From: Sarea resinae
Taxonomy: Eukaryota
NCBI GenBank assembly: GCA_026026165.1
Contig: JAPEUD010000069.1
Location: forward strand, 1-64,000
Length of the DNA: 64,000 nt
Direction: 5' to 3'
Below the pieces are notes generated by a model. That model was not told where the DNA came from, ran no database searches, and was given only the letters and a program-made list of their open reading frames with translations. This document shows positions 1 through 64,000 of the stretch, piece after piece. Position 1 is the first letter of the stretch; each line of letters begins with the position of its first letter. Position numbers and translations under genes: made by a program.

Positions 1-2
1 AC

Positions 3-35
<33 letters not shown>
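3..35. repeat. poly-C homopolymer tract
   Basis: Uninterrupted run of C at the window start. Confidence 0.95.
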
Positions 36-667
36 TTCCCTCATCCCCCACTCTCACTCGCACCTGCCAAACAATACAGATGATACCTGATAGTAGTTCA
101 CCGACACCACAGCCTACCCCATAAACACTACCCCACCACACCCCACCACACCACACTACAGGCGAGCGTATTCGCAATCGGACGGGCCCATCAGTCAGTC
201 AGCCAGTCGGTCAGCCAGTCAGGAGAATGAGGTACCTGCGTCATGTCTTGAAGCGGTTGCAAGTAGGTAAGGTAAGGTAAAGTAAGGTAAGGGTAAGGGT
301 CGTCAGAACGGGCGATGCAACTCCCAAGGTTCCCGCCGCTCCCCTCCCCTACTACCTACCTACCTACTCACTGTGACTACGAATGATTGGATCCACGACT
401 AGACCCAGCTTGGGGGAAGGTGGAGGAGGCGAGAGGAGCTGGACGGCGCAAAAGAAAAAAAAAAGAAAAAAAGAAAAATGACAAGACCCGCGTCTTTTTT
501 TTTCTCTCTCTCTCTCTCGAATACATTACTAAACATCCCAGACAAAGAAACGCGCCTCTGTCGTCTCGGTCGTCTCCCTTCTTGGAAGAAATCCTCTCGT
601 ATAGTGGCGCCGATACCGATACCGATACCGATACCAGCACTAACATAAACGTATTGAGGAAGGAGCG

Positions 668-883
668 ATGGGGATGATGGGGACGGCCGCCCGGTCTAAC
701 GATAGGGATACCGATAACGATCCCGGTGGGGTGGATGGAGGTGATGGTGGACGTGGGCGTGGATGTGGATATGTGGACGATGGGGCTGTGGTTGTGTCAG
801 AGCGGTCGGAGCTGTCAGAGTTGGGAGCGTTGTGGGTTGTACTCAAGGGTGGGGGAAGGGAGCTAGAGGAGAACAATGAGGGA

Positions 884-917
<34 letters not shown>

Positions 918-1975
918 AGAAGCAGGAGGAAGAGAAAGAGATAAAGGCGGATAGAGCCGATGAGGGTGAGAGTTCTGAGAACAGGAATGACGCCTCGAAA
1001 GAGCTCAACATGGCAGCAGACCCAAAGTCAACACAAGCACCAGCAACAGCACCAGCACCAACAACGATACCGAAAAGGGCTCTCAGGAGATACATCTCAC
1101 GACTCCCCATCCCCATCGCCATCCCTTCCCCCATGCGGTCGAGAGCGATTAAGCTCCCGCTTACCTCTTCCACTACCTCCTCCTATTCCTCCCCTTCCTC
1201 TAGGCAGAAACAAAAGCAGAGGCAGAGGCATACGCCAGACTCCCCCCCCTGGTACTCGCCCACAAAGTCAAGGGGCAGGATCCCCGAATCTTCGAATCGC
1301 CCTCCGCGGCACACATCTGAACATTCCTCTTTCTCTCCCTCTCCCTCTTCCTCTTCCTCTTCGTCTCCAACAACCGATTCCTCTCCCTCGCGCATCCCAC
1401 TTCTCTCACGCGTCCGTTCTCTGACCCCCGTCCTACCGCCCAAGAAAAATCCCTATCTCTCACGGCTCCCGCTCCCGCTTCCGCTTTCGCTCCCGCGCCG
1501 CCTACCTAGAGGTAGCAACCACAACCCCTCAAATATCGGTCTCAAAGCCAGCATGCCCTGCTCGCGCGACTATCTCTCAAAACTAGCCCAGTCAAGAGCA
1601 GGAGCGGACGCGGACACGAGTTTCGGGTTTCGGACCATGCCGAACGCCAGGTTCAGACGAGTCGGGATCAGCGCCGTCAGGGACGGGGACGGGGACGGGG
1701 TCGGGGTCGTGCGTACACCGCCGGGGACACCGTATACGCCGTCTACGTCGCCGGAAGGTTCGCGAGTAGATAGCGCTGGTGGTGGATGTAAGCGTGATGT
1801 TAGTATTGGTGGTGGTGGTGGTGGTGTAATGGCTCCTCCTCGCACGCATCGACCGCGTCCGGTACCTGGTATGTCATGCGAGATGCCATTGCAATGGTGT
1901 AGGAGAGGGTCGTGGTGGCGCGGTGAGTCGGCTGCAGAGATAGCCGCGTGGGTGCGGGGCGTGATGGCCGAATGA
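668..1975 (+). CDS. Hypothetical low-complexity protein (Glu/Gln-, Ser/Pro/Arg-rich); may be a spurious ORF
   Basis: 435-codon ATG-started ORF with no recognisable domain. Only the C-terminus (CEMPLQWCRRGSWW...EIAAWVRGVM) looks structured. It lies in microsatellite-rich DNA. Confidence 0.4.
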
Positions 1976-2843
1976 ACGAATGGATGGGTGGTGGTGGTGG
2001 TGGTGGTCGTCGTCGTCGTTGTCGTCGTCCTAATGCGGGATCATCTTTGGTTTGCTCTTAAGTGCTAAGTGTTCAGCTGGAGGTCGAGACGGGGCTGGAC
2101 TCGGCTCGACTCGTGGGGGGTGGTAGGATGCCGGTCGGGGCTTTTGCTGGTGCTGGTGCTGGAGAGAGAGGGTCAGAGAGAGAAAGAGAGAGAGAGAGAG
2201 CTAAAAGCTCCTGATCAGCTCTCCTAATCAACTCTCCTGCTCTCACACCCATATATCACCTATTACCTCGTCATTCTTGCGCACGGGCAGATTTCAAAGG
2301 GCGAGACAAGGCAAGGCAAGTCAAAATAGGTCAAGACAAGGCAAGGCAATAAAAAAGAGGAAATCAGACTAGAAAATCAGACAGCATGTCTTTTCTTTTC
2401 GTTTTCCCACTACCTACGCTTTCGTCTGCTGTAATAGAGAGAGGGTGAGAGAGAGAGCCAGAAAGGAAGTTTGGGCACAAGGATGTTCTAGATGGGTTTA
2501 TACTGTTTTCCTAGACAAAGGGCTTTTTCTATTCGACGGCTGGGATAACTGCTTTTCATTGCTCGTCATGAATGTCGTGAGATGGCAGTGCTCGTGACTG
2601 TCGTGAAAAGAAAAGATAAGAAGAAGAGAAAAGGTTGGGATATATCTTGCTGGGTTCGTTGTCTGTGCCGTGTCATCATGAGATCGTGTCATCGTTGTTC
2701 ATCCTGCTATGCATCCATCATCCGTCGTCCGTTATTCATCAGATCATCTAACATCCACATCCACATCCATCATCCATCCATCATCCACATCCACACCAAG
2801 CACCCACACCAGACTCGTCGACCACCCCATCATAACCCACACC

Positions 2844-5800
2844 CTAGAAAAACCCACGCGGCGGCGGCCCAACAGCACCTCCACTTCCACTTCTACCTCT
2901 CAGTCCACGTAGCGGTTCCTCAGGAAGCAGCGTGTTCAAAAACTCAGCCGCACCCTTCTTCTCTTTATCCTCCTGCTGTAGCTGCTCCTCTTCCTCACGC
3001 GGCAAGGCCCTAGGGAAGCAGACACCACGACGACGGTGCACGTCCTTGATGCTCACTTTGGCGTTCTCGAAAAGCACTTGCTGGAAGATCTTTGCTTTTT
3101 CCGCGCGCGGAAGGCGGGTCCTGGCTAAGAGTTCGGGCGGGTTTGAGTCGTATTCACGGTGGTGGGTGAATGATGAGGGCGCGTGTGTTGCGCGTGGAGG
3201 ACGAGTCGGGCTCGCGTTGGCGCTGTTGGCGGGATTGGCTGGCTGAGCACGTTCCGAGAAGGGTGAGATATTGCGGATCGAGAAAGGCGAGAGATCATGG
3301 GCCGCGCAAGGCGAAGAGGTAGCTGAAGAGGGTGGCGGCGGCGGCAGCGGAACACCAGCTGGGCTCGGGGTACGGGAGATTGATGAAGCTTCGTCGTCGC
3401 CATCGTGGTCGGTATCGGACGTGTAGAAAGGGGTGAGGCGCTCATCAGTGGCACTCGTACCCTTGCCGCTGCCCTTGCTGCCAGCCATGGTATTATGATC
3501 GCTGCCAAGACACTCTTCTGCAGCGTTGGCCTGGTCCTCACAAGGAACAGACTGCTTGATGAGGTGGTGGTCGGTGATGGTTCGGCTACTACGAGTGCTC
3601 AAGTGCTTAGTGACAGTATTGCCAGTGTCGTCGTCAGGTGAAGACTCCTCATTGGCCTTGAATGGATTATTCACTGCTCGGCCAGTGCGGACGTAGTTGG
3701 TATAGTACTCGGCGACCCAAGCCTCGCTGTCCCCGTCGTACTCGTAATCAGTGTCGGCTGCGCCATCAATGGCAAAAGAATAATGAACCATTGGCCGCTC
3801 ATTGACTGAACCATTCTCAACGCCTGGGATGGAGCTGCGTCCATAATTAGTGATGATATAGGGACCGTCGACTGTGATAGAGCTTTCTTCGCCATCACTA
3901 TCGGCTGTGTCATCTTCAACCACATTATCACCTGCGCAGTCGATTTGATAGTGCTGATAATTGCAACCACCGGCATTGTCTTCAGGTTTTGTGATCAGCA
4001 ATTCCTCAGTGGAACTTCCAAACTCCGCCGTAGAACTCCCGGACTCGATAAAGGAGCTTTCGTAGCGGCCGCTTCCACCATAACCGCTGTCGGTGGAGAA
4101 GTAAATCTCTAGGCCGTTGCAATTATTAGCAGAAGCAACGGTCTCCTCGGTGGCATTTCCATTGCCATTCATAAAGTAGTACCCTTCATCCGCCTCTCTG
4201 TCGCCAAAGGCCTCATTATGAGTTCCAGCCTCTGGCTCGGCCATGCCGTGGGGGTCGCAAGTAATGTCGTTCTCGGAGACGACCGACATTTCCTCTGCAT
4301 CGCCATCTCTGTCGGCAGGCCCATGGCCGAAGCATATTAGACAATTGCAATCAGTGCGATTGTTCCCATCACCCCAGTCGAAACTGCCGAAAGTATAACT
4401 CCCGTAGTCGAGATCGCAAACACCGTCAACGCCAAATCCCCTGTCGTCTTCGACGGCTTCCGACGGACGATTCGGGATGATGGCCGTCCCAGAGCCTGGA
4501 GACCCCAAGAGGCCACGGCTCTGGCCCACATCACTTGGACCAGTGTTCTCGCTGTGAGGAGCCATTTGAGTTGGCGTCCGAATCCGCTGTGAATCCCCGT
4601 CAATGCCGGAGGTATCACCCCTGGCTTGAGCAGAGCTAGGCGATGAATCCTGTAACGATGAGCGAGAGGGAGAGTGAGAGGGGGACGGAGACGGAGAGGG
4701 ACCCGGAGATGGAGACGGAGACGGACCCGCAGCCGGAGCTGGATTAAGGGAATGAGACCTAGAGGGAGTGGGGGAGTGGGAGTGGGAATTAAAGGGAATA
4801 GGAGGTGGAGAGCGAGTAGGAGAGGGAGATGGCTGTGCCGCCGAAGAAGTTGCCTGCTGCACCAAAAGCAGCGGTCGTGGTGATCTGTTGTCCGAGGGCG
4901 TTGCCGGAGATCTAGGAGGCTGTAAGGAAGACCTGCGTTGAGGGTGAGGCCCCCGCGCCACGAGCCTCAAGTTTTGAGCGAAGAAGCCAATCGAGTGATG
5001 CCTATCCAATCGAACGCGTGATGGGCTATTTGTGCTGCTCGGTTGCAGGGTTCTCCTCCTTCTGAGTGAATCGGCATTCACGGCAGGTGGGTCGCGTACC
5101 ACGATGCCTTCTGGTATGTCGTCGATCGTAAGTGAATGCGGAGTACTTTCGAGTCCAGACGGGTCATTGATGGTAAGTGAAGGTGGAGTACTTCCAGGTT
5201 GAATCGTGTCGGGTCCAAACACATCATCCAGATGAGCAATACCCAGACCAGTGGCAAAGTCGGTTGAAACCGGCGAGGTGAAGGAGTCGTTCATGTTATC
5301 CATAGTGTCAATCTTACGGTTCAGCCCCTCGATGACTTCGTTCAGCTCCACTCTCTCTCTGTCGTTCGCTGCCAATTTTGTGCGCAGCTTCTCGTTTTCC
5401 TTCTTCAGGTCCTTGGTCTCCTCGAGGTTGAGTTGGACCTGGATCTCGAGGCCTTCAATCTTCGTCAGGAGGTCGTCAACAGGTATGTTTGGCGTGGCCG
5501 GACTAGGCTTGCTTGGGGTGACCGGACTCGACCTGCTTGGGGTGACCGGACTGAGTTTGCTTGGCGTGACTGGACTCGGTTTGCTTGGTGTGACCGGGCT
5601 GGGTACCTGCAGGCTGTTGCTGCTCCTAAAAGACCATGGACTACCACGAGCGACTGGTGAGGGACTGCCAAGAGAAGGTGACAACTTCCCAGCGAGCTTT
5701 GAAAGAGGTTCTTTGATCTTCGAGAACAATCGGCGTCTTCTGGATGCAGTAGGGGAGTCGGCATCAGCGATCGGCGAGGCCGTAAGCTCATCCTTCGGCG

Positions 5801-7650
5801 TCCCTCTGGTGTCGACCATGAGATCAGAGTGCTCCGTGTAGATCCTTAGAATCGGTCTACGGGATTCGAGTTCCCCAAGGCGATCCTTTAGTTGGCGAAT
5901 CTCATTGTCCTTTGCGTAGCTCGACGAGTTCAAATGGAAGAGATCGCCCTCTTGTAATCCAATGAACTCGTGGAGGCCTTCGATCTCCGTTGCACATATC
6001 GCGAGCTTCTGATTCTGGGAGTCGTAGCTGTCGATAAACCGAGGCAGTATTTCTACAGCTGATCTAGTGATCATAGCCCCACAACTTCGCGGTCGTCTGA
6101 GTCGTTCGTCTGTGGGAACTGGGTTGATATTCTCAAGAGGGGTGATGTCTCTAACACCCCTATCGGCTCTAATGACGACTTCCCCTTCTGAGACGACTTT
6201 CCCTTCTGAGATACATTAGTTCTCGCCCTGGTGATCAAGTGGGTTCTCAATTACCATATCCGATCGCCTCTTTGGGTGTTTCTTCGGCTGTCTCTTCCAC
6301 TATAAATGTTAGAAGTCGTGGACGCTACTGGGAGATATGCAACATACCTGACTCAACGGATAACTCGTCTTCCTCCATAATATCCTCAAGCCCTATAAAT
6401 GTTAACAACCATCGTAGCATCAAGGACAGCATCACCTACCAAATCCAGCTTCCCTGTTCAGTTCTATCCTCTCTTCTGTGTTCTTGTCCTTCTGGTAAAG
6501 CCTCTCGGAGAAATCAATGTTTCTTCGTCGTGCCGACTCACTGTCAGGACTTTCTCCCAGGCTCTCAATGATCTCCTGTGACCTGATGTCATATTGCTCC
6601 TGGATACGAAGGATCTCCTTGTTCTTCTCCTCGGCTATGAGCTCCAGCTCGATCTTGTGGGCCCTTTGTAAACTTTCATAGCTTTGACGAGACTCCTCTC
6701 GCATTTCCTGCAATTGAGTATTCGCCGTCCTCGCTCGAAATTCGAGCCATCGGTTCTGGGTCTCGAGGGAAGAGATCCGACGTTCGTAGACCCTTGCCAT
6801 CTGTTGGGACTGTAAACATACGTGAGCGGAACGAAATCGAGAGATTCGGGTTCTAGCATGATAGTACTAGCCGCGGAGAGCCGTGAACTGTACTCGATGC
6901 AATCTCTAAGCTAAACAGAAAGATGGCTTCTCAACTTACCTCATTGGCATAGACTTGTGCATCTGCTTCAACGTTCAGAGCCCACCAGCTGTTGCCTTGC
7001 GGCCACTCACTATCTGAAGACATCGGCTGCGCGGAGGGGTCGCCGTTATCGGGAGGCATGGGTGGCATTGGAACGTAAGTGATAGAACACCCCGGGTAGC
7101 AGGAATGAGGATGGTTATGAGGGTCGTCTTTCGATGATGAGGGAGATGAGGTTGATATCAGAGGAGATGGGAATGGTGGAAGTTCTTCAGTTGTGGGTGA
7201 TGATTCTTCCGGGGGGTGTCCTTGGTTGACTTGAAGAAGCGAGCCTGGCAGCTCGACAGGATCTGAGTGAAAGGAACGCTGATGAGACTGAGCCAAGTGA
7301 CCTGTTCGCAAGTACGTGCTTCGTGCGGAACAGTCAGCGGCGGAATACGGCGGAAGGATGACATCGTCAAAGTCCGTGATAGTTCCGTTGAGTTCCAGAG
7401 CAATTTCCGTCGTCTCCAGCTCGCAGGCCGACTTCCCCCACGTCGAGTAGTCGAAGAGATCTGACGCCCTGTTCGATAGCGGTCGTAGAGGAAGGGGCTT
7501 CTGCTTCGTTTTCTCGCACCCCCTGACCGCATCCATATGTGAAGGGCCATTGTCTTTCTCGGGCCCAAAGATCGATACCAGGCCGCCGACTCTATAATCT
7601 TCACTATTTGATCGTCCATGCTTTGCCCATATGAGAAGGTTGTGCCTCAT
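2844..7650 (-). CDS. Hypothetical ~1507-aa coiled-coil / Ser-Pro-rich protein; 5 exons (7650-6940, 6800-6440, 6392-6348, 6299-6255, 6205-2844)
   Basis: Three track ORFs join in frame via canonical introns (donors GTAAGT, GTAGGT, GTATGT, GTAATT; YAG acceptors). Summed exon length is 4524 nt, a multiple of 3. Heptad-like segments are present (LETQNRWLE...; IEGLEIQVQLNLEETKDLKKENEKLR). The start codon is uncertain. Confidence 0.7.
5491..5604 (-). repeat. 24-bp coding tandem repeat (~4.7 copies) encoding SPVTPSKP-like octapeptides
   Basis: Units ggNgtg(a/g)c(c/t)ggact..tgctt start at 5491, 5515, 5539, 5563 and 5587. Confidence 0.9.
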
Positions 7651-8241
7651 TGCAGACGGGAGCTGTCACGGGGAAAGAGATGGGACGAAAGGTCAGAAAG
7701 CATGGATCTCTGAAAGCATGAAGACGAGCATAGTTTTGAGCACACAAAGTCAAACAGCATGGCTATTAAGAGAGGAAAAGGCGACAAGGTAAGATACATA
7801 TCCGAACAGCTGGACGAGGCTCCCGTCCCAGCTCCATAATTGAGCCTTATGCAGGGAGAGTGTTTGAGAGAGGCACCGTCAACCCAAGAGAACAGTTGAA
7901 ACAAAAGCCATAGACGCCTGGGAGGAGAGCCATTGCAAGGACACGAGCAGATCGACGTGGCCAGAGCCGGCAGATAGAGAAGTGGGTGGTGTGCTGTCCA
8001 GTCGGGCGAATTGTTTTTCTTAGGAGCGTCTAGGAGCTCTCGACGGAGTTAGCGCGGGCGGTAAAGATCCTTGCCAAAAGTTCCCTGTGTCGTCGAGCTC
8101 AATCTGCCACTACATACCGACATCAACATCAGACTTTCACTGCCTGCCCATCCGTTGCTGCGCCTCTCCACCGCAGGAATCAAGTTCCAGATTTTTGTGG
8201 AGGCCGTAGCGAAGCCTGCCGTCAAGCATTGGGCAATCAAC

Positions 8242-9345
8242 ATGCCTCCCTACGACTCCGACGGCGGTCGAAAGCGACGCCGCAGCCAATCTGCCTCGGG
8301 GTCTGATGTAGAGGCTCGCGTTCCAGCTCGGCGAGGCCTTCACGAGGATGATTCACATCGACGGTATCGACGCGAGGAGTTGGAAGAGAGTTACAGGGAT
8401 GCTCGAAGTAGCAGACGTCACGAGGATCGATATCGCAGCCGTTCCTACGATGAATACGAAGAGCCGCGCAGTAAACGCCCCTACATCGAAGAAGACGAGA
8501 GACCAAGAAGCAAGCGCATCCACGACGAAGACGAGCCCAAGCACCGAAGACGACGCTCCCCCTCTCACAGCGCACACCACCACCCCAAACGACACCTCTC
8601 CCGCAGTCCCGGTCGGGCAGAAAAAGAAGGAGAAGAAGGGGAAGAAAGACTCCGTCGCCACCATCACCATCACCACCACAGCAAAAGACGCCACTCGCGC
8701 TCACGCTCACCCACCCGCCGTCATTCATCGCGCCCGAAATCTAAATCTCCCCCTGTCCCACGCTCCCGAGCCCCTCTCCCCAGCCAAGCCGACGCTTTCA
8801 ATCCCAAAGATCCCTCCAGCACATCCGACGAGCCGCCCGCGCCCGAGAAGCAAAAGCCCAATTTCGCGCCTACGGGTCTACTGGCGCGCGAAACCAACAC
8901 CGTCACTGTGGCCGGCACCTCCGTCGTGCTGAAATACAACGAGCCGCCCGAGGCACGCAAACCCCCCGCGCGGGATGCCTGGCGGTTGTACGTCTTCAAG
9001 GGCGAAGACATGCTTGAGACACTCGAGCTGGGGACGCGAAGTTGCTGGCTCGTGGGGCGAGAGCGCAGCGTGGCAGACCTGCCGGTCGAACATCCGAGTT
9101 GTAGCGGCCAGCACGCAGTCTTTCAATTTCGTTTTGTGAGTCGGGTCAATGGGTTTGGGGACCGGGAGGGAAAGGTCAGGCCGTATATCATTGATTTGGA
9201 GTCGTCGAATGGCACGCTGGTCAATGGGGAGAAGATCCCGCCCAGTAGATATTTTGAGTTGAAGGATAAGGACATGGTGCAGTTCGGGCTCAGCACTCGG
9301 GAATACGTGCTCATGTTGCCGCCTCCTCCTGCCGCTACTTCCTAG
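8242..9345 (+). CDS. PML1: FHA-domain splicing factor, Pml1/SNIP1 family (RES complex)
   Basis: RS/His-rich N-terminus followed by KPNFAPTGLLARETN, LKYNEPPEARKP, WRLYVFKG, GRE, HPSCSGQHAVFQFR, PYIIDLESSNGT and FGLSTREYVLM. First ATG is at 8242. Confidence 0.92.
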   Translation: MPPYDSDGGRKRRRSQSASGSDVEARVPARRGLHEDDSHRRYRREELEESYRDARSSRRHEDRYRSRSYDEYEEPRSKRPYIEEDERPRSKRIHDEDEPKHRRRRSPSHSAHHHPKRHLSRSPGRAEKEGEEGEERLRRHHHHHHHSKRRHSRSRSPTRRHSSRPKSKSPPVPRSRAPLPSQADAFNPKDPSSTSDEPPAPEKQKPNFAPTGLLARETNTVTVAGTSVVLKYNEPPEARKPPARDAWRLYVFKGEDMLETLELGTRSCWLVGRERSVADLPVEHPSCSGQHAVFQFRFVSRVNGFGDREGKVRPYIIDLESSNGTLVNGEKIPPSRYFELKDKDMVQFGLSTREYVLMLPPPPAATS

Positions 9346-9593
9346 CTGGGCTACATGGGTGGGCAGCTTCTGGTCTCACGATCATCTTCAATAGTGAAAT
9401 TGTGAGAGAGCATAACGGACCCGAATTCGATTTCAAATTCAGAATAAAGCCATCCAGACTGATCGGTGCAGTGCTCATCTCATATCATCATGCTAATGTT
9501 ACAAATGGATCCATTTTCGTGTCCTTTCAATGCATCTCCCAACAGTCCTCCACGTGTCCTCAGTCACGCTATCCATCACCATCAAAGAGCCAT

Positions 9594-10084
9594 CTACATC
9601 TTTCCCTTGACCTCCTCGGCCTTGCCCTTGGCCTCTCCCTTCAACTCGGAAGCTTTGCCCTTGGCCTCACCGGCAAGCTCGCTGGCCTTCCCGGAGGCCT
9701 TGTCGCTGTTGATACCGGCGGTTTGCTTGACCTTGCCGGTCACTTCCTCTAATTGCGGGCACATCTGTCAGTCGTACTCTCTTTGCATCAACCGGATAGG
9801 TGGAGATGAAGGGACAATGGTTTGAAAGTGACATCGGTAGGGGCAGTTGGGCAGGCGGGGAGACAAGATGTCAAAAAAAGCAAAGAATGGAGAGACGTAC
9901 CGCCCTTCTCGATGCCCTTGACAGCGGCATCCGACACGGTGCGGTCCGCGGCCTTCAGCGTATCCTTTGCCGCATCGACCGCGCTCTTCTGGGCCCGGAG
10001 AGAAGTGGAGAAAGCAGCGGTGCTGCGAGGAACGGTGGCGCGGAGGGTGGTGGTGCGGAGAGCAGTAGCACGGAAGAAAGACAT
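9594..10084 (-). CDS. Small LEA-like protein with probable mitochondrial presequence; 2 exons (10084-9901, 9748-9594)
   Basis: Arg/Thr/Ala-rich N-terminus ending AAFSTSLRAQKS, then KDTLKAADRTVSDAAVKGIEKG. The GTACGT..CTGAC..TAG intron leads to 11-mer repeats ASGKASELAGE / AKGKASELKGE / AKGKAEEVKGK. Confidence 0.85.
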
Positions 10085-11318
10085 GATTGCTTTTTTAGGA
10101 TGGACTGATCTGTTCGATTGAGTGATTCTTTTGTCGAGATTCGAGTAGGGAATTTGGATTCAAAATGGATGAGGTAGATGGCAATGGGTAGAAGGGAAGG
10201 GAAGCAGAAGTGGAAGCTTCAATTGGCGTCCATTTGTATCCAGTCACGACCCCCGGTGTCATTTGATGTCAATACGTCATTTACTGTCATCCCTCTGTAC
10301 TGTACCTCAGGGCAGCTACCTCACCTGCCTCACCGACCGAGTACCCACCGTAAGGGCAAAACGCCTCAAGACTTCTTCCTACCTCTCTCGCACCTAATGG
10401 AATTCTCCCCAGTGACCGGAAGTCGTAGCCACCTCAGCCAGCCGGGCAGCTGCAAGCGAGCGAGCGAGCGCGCGTCATGTCGACGATTCCTACCTCAAGG
10501 TAGGTAGCTCGTACCACGATGCTAGTAACCAACTTTCCCATCCCGCATTCCTCGATTTCGTCATGCGATTCGCGAAACGCGATCCGGACTTTGCTGTCGA
10601 CGGAGTACGCGAGGAGGGCAGGGCAAGGCAACGCGAGCTCGAGACCCCAGACGGATCGACATCCAACTAGCAAGTCGCAGCTAAGAATAGAAGTAGCCTT
10701 CGCGCACAGTAGCAGGGAATAGCATCAATGTCAAGGAATTATCATTTCCGGCCGATGAGAGAGATCACGCATTATGCTTCAGGGGGCTTTTATATCGACC
10801 CAGAAGTGTCAGGGCAGTACTCCCGACCTATTTCGCGCCGGAGGATTCAATCTCAGACACAATGCTGTCCGATGCCATGCCATGCCAGACCATACCATAT
10901 TCTACCATACCATGCACGAAGACCGCCAAGACCGAAAGTTGAAGAGATCACCGAAGGAAAAGAAAACAAAGGTAAAGTTCAGCCAACCGAGACATGATCG
11001 AAAAACAGGAGACAATTACATACAAGGTATATATAAAGAGAACTCCACTATCGAGAAAAGGACCCGTAGCAAATGCCAACACGCCGCCCATGCTAAGAAT
11101 GCCATATATATGATGATCGTATGCGTGTGTGACAAAAGAGAAAACACCGCTATTGCGCCTGCCTGCGATGCATAGATAACCTCCTCCTCGCTATTCGAAT
11201 CAAAATGCGATTCATTTCTTTTCTCGTGCCTACAATGCCGTCTATTTCTCCGTCGAAAGGATTGTCGGAAATGCCGTGATGACAAAGACAGCGAACTTCC
11301 TCGTCAAAGGAAAAGCCC

Positions 11319-14300
11319 TCATCTGTTCCTCGTCGACACTGGAACACCACGAGCATCGAATCCGATGCCCAGAGTCGCCAGGTCAGGCTGCAGTGGAGAG
11401 CTCATGCCCCGGAGCCTTCCATCGAGCGCCACTAGCTCAGCAGGAATCGAGACCGGCCGGCCTCGGAGATCCTCAGGAGATGTATTAGAGGACGGCACGA
11501 CGACATTAACTCTCGGCAGCGACGGAAGCGGCTGAGGAACTGCGCTACCGTCTCTTCGCCAAAATGTCCGCCAGCCGCTCGTCGGTCTGAATAACCCCCG
11601 CTCGAAAGCCAGCTGGCGCTCTCGCTCGACGACTCGGGCCCGCGCGGCAGAAATGTCGACGGGCTGGTCCAGGTCACCGAATTGGACGATGCCGAGGCCT
11701 TGATTGGCGGTCTCGACGGCGATGCCGGGGCCAGAGCTGGAGCGAGACATGGAGGTGGACAGCGCAGCGTGAGAGGTGGGTGGGGACGTTTGGTTGTTGG
11801 TTGCCCATTCATTGGGAAACGGAAGGATTTCCTCTGACTTTGGGATTCGAGGATCTATGAACACGCACGTCCCGTCGAATTTGGGTGATTTCCTTACGGG
11901 CCCGCCGTCAGGCATCCTATCTCTAGGACTGGGAGATGGAAAAACAGTTGGGTAGGGCGTTGGCTCGCTGACACCAGCAATAGAGAAAGTTGACTGATTT
12001 GAGCCTTCGCGAGACATGGGTTGGGATGTCGGCTGCGACGCATAGCCCCTAGGGTAGACGGGCGGTAGACTGCCGCTTAGATAAGGTGTCAGGTCCTGTC
12101 TCGGGACCTGGAATGTGTCCTGCCGACTGTGCCGCCCATGGCCACGAAAGTCCTGGGGCAGAGATCGTTTGCCGGTGCCTGCTGTTTCATTCACCACTGG
12201 GAGCGGCATCGGGGCTGGCACAAATTGAGGCGGTTGGTAGTAAACTGGATAGCTGAGCCTAGGGTCGAATGTTACGTCAAGCGGCAGATGTGGGCTCGAG
12301 AAATGAGACTGATTCGCGTAGTGAAGGCCTGGCAGCTGCTGCGGAAGTCCGTACCTAACTTCACCAGAACTCGTCGGTGGTGGGAACGGACTTCGATCAT
12401 TTGGCACTGAGTGGGAGGTTCGTCGCTGGGGTACGAACGTGGCCGCTAATGGAGATGGCTGAAATCTGCCACTAGTCCCAGCCATTAAGTTATCGGCAGA
12501 TATAACGCGCTGCATCGCTGCTGGAAGAGGAGCCTGTGATGACGGGGGTTCCTGTGACAGGGCGGACTGATTTTGTGTCAAAGGCGACGCGTTCGATGGC
12601 GTATGGGCTGATGTATGTGCCAGTTGAGCCTTGAGGCTAGGTGGAGTGCGACTCGAGGATCTACCTCGTGATATGCTGCGGTTTCCACGCGATGGGGGCG
12701 GACTGCTCTTGTGCATTGCAGACAACAAGTTCACGGCTTCGGATGAGCCCGTAATGCCTTCTCTCGAAGGCTCCCGTGGGGGGCTCACTACGCCTTTGGC
12801 CTTTACCGTGCTGACCCATGCAGATGATGGCGTAGGTCTGGGAGTGGACATCTCTCTAAAGTGGCTATTCTGCCGCCCGGGTGAATGTACGCCTTCTTGT
12901 GGATATGGAGGCTTTAACTCGTACCCTGGGCTTTGCTCCGAAGAGTGCCAATCCTCTTGAGGCGCAGCTGGAAAGACTACCAATGGCATATCCTGTTCAG
13001 GGTATGGTCTCACTGGCATCCGCTGTTGAACGCCATCCCAATCAGCAGGGTAACTCGGATCTCTGGAGAATGGCATCCATCTGGTGGGTTGCTGCGGTGG
13101 CATCGCTGTCCGATTCACATCGGCCACCATGCTCACAGGAGACTCGAAATGTTCCTTGCTATAAGTCGATTCTGTCGAAACAGATAGCTCTGACGGATTG
13201 CATGGTGGGGTCTCAGGTCCAGAGCTCGAGCAACTGCTTGCACGGCTGAAGACAGAAGTCATATATCTAGTTCCGGAAAGAACCTCCTGAGAAGATGCTG
13301 GCGTTGTGTTCCTGATTTCTGCAGCTATCCTACTGAGCGTTGACTGCAATTGGCTCCCAGTGCTTTCAATAGTTGGGTGCTTCACGCGATATCGACCAAC
13401 GTGCTCTGCGAGTTTCTTACCATGTATCTCGTACTCTCGATAATCGGTGACTAGTGGCAGACCATCTGTGTTGCTCTTGATCAATTTATCCGCCTCGTCG
13501 AACGAAGAACAGAATATGGTGACGGCGTAGCTCAGCCACAGCGCAAGTCGGCCTTCTCGATTCAGGAGATCGCGACAAAACCCTTGGACAACGCTGTGAA
13601 GAGTAAGCACGTCCACTGCCGCCATTAGGCTCCCTCGACTTTCTTGGGATTGTGATTCTTGGGAATGTGATGACGCATGATCATCGCTATCGTTGCGACT
13701 GATCAGGGCGTGTTTCATCAGAATCCCAAATGTCATGTTTATGTCGCGTCTACTGCCTTCATAACTCGACTTGATTTCGATCCTCAGGAGACGTAGCGCC
13801 TTCTTGCCGAACTGAACCATCTCGACCGGCACACGCTGTCCAAAGAAGCAAAGGATATCTATCAGATTCCTAGCTTCGTTATACTTTAGTCTGCGCAGAT
13901 CCTCCATGATCTCCATATAAGGGGTTTCCAGCCTAGGATAGAGCGAATAGGACCTTATGTGATATTTCTGCAGTGGCTCTTTAGACTCATCCAAGCGACG
14001 GCCGACAGCGTGGATGAAAAGGGGGAGACAACCCATCTGTCTGACCAGCTCCGTCGCCCTTTTTATTTGTGCCTTGCTGGGCCTCAACAACCCGAGCTCT
14101 TCAAATAGCAATTGTCTGCCCTCGTCCTCACTTAATGGCTCAACTCTTACCGGAATCGCATTGAGGTCATTTGCCAAGCTGTCGGCCCTCGAGGTATATA
14201 TCAAACTAGAGCCGGGGCTGTTTGGTATAATTTGTTGTAGTTGGACAATATCATCTTCGCGCTCAATCGAAATTCCGTCAATCACAAGAAGCCATCCGCG

Positions 14301-16358
14301 TCGGTTATCGAACCAGTTCCTGACCCTTTCCACAGAAGAGCGTTGATCGAGCTCGTAGCTGTTCAAGATCGATTCGGACAGGTCCTTCAAGACGGCCTTT
14401 TGATCAATCGATAAGACGTCCTGCAACATCTCTTCCCTTGATTTAGCTCGTATCCAGAATATTCCACCCGGAAAGTCATTTTTCCGCTCGTTGATGTAGT
14501 GCCATGCAAGATGGGTTTTGCCGCCGCCAGGGAGGCAATGAAGTAAAACGCTGGCGTTAAAGCTCCTTGTTCTGGAATCGAGAAGCCATCTATCGAGCTC
14601 CGTCATCTCACGTCCCATGCCAACAAAGGTCGTTCGCCGAAAGCCAGGTGGCACGATAAAAAAAGGCTCTATGTCTTCAGAGGGAGAGGATGGTGTCACA
14701 GATGTGATAGTAATGGGCCCAGTGGCAGCCAGCTGAGGACGTTCGGATGCAGGAAGGGAAACAATTGATTGATCTACGGAAAAAGGAGTCAGCTCGATCT
14801 GACTACGAAACATGACTATGCTATTTCTGGAAGCCTATAGCGCAAGAGTACGTCTTTGGAAAGTTGAGAAGACATGGAAGCTAGAGGATCTCAAAAGACA
14901 CGAAGCAGATGCCGAGACTCTATTCGGCCATGTCTGTGTCTTTTTCCTCGACTCCTTCAAAGGTGTAATCGAAGCGCGGCTCTTGCCCTGGGACTGGCAG
15001 TGCTAGTTGAGACCTACTGGGAGAGAAAGTCTGAGATGAGTCCATCTGAGGTGAGGTAGAGAAGCTAGGGCGTGCGGTCTGGATGGCTAGGAAGGTTAGT
15101 GTCAGATTTGTGACTCCCGGTCTAGACGTATAAACGTACAAGGGTCTAGCTCATTTATCACTTTCTGCAACTCCAGTTGTCGAGTCTCTTGCTCACTCGG
15201 CCAGCGATTTGCAACCGCTTCTGGTGCTTCTGTTGCATAACGCTTAATAGCCTCTACAACCACTGGAAAGCCAGGCGCTTTGACGCTCTCGAATTTGCAC
15301 ATGTGGGAGTGGTCCGCTGCAATAGCTGCACGCTCAACGTGTCCCATGGACGGGGCAGCGGAATCTTCGTCGACGATCTTGTACTCGTCAGCCTTGATGC
15401 CGAAATACTCAGACGATAGTACTTACGAAGCGCCGCGACAATCCCTTGAGATCCGTCGGCTTCGCTTCGTGGAAGCAGAAGATGTGGAAGGTGTCCTGAA
15501 TATTCTCAAAGTCGCGATTGATGTTTTGTAGCGTTTCACTCTGATTCTTCAGAGCCTCAACCAGCTGAGGAGATGAATCCATGAACTTTTTGGGTAGCGC
15601 GGCACTACAGATCGATTGCAACAATACACCCCACTTGGCGAAATCGGAACCATTGTGGGGCGTGCCCAAGAACAGGATGCCATAGGTTGATACAACAATA
15701 TTTCGAAGATGAGCCCGCTTCTTATCTTTGAGACCGGTGGACATGTTGAGAGCCTGAAAGAATGTCAGTGCTGTAATCGTCCCCAGTTCAACGTCTACTG
15801 ACCCGCTTCACGACTATACCACCTAGGGAATGACAGACGAAAATGATGGGGCGTCTCGTAGCATCTCGAAGCTGTGTACAAGAGGTCAGCAAACGTATCC
15901 CCCGTCAGATTGGCGATTTCCCATACCGAACGATCTGAGTTGAGTTCCGCCAGGAGGTTTTCAGCGTGATTGTGAATCTTGTCTTTGGATGCCCCTCCCA
16001 TAAACGTCTGGACATCCGCATCGTAGCCGTATACCAACACTCTCAATTTCTGACTCTTGGCGAAAGGCGGAAGCAGCTGCGCGGGCCAAAAGACTTCGGG
16101 CTTCTTGGTGGCCCAGGTGTCGTACGGGCTGCCATTCAGGCCGTGCACCAGCACGACGCTATCTCAGGTGTCAGCCAACTGTCACAGGCAGAGATGTCGA
16201 GATGGGTCTTCCATACTCAACGGCGGGATCATCGGCAGAGTAGACTTCGCTCAACCCATAGCGTATGATCCCCAGATTCTGCGCCACTTGGGATTCCTGC
16301 AGTTCTCATCAGCCGCGGACAAAGGCAGTGAAGCTCCCAGGACGGCCGAACGTACCAT
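11319..16358 (-). CDS. SesB-like alpha/beta-hydrolase + NB-ARC protein (fungal NLR-like, 'LipA and NB-ARC' architecture), long isoform ~1490 aa; exons 16358-16356, 16296-16217, 16158-15927, 15871-15803, 15753-15427, 15377-15140, 15086-15018, 14773-11319
   Basis: Hydrolase motifs: VVLVHGL, RVLVYGYDA, PIIFVCHSLGG (nucleophile Ser), ILFLGTPH, IVDEDSA, ADHSHMCKF. NB-ARC motifs: FVG, Walker A LPGGGKT, GIFWI, Walker B WLLVIDG, LIYTSR, GCLPL, LHSVVQ. All junctions are GT-AG and in frame. Confidence 0.85.
14920..16358 (-). CDS. Predicted short isoform: stand-alone SesB-like alpha/beta hydrolase (371 aa) ending ...FEGVEEKDTDMAE
   Basis: If the donor at 15017 is not used, exon 7 (from 15086) reads 32 more codons to TAG at 14922-14920. 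Summed exon length is 1116 nt. Confidence 0.55.
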
Positions 16359-17900
16359 GGCGCCTTATCGCACCTACCTTGTGTCGTTGAGACGGTACAT
16401 GTGCAACGAACGGGCTCGTAGATGGATATATAAGGTGCCCTATATCAAATGACAGGCGAAAGGCAGAAAACGATGACGACGGTGATACCAGTCAGAGCGA
16501 AGGCCAAAGCGAGCATACAAGCAGCTGCCAGTCGTAATAGTACAGTGACCGGACGGCAGAAGACCCGTGGTGTCTTCCTTTCTCGTTCCTGGCCCGTGCC
16601 AGTCGACGGGCGAAAGTGTCACGACCCCTGCCGCTGAGACAGAGCAGTCTGGGGGGGGCGGGGCGGAGGAGGGAAGGCTGCAGTAGCCCGCACCCCAGTA
16701 GAGGAGCAGAGTGCGTGCTGCTCAATGGCACGCACCAAGTACCACGCCATACTACACAGTACTGCCCTCTACCTCACGCTGGGGGAAAGCTGCTGCGCCA
16801 CGCGTGCATGCTGCAGGGGATTCGAGCAGAACGACGACCGATTTAGTGCTGCGATTGGAGGGGCAAGCCATTCGATGACGAGACTACGCCCGACTCGGTC
16901 GTCGGGCGAGGCTTGAAAGTGGTAAAAGTGCACCAAGATGGTCATGATGGCGGGAAAGCAGATCAGCTGCGGCACGGCGGGCAGCACAGGCACATCGTGA
17001 TCCCCATTCGAGGGCGGGAGATTACCTACTACGAAGTAGGTCGGCGGTGGCGCGGGGAATGCATCGTTACCTTAGGCCCCGACTGCGTATGCCCGCTCGG
17101 CAGTGCTACTGCACCTAGAGGACGCAGGACGCAGCGCTTACTACTGTCGGATTTGTCGATACTCTACTTCGTACCGCTGCGATATACTCCGGAGTATATC
17201 AATCCTCCTCTCCCTGGCGTCGAGCAATGTGAACAGTACTGACCTCACGCGTCCACCTGTGTATTGATAAGATACCTAGTAGGTAGTATTGGTGCGATGC
17301 CATAGCGTTCCCTGGAATGAGACTTGCCGGACTCAAAGCTAAGGTACCTTAGGCAGCATCCGAGCGACCGAGGACCCTGAGTCCTGACCGTCACCGTCGC
17401 CGTCGTCCGCTCGCCTAGAGAAGGGTGAAATGACTGGGCGGCTGACCACCATCTCGTGTGCTCGAGTTCAGCGACAGATTAGGTAATGATCCCAAGGGAC
17501 GGGCACAACATCGCACTTCTCTTTCCAACACCGATCTGTAGTCCCTGAGTCGTGAGTCGACACGACTAGGTAGGTGACTCAACTCTTCGAGGTTGTATTA
17601 CGTTCCGCGTGGTTTTGACCGTGAACTATGTGTTATGAGCAAGGGCATCATCGATTTCAATTCATGCTGCCACTTTCCTCATATTCCATATGTGCAGTAG
17701 CAAATTGAGTGGTCTATGACATTGAAACCGCCAAGTAGTAAGAATCCCCTGATGAAGCATCAGGGCCTCCTTGAAGCCAACTCCAAGTCAAAGCGGTTGT
17801 CGTGGTTCTCAAATCCCAGTAAAACGCTTCCGGGACGAAGTGAAGTCAAAGTCTAAGCTCGAAAAGCAATATTCGAAACCCCCCTAGAATGACAGTCGCC

Positions 17901-18885
17901 CTACCGACCCTTGAACACAGGCTTCCTCTTCTCCCTGAAAGCCAATAGCGCCTCGTCCCTATCTTGCGTCTTCACCACCACTTCGTAGGCCTTATTTTCC
18001 ACCTCTTCACCACCCCTCCAGCCTTCCACAGCCTTGAGTGCCTGATGGAGCGCAACGGGGCCGCCTTCGCAGATCTCCCGCGCTAGTCTAACGGCCTCTT
18101 CCAAGACTTTCCCTCGGGCCTTGCCTTCGGCTTGAATTTCGTCGGGTAAGACCTCAACCAGACGGTCGCATAGCCCAAGGAAGTAGGCTTCTGGTCCGGA
18201 AACCCTACGACCAGTGAGAATGAGGTCCCGAGCCCGTTGTGTACCGATGAGAGATGGCAGTCTATAAGTTCCCCCGGCCCCAGGAATTATCCCTAGTCGC
18301 GTCTCTGGAAGGGCAACTGTGGCGCAGGAGGCAAAGACGCGAAAGTGTGTGGTCAGAGCGAGCTCGAGCCCACCGCCAAAAGCCAGTGAAGAGACAGCTG
18401 AGATGGTCGGAATGGGCAGGTCGGACAGTAATTTGAAGGTGCCTCGAAGGTGAAGTAGAAAATCAGATGTCCTGTAAGCAGATAGTGAGATACTCGGCCG
18501 CCTGCAATTGAAGTAAACCCGCATGGTAGATAAGATATGCATACTGTTGTTGGGTGAATGTAGCTCGCTCCTTGAGATCCGCCCCTGCGCAGAAGCACGA
18601 ATCCACTTCACTAGACAGGATGAGTGCTCTTGTCGGCCCCTTGTCTCCTTCCTCGTGAATGCTTCTGACGAAGTGGTTCAATTCACTGAGGAGCTGGCGA
18701 GAGATGGCGTTTCGTGCCTCGGGCCGGTTAAGGGAAAGGATCTTGATTGAGCCTGTATGCGCGGCAGGCACACTGGTGGCTTTTATTAATTTCGAGACCG
18801 AGGTCGAATACGACGCGCTGCGTCGAATCAAGCTGGGATTGGAAATGGAAGCATATTTTCCGATCAAGAATGCTGGCGAGCGCAT
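17901..18885 (-). CDS. Mitochondrial enoyl-CoA hydratase / methylglutaconyl-CoA hydratase (crotonase family); exons 18885-18545, 18471-17901
   Basis: Motifs LNRPEARNAIS, FCAGADLKER, AFGGGLELAL, LPETRLGIIPGAGGTYRLP and AFREKRKPVFKGR. One GTATGC..CAG intron. Confidence 0.92.
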
Positions 18886-19384
18886 CACGATTGCGATTTG
18901 TATGACCAAGTTGGAGCTCGTAGGGGAAAATCGAACTGAGCTGGAGCCTGGTGCCGTTACGTCGAGCAGAGCTGCATGGCGAAAGCTTGCGGAATATTTG
19001 GCGGGGAAGCTCCCCTTGGTGCATGGATGTGTGGTCGGTCCTCGGGCAGGCGGGGCCCGTCTCCGCTTTGACTTCCCGTCAGCAATCACATCCGGCTCCA
19101 GGATCCAGTTGCTGCATCATGGTAGAAGACATCAACAACTACCTACCTCCTGCAACGGCCTGGGGGGATTAATGAGCGCGAACCAAACCGTCGTTGTCGG
19201 ACTTCGTACGAAATAGTCGTTCATCTATTATTCTGTTATTTACGATCACTTTTGCCGGTTTACTTGGTGCATGTAAACTATCTGGATCCCCATCCAGACC
19301 TTTTTGCTATAGTGACTACAACTGGGACTATATAATACAGATCGCCTTGACGCCTTCCAATGCAACCTTGCCCGAATGCTGTTA

Positions 19385-22300
19385 CTATGAGATAGCGGCG
19401 TGTGGAAAACGCCCATTTAAACAGTAGATTTTGACCTCGTCATCTTCAGGCCATCCACCCCAACCCTCTAGCCTGTCTACCACGCTCCGGACTTTATCCA
19501 GCATCTCTTTGGAAGCCCCTGGAAAGCGGTGTCGGTCCTTTGAACCACCTTCCTCATCTAGTATATCTTGCCAGCTGCATTCAAGGGAAACACGAGTCGC
19601 GATCAAGGTCTTTCGCATCATCGCGCGACCGTTTCTTGTCTCAGCCGCATACGCCTTGAGCTCTGACGAGAATTGTGCTATCCATTTGATCAAACCAAAG
19701 AGGCCGTCGTAATCTTGCAAGAACCCAAGAATTCGAACGCATATATGAAGTTGTGCCGGTCCGGGAACTCTGAGAAGAGAGGGAATCTTGGTGGTATGGC
19801 TCAGTACCGTTTTCGGAGCTCTCTGAGCAACGACAGTGAAGACTGATTCCATACCCACGAGAGACTGGAAAGCATCCCGGATGACATTCGGACCTTGTTC
19901 TAGCAGGACTTTTGCGTCTCCGATAAGCGCTAGCATCTGATCGTCGATCTGATCTACGTCTCCGTACTCGTTTCCGTCTGCAAAGCTCTTCGCCCCAACC
20001 TTGTCGTCGCCTTGGCGTTGCAGACGAATAGCCGTAAGGACAGCTTTCTCGAGACCAGTGCAGAAGATGTGAAAACCTTTGGTATCAAGGTCGAGTCCGA
20101 GACCGTTCATTTGCCTCACGATTTGTTGTATGAGGGTCCACGTGGTCAGATCATGAAAAGGTGGATTCTGAGAATAACGAGTCTTGGCTACAACGGCGTG
20201 TGGGCTTGCTAAAGCCCAAAGCAGAGCATACCATGCCGGCCGGTAGTAAGGTTGTCGTGTCTTCATCAGACGAAAGGCGTAATAGAGGAGGTTGTGATGG
20301 GGCTTGATATTTGAGGAGGTTTGATGAATTCGAGGGTCGATTTCCGATACTTGGGAGAGTGGGAAGCGACAAAGTAACTTGATGAATGCGGCGAAAACAT
20401 CATCGGGAATCGATTGGATGTCATCATAGATTGATTGACCATGATCAAGCCTCGATGGCTTTAAAAGAGATGCGACTCCACGGCGATGTTGATCGCTGTT
20501 TCGAAAGTATTTCACTCCCGCTTCAAGGGACGCAGCGTGACTAACTAGAAAGGCAACACAGCGTGGCGATGGGCGAAGACCTTTACGGAGCATCTGATCG
20601 AACAAGGCATCCAGTCGAGGAGGCTCCGATCGAATGTAGACAGCCTCTCGAGGTGAAAGCGGTGCAGCGATGACTTCTTTACCATCACCAGGCAACATAC
20701 TTTCTTCATGATGGAAAGAGCTTTTCTCCTGAGAACAGGCCTGATCCTTGCGTCGCCTCTCCTCAAAGACGAGCTTCTCAAACATTGCGTAATAGACTTC
20801 TTGGGAGTCGCGCTTGGAAGGGACTATGGGCTCATCCTGGTATGCAAGAAAGCAAGCCCAGGCTTCTTGGACGGTTCTCGTCGCACGAACTCTTGCAGCC
20901 CATATACTTTCGGGCCTTTCTGCTGACGTTTCCCGTGGACGGCCAGAGACGCGAGAGTTATTTGAGGGCCGCGGCACGACTAATCGGGTTTGTATGGTTG
21001 GACTAAGATCTGTGTCCCACCCGGCAATGATATTGGCGACCTTCTCCCAAACACCATGAGCATATCCGGCTTCAGCCATGCGAGACATGGACTCTCGCGC
21101 TCTACTAACACCATCTTCGAGGCCCCTGTAGACATCCATGCCAACTTTGTCCTCTTTCCAGGGTGGCCAGGATTTAGCCTTCATCGTGGCCCATTGGCGT
21201 TCTCGTTCCGTCTTCTTGTGCGCCAATTGAACGCGAGTGACAGCTCGATATCCTTCTCTATTAATGGCCAGAGGAGGTACAAATCCAGACATTCGTTTGA
21301 GTAGGTCGAATTGAGCCCTTTGGTGGTGTATGAGTGATACGAAAGGATGCGGAGTCGACGGCACGGAGAGAAGGGTCAGCATTCGATTGTAGATGAATGT
21401 CAATCGTGCGATCTTCTTTGGACTAGACACCTTTTCCTTATGGTGACCGTTCGAAGCCGGAATCCCTGCTGTATGAGTATAAAAAATGGCAGCTATACTA
21501 GGTATTGCTTCAGGCCAGACCTGACGAGCATGCCGCAGAAGGCGGACGATCATCGTCATGGTCGTCGTCTCATTCAGCTTTTGATACGACCCGGATCTCG
21601 CAGCGGAACTTTTCTGTCGACACAAACGCAATGGATCTAGATGCGAGACACGGCTTGATTTTCTGCTTGCATCTCCAGTTGACGAATAATTCTGCTCTAA
21701 ATCAAGCCTGTCCCAAGTATATTGCAGAAGTGTTCTGAGGCTCCGAGCGCTCATTCGATCGCAGCGCAGAAGGAACAGCGGCAGAAAGGTTGGTATTCTT
21801 ACCATGGAGATGTCACTGGAACGATTCTCTTCGCTGCTTACGGCCCATAGTCTCGAGACAGCTTCGTCCGAGGACTTTGCGTCAAAGATCCATGCCCAAG
21901 TCATGACATCTTCGGGTTCGTAGCCTTTAGAGCTCAGATATGCGAGTGCACCGTCACTAAAAGTTCGAGCCAACGCATCATCCAATCGCTCATTGGGAGA
22001 TGTCCTGTGCCCAAACGTAGGATCCGATCGGCTTATGGGAGAAATATGTTTGATATAGTTTGCCAGTATAGATTGTAGAGAAAGGGCGGGTGGAACATCT
22101 ATAGGCTTCTCATCTGGTCGTTGCTGGGGAACAGATGAGCCGAATAGCAACGACTTGGATTCGGTGCCCCTCTCCATAGGCGGGACGTAAGAGAAGTCGG
22201 TCTTGGATGGCGGCGGTGAAGGAATTGCATAGGTCAGGTGGGCATCTCTGAGAGCGGCAATCAACTCATCAGAGGGAGAAGGTCGCAGCGCTTTGAGTTT

Positions 22301-22753
22301 CCGCCGACTGAGAGGCTTCTCAGCAGTCGTTGCCCGTCGCTGGGAAGAGCTGGAGAGGCCAGCTGAAGCTTTCGGAGACCTTGATTGAGACATAGCACCA
22401 TTTGCAACATGTTCCCGAAGCTCCATTGCATGGCGACGCCGAGCCTGGCTGCCTTTCGGAGTCCCGTATCCGTTGCCATAGCCATCGTGATCGGCTTGCT
22501 CGATCTCCGATTCCGCAAGTTTCGTCCCGGCTTTCTGCGGACCCGCGAAAGCCGTAAAGGTGCGAGGATTGAAGACTTTAGAAGCTCCCTGTAGGCACAG
22601 CGCTGCATCAGTCCAGCAGATCCGCAAAGAAGTGAGCGCTCGTAGTTTCACACTCACCTGGACACATGGCACTACCGCTCGCAACGTCCCGTCATTGATG
22701 GACGTTCGGCCGATAGCATTGCCCAAGGCAGTAAAGAAGAAAGACGGTGGCAT
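19385..22753 (-). CDS. Large hypothetical, probably alpha-helical protein (~1100 aa), possibly mitochondrial
   Basis: 1122-codon ORF with globular-looking blocks (IVRLLRHARQVWP, AHKKTERERQWATMKAKSWPPWKED, WAARVRATRTVQEAWACF, GWGGWPEDDEVKIY). Probable in-frame 69-nt intron at 22657-22589. Function not recognised. Confidence 0.8.
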   Translation of the reverse strand: MPPSFFFTALGNAIGRTSINDGTLRAVVPCVQVSVKLRALTSLRICWTDAALCLQGASKVFNPRTFTAFAGPQKAGTKLAESEIEQADHDGYGNGYGTPKGSQARRRHAMELREHVANGAMSQSRSPKASAGLSSSSQRRATTAEKPLSRRKLKALRPSPSDELIAALRDAHLTYAIPSPPPSKTDFSYVPPMERGTESKSLLFGSSVPQQRPDEKPIDVPPALSLQSILANYIKHISPISRSDPTFGHRTSPNERLDDALARTFSDGALAYLSSKGYEPEDVMTWAWIFDAKSSDEAVSRLWAVSSEENRSSDISMVRIPTFLPLFLLRCDRMSARSLRTLLQYTWDRLDLEQNYSSTGDASRKSSRVSHLDPLRLCRQKSSAARSGSYQKLNETTTMTMIVRLLRHARQVWPEAIPSIAAIFYTHTAGIPASNGHHKEKVSSPKKIARLTFIYNRMLTLLSVPSTPHPFVSLIHHQRAQFDLLKRMSGFVPPLAINREGYRAVTRVQLAHKKTERERQWATMKAKSWPPWKEDKVGMDVYRGLEDGVSRARESMSRMAEAGYAHGVWEKVANIIAGWDTDLSPTIQTRLVVPRPSNNSRVSGRPRETSAERPESIWAARVRATRTVQEAWACFLAYQDEPIVPSKRDSQEVYYAMFEKLVFEERRRKDQACSQEKSSFHHEESMLPGDGKEVIAAPLSPREAVYIRSEPPRLDALFDQMLRKGLRPSPRCVAFLVSHAASLEAGVKYFRNSDQHRRGVASLLKPSRLDHGQSIYDDIQSIPDDVFAAFIKLLCRFPLSQVSEIDPRIHQTSSNIKPHHNLLYYAFRLMKTRQPYYRPAWYALLWALASPHAVVAKTRYSQNPPFHDLTTWTLIQQIVRQMNGLGLDLDTKGFHIFCTGLEKAVLTAIRLQRQGDDKVGAKSFADGNEYGDVDQIDDQMLALIGDAKVLLEQGPNVIRDAFQSLVGMESVFTVVAQRAPKTVLSHTTKIPSLLRVPGPAQLHICVRILGFLQDYDGLFGLIKWIAQFSSELKAYAAETRNGRAMMRKTLIATRVSLECSWQDILDEEGGSKDRHRFPGASKEMLDKVRSVVDRLEGWGGWPEDDEVKIYCLNGRFPHAAIS

Positions 22754-23574
22754 TCATTCATTGATTCATCGAATCTACCCAGCAGCCCACAGGTCCTTGT
22801 AGGAAGACGGCGGGTTTCAGCTGATCTGGGGATGTGTGGACCTTTTCCTTCCAGTGATAGACCTGAAGAAGTGAATGGAATAATTTGGTGTCGAGATCGA
22901 GCTTGAAGATGGGTTACATAAGAAAGATACCTGTCCGAGTCGGGACTAGCGCCAACTATGGGTCTCACAAGGCCATTCGCGCAAGGAGGGACGGGAGTGG
23001 AGGGAAGGAATTGATGGATCGGTCGCAATTAAATCTTCTGGTCCTTGGCCATCGTGAGCTTCATCCATTCATCATTCTTCATTCCATCCATTTCGCCAGA
23101 GTGATATTCATCATCGCTCATCGCTGGACCGTTCTCGCGTTGTTGCTTGCTGTTGTCGCTCCCGTGCTCGTACACCACGAGGTAGAACATTCAACACGCC
23201 GTCTCGTCTCTCGATCAAAAGGGCTACGCTACCCGACCGACACCTCGCTCGCGAAGATCATTCGGACGACGACTCGGGACAAGCACTGAATATCTCTATC
23301 GGGTCCCGCAGGTCGTAGAGATCGGGACATCCCCTCCTGACCGCCAACAGTCTTCAATTCTATCGCCCAGAATCACCTTGGTCGGATCCGAGCGATTCAA
23401 GTCCGCCATCTGGTTTGGTTGAGCGGCAAGCAAGTGAGTGTGTCTGACGCGATCGTATAGGTTAGGTTGCACGTTCTGAGCTGACTGTTCCCGCAGAGCT
23501 CGCGACGAGGTATCCTTGCGAACGCGTTAACCATCTCAGCATCAACCCCGATACAAACAGACCCTTCAACCATC

Positions 23575-26500
23575 ATGTCCACCTCAAACGGCGTGCTAAG
23601 TCCGCCATCGCGCGCCGAACCGTCCTCCACATCAGCCACTTCGGGCAAACGAAAACGGACGGACAGCGATAGCCATGTCCAGAGCAACGGCGTAATCGAG
23701 ACGACTGAGGTTCTACAAGATGGGGTCTCTGGAGAGACAGTGACGAATTTGCTGCGGGATATGGTTGAAATACTCGCAGAGTAAGTGAACCTTTTATCTA
23801 TATCAATTTACGAATACTTTCCCGTTTCCGTTCAAATCCATCTATAGCAATGCGCATCTGAATCTTCACGATGATGATTCGCCGAAAGTCTAACAATCCG
23901 GTGTTTAGGCACGACACTGTACCTTCAATCCTCGATCACCCTCTACCCTGCGCAGGCCCCGACGAGCCATCCTCCAAACGGACCAAGTTTTCCGAGGCTG
24001 CTGACCATACCACCATCGCATCCAAGGTGGAGTCTGGGTCCTACACTTCACTCGAAGAGTTCAATTCCGATATTGAGAGCGCTTCAGCTTTGATACTCGC
24101 AGCCGTTCAACCAAAGGAACAGCCAATGAATGGACTGATCCATCAGCGCCAACCAATAGCCCCCGAGGACAAGAAGGTCCTAGCTGGCGTTTTGGCCTTT
24201 AAGAAGCTGTTCAACAGCTTAGTGATGCGCCAAAACACACTCAGGCCCACAACTAGTCAGGATAGGGATAATGGAGCTGCGGCGGCGAGAGAAAATGTGA
24301 TGGACGGAGAGTCTCACAAAGAATCATCTGCTATTGCTAGCGACAGCCTCAAAGAGCATAGGAAAGTGTTGACACTGATGGGGAACGCGCCTCAGCCTAA
24401 ACAACTCTTCTCCAGCTTGCAAGACCCCGTTCGTCTTTTGCCTCGCTCAGCGGACAAGAACGGGTCAGACAACGGGCAGCATACTACGATTTCTTCCAAG
24501 TCGCCGACGGCCGAATCCCTCGATGTGTTCTTGCCACTACGCGATGGCGCACTTCCGAACGGTATCTCGATTACAGAGATAATCCCCATCCATTCCAATG
24601 AAGTCGGCGGGGAGGCGAAGCGTATTCCTACTCTCGGGGAACTATTCCCTTCATTGTCCTCTTTGACTCCATTGGCACCCCCTCAGCCATCCAAAACCAC
24701 ATTGACCAAAGACACTTCCGTTGGCTGGTTCAATCCATTTGAAGCGGATATCATCAAGAAGAGCAAACGACCGGGGAGTTATACCACACAATCCCTAGCA
24801 GCAGGTCAATGGATCAAATACAACGCGATACCCCCTCCCCCAGTGCCTTTTTCTCCAGAAGGAAAACGCAAAGATTCGGGACCAGCACTCATTCCTGATG
24901 AATCCAAACCTCCAATCTCGGAAGAAGCAATAGCAGCACACCAGCAAGCTGCAGATGATGCTTTGTTTCGAAGCGCTTACTCGAGCTTTGCCCCGAGCCG
25001 AGATGACTCAGCTGCCGTGGTCCCAGAAATGGTCAAAAACAGAGTGTGGTGGAACAGAGTAGGTGAAAGGCGCCTCGGCAGGTTATACTCCTCTATGCTG
25101 CCTCAGCTCGACAATAGGGCGTTAGATACCGAAGACATTTCGGATCATGAGTCACTGGACGAAGACGAAATGTTCAGAGAAGCCGCCGAATCCTGGGAAC
25201 CCACTGATGCATCGGAAGACTTTGTCAAAAAAGAGAGTGATGACGAGGACAAAGGAGTAGAAGAAATATTGAAGGAGATTTCCGAATTACTGGAGACACT
25301 TAATTCTTATCAACGTATACGAAATCTCACCTCGAGCCCCACGATGCGCTCGAGCATGGGGCCAACTTCTCAGCTCGCAACCATCACTGGTGATCCATCA
25401 AACCCGTCTGCGGCGGAAACAGAAGTCTACGACACCCTCAAGTCTCAACTGGCATTGATGATCGGAACACTTCCCCCATACGCTGTCGCTAAGTTGAACG
25501 GTGATCAGTTGGGAGCGCTGAACATCAGTACCAAAATAAAGCTTCACAGTAAAGACTATAGAGGTGTCATGGAAGATGACGAGGTTATAGTAAAGGCGAG
25601 AACTGCAGCCTTGAATGCAGCCGCCACCAGCCACCGAACGACGACTCCGAGTACCGCTTCTAATCCAGCCCCTGGACAATATCCGCCACAAAGTGCAGCC
25701 AGTCAACAAGCGCACCGCGCGAACTACATGCAGATGAATGGTCCGCGAACCGGAATTCCGCAGCACCTCCCCGGCCAGTATGTTCCGCAACAGCAAACGC
25801 CATCACGACGTTCATCCGTCGAAACGTCACGCGCGGCCGTTGCAACACCGCAGCCCTACCCGGCGGCCAGACCAACGTCCTCGAGTTCTCAGCGCCCCGC
25901 GTATCCTTCTCAATATGGCCAGAACAACCCTCAGCAGTACTTTCAGCAAGCCACCCCTCAGATCTATGGATATAACCAACGATATCATCCCCCAGCTCCG
26001 GCAGGCACGCCTTCGGCACAATCGCGCCAGTATCAGCAACCTAGCCAGCCCCAGTATCAACAACGAGCTCAAAGCGGGCACAACTTTAGTGCTTCACCAA
26101 GCCCATACTCTGCTCCACGAAGTGCTTCTCCGCAAAAGGCCCCAACTTATGTGCCCCCGCAACAGCAACGGTCATCTTACCCTACACCGAGCGCGAATCC
26201 TGCTCGTCAGTACGTTCAGCAACCTGCCAATCCTATTCAACAACCTGCTACTCCACAGCCTCCTGCTCCACAACCTCCTGCCCCACAACCCACTGCCCCA
26301 CAAATCACCGCTCCACAACCGCCTGCTCAACAGGCTCCTGCTCAACAAGCTCCTACTCCTTCGGCCGTTGGTGCGAGTGGCTTTCACACTTGGATGACTG
26401 CTGAGCAACAAGCGTCGATGATGGAACGTCAGCGCGCTCAGCTTGCGCAACAAAATCAAACCCAGCCGCAAGCAAGGGTTGCGGCGCAGGCAAATATGAC

Positions 26501-26624
26501 ACGACAGAGTCCAGATACGCCTGAGCCCCAGAACGGGCAAAATGCGTCAAACGGAGCCCAGATGAACGGCAACACTCCTGCACAGCAGAACGTCACTACG
26601 GTCGCTACTAGTAATGGAGAGTAG
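23575..26624 (+). CDS. Nuclear protein, probable Rsc58-like chromatin-remodeller subunit with Gln/Pro-rich tail; exons 23575-23780, 23909-26624
   Basis: NLS-like GKRKR, a GTAAGT..CTAAC..TAG intron, a bromodomain-like segment (TIASKVESGSYTSLEEFNSDI) and the motif FRSAYSSFAPSRDDS. The family call is from motif memory only. A probable 5'UTR intron lies at 23434-23496. Confidence 0.7.
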
Positions 26625-27362
26625 TTGGGATACGATGTTTTGAAGGTAGGGTGCCATGGGGGATGCTGCAGTTGGCCTTTTGTCTTTGTCGAGGGTGGGG
26701 CGAATGTTGGCATTTTCAGAGGCGCATCAGGAAAGGGATTCCAGAAACCCCTCACGTTGGATTGGTTTTGTACAACGGGATAGAGGCCGTATGATTGGTA
26801 GTACTTTGCTCGGATTGCTCGATAGGCAGATTGATACGACCTTGTCGAGCGGCGAGTTCTCCTATAAAACTGATTGGCCCCGAGTCGAGAGGAAATGCCC
26901 ATTTCGCGTCTGTGAGCTCGAGAGTGACTCGAATCATGTCGACGGTGTATGTAGATGTATTCCTTTCAAGACCTGGCCAATTCTCACGCCGCCAGCGCAT
27001 CTTGCTCGGGTATTGACGTATTCCCCTGTCCCCATCGGGCTGTCAGTCTCGGACAGGTCGGTCCCTGGAATTGCAGAGTACAATGTGTCGATCAGCGACA
27101 GGCCTGCCTGACTACCGCGCGAAATGCTGCAAAGCACCCAATGAACGCCGAAGGATACGGGTGCATGCCGTAATAGGTCGGGCGATCTGCATTTCAAACA
27201 TTTGACTGTCGCACAATCCGATGCTTTCGGGCTTAGCTACAATCCGGCCCTTGCTGATAATGCTGAACTGCTGCGAGTGACCGAGATGCGCTCCTGTCGT
27301 TATCATGCTCCTCGATAGCAGGCCGACCACGGGCGACTTGCTCCCTTCAACATATCTTCAGA

Positions 27363-29681
27363 ATGGTAGGCCGCGAGCTCAATTTGATCTGTCCACCGAT
27401 GCATTCCTGATGGCCGTCTAATCTGTATATCGATCGATAGGGCTGACGATATGCAAACTCTAGTCCGATCGCGGTAGTTCGTCTGGCCGGTCCCGGTACT
27501 CCCCTCCGTCCGTCGAGTCGACCACAGACTTCTCAGGAGATGAACTGAACAAAGACGGAGTCGCGCTCTCTCCAAAACAGACTCCTCGAAGATTGCATCG
27601 AGCCCATCGTTCTATAAATCCGTCTGCGCCGCCTGGAAGTGAGAAGCCCCGCCGAGAACCTCGCCGCGAGCGCTCAGCGGAGCCGAGCCATAGCGCTGCA
27701 TCGAAGGCTGGGTCGAAGTCACGCCGCCGGATCTCGAGTTGCGGTCCAGACGATCTCGAACGAGGGCTCAAGAAGCAGTACCCGAGATTGGGGCGCTCTG
27801 TTGAGCCCCCAGGTCAGGACGTCCCACGTCCACGGCGCGCATCAATGGGAAGTCTGGCGCCCGTGAGGATTCCATCCGATGGAAGCCACAAGAGTGAGAA
27901 TGCAAAAGCAAATGGGAAACCCTCGAAAGTTCTGGCCGCGAACTCCAGTCTACATAAATTGAAGAGATCGCCGCCGTCATTGGAATCATCACTCTCCGGG
28001 AATACGAGTTCCTCGAGCAACTCGACGCTCACGCAAGACTCATATCTAGAGTCGAGTAAGCGCGGGGTATCTCCAGAAGTCAGGCCAAATGCTGAAGAGT
28101 CTAATTCCTCCCCTTCGAACTATTATGAGCGGTCGGATGCTGGAAAGGAGGCTCTGGATGTCTTCGCATACATGGAGGAAGGTTCTACAAAGCCAGAGAA
28201 TGTTGCAGTCCCAGATTCCGATTCTACTTCATTGGTGAGGATACCAAGGGCGCGCGAGTCGAGGAAGGTCTCTTTTGCGGGGGTAGAAAACAACCCCTCG
28301 TTCGGCAGCCTCAATTCAGACTCTGATATTTCCATGCAAGGCACTAGCCCAGAGCAAACCTCCCACGACGAGCATCCGGGCCTCCAGGACACTACGAACG
28401 AGAACCCGAATCCGACGACGGGCTACGAGCCAGCGGTACAGCGATATTACCAACGGCCCGATGCAAGAGATCCACGCTACTATTACGCAGGAATCCCAGC
28501 GCCCTACGCCCCTCAATGGTCGAACACGAGCCGTCCTGATCCGAATTATGCCATCCATCCTTCCCAGCGCATGCAGCCTTGGATGCCTCCGCCGAGAGAA
28601 ATGCATCATCCACGTCCAATGCCCCCTCCATACCAGCAAGTCTATAGACCCTACGTTGGCTATCCTCCACAGCTGGAAAGGCCAGAGTACTACTACGACC
28701 CAAGAGCGCCGAGAGCTGTTCCGCAGAGCAGCGGACCGGACGAACGTCAGTATCAGCAGCCAGAAATCGTCCCAGATACAGAGTTGCCCACTCCGAGCCC
28801 AGCCGCATCGCTCGCATCTCCCGCTCGCCCGGCATCTCCGGACAGCGAAGTCCCCGAGAAACCAGCACAGACAATCTCCGGTTATGAGCTGCTCGCTTCA
28901 AAGCTGTCTTTCTTCTGCAAGCGGTCTCCACCGGATGGTGACCCTTCATTGGTGCCTCTCTATCGGAAGTTTGAATCCCTGAATCATCGAGTTCTACTGC
29001 ATCTTCAAGACGAAATCTCCGAGCTCGAATCAGACCTACGGAACATTGATGAGCTGGATGCACGGATGCGGAAGACCAGCGAAGCCAATGAACAGGAAGC
29101 GAAGACGACGCCGGCCTCCAGACGCGTTGATGGGAGACTTCTTGCTGAACTCCAATCCAAACGGCTAGATGTGCTAGGTCGCATCTTTCTGAAAGTTGGA
29201 CAATACAGTACGTCCAACCGTTTCACGCGTGATGAAAGAATGACTAATATACAAAGACCAAGCGCTCACCTCTTTCTCCAATCTCGTCAATTCGCTGCCC
29301 CTTCCTCGCAAGGTGGATATCAGCGCGTATCAGAGTTGGCTGACGACAAACGCGCCCATAACCGAGCAAGAATGCCGCTTTCTACGGCATGAAGCCGACC
29401 TCCTCTCCCTCACACCGCGCGACGAGCACCAAGGTGCATCCTCGGCCACGGCGCAGCTCGCTCTCGCCATCTCCATCTCCTCGGCTGCCATTCTCGTACC
29501 TCTTGTTGCTTTCAGCACGGCTCAGGGGGTGTTTGGTCGTCTTCTGATTATCTTGACCATTGCGGGGTCGGCCGCATTAAGCGTGTTGCTCTCCGGACGC
29601 GCGAGCCAGACGAGTTGGATCGGCTGGATCATTGCGACGTATGTGGGTGTTTTGGGCATCGCCGCCTGTGTCGCTGGATAG
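27363..29681 (+). CDS. DUF6594-type protein with C-terminal transmembrane helices; exons 27363-27365, 27464-29207, 29257-29681
   Basis: SGYELLASKL, PLYRKFESLNHRVLLHLQDEISELE and YNQAL match the fungal DUF6594 pattern. There are three hydrophobic C-terminal segments and a long disordered N-terminus. Confidence 0.8.
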
Positions 29682-30775
29682 ATCTCGTTTCTGTTTCTGA
29701 TTTATTGTTTTCCGGGCGGGGCGTATGGGGGCACCGGAGCAAGCGATACCCACCCCGCGATGGCCCATGCATCTGGTTCCTCGGCAACGATTGTTGACGG
29801 GAGCCTTTACGAGTGATTGCATCCACGACGACACGATCATGTTACGAATTAGGATTTTGGATCTGTCTGAGCATTTCTTTTTCCATCATACCCCCTTCAC
29901 CATCTCAGATGTGCGCCAGTGATGTCGTGAAGATGCCACTCGTCCCGGTCGTGCACCATCGAGTTTCGCTTCCATTGTTCTCTCCGATGGCGGTGCGAGA
30001 CATGTGTGCATGCATCATAGGTACCTCTCTACTGATTGCGTACTTCATAGTTTGGCCACTGTACCAAACACTCAACACTGGCTACAACCAAAGAGGCCAT
30101 GGATGTCAGGATACAGATACATGAGAAGGGAAGAGTAGAGGTCCGTTCGTATCGAAGCCATGATGATGATGATTGCATGGCCGAGAATAGATGGAAGACG
30201 GAGCATCACTGGATCGAGAAGGTCGCAGTGGTTGGCTGGCGGTCACCCACGGACGGGCTTGGAGGTTGCGGGAAGGTAATTGGAGGCAGAGTCAGTTCGA
30301 GGTAGTCTGTACTCGATGTGCCGCTGCAATCCAAGGACAAATGAGGTGCTCGCAACCTGTAAAGTACCCGGCACTCGAGCGAGGTACGACCAGGTACCCG
30401 GCCTTAGCTTGCGGTTGGCGGCATGACGCTGTCGGTTTAGGTTATCTCTTCGCCTCTGCTCTCTATCTCTGCCCAGGCACTTGTACTATGAATCGTGGAA
30501 TAAAGAATACGACTCTAGAGTCAGACAGAGAGAGAGCGAGGGCCGAGATTGGCCTTCTCTTGGCCATCGAAACATGGCGAGCATGCCGCATCTCATGAGG
30601 GGCGTCTGCTTCGACGGTCATCGATCGGGAAGGTCGAGATGGCTACTCTAGAGTCGAGGGATCAATTGGTATGTGCGTGATTGATGTCATGCCGACCGCT
30701 CACGCCCACACGATGCATCCTCGGTTCGTGATAGGACCAACCACCACGACAACAATCGATGGCATGCGGCCGTGA

Positions 30776-30829
30776 CCCTGTTTCCCCTGTTTCCCCTGAT
30801 GGCCCTGCTTTCCCTGCTTTCCCTGCTTT
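30776..30829. repeat. 9-bp tandem repeat (CCCTG(T/C)TT(C/T)) x6
   Basis: ccctgtttc ccctgtttc ccctgatgg ccctgcttt ccctgcttt ccctgcttt, upstream of RNase T2. Confidence 0.85.
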
Positions 30830-31370
30830 GTTTCCCTGCCTCTCTCTACGACGACTACGACTAGACTCTCCTCTCTCTCCATACGTATCACCACTTGAAC
30901 CACTTTCCTCATCCATCGTAGAACTGCCCAGCCCATGCCTAGCACCTAGCACCACCACCTAGCACCAGCGCTCATCCACCGTCCATCGTCCAATCCGCCA
31001 TCCAAGCTTCCTAGAGAAGTCATAGCCCGAGTCATACGCGACGAGCCCAAAACACCCTCACGCGCGAATCAGCACCTCGAGACTCTCCATGTCCGTCGTG
31101 CAGCGCCCAGACGGCGGAGCAGAGGCGATATCCGACGACCGCAACGACGATGCTGCTGCTGATGCTAATGCTGCCAAGGGCCATGCCACCGGCCACGGCC
31201 GAGAGGCGCCGGCGGGGGTGAGGAAGTTCATAAAAGCAGACGACGGGGCCTCTGTTCCGTTGTCTGTCGACGAAGAACAAGCGTCAGCGTCCGCGTCTCT
31301 CACATCCTCGTCCTCGTCCTCGTCTTCCAGCTCCTTTGCCGCCGCCGCCTCGGCCGCAATCCTCAGCACC

Positions 31371-32487
31371 ATGCCCTCGCAACTCGAACTCCCCTCCCTG
31401 CGCACGCTGTCGAAGCTCGCGCTCGGTGCGGCCCAAGCGGTCCTCGGCGCGTCCTCGAGCGCGCAGGCGACGGGCACGCCCGATAGCTGCCCGAACCCGA
31501 CGTTGAGCTGCAGCTCGTCGGCGTCGTCGAACACCTGCTGCGTGAACTCGCCCGGCGGCGTGCTGCTGCAGACGCAGTTCTGGGACACGGATCCCGCGAC
31601 GGGGCCGGATGACAGCTGGACGATCCACGGGCTCTGGTAAGTTTTCTAGAAAGAGAGAACAAACGGAACATCTTGCTGATGGCCTGGACGCAGGCCCGAC
31701 AACTGCGACGGCACGTACAACAGCAACTGCGACAGCAGCCGCGCCTACACCAACATCACGTCGATCCTGAAGTCGTTCGGCGACGACTCGTTGGTGTCGT
31801 ACATGGACACGTACTGGGTCAGCGACTCGGGCACGGACGAGTCGTTCTGGGAGCACGAATGGGGCAAGCACGGCACCTGCGTCAGCACGCTGGATCCGGA
31901 CTGCTACACCGACTACACGCCGACGCAGGAGGTGCCTGATTTCTTCAACGCCGTGGTGGATTTGTTTAAGACGCTGCCGACGTATACTGTATGTTTTTTT
32001 TTTTGGTTTTTTGTGTCGTACTGTCCGTCCATGCTGCTCCATCTACCTTTTCCATCTCTTGTGCCACCCATCTCTTTAGCCCGTCCATCTCTTTGCCCAC
32101 CATCTCTATATGCCCATCCATCCTGTCAGCATCTCCAGCAAAACAACGACCAAACTGACAACACCATCAAGTGGCTTTCCGACGCCGGCATCACGCCCAG
32201 CAACGACGACACGTACAGCGCGGCCGACATCCAAGCAGCCCTCAAGAAGCACCACGGCTACGACGTCTACCTGGGCTGCGACGACGGTACCCTGGACGAG
32301 GTGTGGTATTTCTTCAACGTCAAGGGGAGTATCCAGACTGGCACCTTTGAGCCGACTGCGCTTGGTACGTTTGTGTTCTATTTCAATCATCCGCATCGAC
32401 GAAGAGCTAACCCGTACGCGCGACGCAACAGTCGGATCCTCGTCGACCTGCCCGTCCGACGGCATCAGTTACCCGCCGAAGAACTAG
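31371..32487 (+). CDS. RNY1: Secreted ribonuclease T2; exons 31371-31636, 31694-31988, 32172-32364, 32432-32487
   Basis: CAS I WTIHGLWPDNCDG (split by intron 1), [18 protein letters not shown]-terminal CC...[11 protein letters not shown] and C-terminal [13 protein letters not shown]. Confidence 0.95.
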
Positions 32488-33442
32488 ACCGAGACTCTAT
32501 CACGAGCAGACGAGTGTACGGTCATCCCAATGAATATCTACCGGCCAGTCAGCGAGCCAGCTAGCCAGTCAGTCAAACAGCACACGCCCACTCGTCTCCG
32601 CAAGAAAAGAAAAGAAAAGAAAAGACAGACCACCAACCCCTCTTACAAGCCGCTCTCTAGAATATAAGAGGGAAAAGGGCAAGCAAAGAGGCTATCCCAT
32701 CCCGTCCCATCCCATCCCCCAAACACCACCCACCCACGCGAGTAAAACGACGGAACAAAAATGAAAACCCCAGTAGCGAAATCACAAGATAGCAGGAGCA
32801 GAGATGAGAGATGATAGTATGACGAAAGTGGATGTGAAGTGGCTGTGAAGTGAAGCGGAAATGGATGTGGGAGTGGCAGTAGAAAATGGAAATAGCATCC
32901 AACGACGAGAAAACCCAATGCAAAATCCAAACGCGAATCAACCGAAACCGAAACCGAATCTCAATCGATGCCAACTTAATGTTCGTATGTCAAGTCGACG
33001 TTGATGTCCATGTCCATGTCCACGTCCATACAGCTATAGTACCTAGCTAGCAGGATCAATTGATATCGTGTCAGGCACAGACAACTTTCCTCTCTTCGGT
33101 ATTCAATACTATATTACTTTAATCCACCACTCCCGACCACCACCACCACCACCGATCTCAGTAGGTGTGCAATATCTAATCTATCAAACATGAGCATAAT
33201 GCCTTATTACTCAAAGCGGCTAGAATGCAAAGACCAAAGAACAGCGCGATCTGAGTAGCCTACTATTCTGTATCCTACTATCCTACTATCCTGCTTACCG
33301 TCCTATAATCTAGCTACTAGACAGTAGATGGTTACCTAGAGAGGAGGCAGAGAAGGAGAAGGAGAAGAGAGGAGAAGACGCTAGGTTGAGTTCATCAATC
33401 AATTTTGATTTGATTTAGGTTAGGGATTTAGAGAGCTGTTAC

Positions 33443-33447
33443 TCTCT

Positions 33448-33510
<63 letters not shown>
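33443..33510. repeat. (CT)n microsatellite, followed by (AGACAGC)n at about 33534-33571
   Basis: Directly visible dinucleotide and heptamer arrays. Confidence 0.9.
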
Positions 33511-34077
33511 CTACTCTAAACTCCTAAACCCCTAGACAGCAGACAGCAGACAGCAGACAGTAGACAGCAGACTACAAACCAGGTGGTGAGAGATCAGACA
33601 GGAGATACAATACTATCAGATCCGGTCAGCTAAGACACCTCCTTTCTTTGTCTTGTTAGAAGTCTTTGTTGGTTAGAGTCTTGTTTGTGTAGGCGCTAAA
33701 AACAAGAAGGGGGCGGGGTCTGGGTTGATTTATGCGTTCTTGTGTTTTCTGTTTTGCGGTCTATGTTTTACGTTTGGTGGTTTGGTGGTTTGGTGGTATG
33801 TCTTTATGGCTTCTCCCTAGTCTAGTCCCTACTCCACAGTCCAGGGCCATAGTCAACAGTTCAACAGTACGCCTCGTGCTTCATGAATCATTCTATTGCC
33901 TCGAGTATGCCCGGCTGTTTGTAGTCCCCCAGAAACACTCCCCCCCCCCCACACTCTCGATGAATTCTCCCTAGTCCCAGTATGCGCTTCATGAATCATT
34001 TCTCAAGTATGCACAAGCCTACCGCTCAACCACACACTACCACGATGCACCAACCATGCCCTCGTCTCCCAGCACCA

Positions 34078-35110
34078 CTACAACAGCGTATCGCCCAAGG
34101 CGCACCGGACCAGACTGACGCCCGCCCGCACCGTCTCGGCCGCGCCGCCCTCCTCGAGCGTCGGGTTGACCTCGACTAGATCCATGGCGACCAGCTGGCC
34201 CGTCTCGTGCACGCACTCGGCGATAAAGTCGCCCTCGCGCAGCGTCAGGCCGCCGCGCACGGGCGTGCCTGTCGACGGCGCCCACTGCGGATCCAGCGCG
34301 TCGACGTCAAACGACAGGTGGATGGGCGTGTCCGGGCCGATGTGGGCGAGCGCCTGGGCGACGATGGCGCCGATGCCGTGCCGGTCGATGTCGTGCATGC
34401 TAAAGGCCTTGATGCCGTTCTCGCGCAGCAGGCGCTTCTCGCCGGCGTCGACGTCGCGCAGGCCAATGTACACAAGCTTCTTGAGGTCGATGGTCAGGTC
34501 CGCGTCCTGGGCCAGCCAGCCGAAGACGTCGGCCCGGTCCGACGTCGCCAGCCCCGTCAGGAACGCCACCGGCATGCCGTGGATGTTGCCCGACTCGCTG
34601 GTCTCGGGCGTGTTGATGTCCGCGTGCGCGTCCACCCAGATGACGCCAATGTCCTTGCCCAGACGCCCTTTGATGGCCTTGGCCACGCCCGAGATGGACC
34701 CGATGGCGATGCTGTGGTCGCCGCCGAGCGTGAGCACGCACCGGCCCTGGGCCGCGTGCGCGTGGACCTGCGCCGACAGCGCCTGCGTGACGGCCGAGAC
34801 GGCGAGCGGGCGCTGCATCTGGCGCACGGGCGGGTCCGTCGCCGGCAGGATCGAGGCGTAGGTGTGGATCTGCGCGTCCGTGTGGATGTGGTAGCCCAGG
34901 TCATTTTTCAGCTGGTCCAGGAGGCCCGACGAGATCAGCGCGTGCGGGGCCGCGTCGACGCCGGGTTTGCACTGAGTATATGGTCAATAAGTATCAAGTT
35001 GGACGGTTTGATGATGGGCTTACTTGACCGCCCGAGAAGCCGACTGCGACGACGCCGAGCTCGTTTCGCGCGGGGAGAAACTTGGGTTGCAGGGTTGGTG
35101 GGGACGTCAT
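34078..35110 (-). CDS. agaA: Arginase; exons 35110-35024, 34971-34078
   Basis: VGFSGGQ|CKPGVD, LGGDHSIAIG, WVDAHADINTP, SGNIHGMP, SFDVDALDP, STGTPVRGG and DLVEVNP. All Mn-binding motifs are intact. Confidence 0.97.
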
Positions 35111-35238
35111 TTTGGATGTGGATTTGACGGTATTCTGGAGGATACAGGCGTGGTTGGAGTGATATATAAGGGGTGGGAGGGGTTCGTGGTTCGTGGTTCG
35201 TGGATGGAGGGGTTGAAGGCCGAGTCGTACAGAGGGGT

Positions 35239-35290
35239 GATAATCGATAAGACGGAGTGGAGAGTCAATCGCTGTTGATATACAGAGTCA
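35239..35290 (-). promoter_or_regulatory. Candidate arginase regulatory cluster: two GATAA (AreA/NIT2-type) and two TGACTC (CpcA/Gcn4-type) motifs
   Basis: GATAA at 35239 and 35246; GAGTCA at 35262 and 35285; all 130-180 nt upstream of the arginase ATG. These are short motifs and could occur by chance. Confidence 0.4.
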
Positions 35291-35842
35291 CGTTCTGACA
35301 ACGAAACAAGCGTTGGAGAAAAGAAGGGAAAAGAAGAGAAGGAAAAGAAAAAAGAATGTGGTGGTGGAACAGAAGAGGCTCTTAAAGTGTCGCGGCGAGA
35401 AAGTGAAAAGGAATTTCTGGGGTGCATCGTTCGTGGCCGATTAGGCGGCATGGCGGTGCCCATCGCTCACGTAACAGCGCAGATGGTAATACCGTAGTCT
35501 CTCTGGCCTCGCCTTGACCTGCGCTTAGGGGAACGATGACGGCGCCCTCGCTTCTCCCGCCTCGCCCTCCTTACTCCTAAGTGCAGGTCCAACACCACGA
35601 ATCCGTTAAGCGCAGGTGTAAGAGAGCCCGTCGACGCCGCGGCCTGGGAGACTCGGAATGCCAGACAGATGCGGTGAGAAGCGCTGGCCGGCACGGACAC
35701 GGACACGGACACGGACCCACTGCGGATCATGACCAAATGACCAAATGACCAATCTTGTGACAAACACCATCATCATCATCATCATCGATAGCAATGTAAT
35801 ACATCTTCATACACTTCATACACACCACCCTCGAATCCAACC

Positions 35843-37894
35843 TCACATCTCCAACAGCTCCCGCAACGTCCTCTCCGCCTTTTCGGCCTCCACCCGGCCC
35901 TCTTCGCCCTGGCGCATCATCTGTCCGACGAACCACTTGATCTTCCCCACCTGTCCCTTTTCACGAATCTGTCGCACAATGCTAACATTGGCCTCCAACA
36001 ATTCTCTCGCCAGAGCTTCATATTCTTCTCGCGACATGGGCCGTAGGAGGAGGTTCTCTTCCTCGACAATGTCCGCAATGGAACGCACGTCTCCATCAAA
36101 CACCTTGGACAGCAGTAGCTTGGCCGTCCTGCCTGTGATTTTGTTGTTGACCAGATGCACCAGAATGTCAGCAAGAGCATCGGCCGAAACGGGATTCTCG
36201 CTCCAAGTCATGTCCGCAGTCGTCAATAGCCCGCCAAGTTCATGCAAAACCCTACTGGCACATTAGCTCGTCAATCAAATACAAAAATAATATAAAGCAT
36301 ACCAGTTCCCAGCCCTCTTCCGTATATGCTTGGGCTTCTCTGACTCGACGTGAAATACCTCTTCGACCTTCTCTATCACGTCGCGATAGTAGTCCGTTCG
36401 ATCACCATCGTCGAGCGTCGCCAAGGTCTTGGCATCCTTGATAGTCAGACCGTCCCCGACAAGCTCGCGAATGATCTGATCAGGCATCTCGGGCAACGAG
36501 TCTTTCATGTAATCGCTGAGCCCCTGCAATAACGAATTAGATACGACCTGGCCTGTCCGACGGACAACGTACCGGATCGATGATGACCGGACCGAGATCC
36601 GGGTCAGGCATATAGCGATAGTCAACTTCTCCCTCCTTTCCTCTCAGCTTCTTCGTCTCTGTACTGCCGAGCGTCCAGCCACGCGTTTCGCCATCAATTG
36701 AGCCACCAGACTCCAAGATCTCTATCTGTCGGTCTCTCTCGGCAACGATGGCATCCTCGACAGCCTTGAAGCTGCTGAGGTTCTTGATTTCCGTGCGCTG
36801 TCCCAGGCCTGTCACTCCGTAATATTCGCTCGTCTGCCCCGGCGAAGCAGAGCTGCCTCGGCGTCGCACCGAGACATTAACGTCTGCTCTCAGTCCCCCC
36901 ATCTCCATGCCGATCGTGACTGCATCCGCGAACCTCAGCATTGTTTGTATCTTTCGGACGCAAGCCGCCGCCGTAGCTGGATGATGTATATGCGGTAGGG
37001 TGATAACCTCGATCAGAGGATGCGACACTCGATTGAAATCGAGCAGATGCGTGTAGGGTGGCTGCTGCAAAGTCTTGGCCGTGTCTTGTTCCATCTGAAC
37101 CTGCTTAATTCCAATCCGGATCGACTTCCCGTCCTCGGGTGCAATTCCGTCGTAGTCGTATACTTCGATGAAGCCATCCTTTGCAAATGGTTCTACCAAC
37201 ATCAGATTCGCAAGTTCGTAGAATATTGCAGAGGACCGTACCATAGTATTGAGTGATCTGATACCCCGCCGGTTGATCTTGATAGAAGTAGTGTTTTCGG
37301 TCGAAACGGCTGATACGCCGTATCTCGCAATTCAGGGCGACAGCTGCTCTGAGCGCCGGGATCAGAGTGGCCTTTTGGAATTGCTATGATGCGGTCAGCG
37401 GTAGCCAACTGTCGCGGACAACATCGCCTGCTTACCGGCTGACTTCCGGGAAATGCTGCATCGAAGACAGCTACATGTGCATTTGGAGTATCGTTGATGG
37501 ACGTAGCAGCACCTGTTGCATCCTAATCAGATTCTATCTGGCAGCTGATGGGACGGGCTTTACTTGAAAATAGCTTGCGCTCCGTATTCAACTGGGCGTG
37601 TATCTCCAATCCGACGGTCAACTCCCAATCATCGTTTCTTCTCTTCGCTTTCTTCGAGCTCTTCGCGCCACCCGACACCCGTCTTTGCTTTGCTTCATCC
37701 TTTAACAATTTTCTCAAGGGAGTGTCATCGCTAGCTATGGCCTGCGTGCTGAGCGGGCGAGATTTCGGAGACCCAAAGGTCGGCGTGGGTCCAGAACGTC
37801 GGCCATGGAGACATCGACGCAGACAATGCCCGCATAGGTTTTCCAGCCTGAGGAAATCCTGTCCGGATAAGACTGACCGTCGTATTGGTAGCAT
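35843..37894 (-). CDS. PET112: Mitochondrial glutamyl-tRNA(Gln) amidotransferase subunit B (GatB/Pet112), multi-exon
   Basis: [81 protein letters not shown] and KWFVGQMMR. Alternative in-frame ATGs at 37912 and 37921. Confidence 0.95.
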
Positions 37895-38630
37895 CAAAGT
37901 ATGGGGCCGCATCAAGGGCATGTCTATCGAACAAGCAGCTGTCTGCGGCGTGCTGGACAAGCGACGGAGCTCTCGCTTGCTCGACAAAGTGGTGACAATT
38001 CTTGAGTCTCGGCCCGGCCCTCGGGCTTCAGCTGGACTTGGAGCAATCGTGCGATTGCTTCTTGCGGCGGAAGTGAAACTTTTAGGTCTAAAATCTACAT
38101 CTACAAAGGAATATAGACGAATCGCATCAGTGCCGTAAAAGGAACCGCGCCTGGGTGACCCGTCAATGTTTGGGTTGGTAGCTGAGGGGCCGTCACTTAT
38201 TGCGCCTGCTGAAGGTCTTGACGGCATAGAGAAAACACTACAGGAGAGAAACAACGGGAGTTTTAGAGGACTAGGACCGTTTGGCTCTCCTGGCAAAGGT
38301 ATCGCTTTCGTTATTCTCTATACGGCCTTCCAAGCATCAGTGCGGATCTACGGAGATAATTGACAACGTTCCAAGCTCATGGGCATCAATTCCTTCGGAT
38401 GAAATGAGAGCGCGGTGATGGATACATTTCCATTAGCAATCTTAAAATAGTATGATCTGTGGGATGCGACGTTGAATATGTGCAGTTCATTGCGCTGAAC
38501 GACGATTAATATCTAAATCTGGCCAGCATAATGCGCCAAAGTCATCAAAAGCTCGAAACGCCACCCCAAAAGTCATCAATCGTAAGGGACGCCTGCGAAA
38601 GGGGCATGACGTGCAGATGCAAGATCCAAG

Positions 38631-39078
38631 TCATTTCTTCGGACCGCCTCGAGCTTGCTCCTTGAGCTCTTCGATATAGTACTGGAGGAACTTCTTGGCA
38701 TCCGATGGTCCGGATTCATCTGCGATAAGCCGATCAGCATCTTCAGTACGGCATAGCGGCGGCGGCGACTGACTATCGCGAGTCAAGCCCCCCATATCTT
38801 CGGGGGCTTTGCCATGTCGCAGCTCGTGCACCTTCTTGTGGACATTCTGGACCGCCCTATGGAAGGTTGGGCTCGAAAGAAGCTTTGCCACCGCCAGGTC
38901 AGTCAGTCGGTTCGTCCATGCCACGTCCCAGAATAGACTCCAACGCGACCAGTGTTGGGCATACGTACTCGGGCTGTAAGCCACACCTACATCCGTCGGT
39001 CTCGTCAGCGTCCCGTCTGTCCATGCGTGGTAGGAGTGTGGATGTGGCAGGACCAACCTCGAACAGCCGCACCCACAT
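38631..39078 (-). CDS. MRX7: 78-aa mitochondrial Mrx7-family (MIOREX) protein; exons 39078-39058, 38986-38969, 38882-38774, 38719-38631
   Basis: Spliced product is MWVRLFE-VWLTAR-LLSSPTFHRAVQNVHKKVHELRHG...KKFLQYYIEELKEQ (237 nt). Each intron has a GT donor, a CTGAY branch point and an AG acceptor. Confidence 0.8.
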
Positions 39079-40344
39079 TATCGGAGTGACATTCCTTGCT
39101 CTCCCGCGACTCTCGATGAGATGTTTCAGAGGAGAGGCCGCTGCGCAGACGGCGAGGCAACGTATGGCAACGTATGGCAACCGACAGGTAAACGACGTTT
39201 CGAGGAGTAATGCGTCCGTTGGAAAGGGTGGGGGGCGAGAGAATGCAAAGGGATCACGATGGCGGATGGCAATAATAATGATGGAAGACTATGAGGGAAG
39301 ATACCGACGATGAGTACTGCGGAGTACATCCAGAGTACGGGCTCTATTATTATTCGCGCCGCTACTCGATTATTTATCGACGAGTCGATGACACCACGCA
39401 GTATTTCAGTACGAGGTAGCAGTCCAGACGGTACCTCCCACCAAGTCCCGAGGCCACTCTCGGCCCGCGAAGAGGTACTCGAGACGTGGTACCTGGGCGG
39501 ACGAGCCCCGGTCCCTCGGTCCCGCACCCATCGACCATCACTGACTGACTGACTGATGGATGTTTCATCGGGACCCGACCGAGCCAGACTGCAGTCGAAG
39601 GAATGAAGGAATGGAACAGAAGCACGCCGGCAGCTGCACGAGACACCGGGGAGTAGGGAGTACGGCGTAGATCAATAGTCATACGGCATAGAGACCCTGG
39701 AGAACAACAATGGCCGAGTGTGGACCATCACCACTCGAGAACAGACCGATTTCTATTTATTTTCTGCACTCCCTACTTCATACCCTCCCTACCTAGCCCC
39801 AACACATCCCTACGCACTGCACATCCCACGATACCCACGATGCCCACGAGTCGACTTGCCTTACTGCTTCAGGCTTAAGCCGACGTTATATTCTTCGCAT
39901 CCGCATCGACTGCAGACGGGGCTCAGCACCATCGACTCCCACGGCCGTCGTCATTGGCGGCCTCACGCTCGCCCTGTTTATCCACACGCCGTCCCGGACC
40001 AAGTACTACGGAGTAGTCCAGCCCACTCCGGAGTCGAGCACTACCTTACCTAGTACCAGAGTCCTCTATCAGACTACTACTACTCCCTGACTAGCCCCCC
40101 GAGACCCTACCTAGTATCAGAGCAGTATTAGCAGCATTAAGTCTTCACTGCGGCGACGAGCTGCGTGCGACGCCTCTCCCCCGTCCAAGGCATCGCTGCT
40201 CTGCTCTGTATGATCGCAGCAATCCGATCCCGGTCGCGCACGTCTTTAAAGGAGGAACTCCGTCCACTGGAAGCCCGTCCGGCCACCCCCAAATCCTCTC
40301 CCCTCTCATTCGCCCTCCACGCCGCGACGGCGAGCCCGCATCGC

Positions 40345-42014
40345 ATGCGAACCGCTGCACGCTCGACGATCGCCTCATCCCAAAATTCCATCGTGCATCG
40401 ATTTCGGGAGTTTCGGCGGCGCAGAGCTGCAGGCGGCCAAGAAGGCCCGGCCGCCGACGAGGCAGACGCCGCAGGAATGAGTGCCCCGCTCTCGATAGAC
40501 CCCTCACCCGGCGGCGCGGCTGCCAAACGCCCTCCATCCAGCGGCAGCACCCAGTCCTTGAATTCGGTCGCGATATCCGAGCCCGTCGACGATGCCGATG
40601 ACGCGCAGCCTAACGATCACAGTGACCGCGTACCTGCATTTCTGCGTCAGACAAAGCAAGGTGCGTGTGATCTCTTCATGTTTCGCATGGTTTGATCTTC
40701 TGCATACGCGAGAATGGAGAGCTGCAGCTAACCCCTCGCTATCACAACCTGTAGAAATCCGCGTAAAGTTCGAAAACCTAAACCGCCAGCAGCTAGGTCG
40801 ACTGCAGGACAGAGCTGATCCCGAATCGCCATGGTATCAAGAAGTGGACGAGGAAGTTTATGTGCGGAATCGTTATGCGGATATTCAGCCGTGGGCCCAT
40901 AATAGGGTTCACCTGAACGTCCCCGAAGGCGAATGCGACTACATCAATGCATCACCCATATTACTGCGAAGCTCGAAGACGGGCGAGCAGAAGGACTACA
41001 TCTCAACTCAGGTATATATCTCCTTTCTTTTTGCATAGGATACCTCCCAGAAGAAATGTAACCCCCCAAAAAAAAGAGAGAATAGCGAAAATCTTCAAAA
41101 CCAAAGCAGCCAGAACGTACTGACAACCGGGCTTCTAGGGTCCCAAAGAAGGCCAATTCGGCGACTTTTGGCGCATGATCTGGGACGAAACCACTTCACC
41201 CGCAGTGATCATAATGCTCACGCGCACCACGGAAGACAACCGCGAAAAATGTTCCCAGTACTTCCCAGTCGACTTCACCTCGCCAACCATAGACATCAAC
41301 ACCGACGACGAACCCCTCTCAGAATCCGATTTCTCCGCAACCGTCACCCTCGTCTCCAAAACTGAAGATCCGGCCTCGGGTTCCACGATTCGCAAACTCC
41401 GCCTCGTGGTCCACAGTAATACGGACGGTGAGGCAGAGGAGGAAGGGGAGGAAAACGAAAAAGAAGTCTACCATTTCCTCTTCTCCGGCTGGCCCGACTA
41501 TCTCATCCCACAAGGCGACAATCGCGCCGCCCTCCTCGAACTCATCGCCCAATCCCAGTCCCTTGCCCAACTGCAATCTGGCTCCGAAGACCCCTCGGAA
41601 AGCCCAAGCAATCCCCGCATCATCCACTGCTCCGCCGGGGTCGGCCGTTCTGGAACCTTCATCGCCCTCGATCACCTCCTTTCGGAGCTCCACGCCGGTG
41701 CTTTGGATGTCTCCCCCAGTCCTTCGTACGACCCCGTGTTCAGCACCGTGAATGAGCTCCGCTCACAGCGCGTCTGTATGGTGCAGGGGCGGCCGCAGTA
41801 CGAGTTCATCTACGAGGTCTTGAAAGAGCAGTGGATGGAAAGGCAATTGAACGGTGCCGAGGGTGCCGCAACGAAGAGGCGGCGACTGGACACGGATGGC
41901 GCGGGTGCGAGCGAGGACGAGGAAGACGCGGACGAGCACGAGAACGAGGACGAGGATGAAGCCGCGGACTTGGCGGCCGTGGAGGCGGAGCTGGCGAGGA
42001 ACGCCGAGAGATGA
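40345..42014 (+). CDS. Classical protein-tyrosine phosphatase (Ptp1-like); exons ~40345-40660, 40755-41011, 41139-42014
   Basis: RNRYADIQPW, DYINAS, YISTQ|GP, FWRMIW, KCSQYFP, WPD loop, IHCSAGVGRSGTF and Q-loop MVQGRPQYEF. The start may instead be 40210 or 40477. Confidence 0.93.
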
Positions 42015-42689
42015 TTTCTATTACTAGGTTGTCTCGTCATGGTTTCTTGGATTGGGATTTTCGCTTCTGCTCGTGCGGTACTGTCGTTGGATAGATGGGT
42101 GCCCGGTTATGGATTGTCTGGTTCATGCGCTTTTTTTTTCTTCTCGTTGCATGGTCGGCCAGCGGGATATAGGACTGTTTCTGTTCTTTGGTACTTGATC
42201 CCTTTTGATTTTCTCTTCTGAATTGTATTGATGCCTCCGTTGTCCTCTCCTTTTCCCTTTTGCGTCTTCTCTTACCATCCCTTCTTCTCGTCTCTTGAAT
42301 TCTATCCCCGTCTCTCTTCCTTTTCTTTCTAATGTCTCATCATCGGGGTATGGTATATCCAGTTATCCCGTTCTCCCTACCCATCCCCCAGCCATGAACC
42401 ACCCCATCCGAAGCAGGCGTCTTGAATTAGCGTATCCGTGTGTATGAGCATCTTAGCATCTTAGCGCAATTAGATCTCCTGAACCTCTTTTCTATTTTCA
42501 TTTCCTTGTTGTCCTTTCTCTGGCGGCTGTGTTGGCCCGGCTATAGATCTTGTTGATGTTGTTGATGTTGTTTTTTTTGTTTTTTTTCAGTTTTCAGTTT
42601 TTGGTTTTGTGGTTGTAGATGGATTGATTTGTTTGTTATGGTTTTCGTGTAGGAGATAGAAACACGTTTCAATCTTTTCAGTAGGCGAT

Positions 42690-43690
42690 TAATAGGACAG
42701 TATAGGTTAGGATAGGATAGTTAATAGGATAGTTAATAGGATAGTCTATAGAGTGGTATATTACAACACTACTAGCACTCTTCTTAAAACCAACCTTTCT
42801 CTTCCCCTATAGCTTTCTCTACAATGTAGCAATACTAAGAGTATATAAAAGAAAGGTGTACCTGCTCTTCTCGTTTAATTTAATGTTAGTATTGCCTAGG
42901 TAGAGAGAGTATAAGGTAAGGTAGGTAGATAAGGTAGGTAGATAAGGTAGGTAGGTATAGAGCTAGTTATTCTTATAAAGAGCAGTCTATTATTAGTATT
43001 ATTAGTAGTATTAGTTATTTTAATTGCTCTCTACCTCTCTCTCTCTCTCTACTCTAATATAAGGACAGCTCTCTACTCCTTTACTAAATCTACTCTTTCT
43101 ACTCCTACTCTTTCTCTTTCTCCTTTCTTTTCTTATTCTTCTACCTCTTCTCTCTCTTTTTTTCTTTGATATTCTTACTCTTTAAGACTCTTATATAGCG
43201 CTCTACTCTCTATTCTCTACTCTCTCTATTCTGTTTCTCTGTTCTCTATTCTCTACTCCTCTATTCTATTTCTCTTTCTCCTCTTCCTTCTCTTTCTCTT
43301 ACCTCTATTCTCTACCTTCTTCTTCCTCTATCTTCTCTCTTCTCTCTTCTCTCTTCTTCTTCTACTCTTACTCTTACTTATTGTTCTATTCCTTCTACTC
43401 CTTCTACTACTAACCTTAGTAACTCTACTAGCTCTACTAAGCTTACTACTCTTCTAATCAATTATATACGCAGCTACACTTACCTCTACCCCTAATCCCT
43501 ACTTTTATAAGCCACCTACTCTACCTACTCTACTCTACCTTATCCCTACCTTAAGTAAGGTAAAAGTAAGATAAACCTAAACCTAAACCCTAGACCTAGC
43601 TTAGCTTAGTAGTTAGGTCCTTACTACCTTACCTTACTTGTTAATACCTACCCCTGTTTATAGCACCCTACCTTACCTTAGAAGACGCTT
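42690..43690. other. AT-rich, TpA-rich, CpA/TpG/CpG-poor low-complexity block (RIP-like signature)
   Basis: Dominated by ctact / ctcta / taag / tagg words, with very few CA, TG or CG dinucleotides by eye. No ORF of 60 aa or more in the track. Confidence 0.65.
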
Positions 43691-43799
43691 GTTTTATACG
43701 CATGCGAAGAAGGGTGTGAAAGGCGTTGCTTAGGAGGGTATCTCAGGGGGAACGAACCGAAACGGAATGGAAACAGGATATTAGGATGTATAGAAGGTC

Positions 43800-43843
43800 T
43801 GTATGTATGTATGTATGGATGTATGTATGTATGTATGTATGGA
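43800..43843. repeat. (GTAT)n microsatellite
   Basis: gtatgtatgtatgtatggatgtatgtatgtatgtatgtatggatg. Confidence 0.9.
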
Positions 43844-44591
43844 TGAATACCTTACTTCCCATTCAACAGAGCAAGAGCTGGGCACGCCTTTCGACGTGGC
43901 TTGGACATGATCTGGGCGTAGCGTTTCACATTGGCGATAACATTGGCGCGTGATATTCAGCAAGCCCTAGACAGAGAAAGAAGAGAAGAGGTTACAAGAA
44001 AAAAGCAAAGGAAAGGGGGGGCCGCGCGCGGGATAGGTGGGTGATTGAGTTGTAGATCCGCTATCAAGAAGCCTAGCAGCTCTTAGTAATTGATTCTATA
44101 TAGCTACCTTAGAATATGTTGTTGTTGTTGTTGTTGTGTGATAGGTGTAGTTTGTAGGGTATCTCAGGGGACGAAAACATGATGGTGGTAATCCTGATGG
44201 TATGTGATATTGGTATGGCTTTGATATGGTACTGGCGATGGTGTTGGCGCGTGATGTGGCAAGGCCTGGACAGAGAAAGAAGAGAAGAGGTTGAGAGAGA
44301 GTGAGAGGGGGAGTAGATTGGTGATTGAATCGTTCAATTCGCTATAACCTGTCAGGGAAATAAGGACTGATAAACGCATGGACAGACAGACAGACAGACA
44401 GAAGACAGACATTATCATTCGCTCAATTCAATTCAAGATAAACTAGGTAAGCAAGACATGACAAGAAAAAGATATCGGGCCGGCCTACAGTGCTGGCACG
44501 CTCATTCGCCAGAAAAGTGTCCCCCGCCTCTTCCCCCTTGCCCGTCCCATTTCAATCCATCCCTTTCCTCCTTTGTTCTCCTCTTCACCCG

Positions 44592-45503
44592 TCAGTCGCT
44601 TCTCTTCTTCCCCTCCGTATCGATCGCGGGCCCGGGACCATTCGAAGCTTTCAGCGACTCGACAATGCCGCCTTCGGCTGCCGGTTCCTCGTCGTCCCAA
44701 TTGTCCTCGGCATTCTCGTCCCAGTTGTCGACTTCCTCCTCCAGCGACGGCGTTGAGCGCCCCACGCCCGTTATGGCGGCAGCATCCGTGATGCCCGACT
44801 CCTGGGGCTCCAGTCCGCCCGCCCTTTCGCCTAGCTCGAGATCCGCGGTGCCTTCGCCGCCTTCGCCGCCGTCTTCCCCAGGCACGACTTGGTAGTGCTT
44901 GCTGCGGCGTTTTCGCTCGAGCATGCCTTTGTGGTACCAGCTGCAGACGGCGAGGCCGCCGAGCGAGCCGACAATGTTGGCGATGATGTCGTACAGGTCG
45001 AAATTTCGGCCATTCTGATGGGCGTGGTGTTAGAGCAGCTCTTCTTTCGGTGTTCTTCTTCAACGACATCAGGAACGTACCGGCAGGAAGCCTTGTAGGA
45101 TTTCAGAGCCGACGCCTAGGAATAGGGTGCAGACGACGAGCGTAAAGTTCAGGGCTCGTCGCCGTGAGGCTTCGACGACCCAGTAGAAACATATCTGTGG
45201 AGAGTGGGTCGCATTTAGCAGAGCAATTCTGGGAGCCGCCATGCGCTGATACCATCTCGGAAAAGGCTTACCGTTAATATCAGAAAGGTGAGGAAGTGGA
45301 GGATCTTGTCATTGATGAGGCTGATTTGGATGGTCGAGAGGCCTAGGTAGGCGGCTATGAGGAGGAGGAGAAGGAAAGCGCCTGCGATGATTGTGAGCCA
45401 TGAGCCATTTCTGAAGCCGGAGACAAAAGCTCCCTGTCCAAGACAGAGGCAGCTGTGAGGTGTAAATCATGTACATACAGGCAAAAGGTGTACGTATGCG
45501 CAT
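44592..45503 (-). CDS. VanZ-like small membrane protein (yeast YJR112W-A family); exons 45503-45479, 45381-45272, 45194-45081, 45014-44592
   Basis: Spliced product is MRIRTPFACAFLLLLLIAAYLGL...INDKILHFLTFLILT-ICFYWV...GVGSEILQGFLP-NGRNFDLYDIIANIVGS. It carries the VanZ-type DKxxH, SExxQ and RxFDxxDxxAN motifs and an acidic tail. Confidence 0.88.
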
Positions 45504-46210
45504 GACTTCGGCGTGAATCCAATGGGTAGGCGGGTAGGCGGGTAAGCGGGTGAGAGTGCGATTAACTTGTGGTCGTCATGAGAGGTGGATGATGCTTCGT
45601 GTGCCGATGATCATGAGGTTCGAGGCCGTCGTGATTGACGCAGCTGAAGCTTCATCGACCGACTGGTTGACGGGTTGAGATCTTTGGTTATATTGGGTAA
45701 GGTGATTGTATATTCCTGAGGTCTGGAGCGATTGCGTCGTCGTACCAAGTACTCCACCCGCCTGTCGCCCAAGTTCGCCCTTCACAGCACATTACCCGGC
45801 ATGGCTGGACCTGGTACTGGGGAGGTCACTTTACAGCAGCGATGCCGCCCGTCGATACCTCCCGCGACCTCCAGGCGCGACGGTCAGGCCGGTCTGGTGC
45901 TCTTCGTTCGCTTAGGACGCTTATGGCGCTTTGTCGGGGGGAACAAGCAGCAGCGACAACGTCAATCGTTCCTCAGCGCGACAATACCCCCATGATCGCC
46001 CTCTCCTTCTCCATCTCCGCGTTCCTTCAATCCATCATTTTACATCTCCAAATCACATGAAGCGATACTACTGTACTCTGTCTTCCGTTTGACGCTGGTT
46101 TGGTCATCGTGCGACACCTTTGACAGGTGCGACGCGACGGCTTGCGCGGTGGTACAGTACCCGTCCTTGACGGCGGGCGAGGGGCCGCGAGTGTTGAGAG
46201 CGGAAGGATC

Positions 46211-49200
46211 ATGTCTTCGGCCACCAACCACCTATGGCCAACTTCCCATCCCCATTCGCGATCTCCCGCAGATCCCTATGGCGCGCCATCGCGGGACTCT
46301 ATCGACCCGACGGCGTCGACGTCGCGAACGCCGAATTTCGCCATGGACGGGTCGATGATGGCCGAATCGGGTAATATAAATACGGGTAGCGATGCGACGG
46401 GGGAGGACGACCCCAGAGTAGCTTTGTTCAAAGACCTGTTTACGCGGAGCGAGGCGCAAATCGCTAGCCTGTTCACAGATGACGAGGAAAATACTGTCAC
46501 GGTAGATGCGACGGACAACAATGCTCCACCTCAGGGCCTCAACGGAGAGAAAAAGGCACCGGATGCTGCACCTCGCAAGAAAGCTCGGACAATCGACGAG
46601 GACGACTACGATGATTCGGACGACGACGAGGAAGACGCGGAAAATGACAATTCTTCGCCCCTGAAGGCCAAGAGCAACGGTGTCCCTGCTCCACTACAAT
46701 CCAAGCCGCCGTCGGCGCCGCTCTCCAAGTCGGTGGTCCCATCAAAGCCGCCATCGTCGTCGCCAAAGGAGGAGAAAAGCTCAGAGGAGGTGCGCAAGAA
46801 GCTCGAGCACGACAAGAAGGCTGCCGAAGATGCAGCTATACGGAGCTTTCATACAATGTTCTACACGCTAGAGCACGACCGGGACGCGATGCTGGACCAG
46901 CAGAAGCTGGAGGAGTCTGAGCGTCAAGTTGATGCCGAAATGTCGGGCAGCAACGCCAACTCCGGCGCTGCTGGTAATAATACGTCAGGCCAGGGCTCCC
47001 TCAGCAGTGCCAATCTGGGAGCCTCGAGCTTGACCTTGAAGCATCTGATTGCGCGCATCGATGCGAAACGAGACCAGGTCCGCGCCTCTGATGCCGAGCT
47101 CCGGAGCCTGATGAGCGAGGTGCGCAAAAACAGGAGCAAATGGGCCAGCGAGGAAAAGGTTGGACAGGAGGAGCTGTACGAATCTGCAGAGAAAGTCCTA
47201 AGTGAGCTCAAAGCGATGACCGAGCATTCGACTGCATTTCTTAGCCGAGTCAACAAGCGCGAAGCCCCTGATTACTACAACGGTATGTATCAGTCCCTCC
47301 AAAAAGGCCTCGAAACCGGTGATCGAAGCTAATAACTTGATAGTCATCAAGCATCCCATGGATCTTGGTACTATGACTAAAAAGCTCAAAGGCATACAGT
47401 ACAAGTCGAAAAAGGAGTTTGTTAATGATATCAATCTCATATGGGCAAATTGCCTCAAGTACAATGCTAACCCCGAGCACTTCTTGCGCAAGCATGCGTT
47501 ATATATGCGCAAGGAGACGGAGAAACTTGTACCTTTGATTCCAGATATTGTAATTAGAGACCGCGCAGAGGTCGAGGCCGAGGAAAGGAGATTGCAGAAT
47601 GGAGATGCCGAATTAGATGGAGGCGAGGAGAGCGATGACGGTTGGTGCTTTCTTCTCAGCTGTGAGTTCATGTTGCTGATACGAACAGAACCCATCATGT
47701 CTTCTCGCGGCCGCAAAGCGCCGGGCAAGAAGACAAAGAAAGGCGCAAGCACATCCCGGAAAGCCATGTCGAGTTCAGGGCCTGAAGGGACACCTGGAGC
47801 AGAAACCAAGCCATCTTTGAATTCCCTATCAACAAACGCTTCGGGAATCATTATAAGAAACGATTTTCTGCAATTAGATTCCGACGCTCAGATGGAGGGC
47901 AGCCAGAATGGTCTTTCGACCCCCCCTCCAGGAGGCACAGGATCCATCACCCCTGCAGGGCTCAACGGAATTCCGGGAAGTGCTCTGACTGGCAGTCAAT
48001 CCGATTTGATGGAAGTAGATGGTCTCGGATCTTCGATCAATGGGGTTGGACCGGCTGGCCAAGGTCAAGGCGAGGACTCCGAGGACGACGATCTCGAGTA
48101 CAAGACGTGGAAGCAAGTGACGAAAAAGGACCGAGCTCTTGTCACAGCGGAGCGGCATCGGCTTTTCACGGGCGATCAACTTAACACCGAAGAGCCAGCG
48201 CTTCTAAGGACAAAAGCTGGGATGAGACGCTGGCTGCGAAAGCAGCGTGAAGCTTTGGCCGAAGGAGCCGCTGGAGATCGTAAGAAAGGGCTTGAAGAGA
48301 AGGAAGTTGAGGGGGAGGCCGCAGGTAAAGAGACGTTGGCCGAAGGTATGGAAGGCGAAGAAGAGCGAGTTCTTCCAGACTACTATGACACCCTTGCTGC
48401 TATTCCCGAGCTTGCTGATCGTATGCGCTGGGTGGAGGATTCGAGCGGCCACGTGGATCCTCCAGAAGAGTTTCTACGGATGGTACCCAAGGCCTATTTC
48501 ACCTCTCCTGAAAGTGCTCTTACCGAAAGGATGGAAGCCAATATGCGGCAGATGCAAGAGACGAGGAAAGTTTGTACAAAGATTGGAATCGTGAAGCAAA
48601 TGCAGCTGCAGTCGCAGGTGAGTTCCTTCTACCAATGCCGTTTCGATTCACATGCGTATACTTATCTTCTCTTCTAGATGTACCAGAATCAGTTCCAGAA
48701 ATACGATCCGGAGCCATTCGTTGAGCAAGACATCGAACCGCATGTCGTGTCTGATGATGGTCCCATCATGGCTCCTTGGGTTTGCCGAGCAGCTCTTCAG
48801 CGTTCCGTTGGTAAGATATTCTACCATGCGGGATTCGAAGAATTCCAGCCTTCAGCGCTCGATGCAGTCACAGATATCGCGAGTGACTTCTTCGCCAAGC
48901 TCGTACGCACCCTTGGTGTCTATCACGAAGCACCAAAAGTTCCTGTGCCAGTAACCGAAAGGGTCGAGGGCGCCTCAAGTGCCTGGAAAGAAAGATTCAC
49001 CCCAGAAGAGATCATCCTGCACTGTCTCCATGAAAATGGAGTAGACGTGGAATCTCTCGAGAGCTACATCAAGGACGACGTGGAGAGGTTGAGCTCGAAA
49101 TTGGGTGTTATGCATGATCGCATGAAGGCGCATCTTGCAGACTTGTTGGTAAGAGTCCCTCGTTTGTTGCGCTAGAGTTAGTGCTAATGCAATATTCTCC

Positions 49201-50042
49201 AGCGACCGGCTCTCAATGATGCTGGACCCGACGGCGCAAATGCCTTCAACGACGGCAGCGAGCAGTTTGTTGGCGGAGACTTCGCCGAGGACATTGATGA
49301 AGATTTCTTTGGGTTCAAGGAGCTCGGCCTCGACAAGGAGTTTGGCATGGCTTCTCTTAGCGTGCCGTTGCATCTCTTGCAGAATCGCATGCACAGTGCC
49401 TATACTGCGCAAAACACAAGGTACGTCGTTCATCACCTTGCTTTTCAACTGGCTTCCTATCTCTGGAAGATACAAAAAACTAATGCTCTTCACTTTCACA
49501 GCTCGGCCACCACTTCCACTTCCGCATTCACGCCGCCACCAGCCTACGAACCTGTCACGCGCGAATACATCAAAGATCAAATTGGTCTGGTACAGAACTT
49601 CTTCCTTGCCAAACTGCACGCAAACAACGACGAGCCCCTCGTTGAAGACGACGAGCTTCCTCAGAAGCAACGCCTCCCTAAGCCTCGCCTGCCACCCACA
49701 GGCAAGATCTCTAGTCCCCGTAAGCGGCCCTTTAAAGATCACGGTGGTGCCGCTGGCGGTGTCAAGAAGAAGAAGAAAATCGACGGAGGTTTCAGTGGTG
49801 CTGCTTCGACAAACGTGAAAGATGAAGAAAATTCGTCCAAAGCAACGCACGGATTTGGTAACGCGACGGGTGCAAAGACCAACGGGAATAATCCGGCTTC
49901 GTCGTCGAAGCCGAAACTCAATTTCCCAGGGCCTGTGCTGATGGAGCGCGTGGAGAGCGGCAAGGATAGCGAGGCGGACAAGGATGACGGGGGGAGTAGC
50001 GCCGTCGGGATGATGAGCCCGGAGAGCATCGTTGCTGCTTAG
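46211..50042 (+). CDS. SPT7: SAGA complex subunit Spt7 (bromodomain + histone fold), multi-exon
   Basis: [21 protein letters not shown], bromodomain [28 protein letters not shown]...IWANCLKYN, histone fold [17 protein letters not shown] and [22 protein letters not shown]. Confidence 0.95.
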
Positions 50043-51300
50043 TGCGTGGGGGAAAAGACGTCTTGCCTCTCAAATTTCGCATGATTGTTCAACGACAACG
50101 CTTTCTTCCAAAGGCATCTGAGAGCTGTCGTATCATTGGCCATTACCGAACCGATCTCTCTTCCAATCTGGCTTTTCTTATCTTCACGGTGCTCAATGCA
50201 GCAATGTCCTGCGCCGGCCATGGCTATACCTCCTCCCCTTTTCTTGGCCGAACTTGATCTTCAAGTGTACAATATATAGCGCAGGCGGATTCTTACATCC
50301 TGACCGTTCCCATTCCCCACTACTTCTCACCCTACCGTGCACCAAAAACTCACCCGGCCTCTTGGCGGCGTGGTAGATTCCATCCAGCCGTGTATTCTGC
50401 CCAACTCCACGTTTACAGTATTGAATGAACAGGCCCGAACTTCGGAGCGGTTGTCACAATAATGGCTCAAATAGATGTCCATGTACACAGTATTTCGTAC
50501 CTCGGCAGCCGAGACCTCTACGTTATCAATGGAAGAGCCTTGGTACTCGTACTCGATCTACCTTACTCATAGGTAGTATGTAGGACACGGTGAAGATGAC
50601 CGAAGATGACTGAAGACTGATAAGGTTGATGTGACGTCGTGCGAAGATCGCGACCGGTCTAGAGGTTCCATTGCCCCCATTGCCCCAATTGTTCCCATCG
50701 ACGCTCATGGCTCACCCGATGGGCCGGTAAGGTGCTTTAGCTAGATGCGCCATGTCCGAAAGAAGGGGAAGGAGAAAAGAAAAAGAAGGTGTGGATGTCG
50801 GCACTTCTTATCCACCCATCGAATCCTGAGAGAGCCAAGATGCCGCGGCCCGAGTGAGCCGGCCGCGACTCGGCGGGAACGGGACTCATCGAGAACGTCC
50901 AGATGATGGATGAGACGCCAGTGACTCAATACGGAGGTGCGCAGGACTGCGCAGGACTGCGAAGGACTGCACTATGTGGAGTCCAGTCGAGTGTTCTTCC
51001 TTCGCTCTTGGTGACTGCTAATGCCATGCTGGTTGTCCCACTGGCGCTGGCTACGGGGTATGACGTTGTCATGTCGCAGCCGAATAGCCATCCATTCACG
51101 GGCTCTTTTGTTGACCGTCTCTGCTCGACCGCGACGGGCTTGGTCTTGCTGATAACTTCCATTCTGCTAATCCTACAGTCTCATGTGCATCTCGCCCGCA
51201 GTAGGAGTGCTCATGTATCAACATCCATATACTCTCATCTGATTTCTTTCTCTCCTTGCTCTCGTCCTTCCTTGCCCATATCCAGTCTCATCCACTCAAC

Positions 51301-53215
51301 ATGGCTGCTGTGCGACAGAGGTGCCAGCTGCGGAGCTCAATGGTCGGTGCCCTCGCTCGCACTTCTAGACCCTCGAGCGCTGCTCCCACTTCATTCTTAT
51401 GTAGAAACGACCAGCGTCGGACTATCACGACTAAACAACTTGACATTGACAAGAAGGGTACCAGATGATCCTTTCAGAACCGCCGCTGTGATTTCGCTTT
51501 GGCTGACCCGTCTTATTAGGCAGGGAACGAGTGTTGGTTCTCGGATCTGGTACGGCTGGCGCACCTCTGGTAGACTATCATCTCTTCTGACAGCCGGGTT
51601 TTAGGATGGGCTGGCTATTCATTATCGAGAAATCTCGACCCGGCCAAATATCAGGTCGTCGTCGTCGTGTCGCCGCGCTCCTACTTCGTCTTCACGCCCT
51701 TATTAGCCTCCACCTGTGTGGGCACTCTCGAATTCCGAACGGCACTGGAGCCGGTACGCAGTCGCCGACTGAACGCTGCCTTCTTCCAAGGATGGGCAGA
51801 CGACATCGATTTCGATAAGAAAACGCTCACCGTCGAGGAGAGTGTGGCGGATAATTTTCAAGGTCTAGCCTTGACCGGTGATCGCCATCCACAGTCACAG
51901 AGCGAGAGGAAGGAAGAGAAGGCAGTGGAGAGCGCCAAGGGGGAACTCTTCGATATCAGTTATGACAAGCTTGTTGTAGCCGTCGGATGCTACAGTCAGA
52001 CTTTCAATACCCCGGGCGTAAAGGAGAACGCGCTCTTCTTAAAGGATGTTGGAGATGCCAGAAAAATCAGGAAGCGAATATTGGAATGTGAGCAACATTC
52101 AACCAGATGGCCGAAGATCGTCTAACATCGTCAGGTTTTGAAACGGCTGCGCTCCCTACCACCTCTGAGACGCAAAGGAAGCAGTTGTTGAACTTTGCTG
52201 TTGTCGGCGGAGGACGTAAGCAATCCCTGTGGCGCATATTATACAACAAGCTAATCACTGCGATAGCAACTGGTATCGAATTCTCCGCCGAACTACACGA
52301 TCTGATCAAGGACGACCTCTCAAAGGTCTATCCGTATAGTGCGCAGGCATTCAAGATTACCGTTTACGATGTGGCACCAAAAGTGCTGTCAATGTTCGAC
52401 GACAAGCTTGCTGATTATGCCATGAATCACTTCAAAAGACAGGGAATTGAGATAAAAACTTCGCACCACGTTCAGAATCTTCGGAAGGGTGTGCCATCTG
52501 CTCTGAAAGACAGCCCCGAGATCAAGGATCCAAGCACGGGTCTAACAATGACCGTCAAAGAGGAGGGTGAGATTGGTACCGGAATGGTAGTGTGGTCCAC
52601 AGGATTGATGATGAACCCTTTCGTCGAAAGAGCACTCAAGCAGACCCGGAAGTTCCCATCGAAATCGGTTGCGTCCCATGCAAGCGTCCCCGAGGGAGTC
52701 GACTGGACTATCAAGCATGACTTCAAGACTGGTGGACTCCTTACTGACGATAAGCTGCGCGTCAAGCTTCTAGCAAAGACTGGGGAAGACGAGGCCCCAG
52801 AAACGGTGTTGAAGGATGTTTTTGCCCTTGGTGACTGCGCAGTCCTGGAGGGAACCATGTACCCCGCCACAGCGCAAGTTGCCAACCAAAAAGCCGAATG
52901 GCTCGCCAAGAGGCTGAACAAGGGCGATATTGAATCTCAGGCCTTTACATGGAAGAATATGGGCGTGATGGCATACGTCGGCAATTGGAATGCTATCATG
53001 CAGGGTGGCAAGAGGGGTCCTGATGTCTCTGGCAGGGCCGCGTGGGTGATCTGGAGAGGGGCATATCTGGCCAAGAGTGTGAGCTGGAGAAACCGGATTC
53101 TCATCCCCGCGTACTGGTGAGTTTTTGCTTCTGGTGTATAGTCCACTGCTCTTTACTGATAAATGTGTGTAGGTTCCTCAATTGGATATTCGGTCGGGAC
53201 ATTTCGAGGTTCTAG
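51301..53215 (+). CDS. Type II (rotenone-insensitive) mitochondrial NAD(P)H dehydrogenase, NDE/NDI family, multi-exon
   Basis: Presequence, RVLVLGSG|WAG, SPRSYFVFTPLLASTCVGTLEFR, YDKLVVAVG, FAVVGGG..TGIEFSAEL, VFALGDC, PATAQVANQ and a last exon WFLNWIFGRDISRF. Confidence 0.93.
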
Positions 53216-53746
53216 ATACTAATGTATATTGGGGCGCCGGAAGGATGACAGATGGCGAAGGTTATATTCGAAGACCTCACAAGGCTTTGGGCGGGAGGTT
53301 TGTTTTTCGGAGATGGTTTGATCCCCTAGACTGTAAAATAAGTTCATCTCTTCTGGTCGGTCGTCTTGGGCTGGGTTTTAGATATCTTATAGAGGTATAG
53401 ACAAGATATAGCCAACAGAGTCAAGGTTTGCGATTGGGATGATATTGCATTTGGCAGCTTCCATAGATCGAGGGCGCGTGTTATATTTGATACGTTATTG
53501 ATAAGTACAAGAGCATCTTATTGGAACCGTGCCCATAATGACGTTGTAAAGCATTGATGACCCAACAATAAGTGTACAGGACGGCAGATGAAACTTCCAA
53601 TATACATAGTCCAGACGGCTTGCAGTCTATCAACATCGCCAAGCACCCGAGAACAATCATCTCCGTCAAATGGACTGCTTCAGAAAAGCTCAACCTCTAG
53701 ACGAGCCCTCAACTAGCTGAATAAAGTCTTCGTTGACTTTCGTAGG

Positions 53747-54384
53747 CTACCAAAACTTCCAGCTTTTCCTCTGCTTCTCTTCCTCTTCTAATCTCTTGCG
53801 TTCCTCGAATGCGGCCCGCTTTGCCTCCATAGCTTCCCTCGCCGCCTTCTCCTTTTCCGCCTTCTTCCTATCGATAATCTCGACTGCCCTCTTCATGCCC
53901 TCCATCTCTAATCGTCTCTTGATCTGGCAATACTCGTAAGTCGCAAACGAGGCAATGCAAAAACTTCCAACCGCCCAATTGGACGCTTTCGGCAAGGGAG
54001 CTATAGCAAACAGCAAAACAACAATCAGCACCAGACAATCGTGTAATTCGTATAAGACGTACTTCCCAACACGGCCCTGATGCCGCCGACGCCAAAACCG
54101 GCCGTGATACCGGTCAGCAACGAATCCCTGACGCACGGCTGCTTGTGCACGTTCTTGAAATCGTCGACTTTCACCGTCTTCAGTGCATCGGTGAAGCCGG
54201 CGCTCTGGGGCCGGCCGCCGGCAGTGTTGGACATTCCACCCGGAAGCACATTTGCGCTCTCTGGTGGAGGCGTGAATGTCTCGTAAATTTTGTGACTGTG
54301 GGGAGGTGCTGCTGCGGGGACAATGCCGGCCTCGTCAGGGCCGCCTTGAGGCGCGCTTTCGGGCTCCCGGGTATCTGCTGCCAT
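53747..54384 (-). CDS. COX20: Cytochrome c oxidase assembly factor Cox20; exons 54384-54063, 54000-53747
   Basis: PCVRDSLLTGITAGFGVGG, ASNWAVGSF, YEYCQIKRRLE and a charged helical tail. Confidence 0.92.
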
Positions 54385-54916
54385 GATCACGGTTTTGGCT
54401 GTGGAGAGGATGCGGGCATTGTATTGGGATTAAATCTCGATATTTACTGCGGGTCGAGTCGAGGTGGTGATGTCGTACAATATGCAAGCTCGAAAGAGGC
54501 AAAGCGCGATATGAAGTACGATGCGGGGCTCGAGCAGAAACTGCAGATGTTCTTCCTACGGTACGCCGCAAAAGCCATGAGAGGGGCTTTTCGCGTACCA
54601 AGCCGAGCGCGTAGCACTTTACACCCGACGCGTCTTCGATTAAAGATGCATGGATGAATGCATTCATGGCTTCGATTCAGGAACCAGCGGAGCCAGCAAC
54701 AACTTCGACTGCAGCCATACTTCTCCACCACCATTCGCGTGCCATGACCCTTCGAGACCGCGGCACAACATGTTGAGCTTCTAGATAATGAAGAGTACCG
54801 TATTCTTGCACAGATGATCCCAGCGTTCATTTCCTAAGCGCGCGTTGGCTGCTCGCTCAAAGGGTCCCATTTACGCTGTCTGGCTTCGTTGACTGCCTCG
54901 GCCATTCAATTTCACT

Positions 54917-57900
54917 ATGGCGCCATACAGGACGGGCCGATCATATAGGGGAGGCTTCAGGGGAGGCAATTCATCTCAAGGATTCCGGCGCACCAAGGTC
55001 ATCGACTCCTCGAGCTTAAGAGCCAGCGAGGCTACATCCCAGGACGAGAAGATCCAGGCGAATCGACTGGCGAACAGCATCGATGAGTCCATGGGATTTG
55101 CCCGTTATGAAGCCGGCAAAAAGAGAATCGGGTGGCTCTGCAACATGCACAGTACCAGCGTGGAAGATGAGAAGGTACTGGGTGGACGCGCAGGGGTAGA
55201 CTTCTATTTTATCGAGGAAGATGGCGGCACATTCAAGGCTACGGTCGAATACGATCCATATTTCCTCCTGGCCGTCCGGAGAGGAAGAGAAGCTGAGGTA
55301 GAAGAATGGTGCAAAAGGATGTTTGAAGGCATGCTGAAAGGAATCAAAAGGGTGGAAAAGGAGGATTTGCAGATGGTGAGTATGGCTTAGTTCCTAGCCT
55401 CACGAAGGCTCCAGTCAAAGCTCAAAAAAGCTGATCTCGTATTTCCGGCAAGCCGAATCATCTTCTGGGCTACCGACGGACCTTCCTCCAATTGAACTTC
55501 GCGAACGTGTCGGATCTGCTAAATGTACGAAAGACCCTTTTGCCCATTGCGGAGAAGAACATAAAAAACATGAGTGCTATGGACACTTATGCCGAGGTTG
55601 CCAGGTAAGACCTTTTTGAATACTTGGCATAAACATGCTTGTCTGGAGTGATCGCTGATTGTGATCAAGTGCGAGTGCTGGATTCGACCTCTTTGACGAC
55701 GATGAACGAGATAATGATAGAGGAATTCACGGAGTTATGGAAGCAAGTAATTTCATCATTGATATACGAGAATATGATGTTCCTTACCACGTTCGAGTGG
55801 CAATTGATAAAGGTTAGACAAAGCAAATTCACGGATGCACAAAACCAGACACCATACTAATTACTCCAGATATCCGCATTGGGAAATGGTACAAGGTAGA
55901 AGCAAAGCATGGCGTTATAAATCTTACTTGCATAGAAGAGCGTTTGCAGCGAGCGGATCCTGTCGTCTTGGCGTTCGATATCGAAACCACGAAACTACCC
56001 CTTAAGTTTCCCGACGCCGTGATCGACCAAGTCATGATGATTTCATACATGATCGACGGTCAAGGCTTTCTGATCACCAACCGTGAAATTGTCTCCGAAG
56101 ACATTGCGGATTTCGAATACACTCCAAAACCAGAGTACGAAGGGCCTTTCGTCATCTTCAACGAGCCGGACGAACGAGGCGTTCTGGAACGATTCTTTCT
56201 GCATATCAAAGAAGCGAAGCCCACTGTAATCGCAACATACAACGGTGACTTTTTCGATTGGCCTTTCGTGGAAGCTCGCGCGAATGTATTGGGCATTGAT
56301 ATGTATCGGGAGATCGGGTTCAGAAAGAACAGCGAGGATATCTATCAAAGCGACTACTGCGCACACATGGATTGCTTTGCATGGGTCAACCGAGACAGTT
56401 ACCTACCTCAGGGGAGTCGGGGTCTCAAGGCAGTGACGGTTGCAAAATTGGGATACGATCCCGATGAACTAGATCCAGAACTCATGACCAGGTATGCTTG
56501 CATAACGCTTGCCCTAGATAGTAACAGGGGACTAATCTCTCAAAGGTACGCCGCCGAACGGCCTCAGACACTGGCGGAATACTCGGTCTCAGATGCCGTT
56601 GCTACTTACTATCTATACATGAAATACGTGCATCCATTCATCTTCTCACTGTGTACTATCATTCCCTTGAACCCGAACGATGTTCTCCGCAAAGGTACTG
56701 GAACACTATGTGAGATGTTGCTCATGGTAAGCCTATGCTCTGGTGGCAAACGAGACGCCGTCTAATAAGTCTCCGCAGGTGCAAGCATACCAGAAGGAGA
56801 TCATCTTACCGAACAAGCACCAGTCACCCAAGGAAGCCTTTTGGGACGGCCATTTGCTTGACAGTGAAACCTATGTCGGCGGTCATGTAGAGAGTATCGA
56901 AGCTGGAGTTTTCAGAAGCGATATACCGGTCAACTTCGCTCTTGAGCCAAGCGCAATCGACGAGCTCCTCAATGACCTTGATGCGGCGTTGCATTTCAGC
57001 ATCGTGGTTGAGGAAAAAAAGTCACTCGAAGATGTGACAAATTACGAGGAGGTCAAGGCACAAATTTCAGAGAAGCTTTTGAGCCTCAAAGAGACGCCGA
57101 ACAGAAACGAGAGACCCTCAATCTATCACTTGGATGTGGCTTCTATGTACCCCAACATCATGACGACGAATCGACTTCAGCCAGATTCTATGATACAGGA
57201 GTCGGATTGTGCTGCTTGCGACTTCAATCGTCCTGGAAAGACGTGCGATAGGAGAATGCCATGGGCCTGGAGGGGAGAATTTCTGCCTGCGAAGAGGGAC
57301 GAATATAACATGATCCGTCAGGCCCTCGAGAATGAACGATTTCCTGGCCGACGACCCAATGCGCCTCCGAGGACATTCCAAGAGCTCTCGTATGATGAAC
57401 AAGCCGATATGATCAAGAAGAGACTTCAGGATTACAGTAAAAAGATCTATCATAAAATTCACGACGCAAGGACTATTGAGCGGGAAGCCATCATCTGTCA
57501 ACGTGAAAACCCGTTCTACGTGGATACTGTCAGGAAATTCCGGGATCGAAGATACGATTTTAAGGGCCAGCAGAAAGTTTGGAAGAATAAGACTCAAACC
57601 CTGAAATCATCGGGAGCATCGCCCCTGCAGGTTGAAGACGCCAAGAAGATGATTGTCCTTTATGATTCGTTGCAGCTAGCGCACAAAGTCATCTTGAACA
57701 GTTTCTATGGTTATGTCATGCGAAAGGGTTCGCGATGGTACTCGATGGAAATGGCCGGAGTTACTTGCTTAACTGGAGCACATATTATTCAAATGGCTCG
57801 ACAGCTTGTCGAACGAATTGGGAGACCGTTGGAACTTGACACAGACGGCATCTGGTGTATGCTTCCGAAGACGTTCCCAGAAAATTTCGCTTTCACTCTC

Positions 57901-60900
57901 AAAGGAGGCAAGAAGTTACCGATATCTTATCCCTGTGTGATGTTGAACCACCTGGTTCATGCTAAATTCACGAATGACCAGTATCAAGACTTGGTCGATC
58001 CAAAGTCATTCCGGTACGAAACTCGCAGCGATAACACGATCTTTTTCGAAGTGGACGGTCCTTACAAGGCTATGATATTGCCGACGTCTAAAGAAGAGGA
58101 CAAGAACCTGAAGAAACGTTATGCTGTCTTCAATCACGACGGAAGTCTTGCCGAGTTGAAAGGCTTCGAAGTGAAGCGAAGAGGAGAGCTGAAGCTCATC
58201 AAAATTTTCCAGACGCAAATCTTCAAATTCTTCTTGGAGGGTACCACGTTGACCGAAACGTATGCCGCCGTGGCAAAGGTCGCTAACAGGTGGTTGGATG
58301 TCCTATATCAACATGGGTCGACCTTGGCCGATGAGGAACTTATCGACCTCATTTGCGAGAACAAGAGCATGTCAAAAACTCTCGAAGAATATGGCAATCA
58401 AAAGTCAACTTCAATTACGACGGCGAAACGTCTGGCGGATTTCCTGGGCGAACAAATGATCAAAGACAAGGGCCTGAATTGCAAATACATCATTTCATCA
58501 AGACCTAAAAATGCTCCCGTCACGGAAAGAGCTATTCCGGTTGCTATATTTTCTGCGGATGAGCAAGTCAAGCGTTTCTTCCTCCGGAAATGGCTTCGAG
58601 AAGATCCTGGAGATATGGATCCTCGGTCAATAATCGATTGGAATTACTATCTGGAGCGGCTCGGATCCGTCGTCCAGAAAGTTATTACAATCCCGGCCGC
58701 ACTACAGAAAGTGCGCAATCCCGTTCCTCGAGTAGCGCACCCAGAGTGGTTGCAGAAGAGAATCAATATCAAGGATGATAAGCTCAAGCAGAAGAAGATG
58801 ACGGATTTATTCGAGAAGAAGACGTTGGCTGATATTACCAATACGAGTCTCGACAATCGTGTGCCTGACCTCGAAGATTTTGGAGCCATTGCGACCCCGA
58901 AACCGAAGAATGGAGTCATCACAAAGATGGTGCAAAAGCGAAAAGCGCCTGAATTGTCGGCCCCCGTCCCAGAAGATCCTTTTGCTAGCCTGCCTTCCAA
59001 AATGCCTTCGATGACGGAAGACTACAAGGGATGGTTACAGTATCAGAAAAGAAAGTGGAAGATCAACGAGCAAGCTAGCAATAGGCGCAAACAGCTCTTC
59101 GGTGAGAGGGGAAATAACCCATCTGATACTCTCGGAAGCTTTTTCAGGAACCAGGCCGAGCTTCTCTTCACTAGTACTTGGCAATTACTAGAGCTTCGAG
59201 ATACCGAGATTTCTGGCGAAGTGAAAGCTTTCGTTCTCATAGGTCAGAAATTACACACATTGAGAATTCGGGTTCCCCGGCAAGTCTTCCTCAATCTAAA
59301 GGCCAGAGACCTGCCGGACGTGGTGATAGAGGGCTGTTCCGTGGAGAAAGTCAACCACGCTTTGCCGAATGGACATCCCTCTGTGCATCTCTTCAAGCTC
59401 ACCATGTCTGAAGAGATATACGTCAGCGAAGCGGAGAAGTTGGCTCTCCTCTTCAACCACCCGAGTGTGGAGGGCGTGTACGAGAAGAACGTGCCATTGA
59501 ATGTTCGAGCCATGCTTGAACTGGGTAGTCTCTGTACTTTTGATGAAAGCCAGGAAGGAGTCCTCGGAAAAGGGCTTGAACATGGTTTCGATCTCTCAAG
59601 CCTCCGACGTGTGCCATCCAAACAGCCATATCTCTCGCAGGCAACGATGAGCTATCTTTTCTTGTATCACGTCGTTGCAGGTGAACGGCAGGTCTTTGCG
59701 CTTTTCTCGAGCTCATTAGAACAGGCTCATGTCATAGTTCTCAATAGGTCGCGAGATGTCCAGGGGTTCCCCAATGTTGACAAGGTCTATTCTGAGCTTC
59801 TCTCGCGGAGATTGCAAGAGGCAGAAGAGGCGGGTGACGACTCATGGCAGAAGTCCTTCAAGTATCAGGACAAGGTTCATTTCAAGACGACTCAGGTCTC
59901 AACGAAGAGAAAGGCTCATCTTGAGATAGGGGACTTGCTCAAGAAAATGCGGAATGATCAAAACAACTCGGTCGTGTTGGTGGTTCAGTCGCCGCAACGG
60001 CGTATGCTCGTTCACGACATCCCTGCGCTGAAAGAGATTCCGATCCTACCTCTGCGGCCAGAGTTATCGGATGGGAATTTACCTCCACTAGGCTGGCAGG
60101 GCTTTGTCGCGAAGCGCCTTGTCACTCACTATCTAGCTCTTGGCTCCTGGATCTCCCATCTTACGGAATTGGCCAGATACGGGGATATCCCGCTGTGCAA
60201 CTTGGAGAAGGATGATCCCCGATTTCTCATCGATATTACATATGCGAGGCGCTTACAGAAGAACAATATAGTGCTGTGGTGGTCTGGCGGACCTCGTCCT
60301 GACCACGCTGGGTACGAAAAGGACAACATCCTTGGCCCGATGGAGAAGGTTGACATGCCTTCTATGAACAATCCTGGTACTTATGCTTCTGTCTGCATTG
60401 AGCTTGATGTGCGAAATCTAGCAATCAACACTATCCTGACCTCGTCGTTAATCAACGAGCTGGAGGGCAGTGACTCTGTTTCCTTTAATCCAGCTGCGCC
60501 TGCAGACGATGCTGCCAATGACGGCTCCGCTGTTTTGTATGCCGATGATGCATTTGCCTCGGCTGGCGTTGCCGTACTGCGAGAGATGGTCAAGGCTTGG
60601 TGGGCTGAAGCATGCCAGGGGAGCACCATGGCCGACATCATGGTACAACACCTCGTGCGGTGGGTCGAAAGTCCTGCGTCTTTCCTGTACGACCGCTCGC
60701 TCCATTACTACGTCCAGATGATGTCGAGGAAGGCTTTTCAGCAGCTCATGACTGATTTCAGACGAGTGGGATCTTTCGTCGTCTTCGCGAATTCTGGCCG
60801 TCTTCTCATTCAGACGACCAAAGCAGAGGTCGGGAATGCGTACGCATATAGTCAGTATATCCTTAAGACCATCAAAGCGAAGCCCTTGTTCCACTTCCTG

Positions 60901-62043
60901 GATCTGGAGATCAAGGAGTATTGGGATTACCTCGTTTGGTACGACGAGTTCAACTACGGCGGAAAGGCGTGCGAGGAGGTCGTCGAGGCCGAGAACCAGT
61001 CGCTGCATTGTATCATGCACTGGCAGCTTGCACAATTCCTTCCGATGACCCTGCAATCGGTCTTCAACGATTGGGTCATCGAGTTCATCGACCTCATGCA
61101 CGGTCTCAAGCATCCTCTCCATCAAGCCGGCGAACTCGACAGTACCAGCACATCCGACCCAGCACCACGGCTCACCCAACTGCCCTTTCAAAGTCTCACC
61201 TCGGCCGCCGCGGGGAAAACATCGCTGATCCCAACCACGCTCCTCACGCCGATCTCGAAACCGCTCAAAAAGCAAATCTCGACGCTCCTCCGACGGCAGC
61301 GCCAGGAACTGCTCCATCCGACCCTCGCAGCCGACCACAAATTCCCTATCCTTCCCGGCTCGCACCTCCCGCTCGCGGACCCGGCGCTGCAGCTCACGAA
61401 GTCGCTGATGCAGGTCTTCGGGCTGGACAAGAACATCTCGCTCGAAGTGCGGCTGCTCCGCAAGGAGCTGCTGAGCCTGTTCGACGTGCGCGAGTTCAGC
61501 GCCGAGGCCGGCTTCGTCAATCCTTCGGCGAGCTGCAAGGTCGAGGGCGTGGTGTGCGAGAGCTGCACGGCCAGCCGCGACATCGACCTCTGTCGCGACG
61601 CCGACATACTCGCTCAGGCGGTTCCTGCGACGACGGCGACGACGACGACTTCCGATGCCGACATCGCCGCCACTAGTACTACTACTACGTCTCTATCCTC
61701 CTCATCGCCAGGCGCAAGCACCACGTTCCCTTGCCCCGTCTGCACACACCCCTACTCGCGTCTCCTGCTCGAGGAGAGCCTGATCGCGCGCGTCCAAGCG
61801 CTCGTGCTCGGCTGGACGACGCAGGACCTGCGCTGCGCCAAGTGCGGCGCCGTGCGCGTCAACGATTTCATGGAGCATTGCTCGTGCGGCGCGGCCTGGG
61901 TCGAGGGCGGGAGCGGCGGGGGCGGTGCGCCTGTCTCGCGAGCGGCGGTCGAGAGGGAAGGGAGGGTGCTTGGGAGGGTGGCGGCGTGGTTTGGGTTTAA
62001 GATGTTGGGGGTGGTTTTGGGCGGGATGGGTCTCGGGGCGTGA
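54917..62043 (+). CDS. POL2: DNA polymerase epsilon catalytic subunit; exons 54917-55375, 55453-55604, 55670-55811, 55870-56491, 56546-56726, 56779-62043
   Basis: Exo[53 protein letters not shown], and C-terminal CysA (CESC..CPVC) and CysB (CAKC..CSC) motifs. Confidence 0.98.
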
Positions 62044-62229
62044 GTGAGTGTATTGGGTGGGTTATTAGGTGGGGACGTGAGGCGTAGGAATGAGAGAGCA
62101 ACGGGAGGGGGGAATGTGTCATATCTCTTCCTGCTCGTACCTATCTTGTTTCAATTTCTTTTTGTTCTTTTTTACGTTTTCTTCATCGCTTCTGGGGACT
62201 TTTTCCCGGAGTTCTGGGTTCTGCATAAG

Positions 62230-62830
62230 TAGGTAGTTGGGCAGTTAGGCAGCCAGGCAGTTAGGTCGTTAGGAAGGTAGTTAGGTGTCTATATCCATTC
62301 TTATTACGCCGCCTGCAGGACTTTGCTAGCAAGAGTAGTGTACTCTATGAATATAGTAGGCTCTTGAGCACAATTGGCTATATAGTAGACTACCTTACGT
62401 ACTATATACTAGAGTACAAGGCCCTTGATACAGAGTAGAGTATATCTTATTCTCTTCTATCCTCTCTTCTATCCTCTATTCTATCCCCTATCATTATATC
62501 CCACTCTCCTACTATATCCCACCATATCTTACCCACGATACTCTAGTCTACTCTATTCTAGTATATCCTACCTGATCCTATAGTATTTACTAGACAGCTA
62601 GTAACTTACATCACACTTACTTACTCACTCTTCTGCCTAGGTAAACCTTTCTTACATAGAAAACTTTTGTATTATCTTGTATATCTTACTTTACTTGACT
62701 TTATATCGCTTTATATCGCTTTATATTGCTTTATATTGCTTTACTTTACTTTACTTTACTTTACCTTAAACAACATGATATATAAAGTATAATACACTTT
62801 ATACACACCTAGGTCCTTCTTCCTCGATAT
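62230..62830. other. Second AT/TpA-rich RIP-like spacer with (CTTTATAT(C/T)G)n and (ACTTT)n arrays
   Basis: Same tag / cta / tac word bias as 42690-43690. Short tandem arrays at about 62698-62765. Confidence 0.6.
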
Positions 62831-63143
62831 CGTTTACTTGTACTCTCTTCTTTCTTTCCTCTCTTGCTCCTCTTTCTTGGGCTACAATGAGGCTAGGCTA
62901 GGCAGGCGCAAAGAAGATAGATAAAAAGATGGATAGATGGATGGATGGATGGGATTCTCAGATGCCAAGCAGAAATGTACATTCCCCCCCTATGATATCC
63001 GCTCTGCTCTGCTCTGCTCTGCTCTGCCTGCTCTCTCCTGCATCTCTATCACCATGAAAATCACCACCGAATCACCGAACCACTAACGCCTCACTCGCTC
63101 CCTACCCCCGTATCTCACCACCACACTACACAGCCCTCCAAAA

Positions 63144-63747
63144 TCAGTCGCCCATCTCCATGCCGCCGTCCCCTCCGTGACCCATGCCATCCCTGCGATC
63201 TGCATCGCCCGCGGCATGCGTGCCGGGGTCGAGATGCAACATGGCAGCCTGAGCGGCGTGCGCAGCTGCGCGCGTGGCGGCGAATGCCATGGTCTCGGTG
63301 TCGTCTTCGCCGTCATCATTTACGACATGCACGTCTTCGTCGTCGTCTTCATCGGTGGTGGGTGTGTGATGCTGATGCTGACTGTGGTGTTGGGCGGTGG
63401 GATGCTGGGCTACGGGGTCTGCGGTGTCTGGGTCCAAGTCGCCCGGGGCATCCACGTCGATGTCGAGGGACATAGAGAGGGGAAGGGGGAGGTCGGCGTT
63501 CGTGTCTGCATCTGTATCTGTGCGTTGTGACTGGGGTTGCGGGTGGCGGGGAAGGAGATGGGGTTGTTGTTGTTGTTGTTGTTGTTGTTGCTGTTGTAAA
63601 TGAGGATGACGGAGGAGCTGACTGTTGATATTCGTATTGTTTGTACCGGTACTGTTCGTATTGCTGTTGTTGGGGCGGCGGGGTTGCTTATAAGGCTGCG
63701 AAGGGAGCGTCTGCGGCTGCGAGGGTAGGATCTGTTGTGGTTGTGGA

Positions 63748-63779
<32 letters not shown>

Positions 63780-64000
63780 GGATTGACTATGGCTATGGGA
63801 TTGTGGTGGTGGTGGCGGCGCTTGTGGATAGGGTTGTGATTGCTGCAGTTGAGCCTGTGCGGATGCTGCCGATTGATAGTTTGTCAGGTGGTGTTGGACG
63901 TCTTCCATAATTTGCGGGTCGAGCGGCATGTCGGTGTAGTCGGATAGGGATTGCATATTTGCGATGGGCGCGTGATGATGTTGTTGTTGCTGTTGTTGAT
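63144..64000 (-). CDS. 3' part of a Gln/His/Pro-rich protein, truncated at the window edge
   Basis: The frame stays open upstream of the ATG at 63956 to the window end (..QQQHHHAPIANMQSL..). It contains polyQ tracts and an acidic/Ala-rich C-terminal segment (AFAATRAAAHAAQAAM). Confidence 0.6.

Follow-up and report, generated by a model that had tools for sequence, protein, structure and literature searches.

A single locus in the fungus Sarea resinae probably specifies two proteins, a fused hydrolase-NB-ARC protein and a free form of the same hydrolase, with the outcome decided at the seventh intron of the gene. The locus lies in a 64,000-nucleotide stretch of contig JAPEUD010000069.1, referred to here as the window. 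Removal of intron 7 would give an mRNA for a hydrolase-NB-ARC protein of 1490 aa. If the intron is instead kept, translation would continue through the donor for 32 more codons to a stop, and the product would be a free DUF676/SesB-like hydrolase of 371 aa with a conserved, acidic and probably disordered C-terminal tail that is predicted to be present in this isoform only. We suspect that the intron-retaining mRNA is stable and gets translated, that Sarea itself produces the fused mRNA, and that the ratio of the two forms is regulated. The first-pass annotation of this DNA had proposed both products from the one locus; the free hydrolase is now supported by the conservation of its tail and by RNA, and the support for the fused form comes from comparison with orthologues.

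Organization of the locus

The whole gene occupies 11319..16358 on the reverse strand and has eight exons encoding a hydrolase, an NB-ARC-type NTPase and a long low-complexity C-terminal region. Exons 1-6 (16358-16356, 16296-16217, 16158-15927, 15871-15803, 15753-15427 and 15377-15140) make up the hydrolase domain at 15140..16358, as judged by its DUF676 score, and introns 1-6 measure 59, 58, 55, 49, 49 and 53 nt. Exon 7 (15086-15018) is a 69-nt linker exon in phase 1 at both ends. Exon 8 (14773-11319) carries further linker sequence, the conserved motif EPFFIVPPGF and the NB-ARC-type NTPase, followed by a long stretch rich in S and P, and ends in the stop codon of the gene at 11321-11319. With all introns spliced, the 1490-aa product is identical throughout to the deposited 'MAG: hypothetical protein M1819_006073 [Sarea resinae]' (P0001). 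In L009 and some other orthologous loci, the hydrolase reads directly into the linker with no intron ahead of it.

Intron 7 (14774..15017, reverse strand) is 244 nt long and in phase 1. Its donor, GTAGGT at 15012..15017, doubles as the codons for the first residues of the tail (S, R). When the intron is kept, the frame runs for 32 codons past the donor at 15017, encoded by 14923..15017 together with A15018 (SRSQLALPVPGQEPRFDYTFEGVEEKDTDMAE), and then meets the TAG stop at 14920..14922 that closes the 371-aa frame. The non-coding rest of the intron (14774..14919) contains an in-frame ATG (14813-14811), a CTGAC branch site (14792-14788), a pyrimidine run and the TAG acceptor (14776-14774). Recomputing the gene model and its translation reproduced exactly what the first-pass annotation had stated of this junction: six introns of 49-59 nt against one of 244 nt between hydrolase and NB-ARC, and a 32-codon in-frame tail that completes a 371-aa product. 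The same annotation had noted that the donor at 15139 is, like that at 15017, in phase 1, so that skipping exon 7 would leave an in-frame product of 1467 aa. The arithmetic holds, but the product itself gained no support, as the single RNA contig that covers the junction joins exon 6 to exon 7.

Evidence for the fused protein

Orthologous introns of 189-323 nt share the layout of Sarea intron 7. All 23 distinct tails begin x|GTRNG, and most orthologous loci have gCTGAy 16-22 nt ahead of a phase-1 YGTAG acceptor. The stretch 15017-14774 thus has the marks expected of a spliceosomal intron, with a GT donor, a branch site, an AG acceptor and a compatible phase, all kept in orthologues. Some relatives appear to encode the fusion without an intron: one metagenome locus (L036) has a single open frame of 1596 codons from the hydrolase through NB-ARC, and a 1393-aa protein on a 105-kb contig (P0079) holds both parts, presumably in one uninterrupted frame, judging from how such contigs seem to be called. 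Because intronless fused orthologues exist and the donor, branch site and acceptor are conserved, a real fused hydrolase-NB-ARC protein is supported at the level of sequence comparison. A weak search for short ORFs bridging residues 262-470 gave 21 matches from 679 candidates, none of them transcript-like; three of the 21 were annotated models spanning both sides of this interval. An RNA gene or structure within the long intron was considered as well and rejected, given that 14600-15250 had no Rfam match at E≤1 and that the intron folds no better than its shuffles (z -0.28).

The conserved splice signals also bear on a reading in which the locus is really two genes. According to this reading, the TAG at 14922-14920 closes the hydrolase gene; the NB-ARC gene is driven by a separate promoter, with its start codon either the ATG at 14813-14811 or a Met further on; and the 1490-aa Sarea model owes its fusion to an error of annotation. 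Many pipelines do annotate the halves as neighbours, as in Piccolia (M1833_004188, P0237, and M1833_004187, P0003); in 62 of the 120 NB-ARC relatives listed, the protein begins at the NB part or close to it; and an in-frame ATG is indeed available in Sarea intron 7. However, this ATG follows the hydrolase stop by about 106 nt only and is not conserved ahead of the acceptor, being absent in L001, L017, L020 and L022, and many of the NB-only 'proteins' are intron-blind ORF calls on metagenome contigs. At the donor, the second codon of the tail is always RNG, and 23 of 23 tails preserve GTRNG as a nucleotide sequence although the encoded residue varies among five (K, R, M, T or E). Together with the conserved branch site and phase-1 acceptor and the existence of intronless fused orthologues, this makes two separate genes an unlikely account of the locus.

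A conserved tail encoded within intron 7

An open extension of 32 codons would by our estimate arise in about one in four or five random sequences; the Sarea tail rises above this chance level because it is conserved in orthologues. Hydrolase and NB parts lie on one strand in 44 of the 78 metagenome loci, of which 36 are distinct, and 26 of these 36 have a stop-terminated tail at the same junction. The profile HMM of the tail was built from the tails of these loci and is hence circular for them, with L038 as an independent match. Across all six frames of the 78 loci, every match at E<1e-3 fell at the junction and on the strand of the gene, and nothing else, the NB-ARC halves included, scored better than E=0.15. 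In all 23 tails available as DNA, a stop closes the frame 25-63 codons past the donor. The consensus, ..LPAP....F.[FY]E[VI].EVEE...., is acidic, and the tail is predicted to be disordered (pLDDT below 50). No tail was found at the HMM level in 10 of the 36 distinct loci (L005/L006, L014, L024, L036, L037 and L048-L051), among which L024 and L037 have only divergent look-alikes, identified by eye, and this pattern indicates that the tail is dispensable in some lineages.

Substitution patterns point to selection on the encoded peptide. NG86 dN/dS values for the tail ranged from 0.08 to 0.65 over the 13 pairs with measurable dS, pairs that are few, short (24-49 codons) and partly non-independent; the lowest were 0.08 (L001/L017) and 0.08 (L020/L042), followed by 0.11, 0.15, 0.16, 0.24 and 0.26. 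Between Sarea and the tails of L001, L003 and L018, pS was 0.83-0.93 and pN 0.27-0.37. The stretch 15017-14923 therefore behaves as coding sequence under purifying selection, and by these codon-level comparisons the tail is shown to have been kept across several classes of Pezizomycotina. The first-pass annotation had suggested aligning orthologous loci to see whether the stop-containing tail is conserved at codon level, and it is: several classes of Pezizomycotina have it at the same junction, where dN/dS stays under 1 and a stop follows shortly.

Hydrolase-only proteins carry the tail as well. Among the 120 listed, the HMM finds it in 26, in each case no more than 12 residues from the C-terminus, and the union of HMM and regular-expression matches brings those ending in it to 41; annotated proteins of Penicillium, Aspergillus, Talaromyces, Cladophialophora and many lichen fungi are among them. 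When 1.84 billion proteins were searched with a profile, 27 matches were returned at E≤0.001, and in 26 of them the protein ends no more than 8 residues past the tail motif.

Transcripts retaining intron 7

The RNA data set against the window are contigs of one metatranscriptome run (X1, share 0.09), in which introns 5 and 6 are joined exactly where the gene model puts their splice sites. Record 3, a contig of 480 nt with 5 differences from the window, crosses the joint 15140|15086 with intron 6 removed and then continues unbroken through the whole of intron 7 to 14755. Its two exon-6 differences are both synonymous, and its intron-7 differences (14847, 14867 and 14905) all fall in the non-coding rest of the intron and none in the tail. 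Retention in X1 is thus seen in a single contig of a single run, with 95-99% likeness to the window, and this contig could be a partly processed pre-mRNA. A second species provides a further example: a Logan contig of 1737 nt (P0121), 62% identical to the Sarea hydrolase, is without the 19-residue in-frame insert of the unspliced ORF P0265 and still reads into the tail and its stop. The RNA check on the free hydrolase thus came out positive, with an upstream intron spliced and intron 7 retained in contigs from two species. We dropped short Logan contigs as general proof of cDNA, because Eurotiales-like loci seem to be without introns between the aligned hydrolase pieces.

No joint across intron 7 was found in the X1 contigs, which leave 11412-14754 without cover and so have no bearing on the fused mRNA; nor was intron-7-spliced RNA from Sarea or a close relative present among the RNA searched. 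It had also been suggested that a poly(A) site at 14780-14920 might end the short transcript. Such a site gained no support: the RNA contig extends past it as far as 14755 and shows no loose end there, although contigs cannot show RNA ends.

A different account of the retained transcript is that the fused protein alone is functional and that retention is splicing noise or a decay-coupled form of down-regulation, the tail peptide having no role. Among splicing variants in fungi, intron retention is generally the most frequent, and the retained mRNA, in which a premature stop would precede as much as 3.6 kb of 3' sequence, may be a target of nonsense-mediated decay. The predicted disorder of the tail and its loss in some lineages would also fit. 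What such an account does not predict is that the amino acids of the tail should be conserved across classes despite saturated synonymous sites, that dN/dS should fall to 0.08-0.26 in several independent pairs, or that the stop should be kept within a few codons of the motif in nearly every census match, and we regard it as improbable. Finally, the tail might be an optional in-frame insert of the fused protein, made with a second donor that lies past the motif and links it to the NB-ARC exon, as in the models of BcDW1, Rutstroemia and Monilinia vaccinii-corymbosi. Some orthologue models do hold the tail in the linker while sister models skip it: the HMM finds it as internal linker sequence in 5 of 120 listed long models (B. 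cinerea BcDW1 P0080, Rutstroemia P0059, Monilinia P0064, Peltigera P0026 and Heterodermia P0010), a Monosporascus model (P0098) includes it by eye, and BcDW1 differs from B. cinerea B05.10 (P0077) by 41 extra residues exactly at the tail position. Nevertheless, an optional insert is very hard to credit, as the Sarea sequence from the donor to the tail stop offers no further phase-1 GT, orthologues share no conserved second donor, every tail seen in DNA runs into its stop, and even a Sclerotiniaceae-like ORF piece (P0263) stops 3 residues past its match.

The hydrolase and NB-ARC halves

The hydrolase label holds. P0001 scores 23.4 bits against a Pfam cut-off of 20.3 for DUF676, the predicted structure of an orthologue has an alpha/beta-hydrolase fold, and the Sarea sequence has a nucleophile elbow, CHSLGG, and a conserved DHSHM; across 44 relatives, the H-S-L-G-G and H columns do not vary. 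In passing the DUF676 threshold and in its fold, it resembles the DUF676/SERAC1-type serine lipases. It differs in that members of its orthogroup are enzymes by prediction from sequence and fold, with generic structural matches (thioesterases and monoacylglycerol lipases at 10-14% identity). Dyrka et al. (2014, PMC4986451) tie sesB-like domains to the SERAC1 lipase domain. A relative of the Sarea protein, P0139, is named 'protein SERAC1' by JGI.

The Sarea NB part has a visible Walker A motif, GGGKT, near 14531-14514 and an LLVIDG motif. Pfam gave no NB-ARC match at E<0.01 in the Sarea protein, where AAA_16 alone appeared, at 16 bits against 32.6. Two orthologues that are ~39-40% identical to the Sarea NB part, P0077 and P0080, do pass PF00931 (25.3 and 25.2 bits against 23.5). 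C-terminal of this domain, P0001, P0077 and P0080 contain no ANK, TPR or WD40 repeats, or any other Pfam repeat family, at E<0.01, and the region is S/P-rich with short conserved motifs. Fungal NLRs are laid out as an N-terminal effector, a NOD and C-terminal repeats (Dyrka et al. 2014, PMC4986451), and Pfam annotation C-terminal of the NOD is available for only 52% of them (Dyrka 2014, PMC4986451). By its DUF676 score and fold, the hydrolase fits the N-terminal effector position of this scheme. Because Pfam finds no C-terminal repeats, the description 'NLR-like' in the first-pass annotation is tolerable only when taken loosely.

Relationship to known systems

The Sarea gene belongs to an orthogroup annotated as 'LipA and NB-ARC domain protein' or 'DUF676 domain-containing protein' in Aspergillus, Botrytis, Monilinia, Xylariales and others, whose members share the hydrolase, the linker position and the long disordered C-terminal region and are 36-50% identical to Sarea in the NB-ARC part. 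We found no description of an intron-encoded tail or of two products for this orthogroup in the literature, where, in the text available to our searches, the phrase 'LipA and NB-ARC domain protein' occurred only in expression work on Colletotrichum anastomosis tubes.

Three known arrangements resemble parts of the proposed system. Alternative transcripts of the plant NLR genes tobacco N and Arabidopsis RPS4 reportedly yield truncated proteins, and alternative transcripts are also said to arise from barley MLA. As would be the case in Sarea, intron retention or an alternative exon leads to a short product that has the N-terminal domain without NOD and sensor; the plant products, however, keep a TIR or CC signalling domain, whereas Sarea would keep an enzyme. 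We know of no isoform-specific peptide conserved across classes in plant NLRs, and the resemblance is one of logic and not of homology.

Amyloid-signalling pairs, the second case, consist of two genes linked by a motif common to both partners. In fungi, effector/NLR pairs of this kind include sesB/het-eN and HET-S/NWD2 (Daskalov 2012, Graziani 2004, cited in Dyrka 2014, PMC4986451). The likeness is a free SesB-like lipase beside an NLR able to carry such a domain. In contrast, Sarea has one locus, and its tail is acidic and absent elsewhere in the loci, including the NB-ARC half; a search for the same motif at the effector C-terminus and the NLR N-terminus found tail HMM matches at the junction only. 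Third, the Tuber mini-exon is the only alternative splicing of a fungal NLR mentioned in those parts of the fungal NLR literature that were searched. It too is alternative splicing in a fungal NLR, but it diversifies C-terminal ankyrin repeats and does not split effector from NOD.

Implications

A locus with two products would explain why annotations of this family conflict, giving one fused protein, two neighbouring genes, or a fused protein with an extra insert, and it offers gene predictors a concrete case of a long 'intron' that doubles as a terminal coding exon. The tail would be a conserved isoform-specific peptide that is in no domain library. Our guess is that it serves as a short linear motif, either by binding a partner or by determining where the free enzyme is located or how active it is; a complex prediction of the tail (54 aa) with the NB-ARC part (460 aa), run without alignments or controls, scored 0.00 and has no bearing either way. 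Tail-bearing species include the tractable Botrytis, Penicillium and Aspergillus.

Among fungal NLR-like proteins, a conserved means of producing the effector domain both attached to its NOD and free of it would be a novelty. More tentatively, and as a possibility that we doubt but think worth stating, the locus in Pezizomycotina may be an ancient two-output module in which a regulated choice at the intron fixes how much hydrolase is NB-ARC-tethered and how much is free, the acidic tail is a docking or inhibitory motif, and the free form acts together with the full-length protein or in opposition to it, as a partner, decoy or brake. If this is true, such a module would have been conserved over hundreds of millions of years and would be the fungal equivalent of those truncated isoforms on which plant NLR function depends.

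Gene structure and predicted products

The proposal in the first-pass annotation that one locus yields both an NB-ARC-fused and a free hydrolase is supported by our analysis and can be widened: the reading frame that opens intron 7 (the tail) is conserved across the orthogroup, and RNA retaining intron 7 was found in two species. Rebuilt from sequence, the gene (minus strand, 16358-11319) has eight exons. Introns 1-6 are 59, 58, 55, 49, 49 and 53 nt, and intron 7 (15017-14774) is 244 nt, with a GTAGGT donor, a pyrimidine run, CTGAC 15 nt upstream of the acceptor and a TAG acceptor. Removal of all introns gives a 1490-aa protein identical to the deposited 'MAG: hypothetical protein M1819_006073 [Sarea resinae]' (Sareomycetes, Pezizomycotina). 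Reading through intron 7 instead gives 371 aa, ending in 32 intronic codons and TAG at 14922-14920, and skipping exon 7 would keep the frame and give 1467 aa, as computed from the sequence. The intron lengths, the 371-aa product, the 32-codon tail and the in-frame 1467-aa product described earlier were thus all recovered on rebuilding.

The N-terminal part scores above the Pfam DUF676 threshold. The NB-ARC label is taken from orthologues that pass PF00931, since the Sarea protein only grazes AAA_16. Pfam found no C-terminal repeats. The C-terminal region (window 11319-13400, minus strand) is long and S/P-rich, with short motifs nearly invariant across an alignment of relatives (for example ..SIFDRTSSSSD.., ..GY.SDR.. 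and ..SPPP.RGGG..), and it looks like a disordered stretch with many linear motifs, not like a sensor domain built of repeats. Intron 7 has no RNA family match and no unusual fold. The residues after its donor (SRSQLALP; 15017-14990, minus strand) resemble those after its acceptor (NQSIVSLP; 14773-14700, minus strand); the match is short and weak, and could stem from an ancient duplication at the start of the linker.

Elsewhere in the window, the open frame at 17901-18677 (minus strand), upstream of the hydrolase gene, encodes an enoyl-CoA hydratase/isomerase domain (PF00378, 97.8 bits). The frame at 8065-9345 (plus strand) combines a long R/S/H-rich stretch with an FHA domain at the C-terminus (PF00498, 58.7 bits) and may encode an FHA protein that is nuclear or related to splicing.

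Conservation of the tail at orthologous loci

In a scan of metagenome contigs 78 loci were recovered, 44 of which (36 distinct) carry the hydrolase exons and NB part on one strand at most about 1 kb apart. Between the two parts, 26 of the 36 distinct loci have a donor-started, motif-bearing, stop-ended frame of 25-63 codons, such as GRFQQALPAPESTPRFEDVYEVEEVEAKDVEMA in L001, GKEQLALPAPGNNPFPYEVEEVEEP..RF in L003, ..RTRFEFEVAEVEEMDTEMAGNR in L055 and ..LLPAPEESVTLRSYEIEEPAV in L022. When all 78 loci were searched in six frames with a tail HMM, matches at E<1e-3 (32 loci, duplicates counted) were confined to this junction on the gene's strand, the next best match having E=0.15; since the model was built from these same tails, this control speaks to specificity, not discovery. 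The 10 distinct loci with no HMM match fall into five groups. In the Cadophora-like L005 and L006 (3170-3534) the intron is kept and read-through gives an unrelated 21-codon peptide; in L014 the intron is short and lacks a tail; L024 and L037 have only divergent look-alikes, judged by eye; L036 (377-5164) has lost the intron, leaving a single 1596-codon frame from hydrolase through NB-ARC part; and L048-L051 are distant paralogues. The losses in L005, L006, L036 and L014 are lineage-specific.

Codon-level conservation of the tail, raised in the first-pass annotation, was borne out. NG86 dN/dS was 0.08 for L001/L017 (13.5 synonymous versus 9.5 non-synonymous changes) and for L020/L042, 0.11 for L008/L029 and 0.15 for L027/L055, with other values of 0.16, 0.21, 0.24, 0.26, 0.28, 0.37, 0.43, 0.59 and 0.65. 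Between Sarea and L001, L003 and L018, pS is saturated at 0.83-0.93 and pN is 0.27-0.37. Identity in the tail exceeds that in the first 60 nt past the stop in 15 of 20 pairs. Splicing signals are also retained: x/GTRNG opens 23 of 23 distinct tails, and the second tail codon (AAG, AGG, ATG, ACG or GAG) is always RNG despite encoding five different residues, which is what donor selection, not protein selection, would give. In most loci gCTGAy lies 16-22 nt upstream of a phase-1 YGTAG acceptor, and the orthologous introns are 189-323 nt.

AlphaFold2 modelling of P0121, a related hydrolase, with 44 relatives gave a confident alpha/beta-hydrolase core and pLDDT <50 in the tail (313-360), and Foldseek returned only generic thioesterases and monoacylglycerol lipases; for these reasons the tail resembles a short linear motif within a C-terminus that is disordered.

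RNA retaining intron 7

RNA on the stretch came as contigs from one wood-decay metatranscriptome run, X1. Its record 3 (480 nt, 5 differences from the window) joins 15140 to 15086, so that intron 6 has been removed, and then runs unbroken across all of intron 7 to 14755, 19 nt beyond the acceptor. Two of its differences lie in exon 6, both synonymous, and three in intron 7, all past the tail's stop, numbers too small for a test. In record 4 intron 5 is spliced. Intron 7 was seen in the retained form only; as the X1 contigs leave 11412-14754 of the NB-ARC exon uncovered, this does not count against a fused mRNA. Further X1 contigs, at window 11136-11411 and 11000-11163, hold the gene's last codons and 3' flank; there, 3-nt and 1-nt deletions (11180, 11267) and several substitutions fit a strain related to that of the window, not the identical strain.

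The second species is that of P0121 (Logan-derived; 360 aa on a 1737-nt contig), which is 62% identical to the Sarea hydrolase. Its one difference from the unspliced ORF piece P0265 is the lack of a 19-residue in-frame insert directly before the linker, and P0121 therefore derives from RNA with that intron removed; it still continues into the tail ..SRGRSQRALPAPSREPRFEFVFDGVEERDVEMAG and then a stop.

Annotated relatives

A search for shorter proteins with the hydrolase part identified 1111 of 7271 candidates as relatives. Among the 120 matches listed and characterised, the tail was recognised by HMM in 26, all within 12 residues of the C-terminus, and by HMM or regex in 41. Tail-bearing annotated proteins include those of Penicillium oxalicum, P. 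ochrochloron, Aspergillus tamarii, Talaromyces marneffei, Cladophialophora carrionii, Pleopsidium, Piccolia and many Teloschistaceae. Most other hydrolase proteins among the matches listed end earlier, and look like ORF calls stopping in an upstream intron. Against 1.84 billion representatives the tail profile had 27 matches at E<=0.001, of which 26 are short ORF pieces ending within 8 residues of the match and one is an unrelated repeat protein; the motif was found in no other protein family at this threshold.

Of 8000 scored candidates, 165 were related to the NB-ARC part at E<=0.001. Among the 120 matches listed and characterised, 58 have both parts (1160-1731 aa; Leotiomycetes, Xylariales, Eurotiales and lichen fungi), frequently named 'DUF676 domain-containing protein' or 'LipA and NB-ARC domain protein', and the remaining 62, many of them metagenome ORF calls, have their start at the NB part or close to it. 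When exon 7 plus tail was compared with these 120 by local BLAST, linker stretches in a few models were matched. A separate protein search for ORFs bridging the joint found only three annotated models.

Public annotations differ at this joint, giving a fused protein without the tail, a fused protein with the tail as an insert, or two genes. Botrytis cinerea BcDW1 (P0080) has 41 extra residues exactly at the joint (..RPIFDYEVSEVEEEDFVMAD) that are absent from the B05.10 model (P0077). The motif is also present in models of Rutstroemia (P0059), Monilinia vaccinii-corymbosi (P0064), Peltigera (P0026), Heterodermia (P0010) and Monosporascus (P0098), and is skipped in their sister models. The joint codon is D or H in Botrytis and N in Sarea, as expected if a single phase-1 acceptor is followed by AT. 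In Piccolia, the hydrolase (M1833_004188; P0237) and NB-ARC half (M1833_004187; P0003) are filed as adjoining genes.

Two such separate genes are unlikely in Sarea. The single frame of L036 and P0079 (1393 aa with both parts, on a 105-kb contig) argue that the fused protein is real, at least in the family, and donor, branch site and acceptor are conserved. For an independent NB-ARC gene to retain the conserved N-terminal stretch, an in-frame ATG would have to lie upstream of the acceptor, and such an ATG is not conserved.

Implications

The closest parallel to a fused and a free product from one locus is provided by truncated isoforms of plant NLR genes. In passages of the fungal NLR papers PMC4986451, PMC9815663, PMC12258605 and PMC13449251, the one fungal case of alternative splicing that is discussed is a Tuber mini-exon, and release of a free effector by intron retention is not mentioned. 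The phrase 'LipA and NB-ARC' occurs in Colletotrichum expression papers. The tail is no quirk of Sarea; it is a conserved feature of the orthogroup in Sareomycetes, Lecanoromycetes, Eurotiomycetes, Leotiomycetes and Sordariomycetes, and it is a useful marker for re-annotating the orthogroup.
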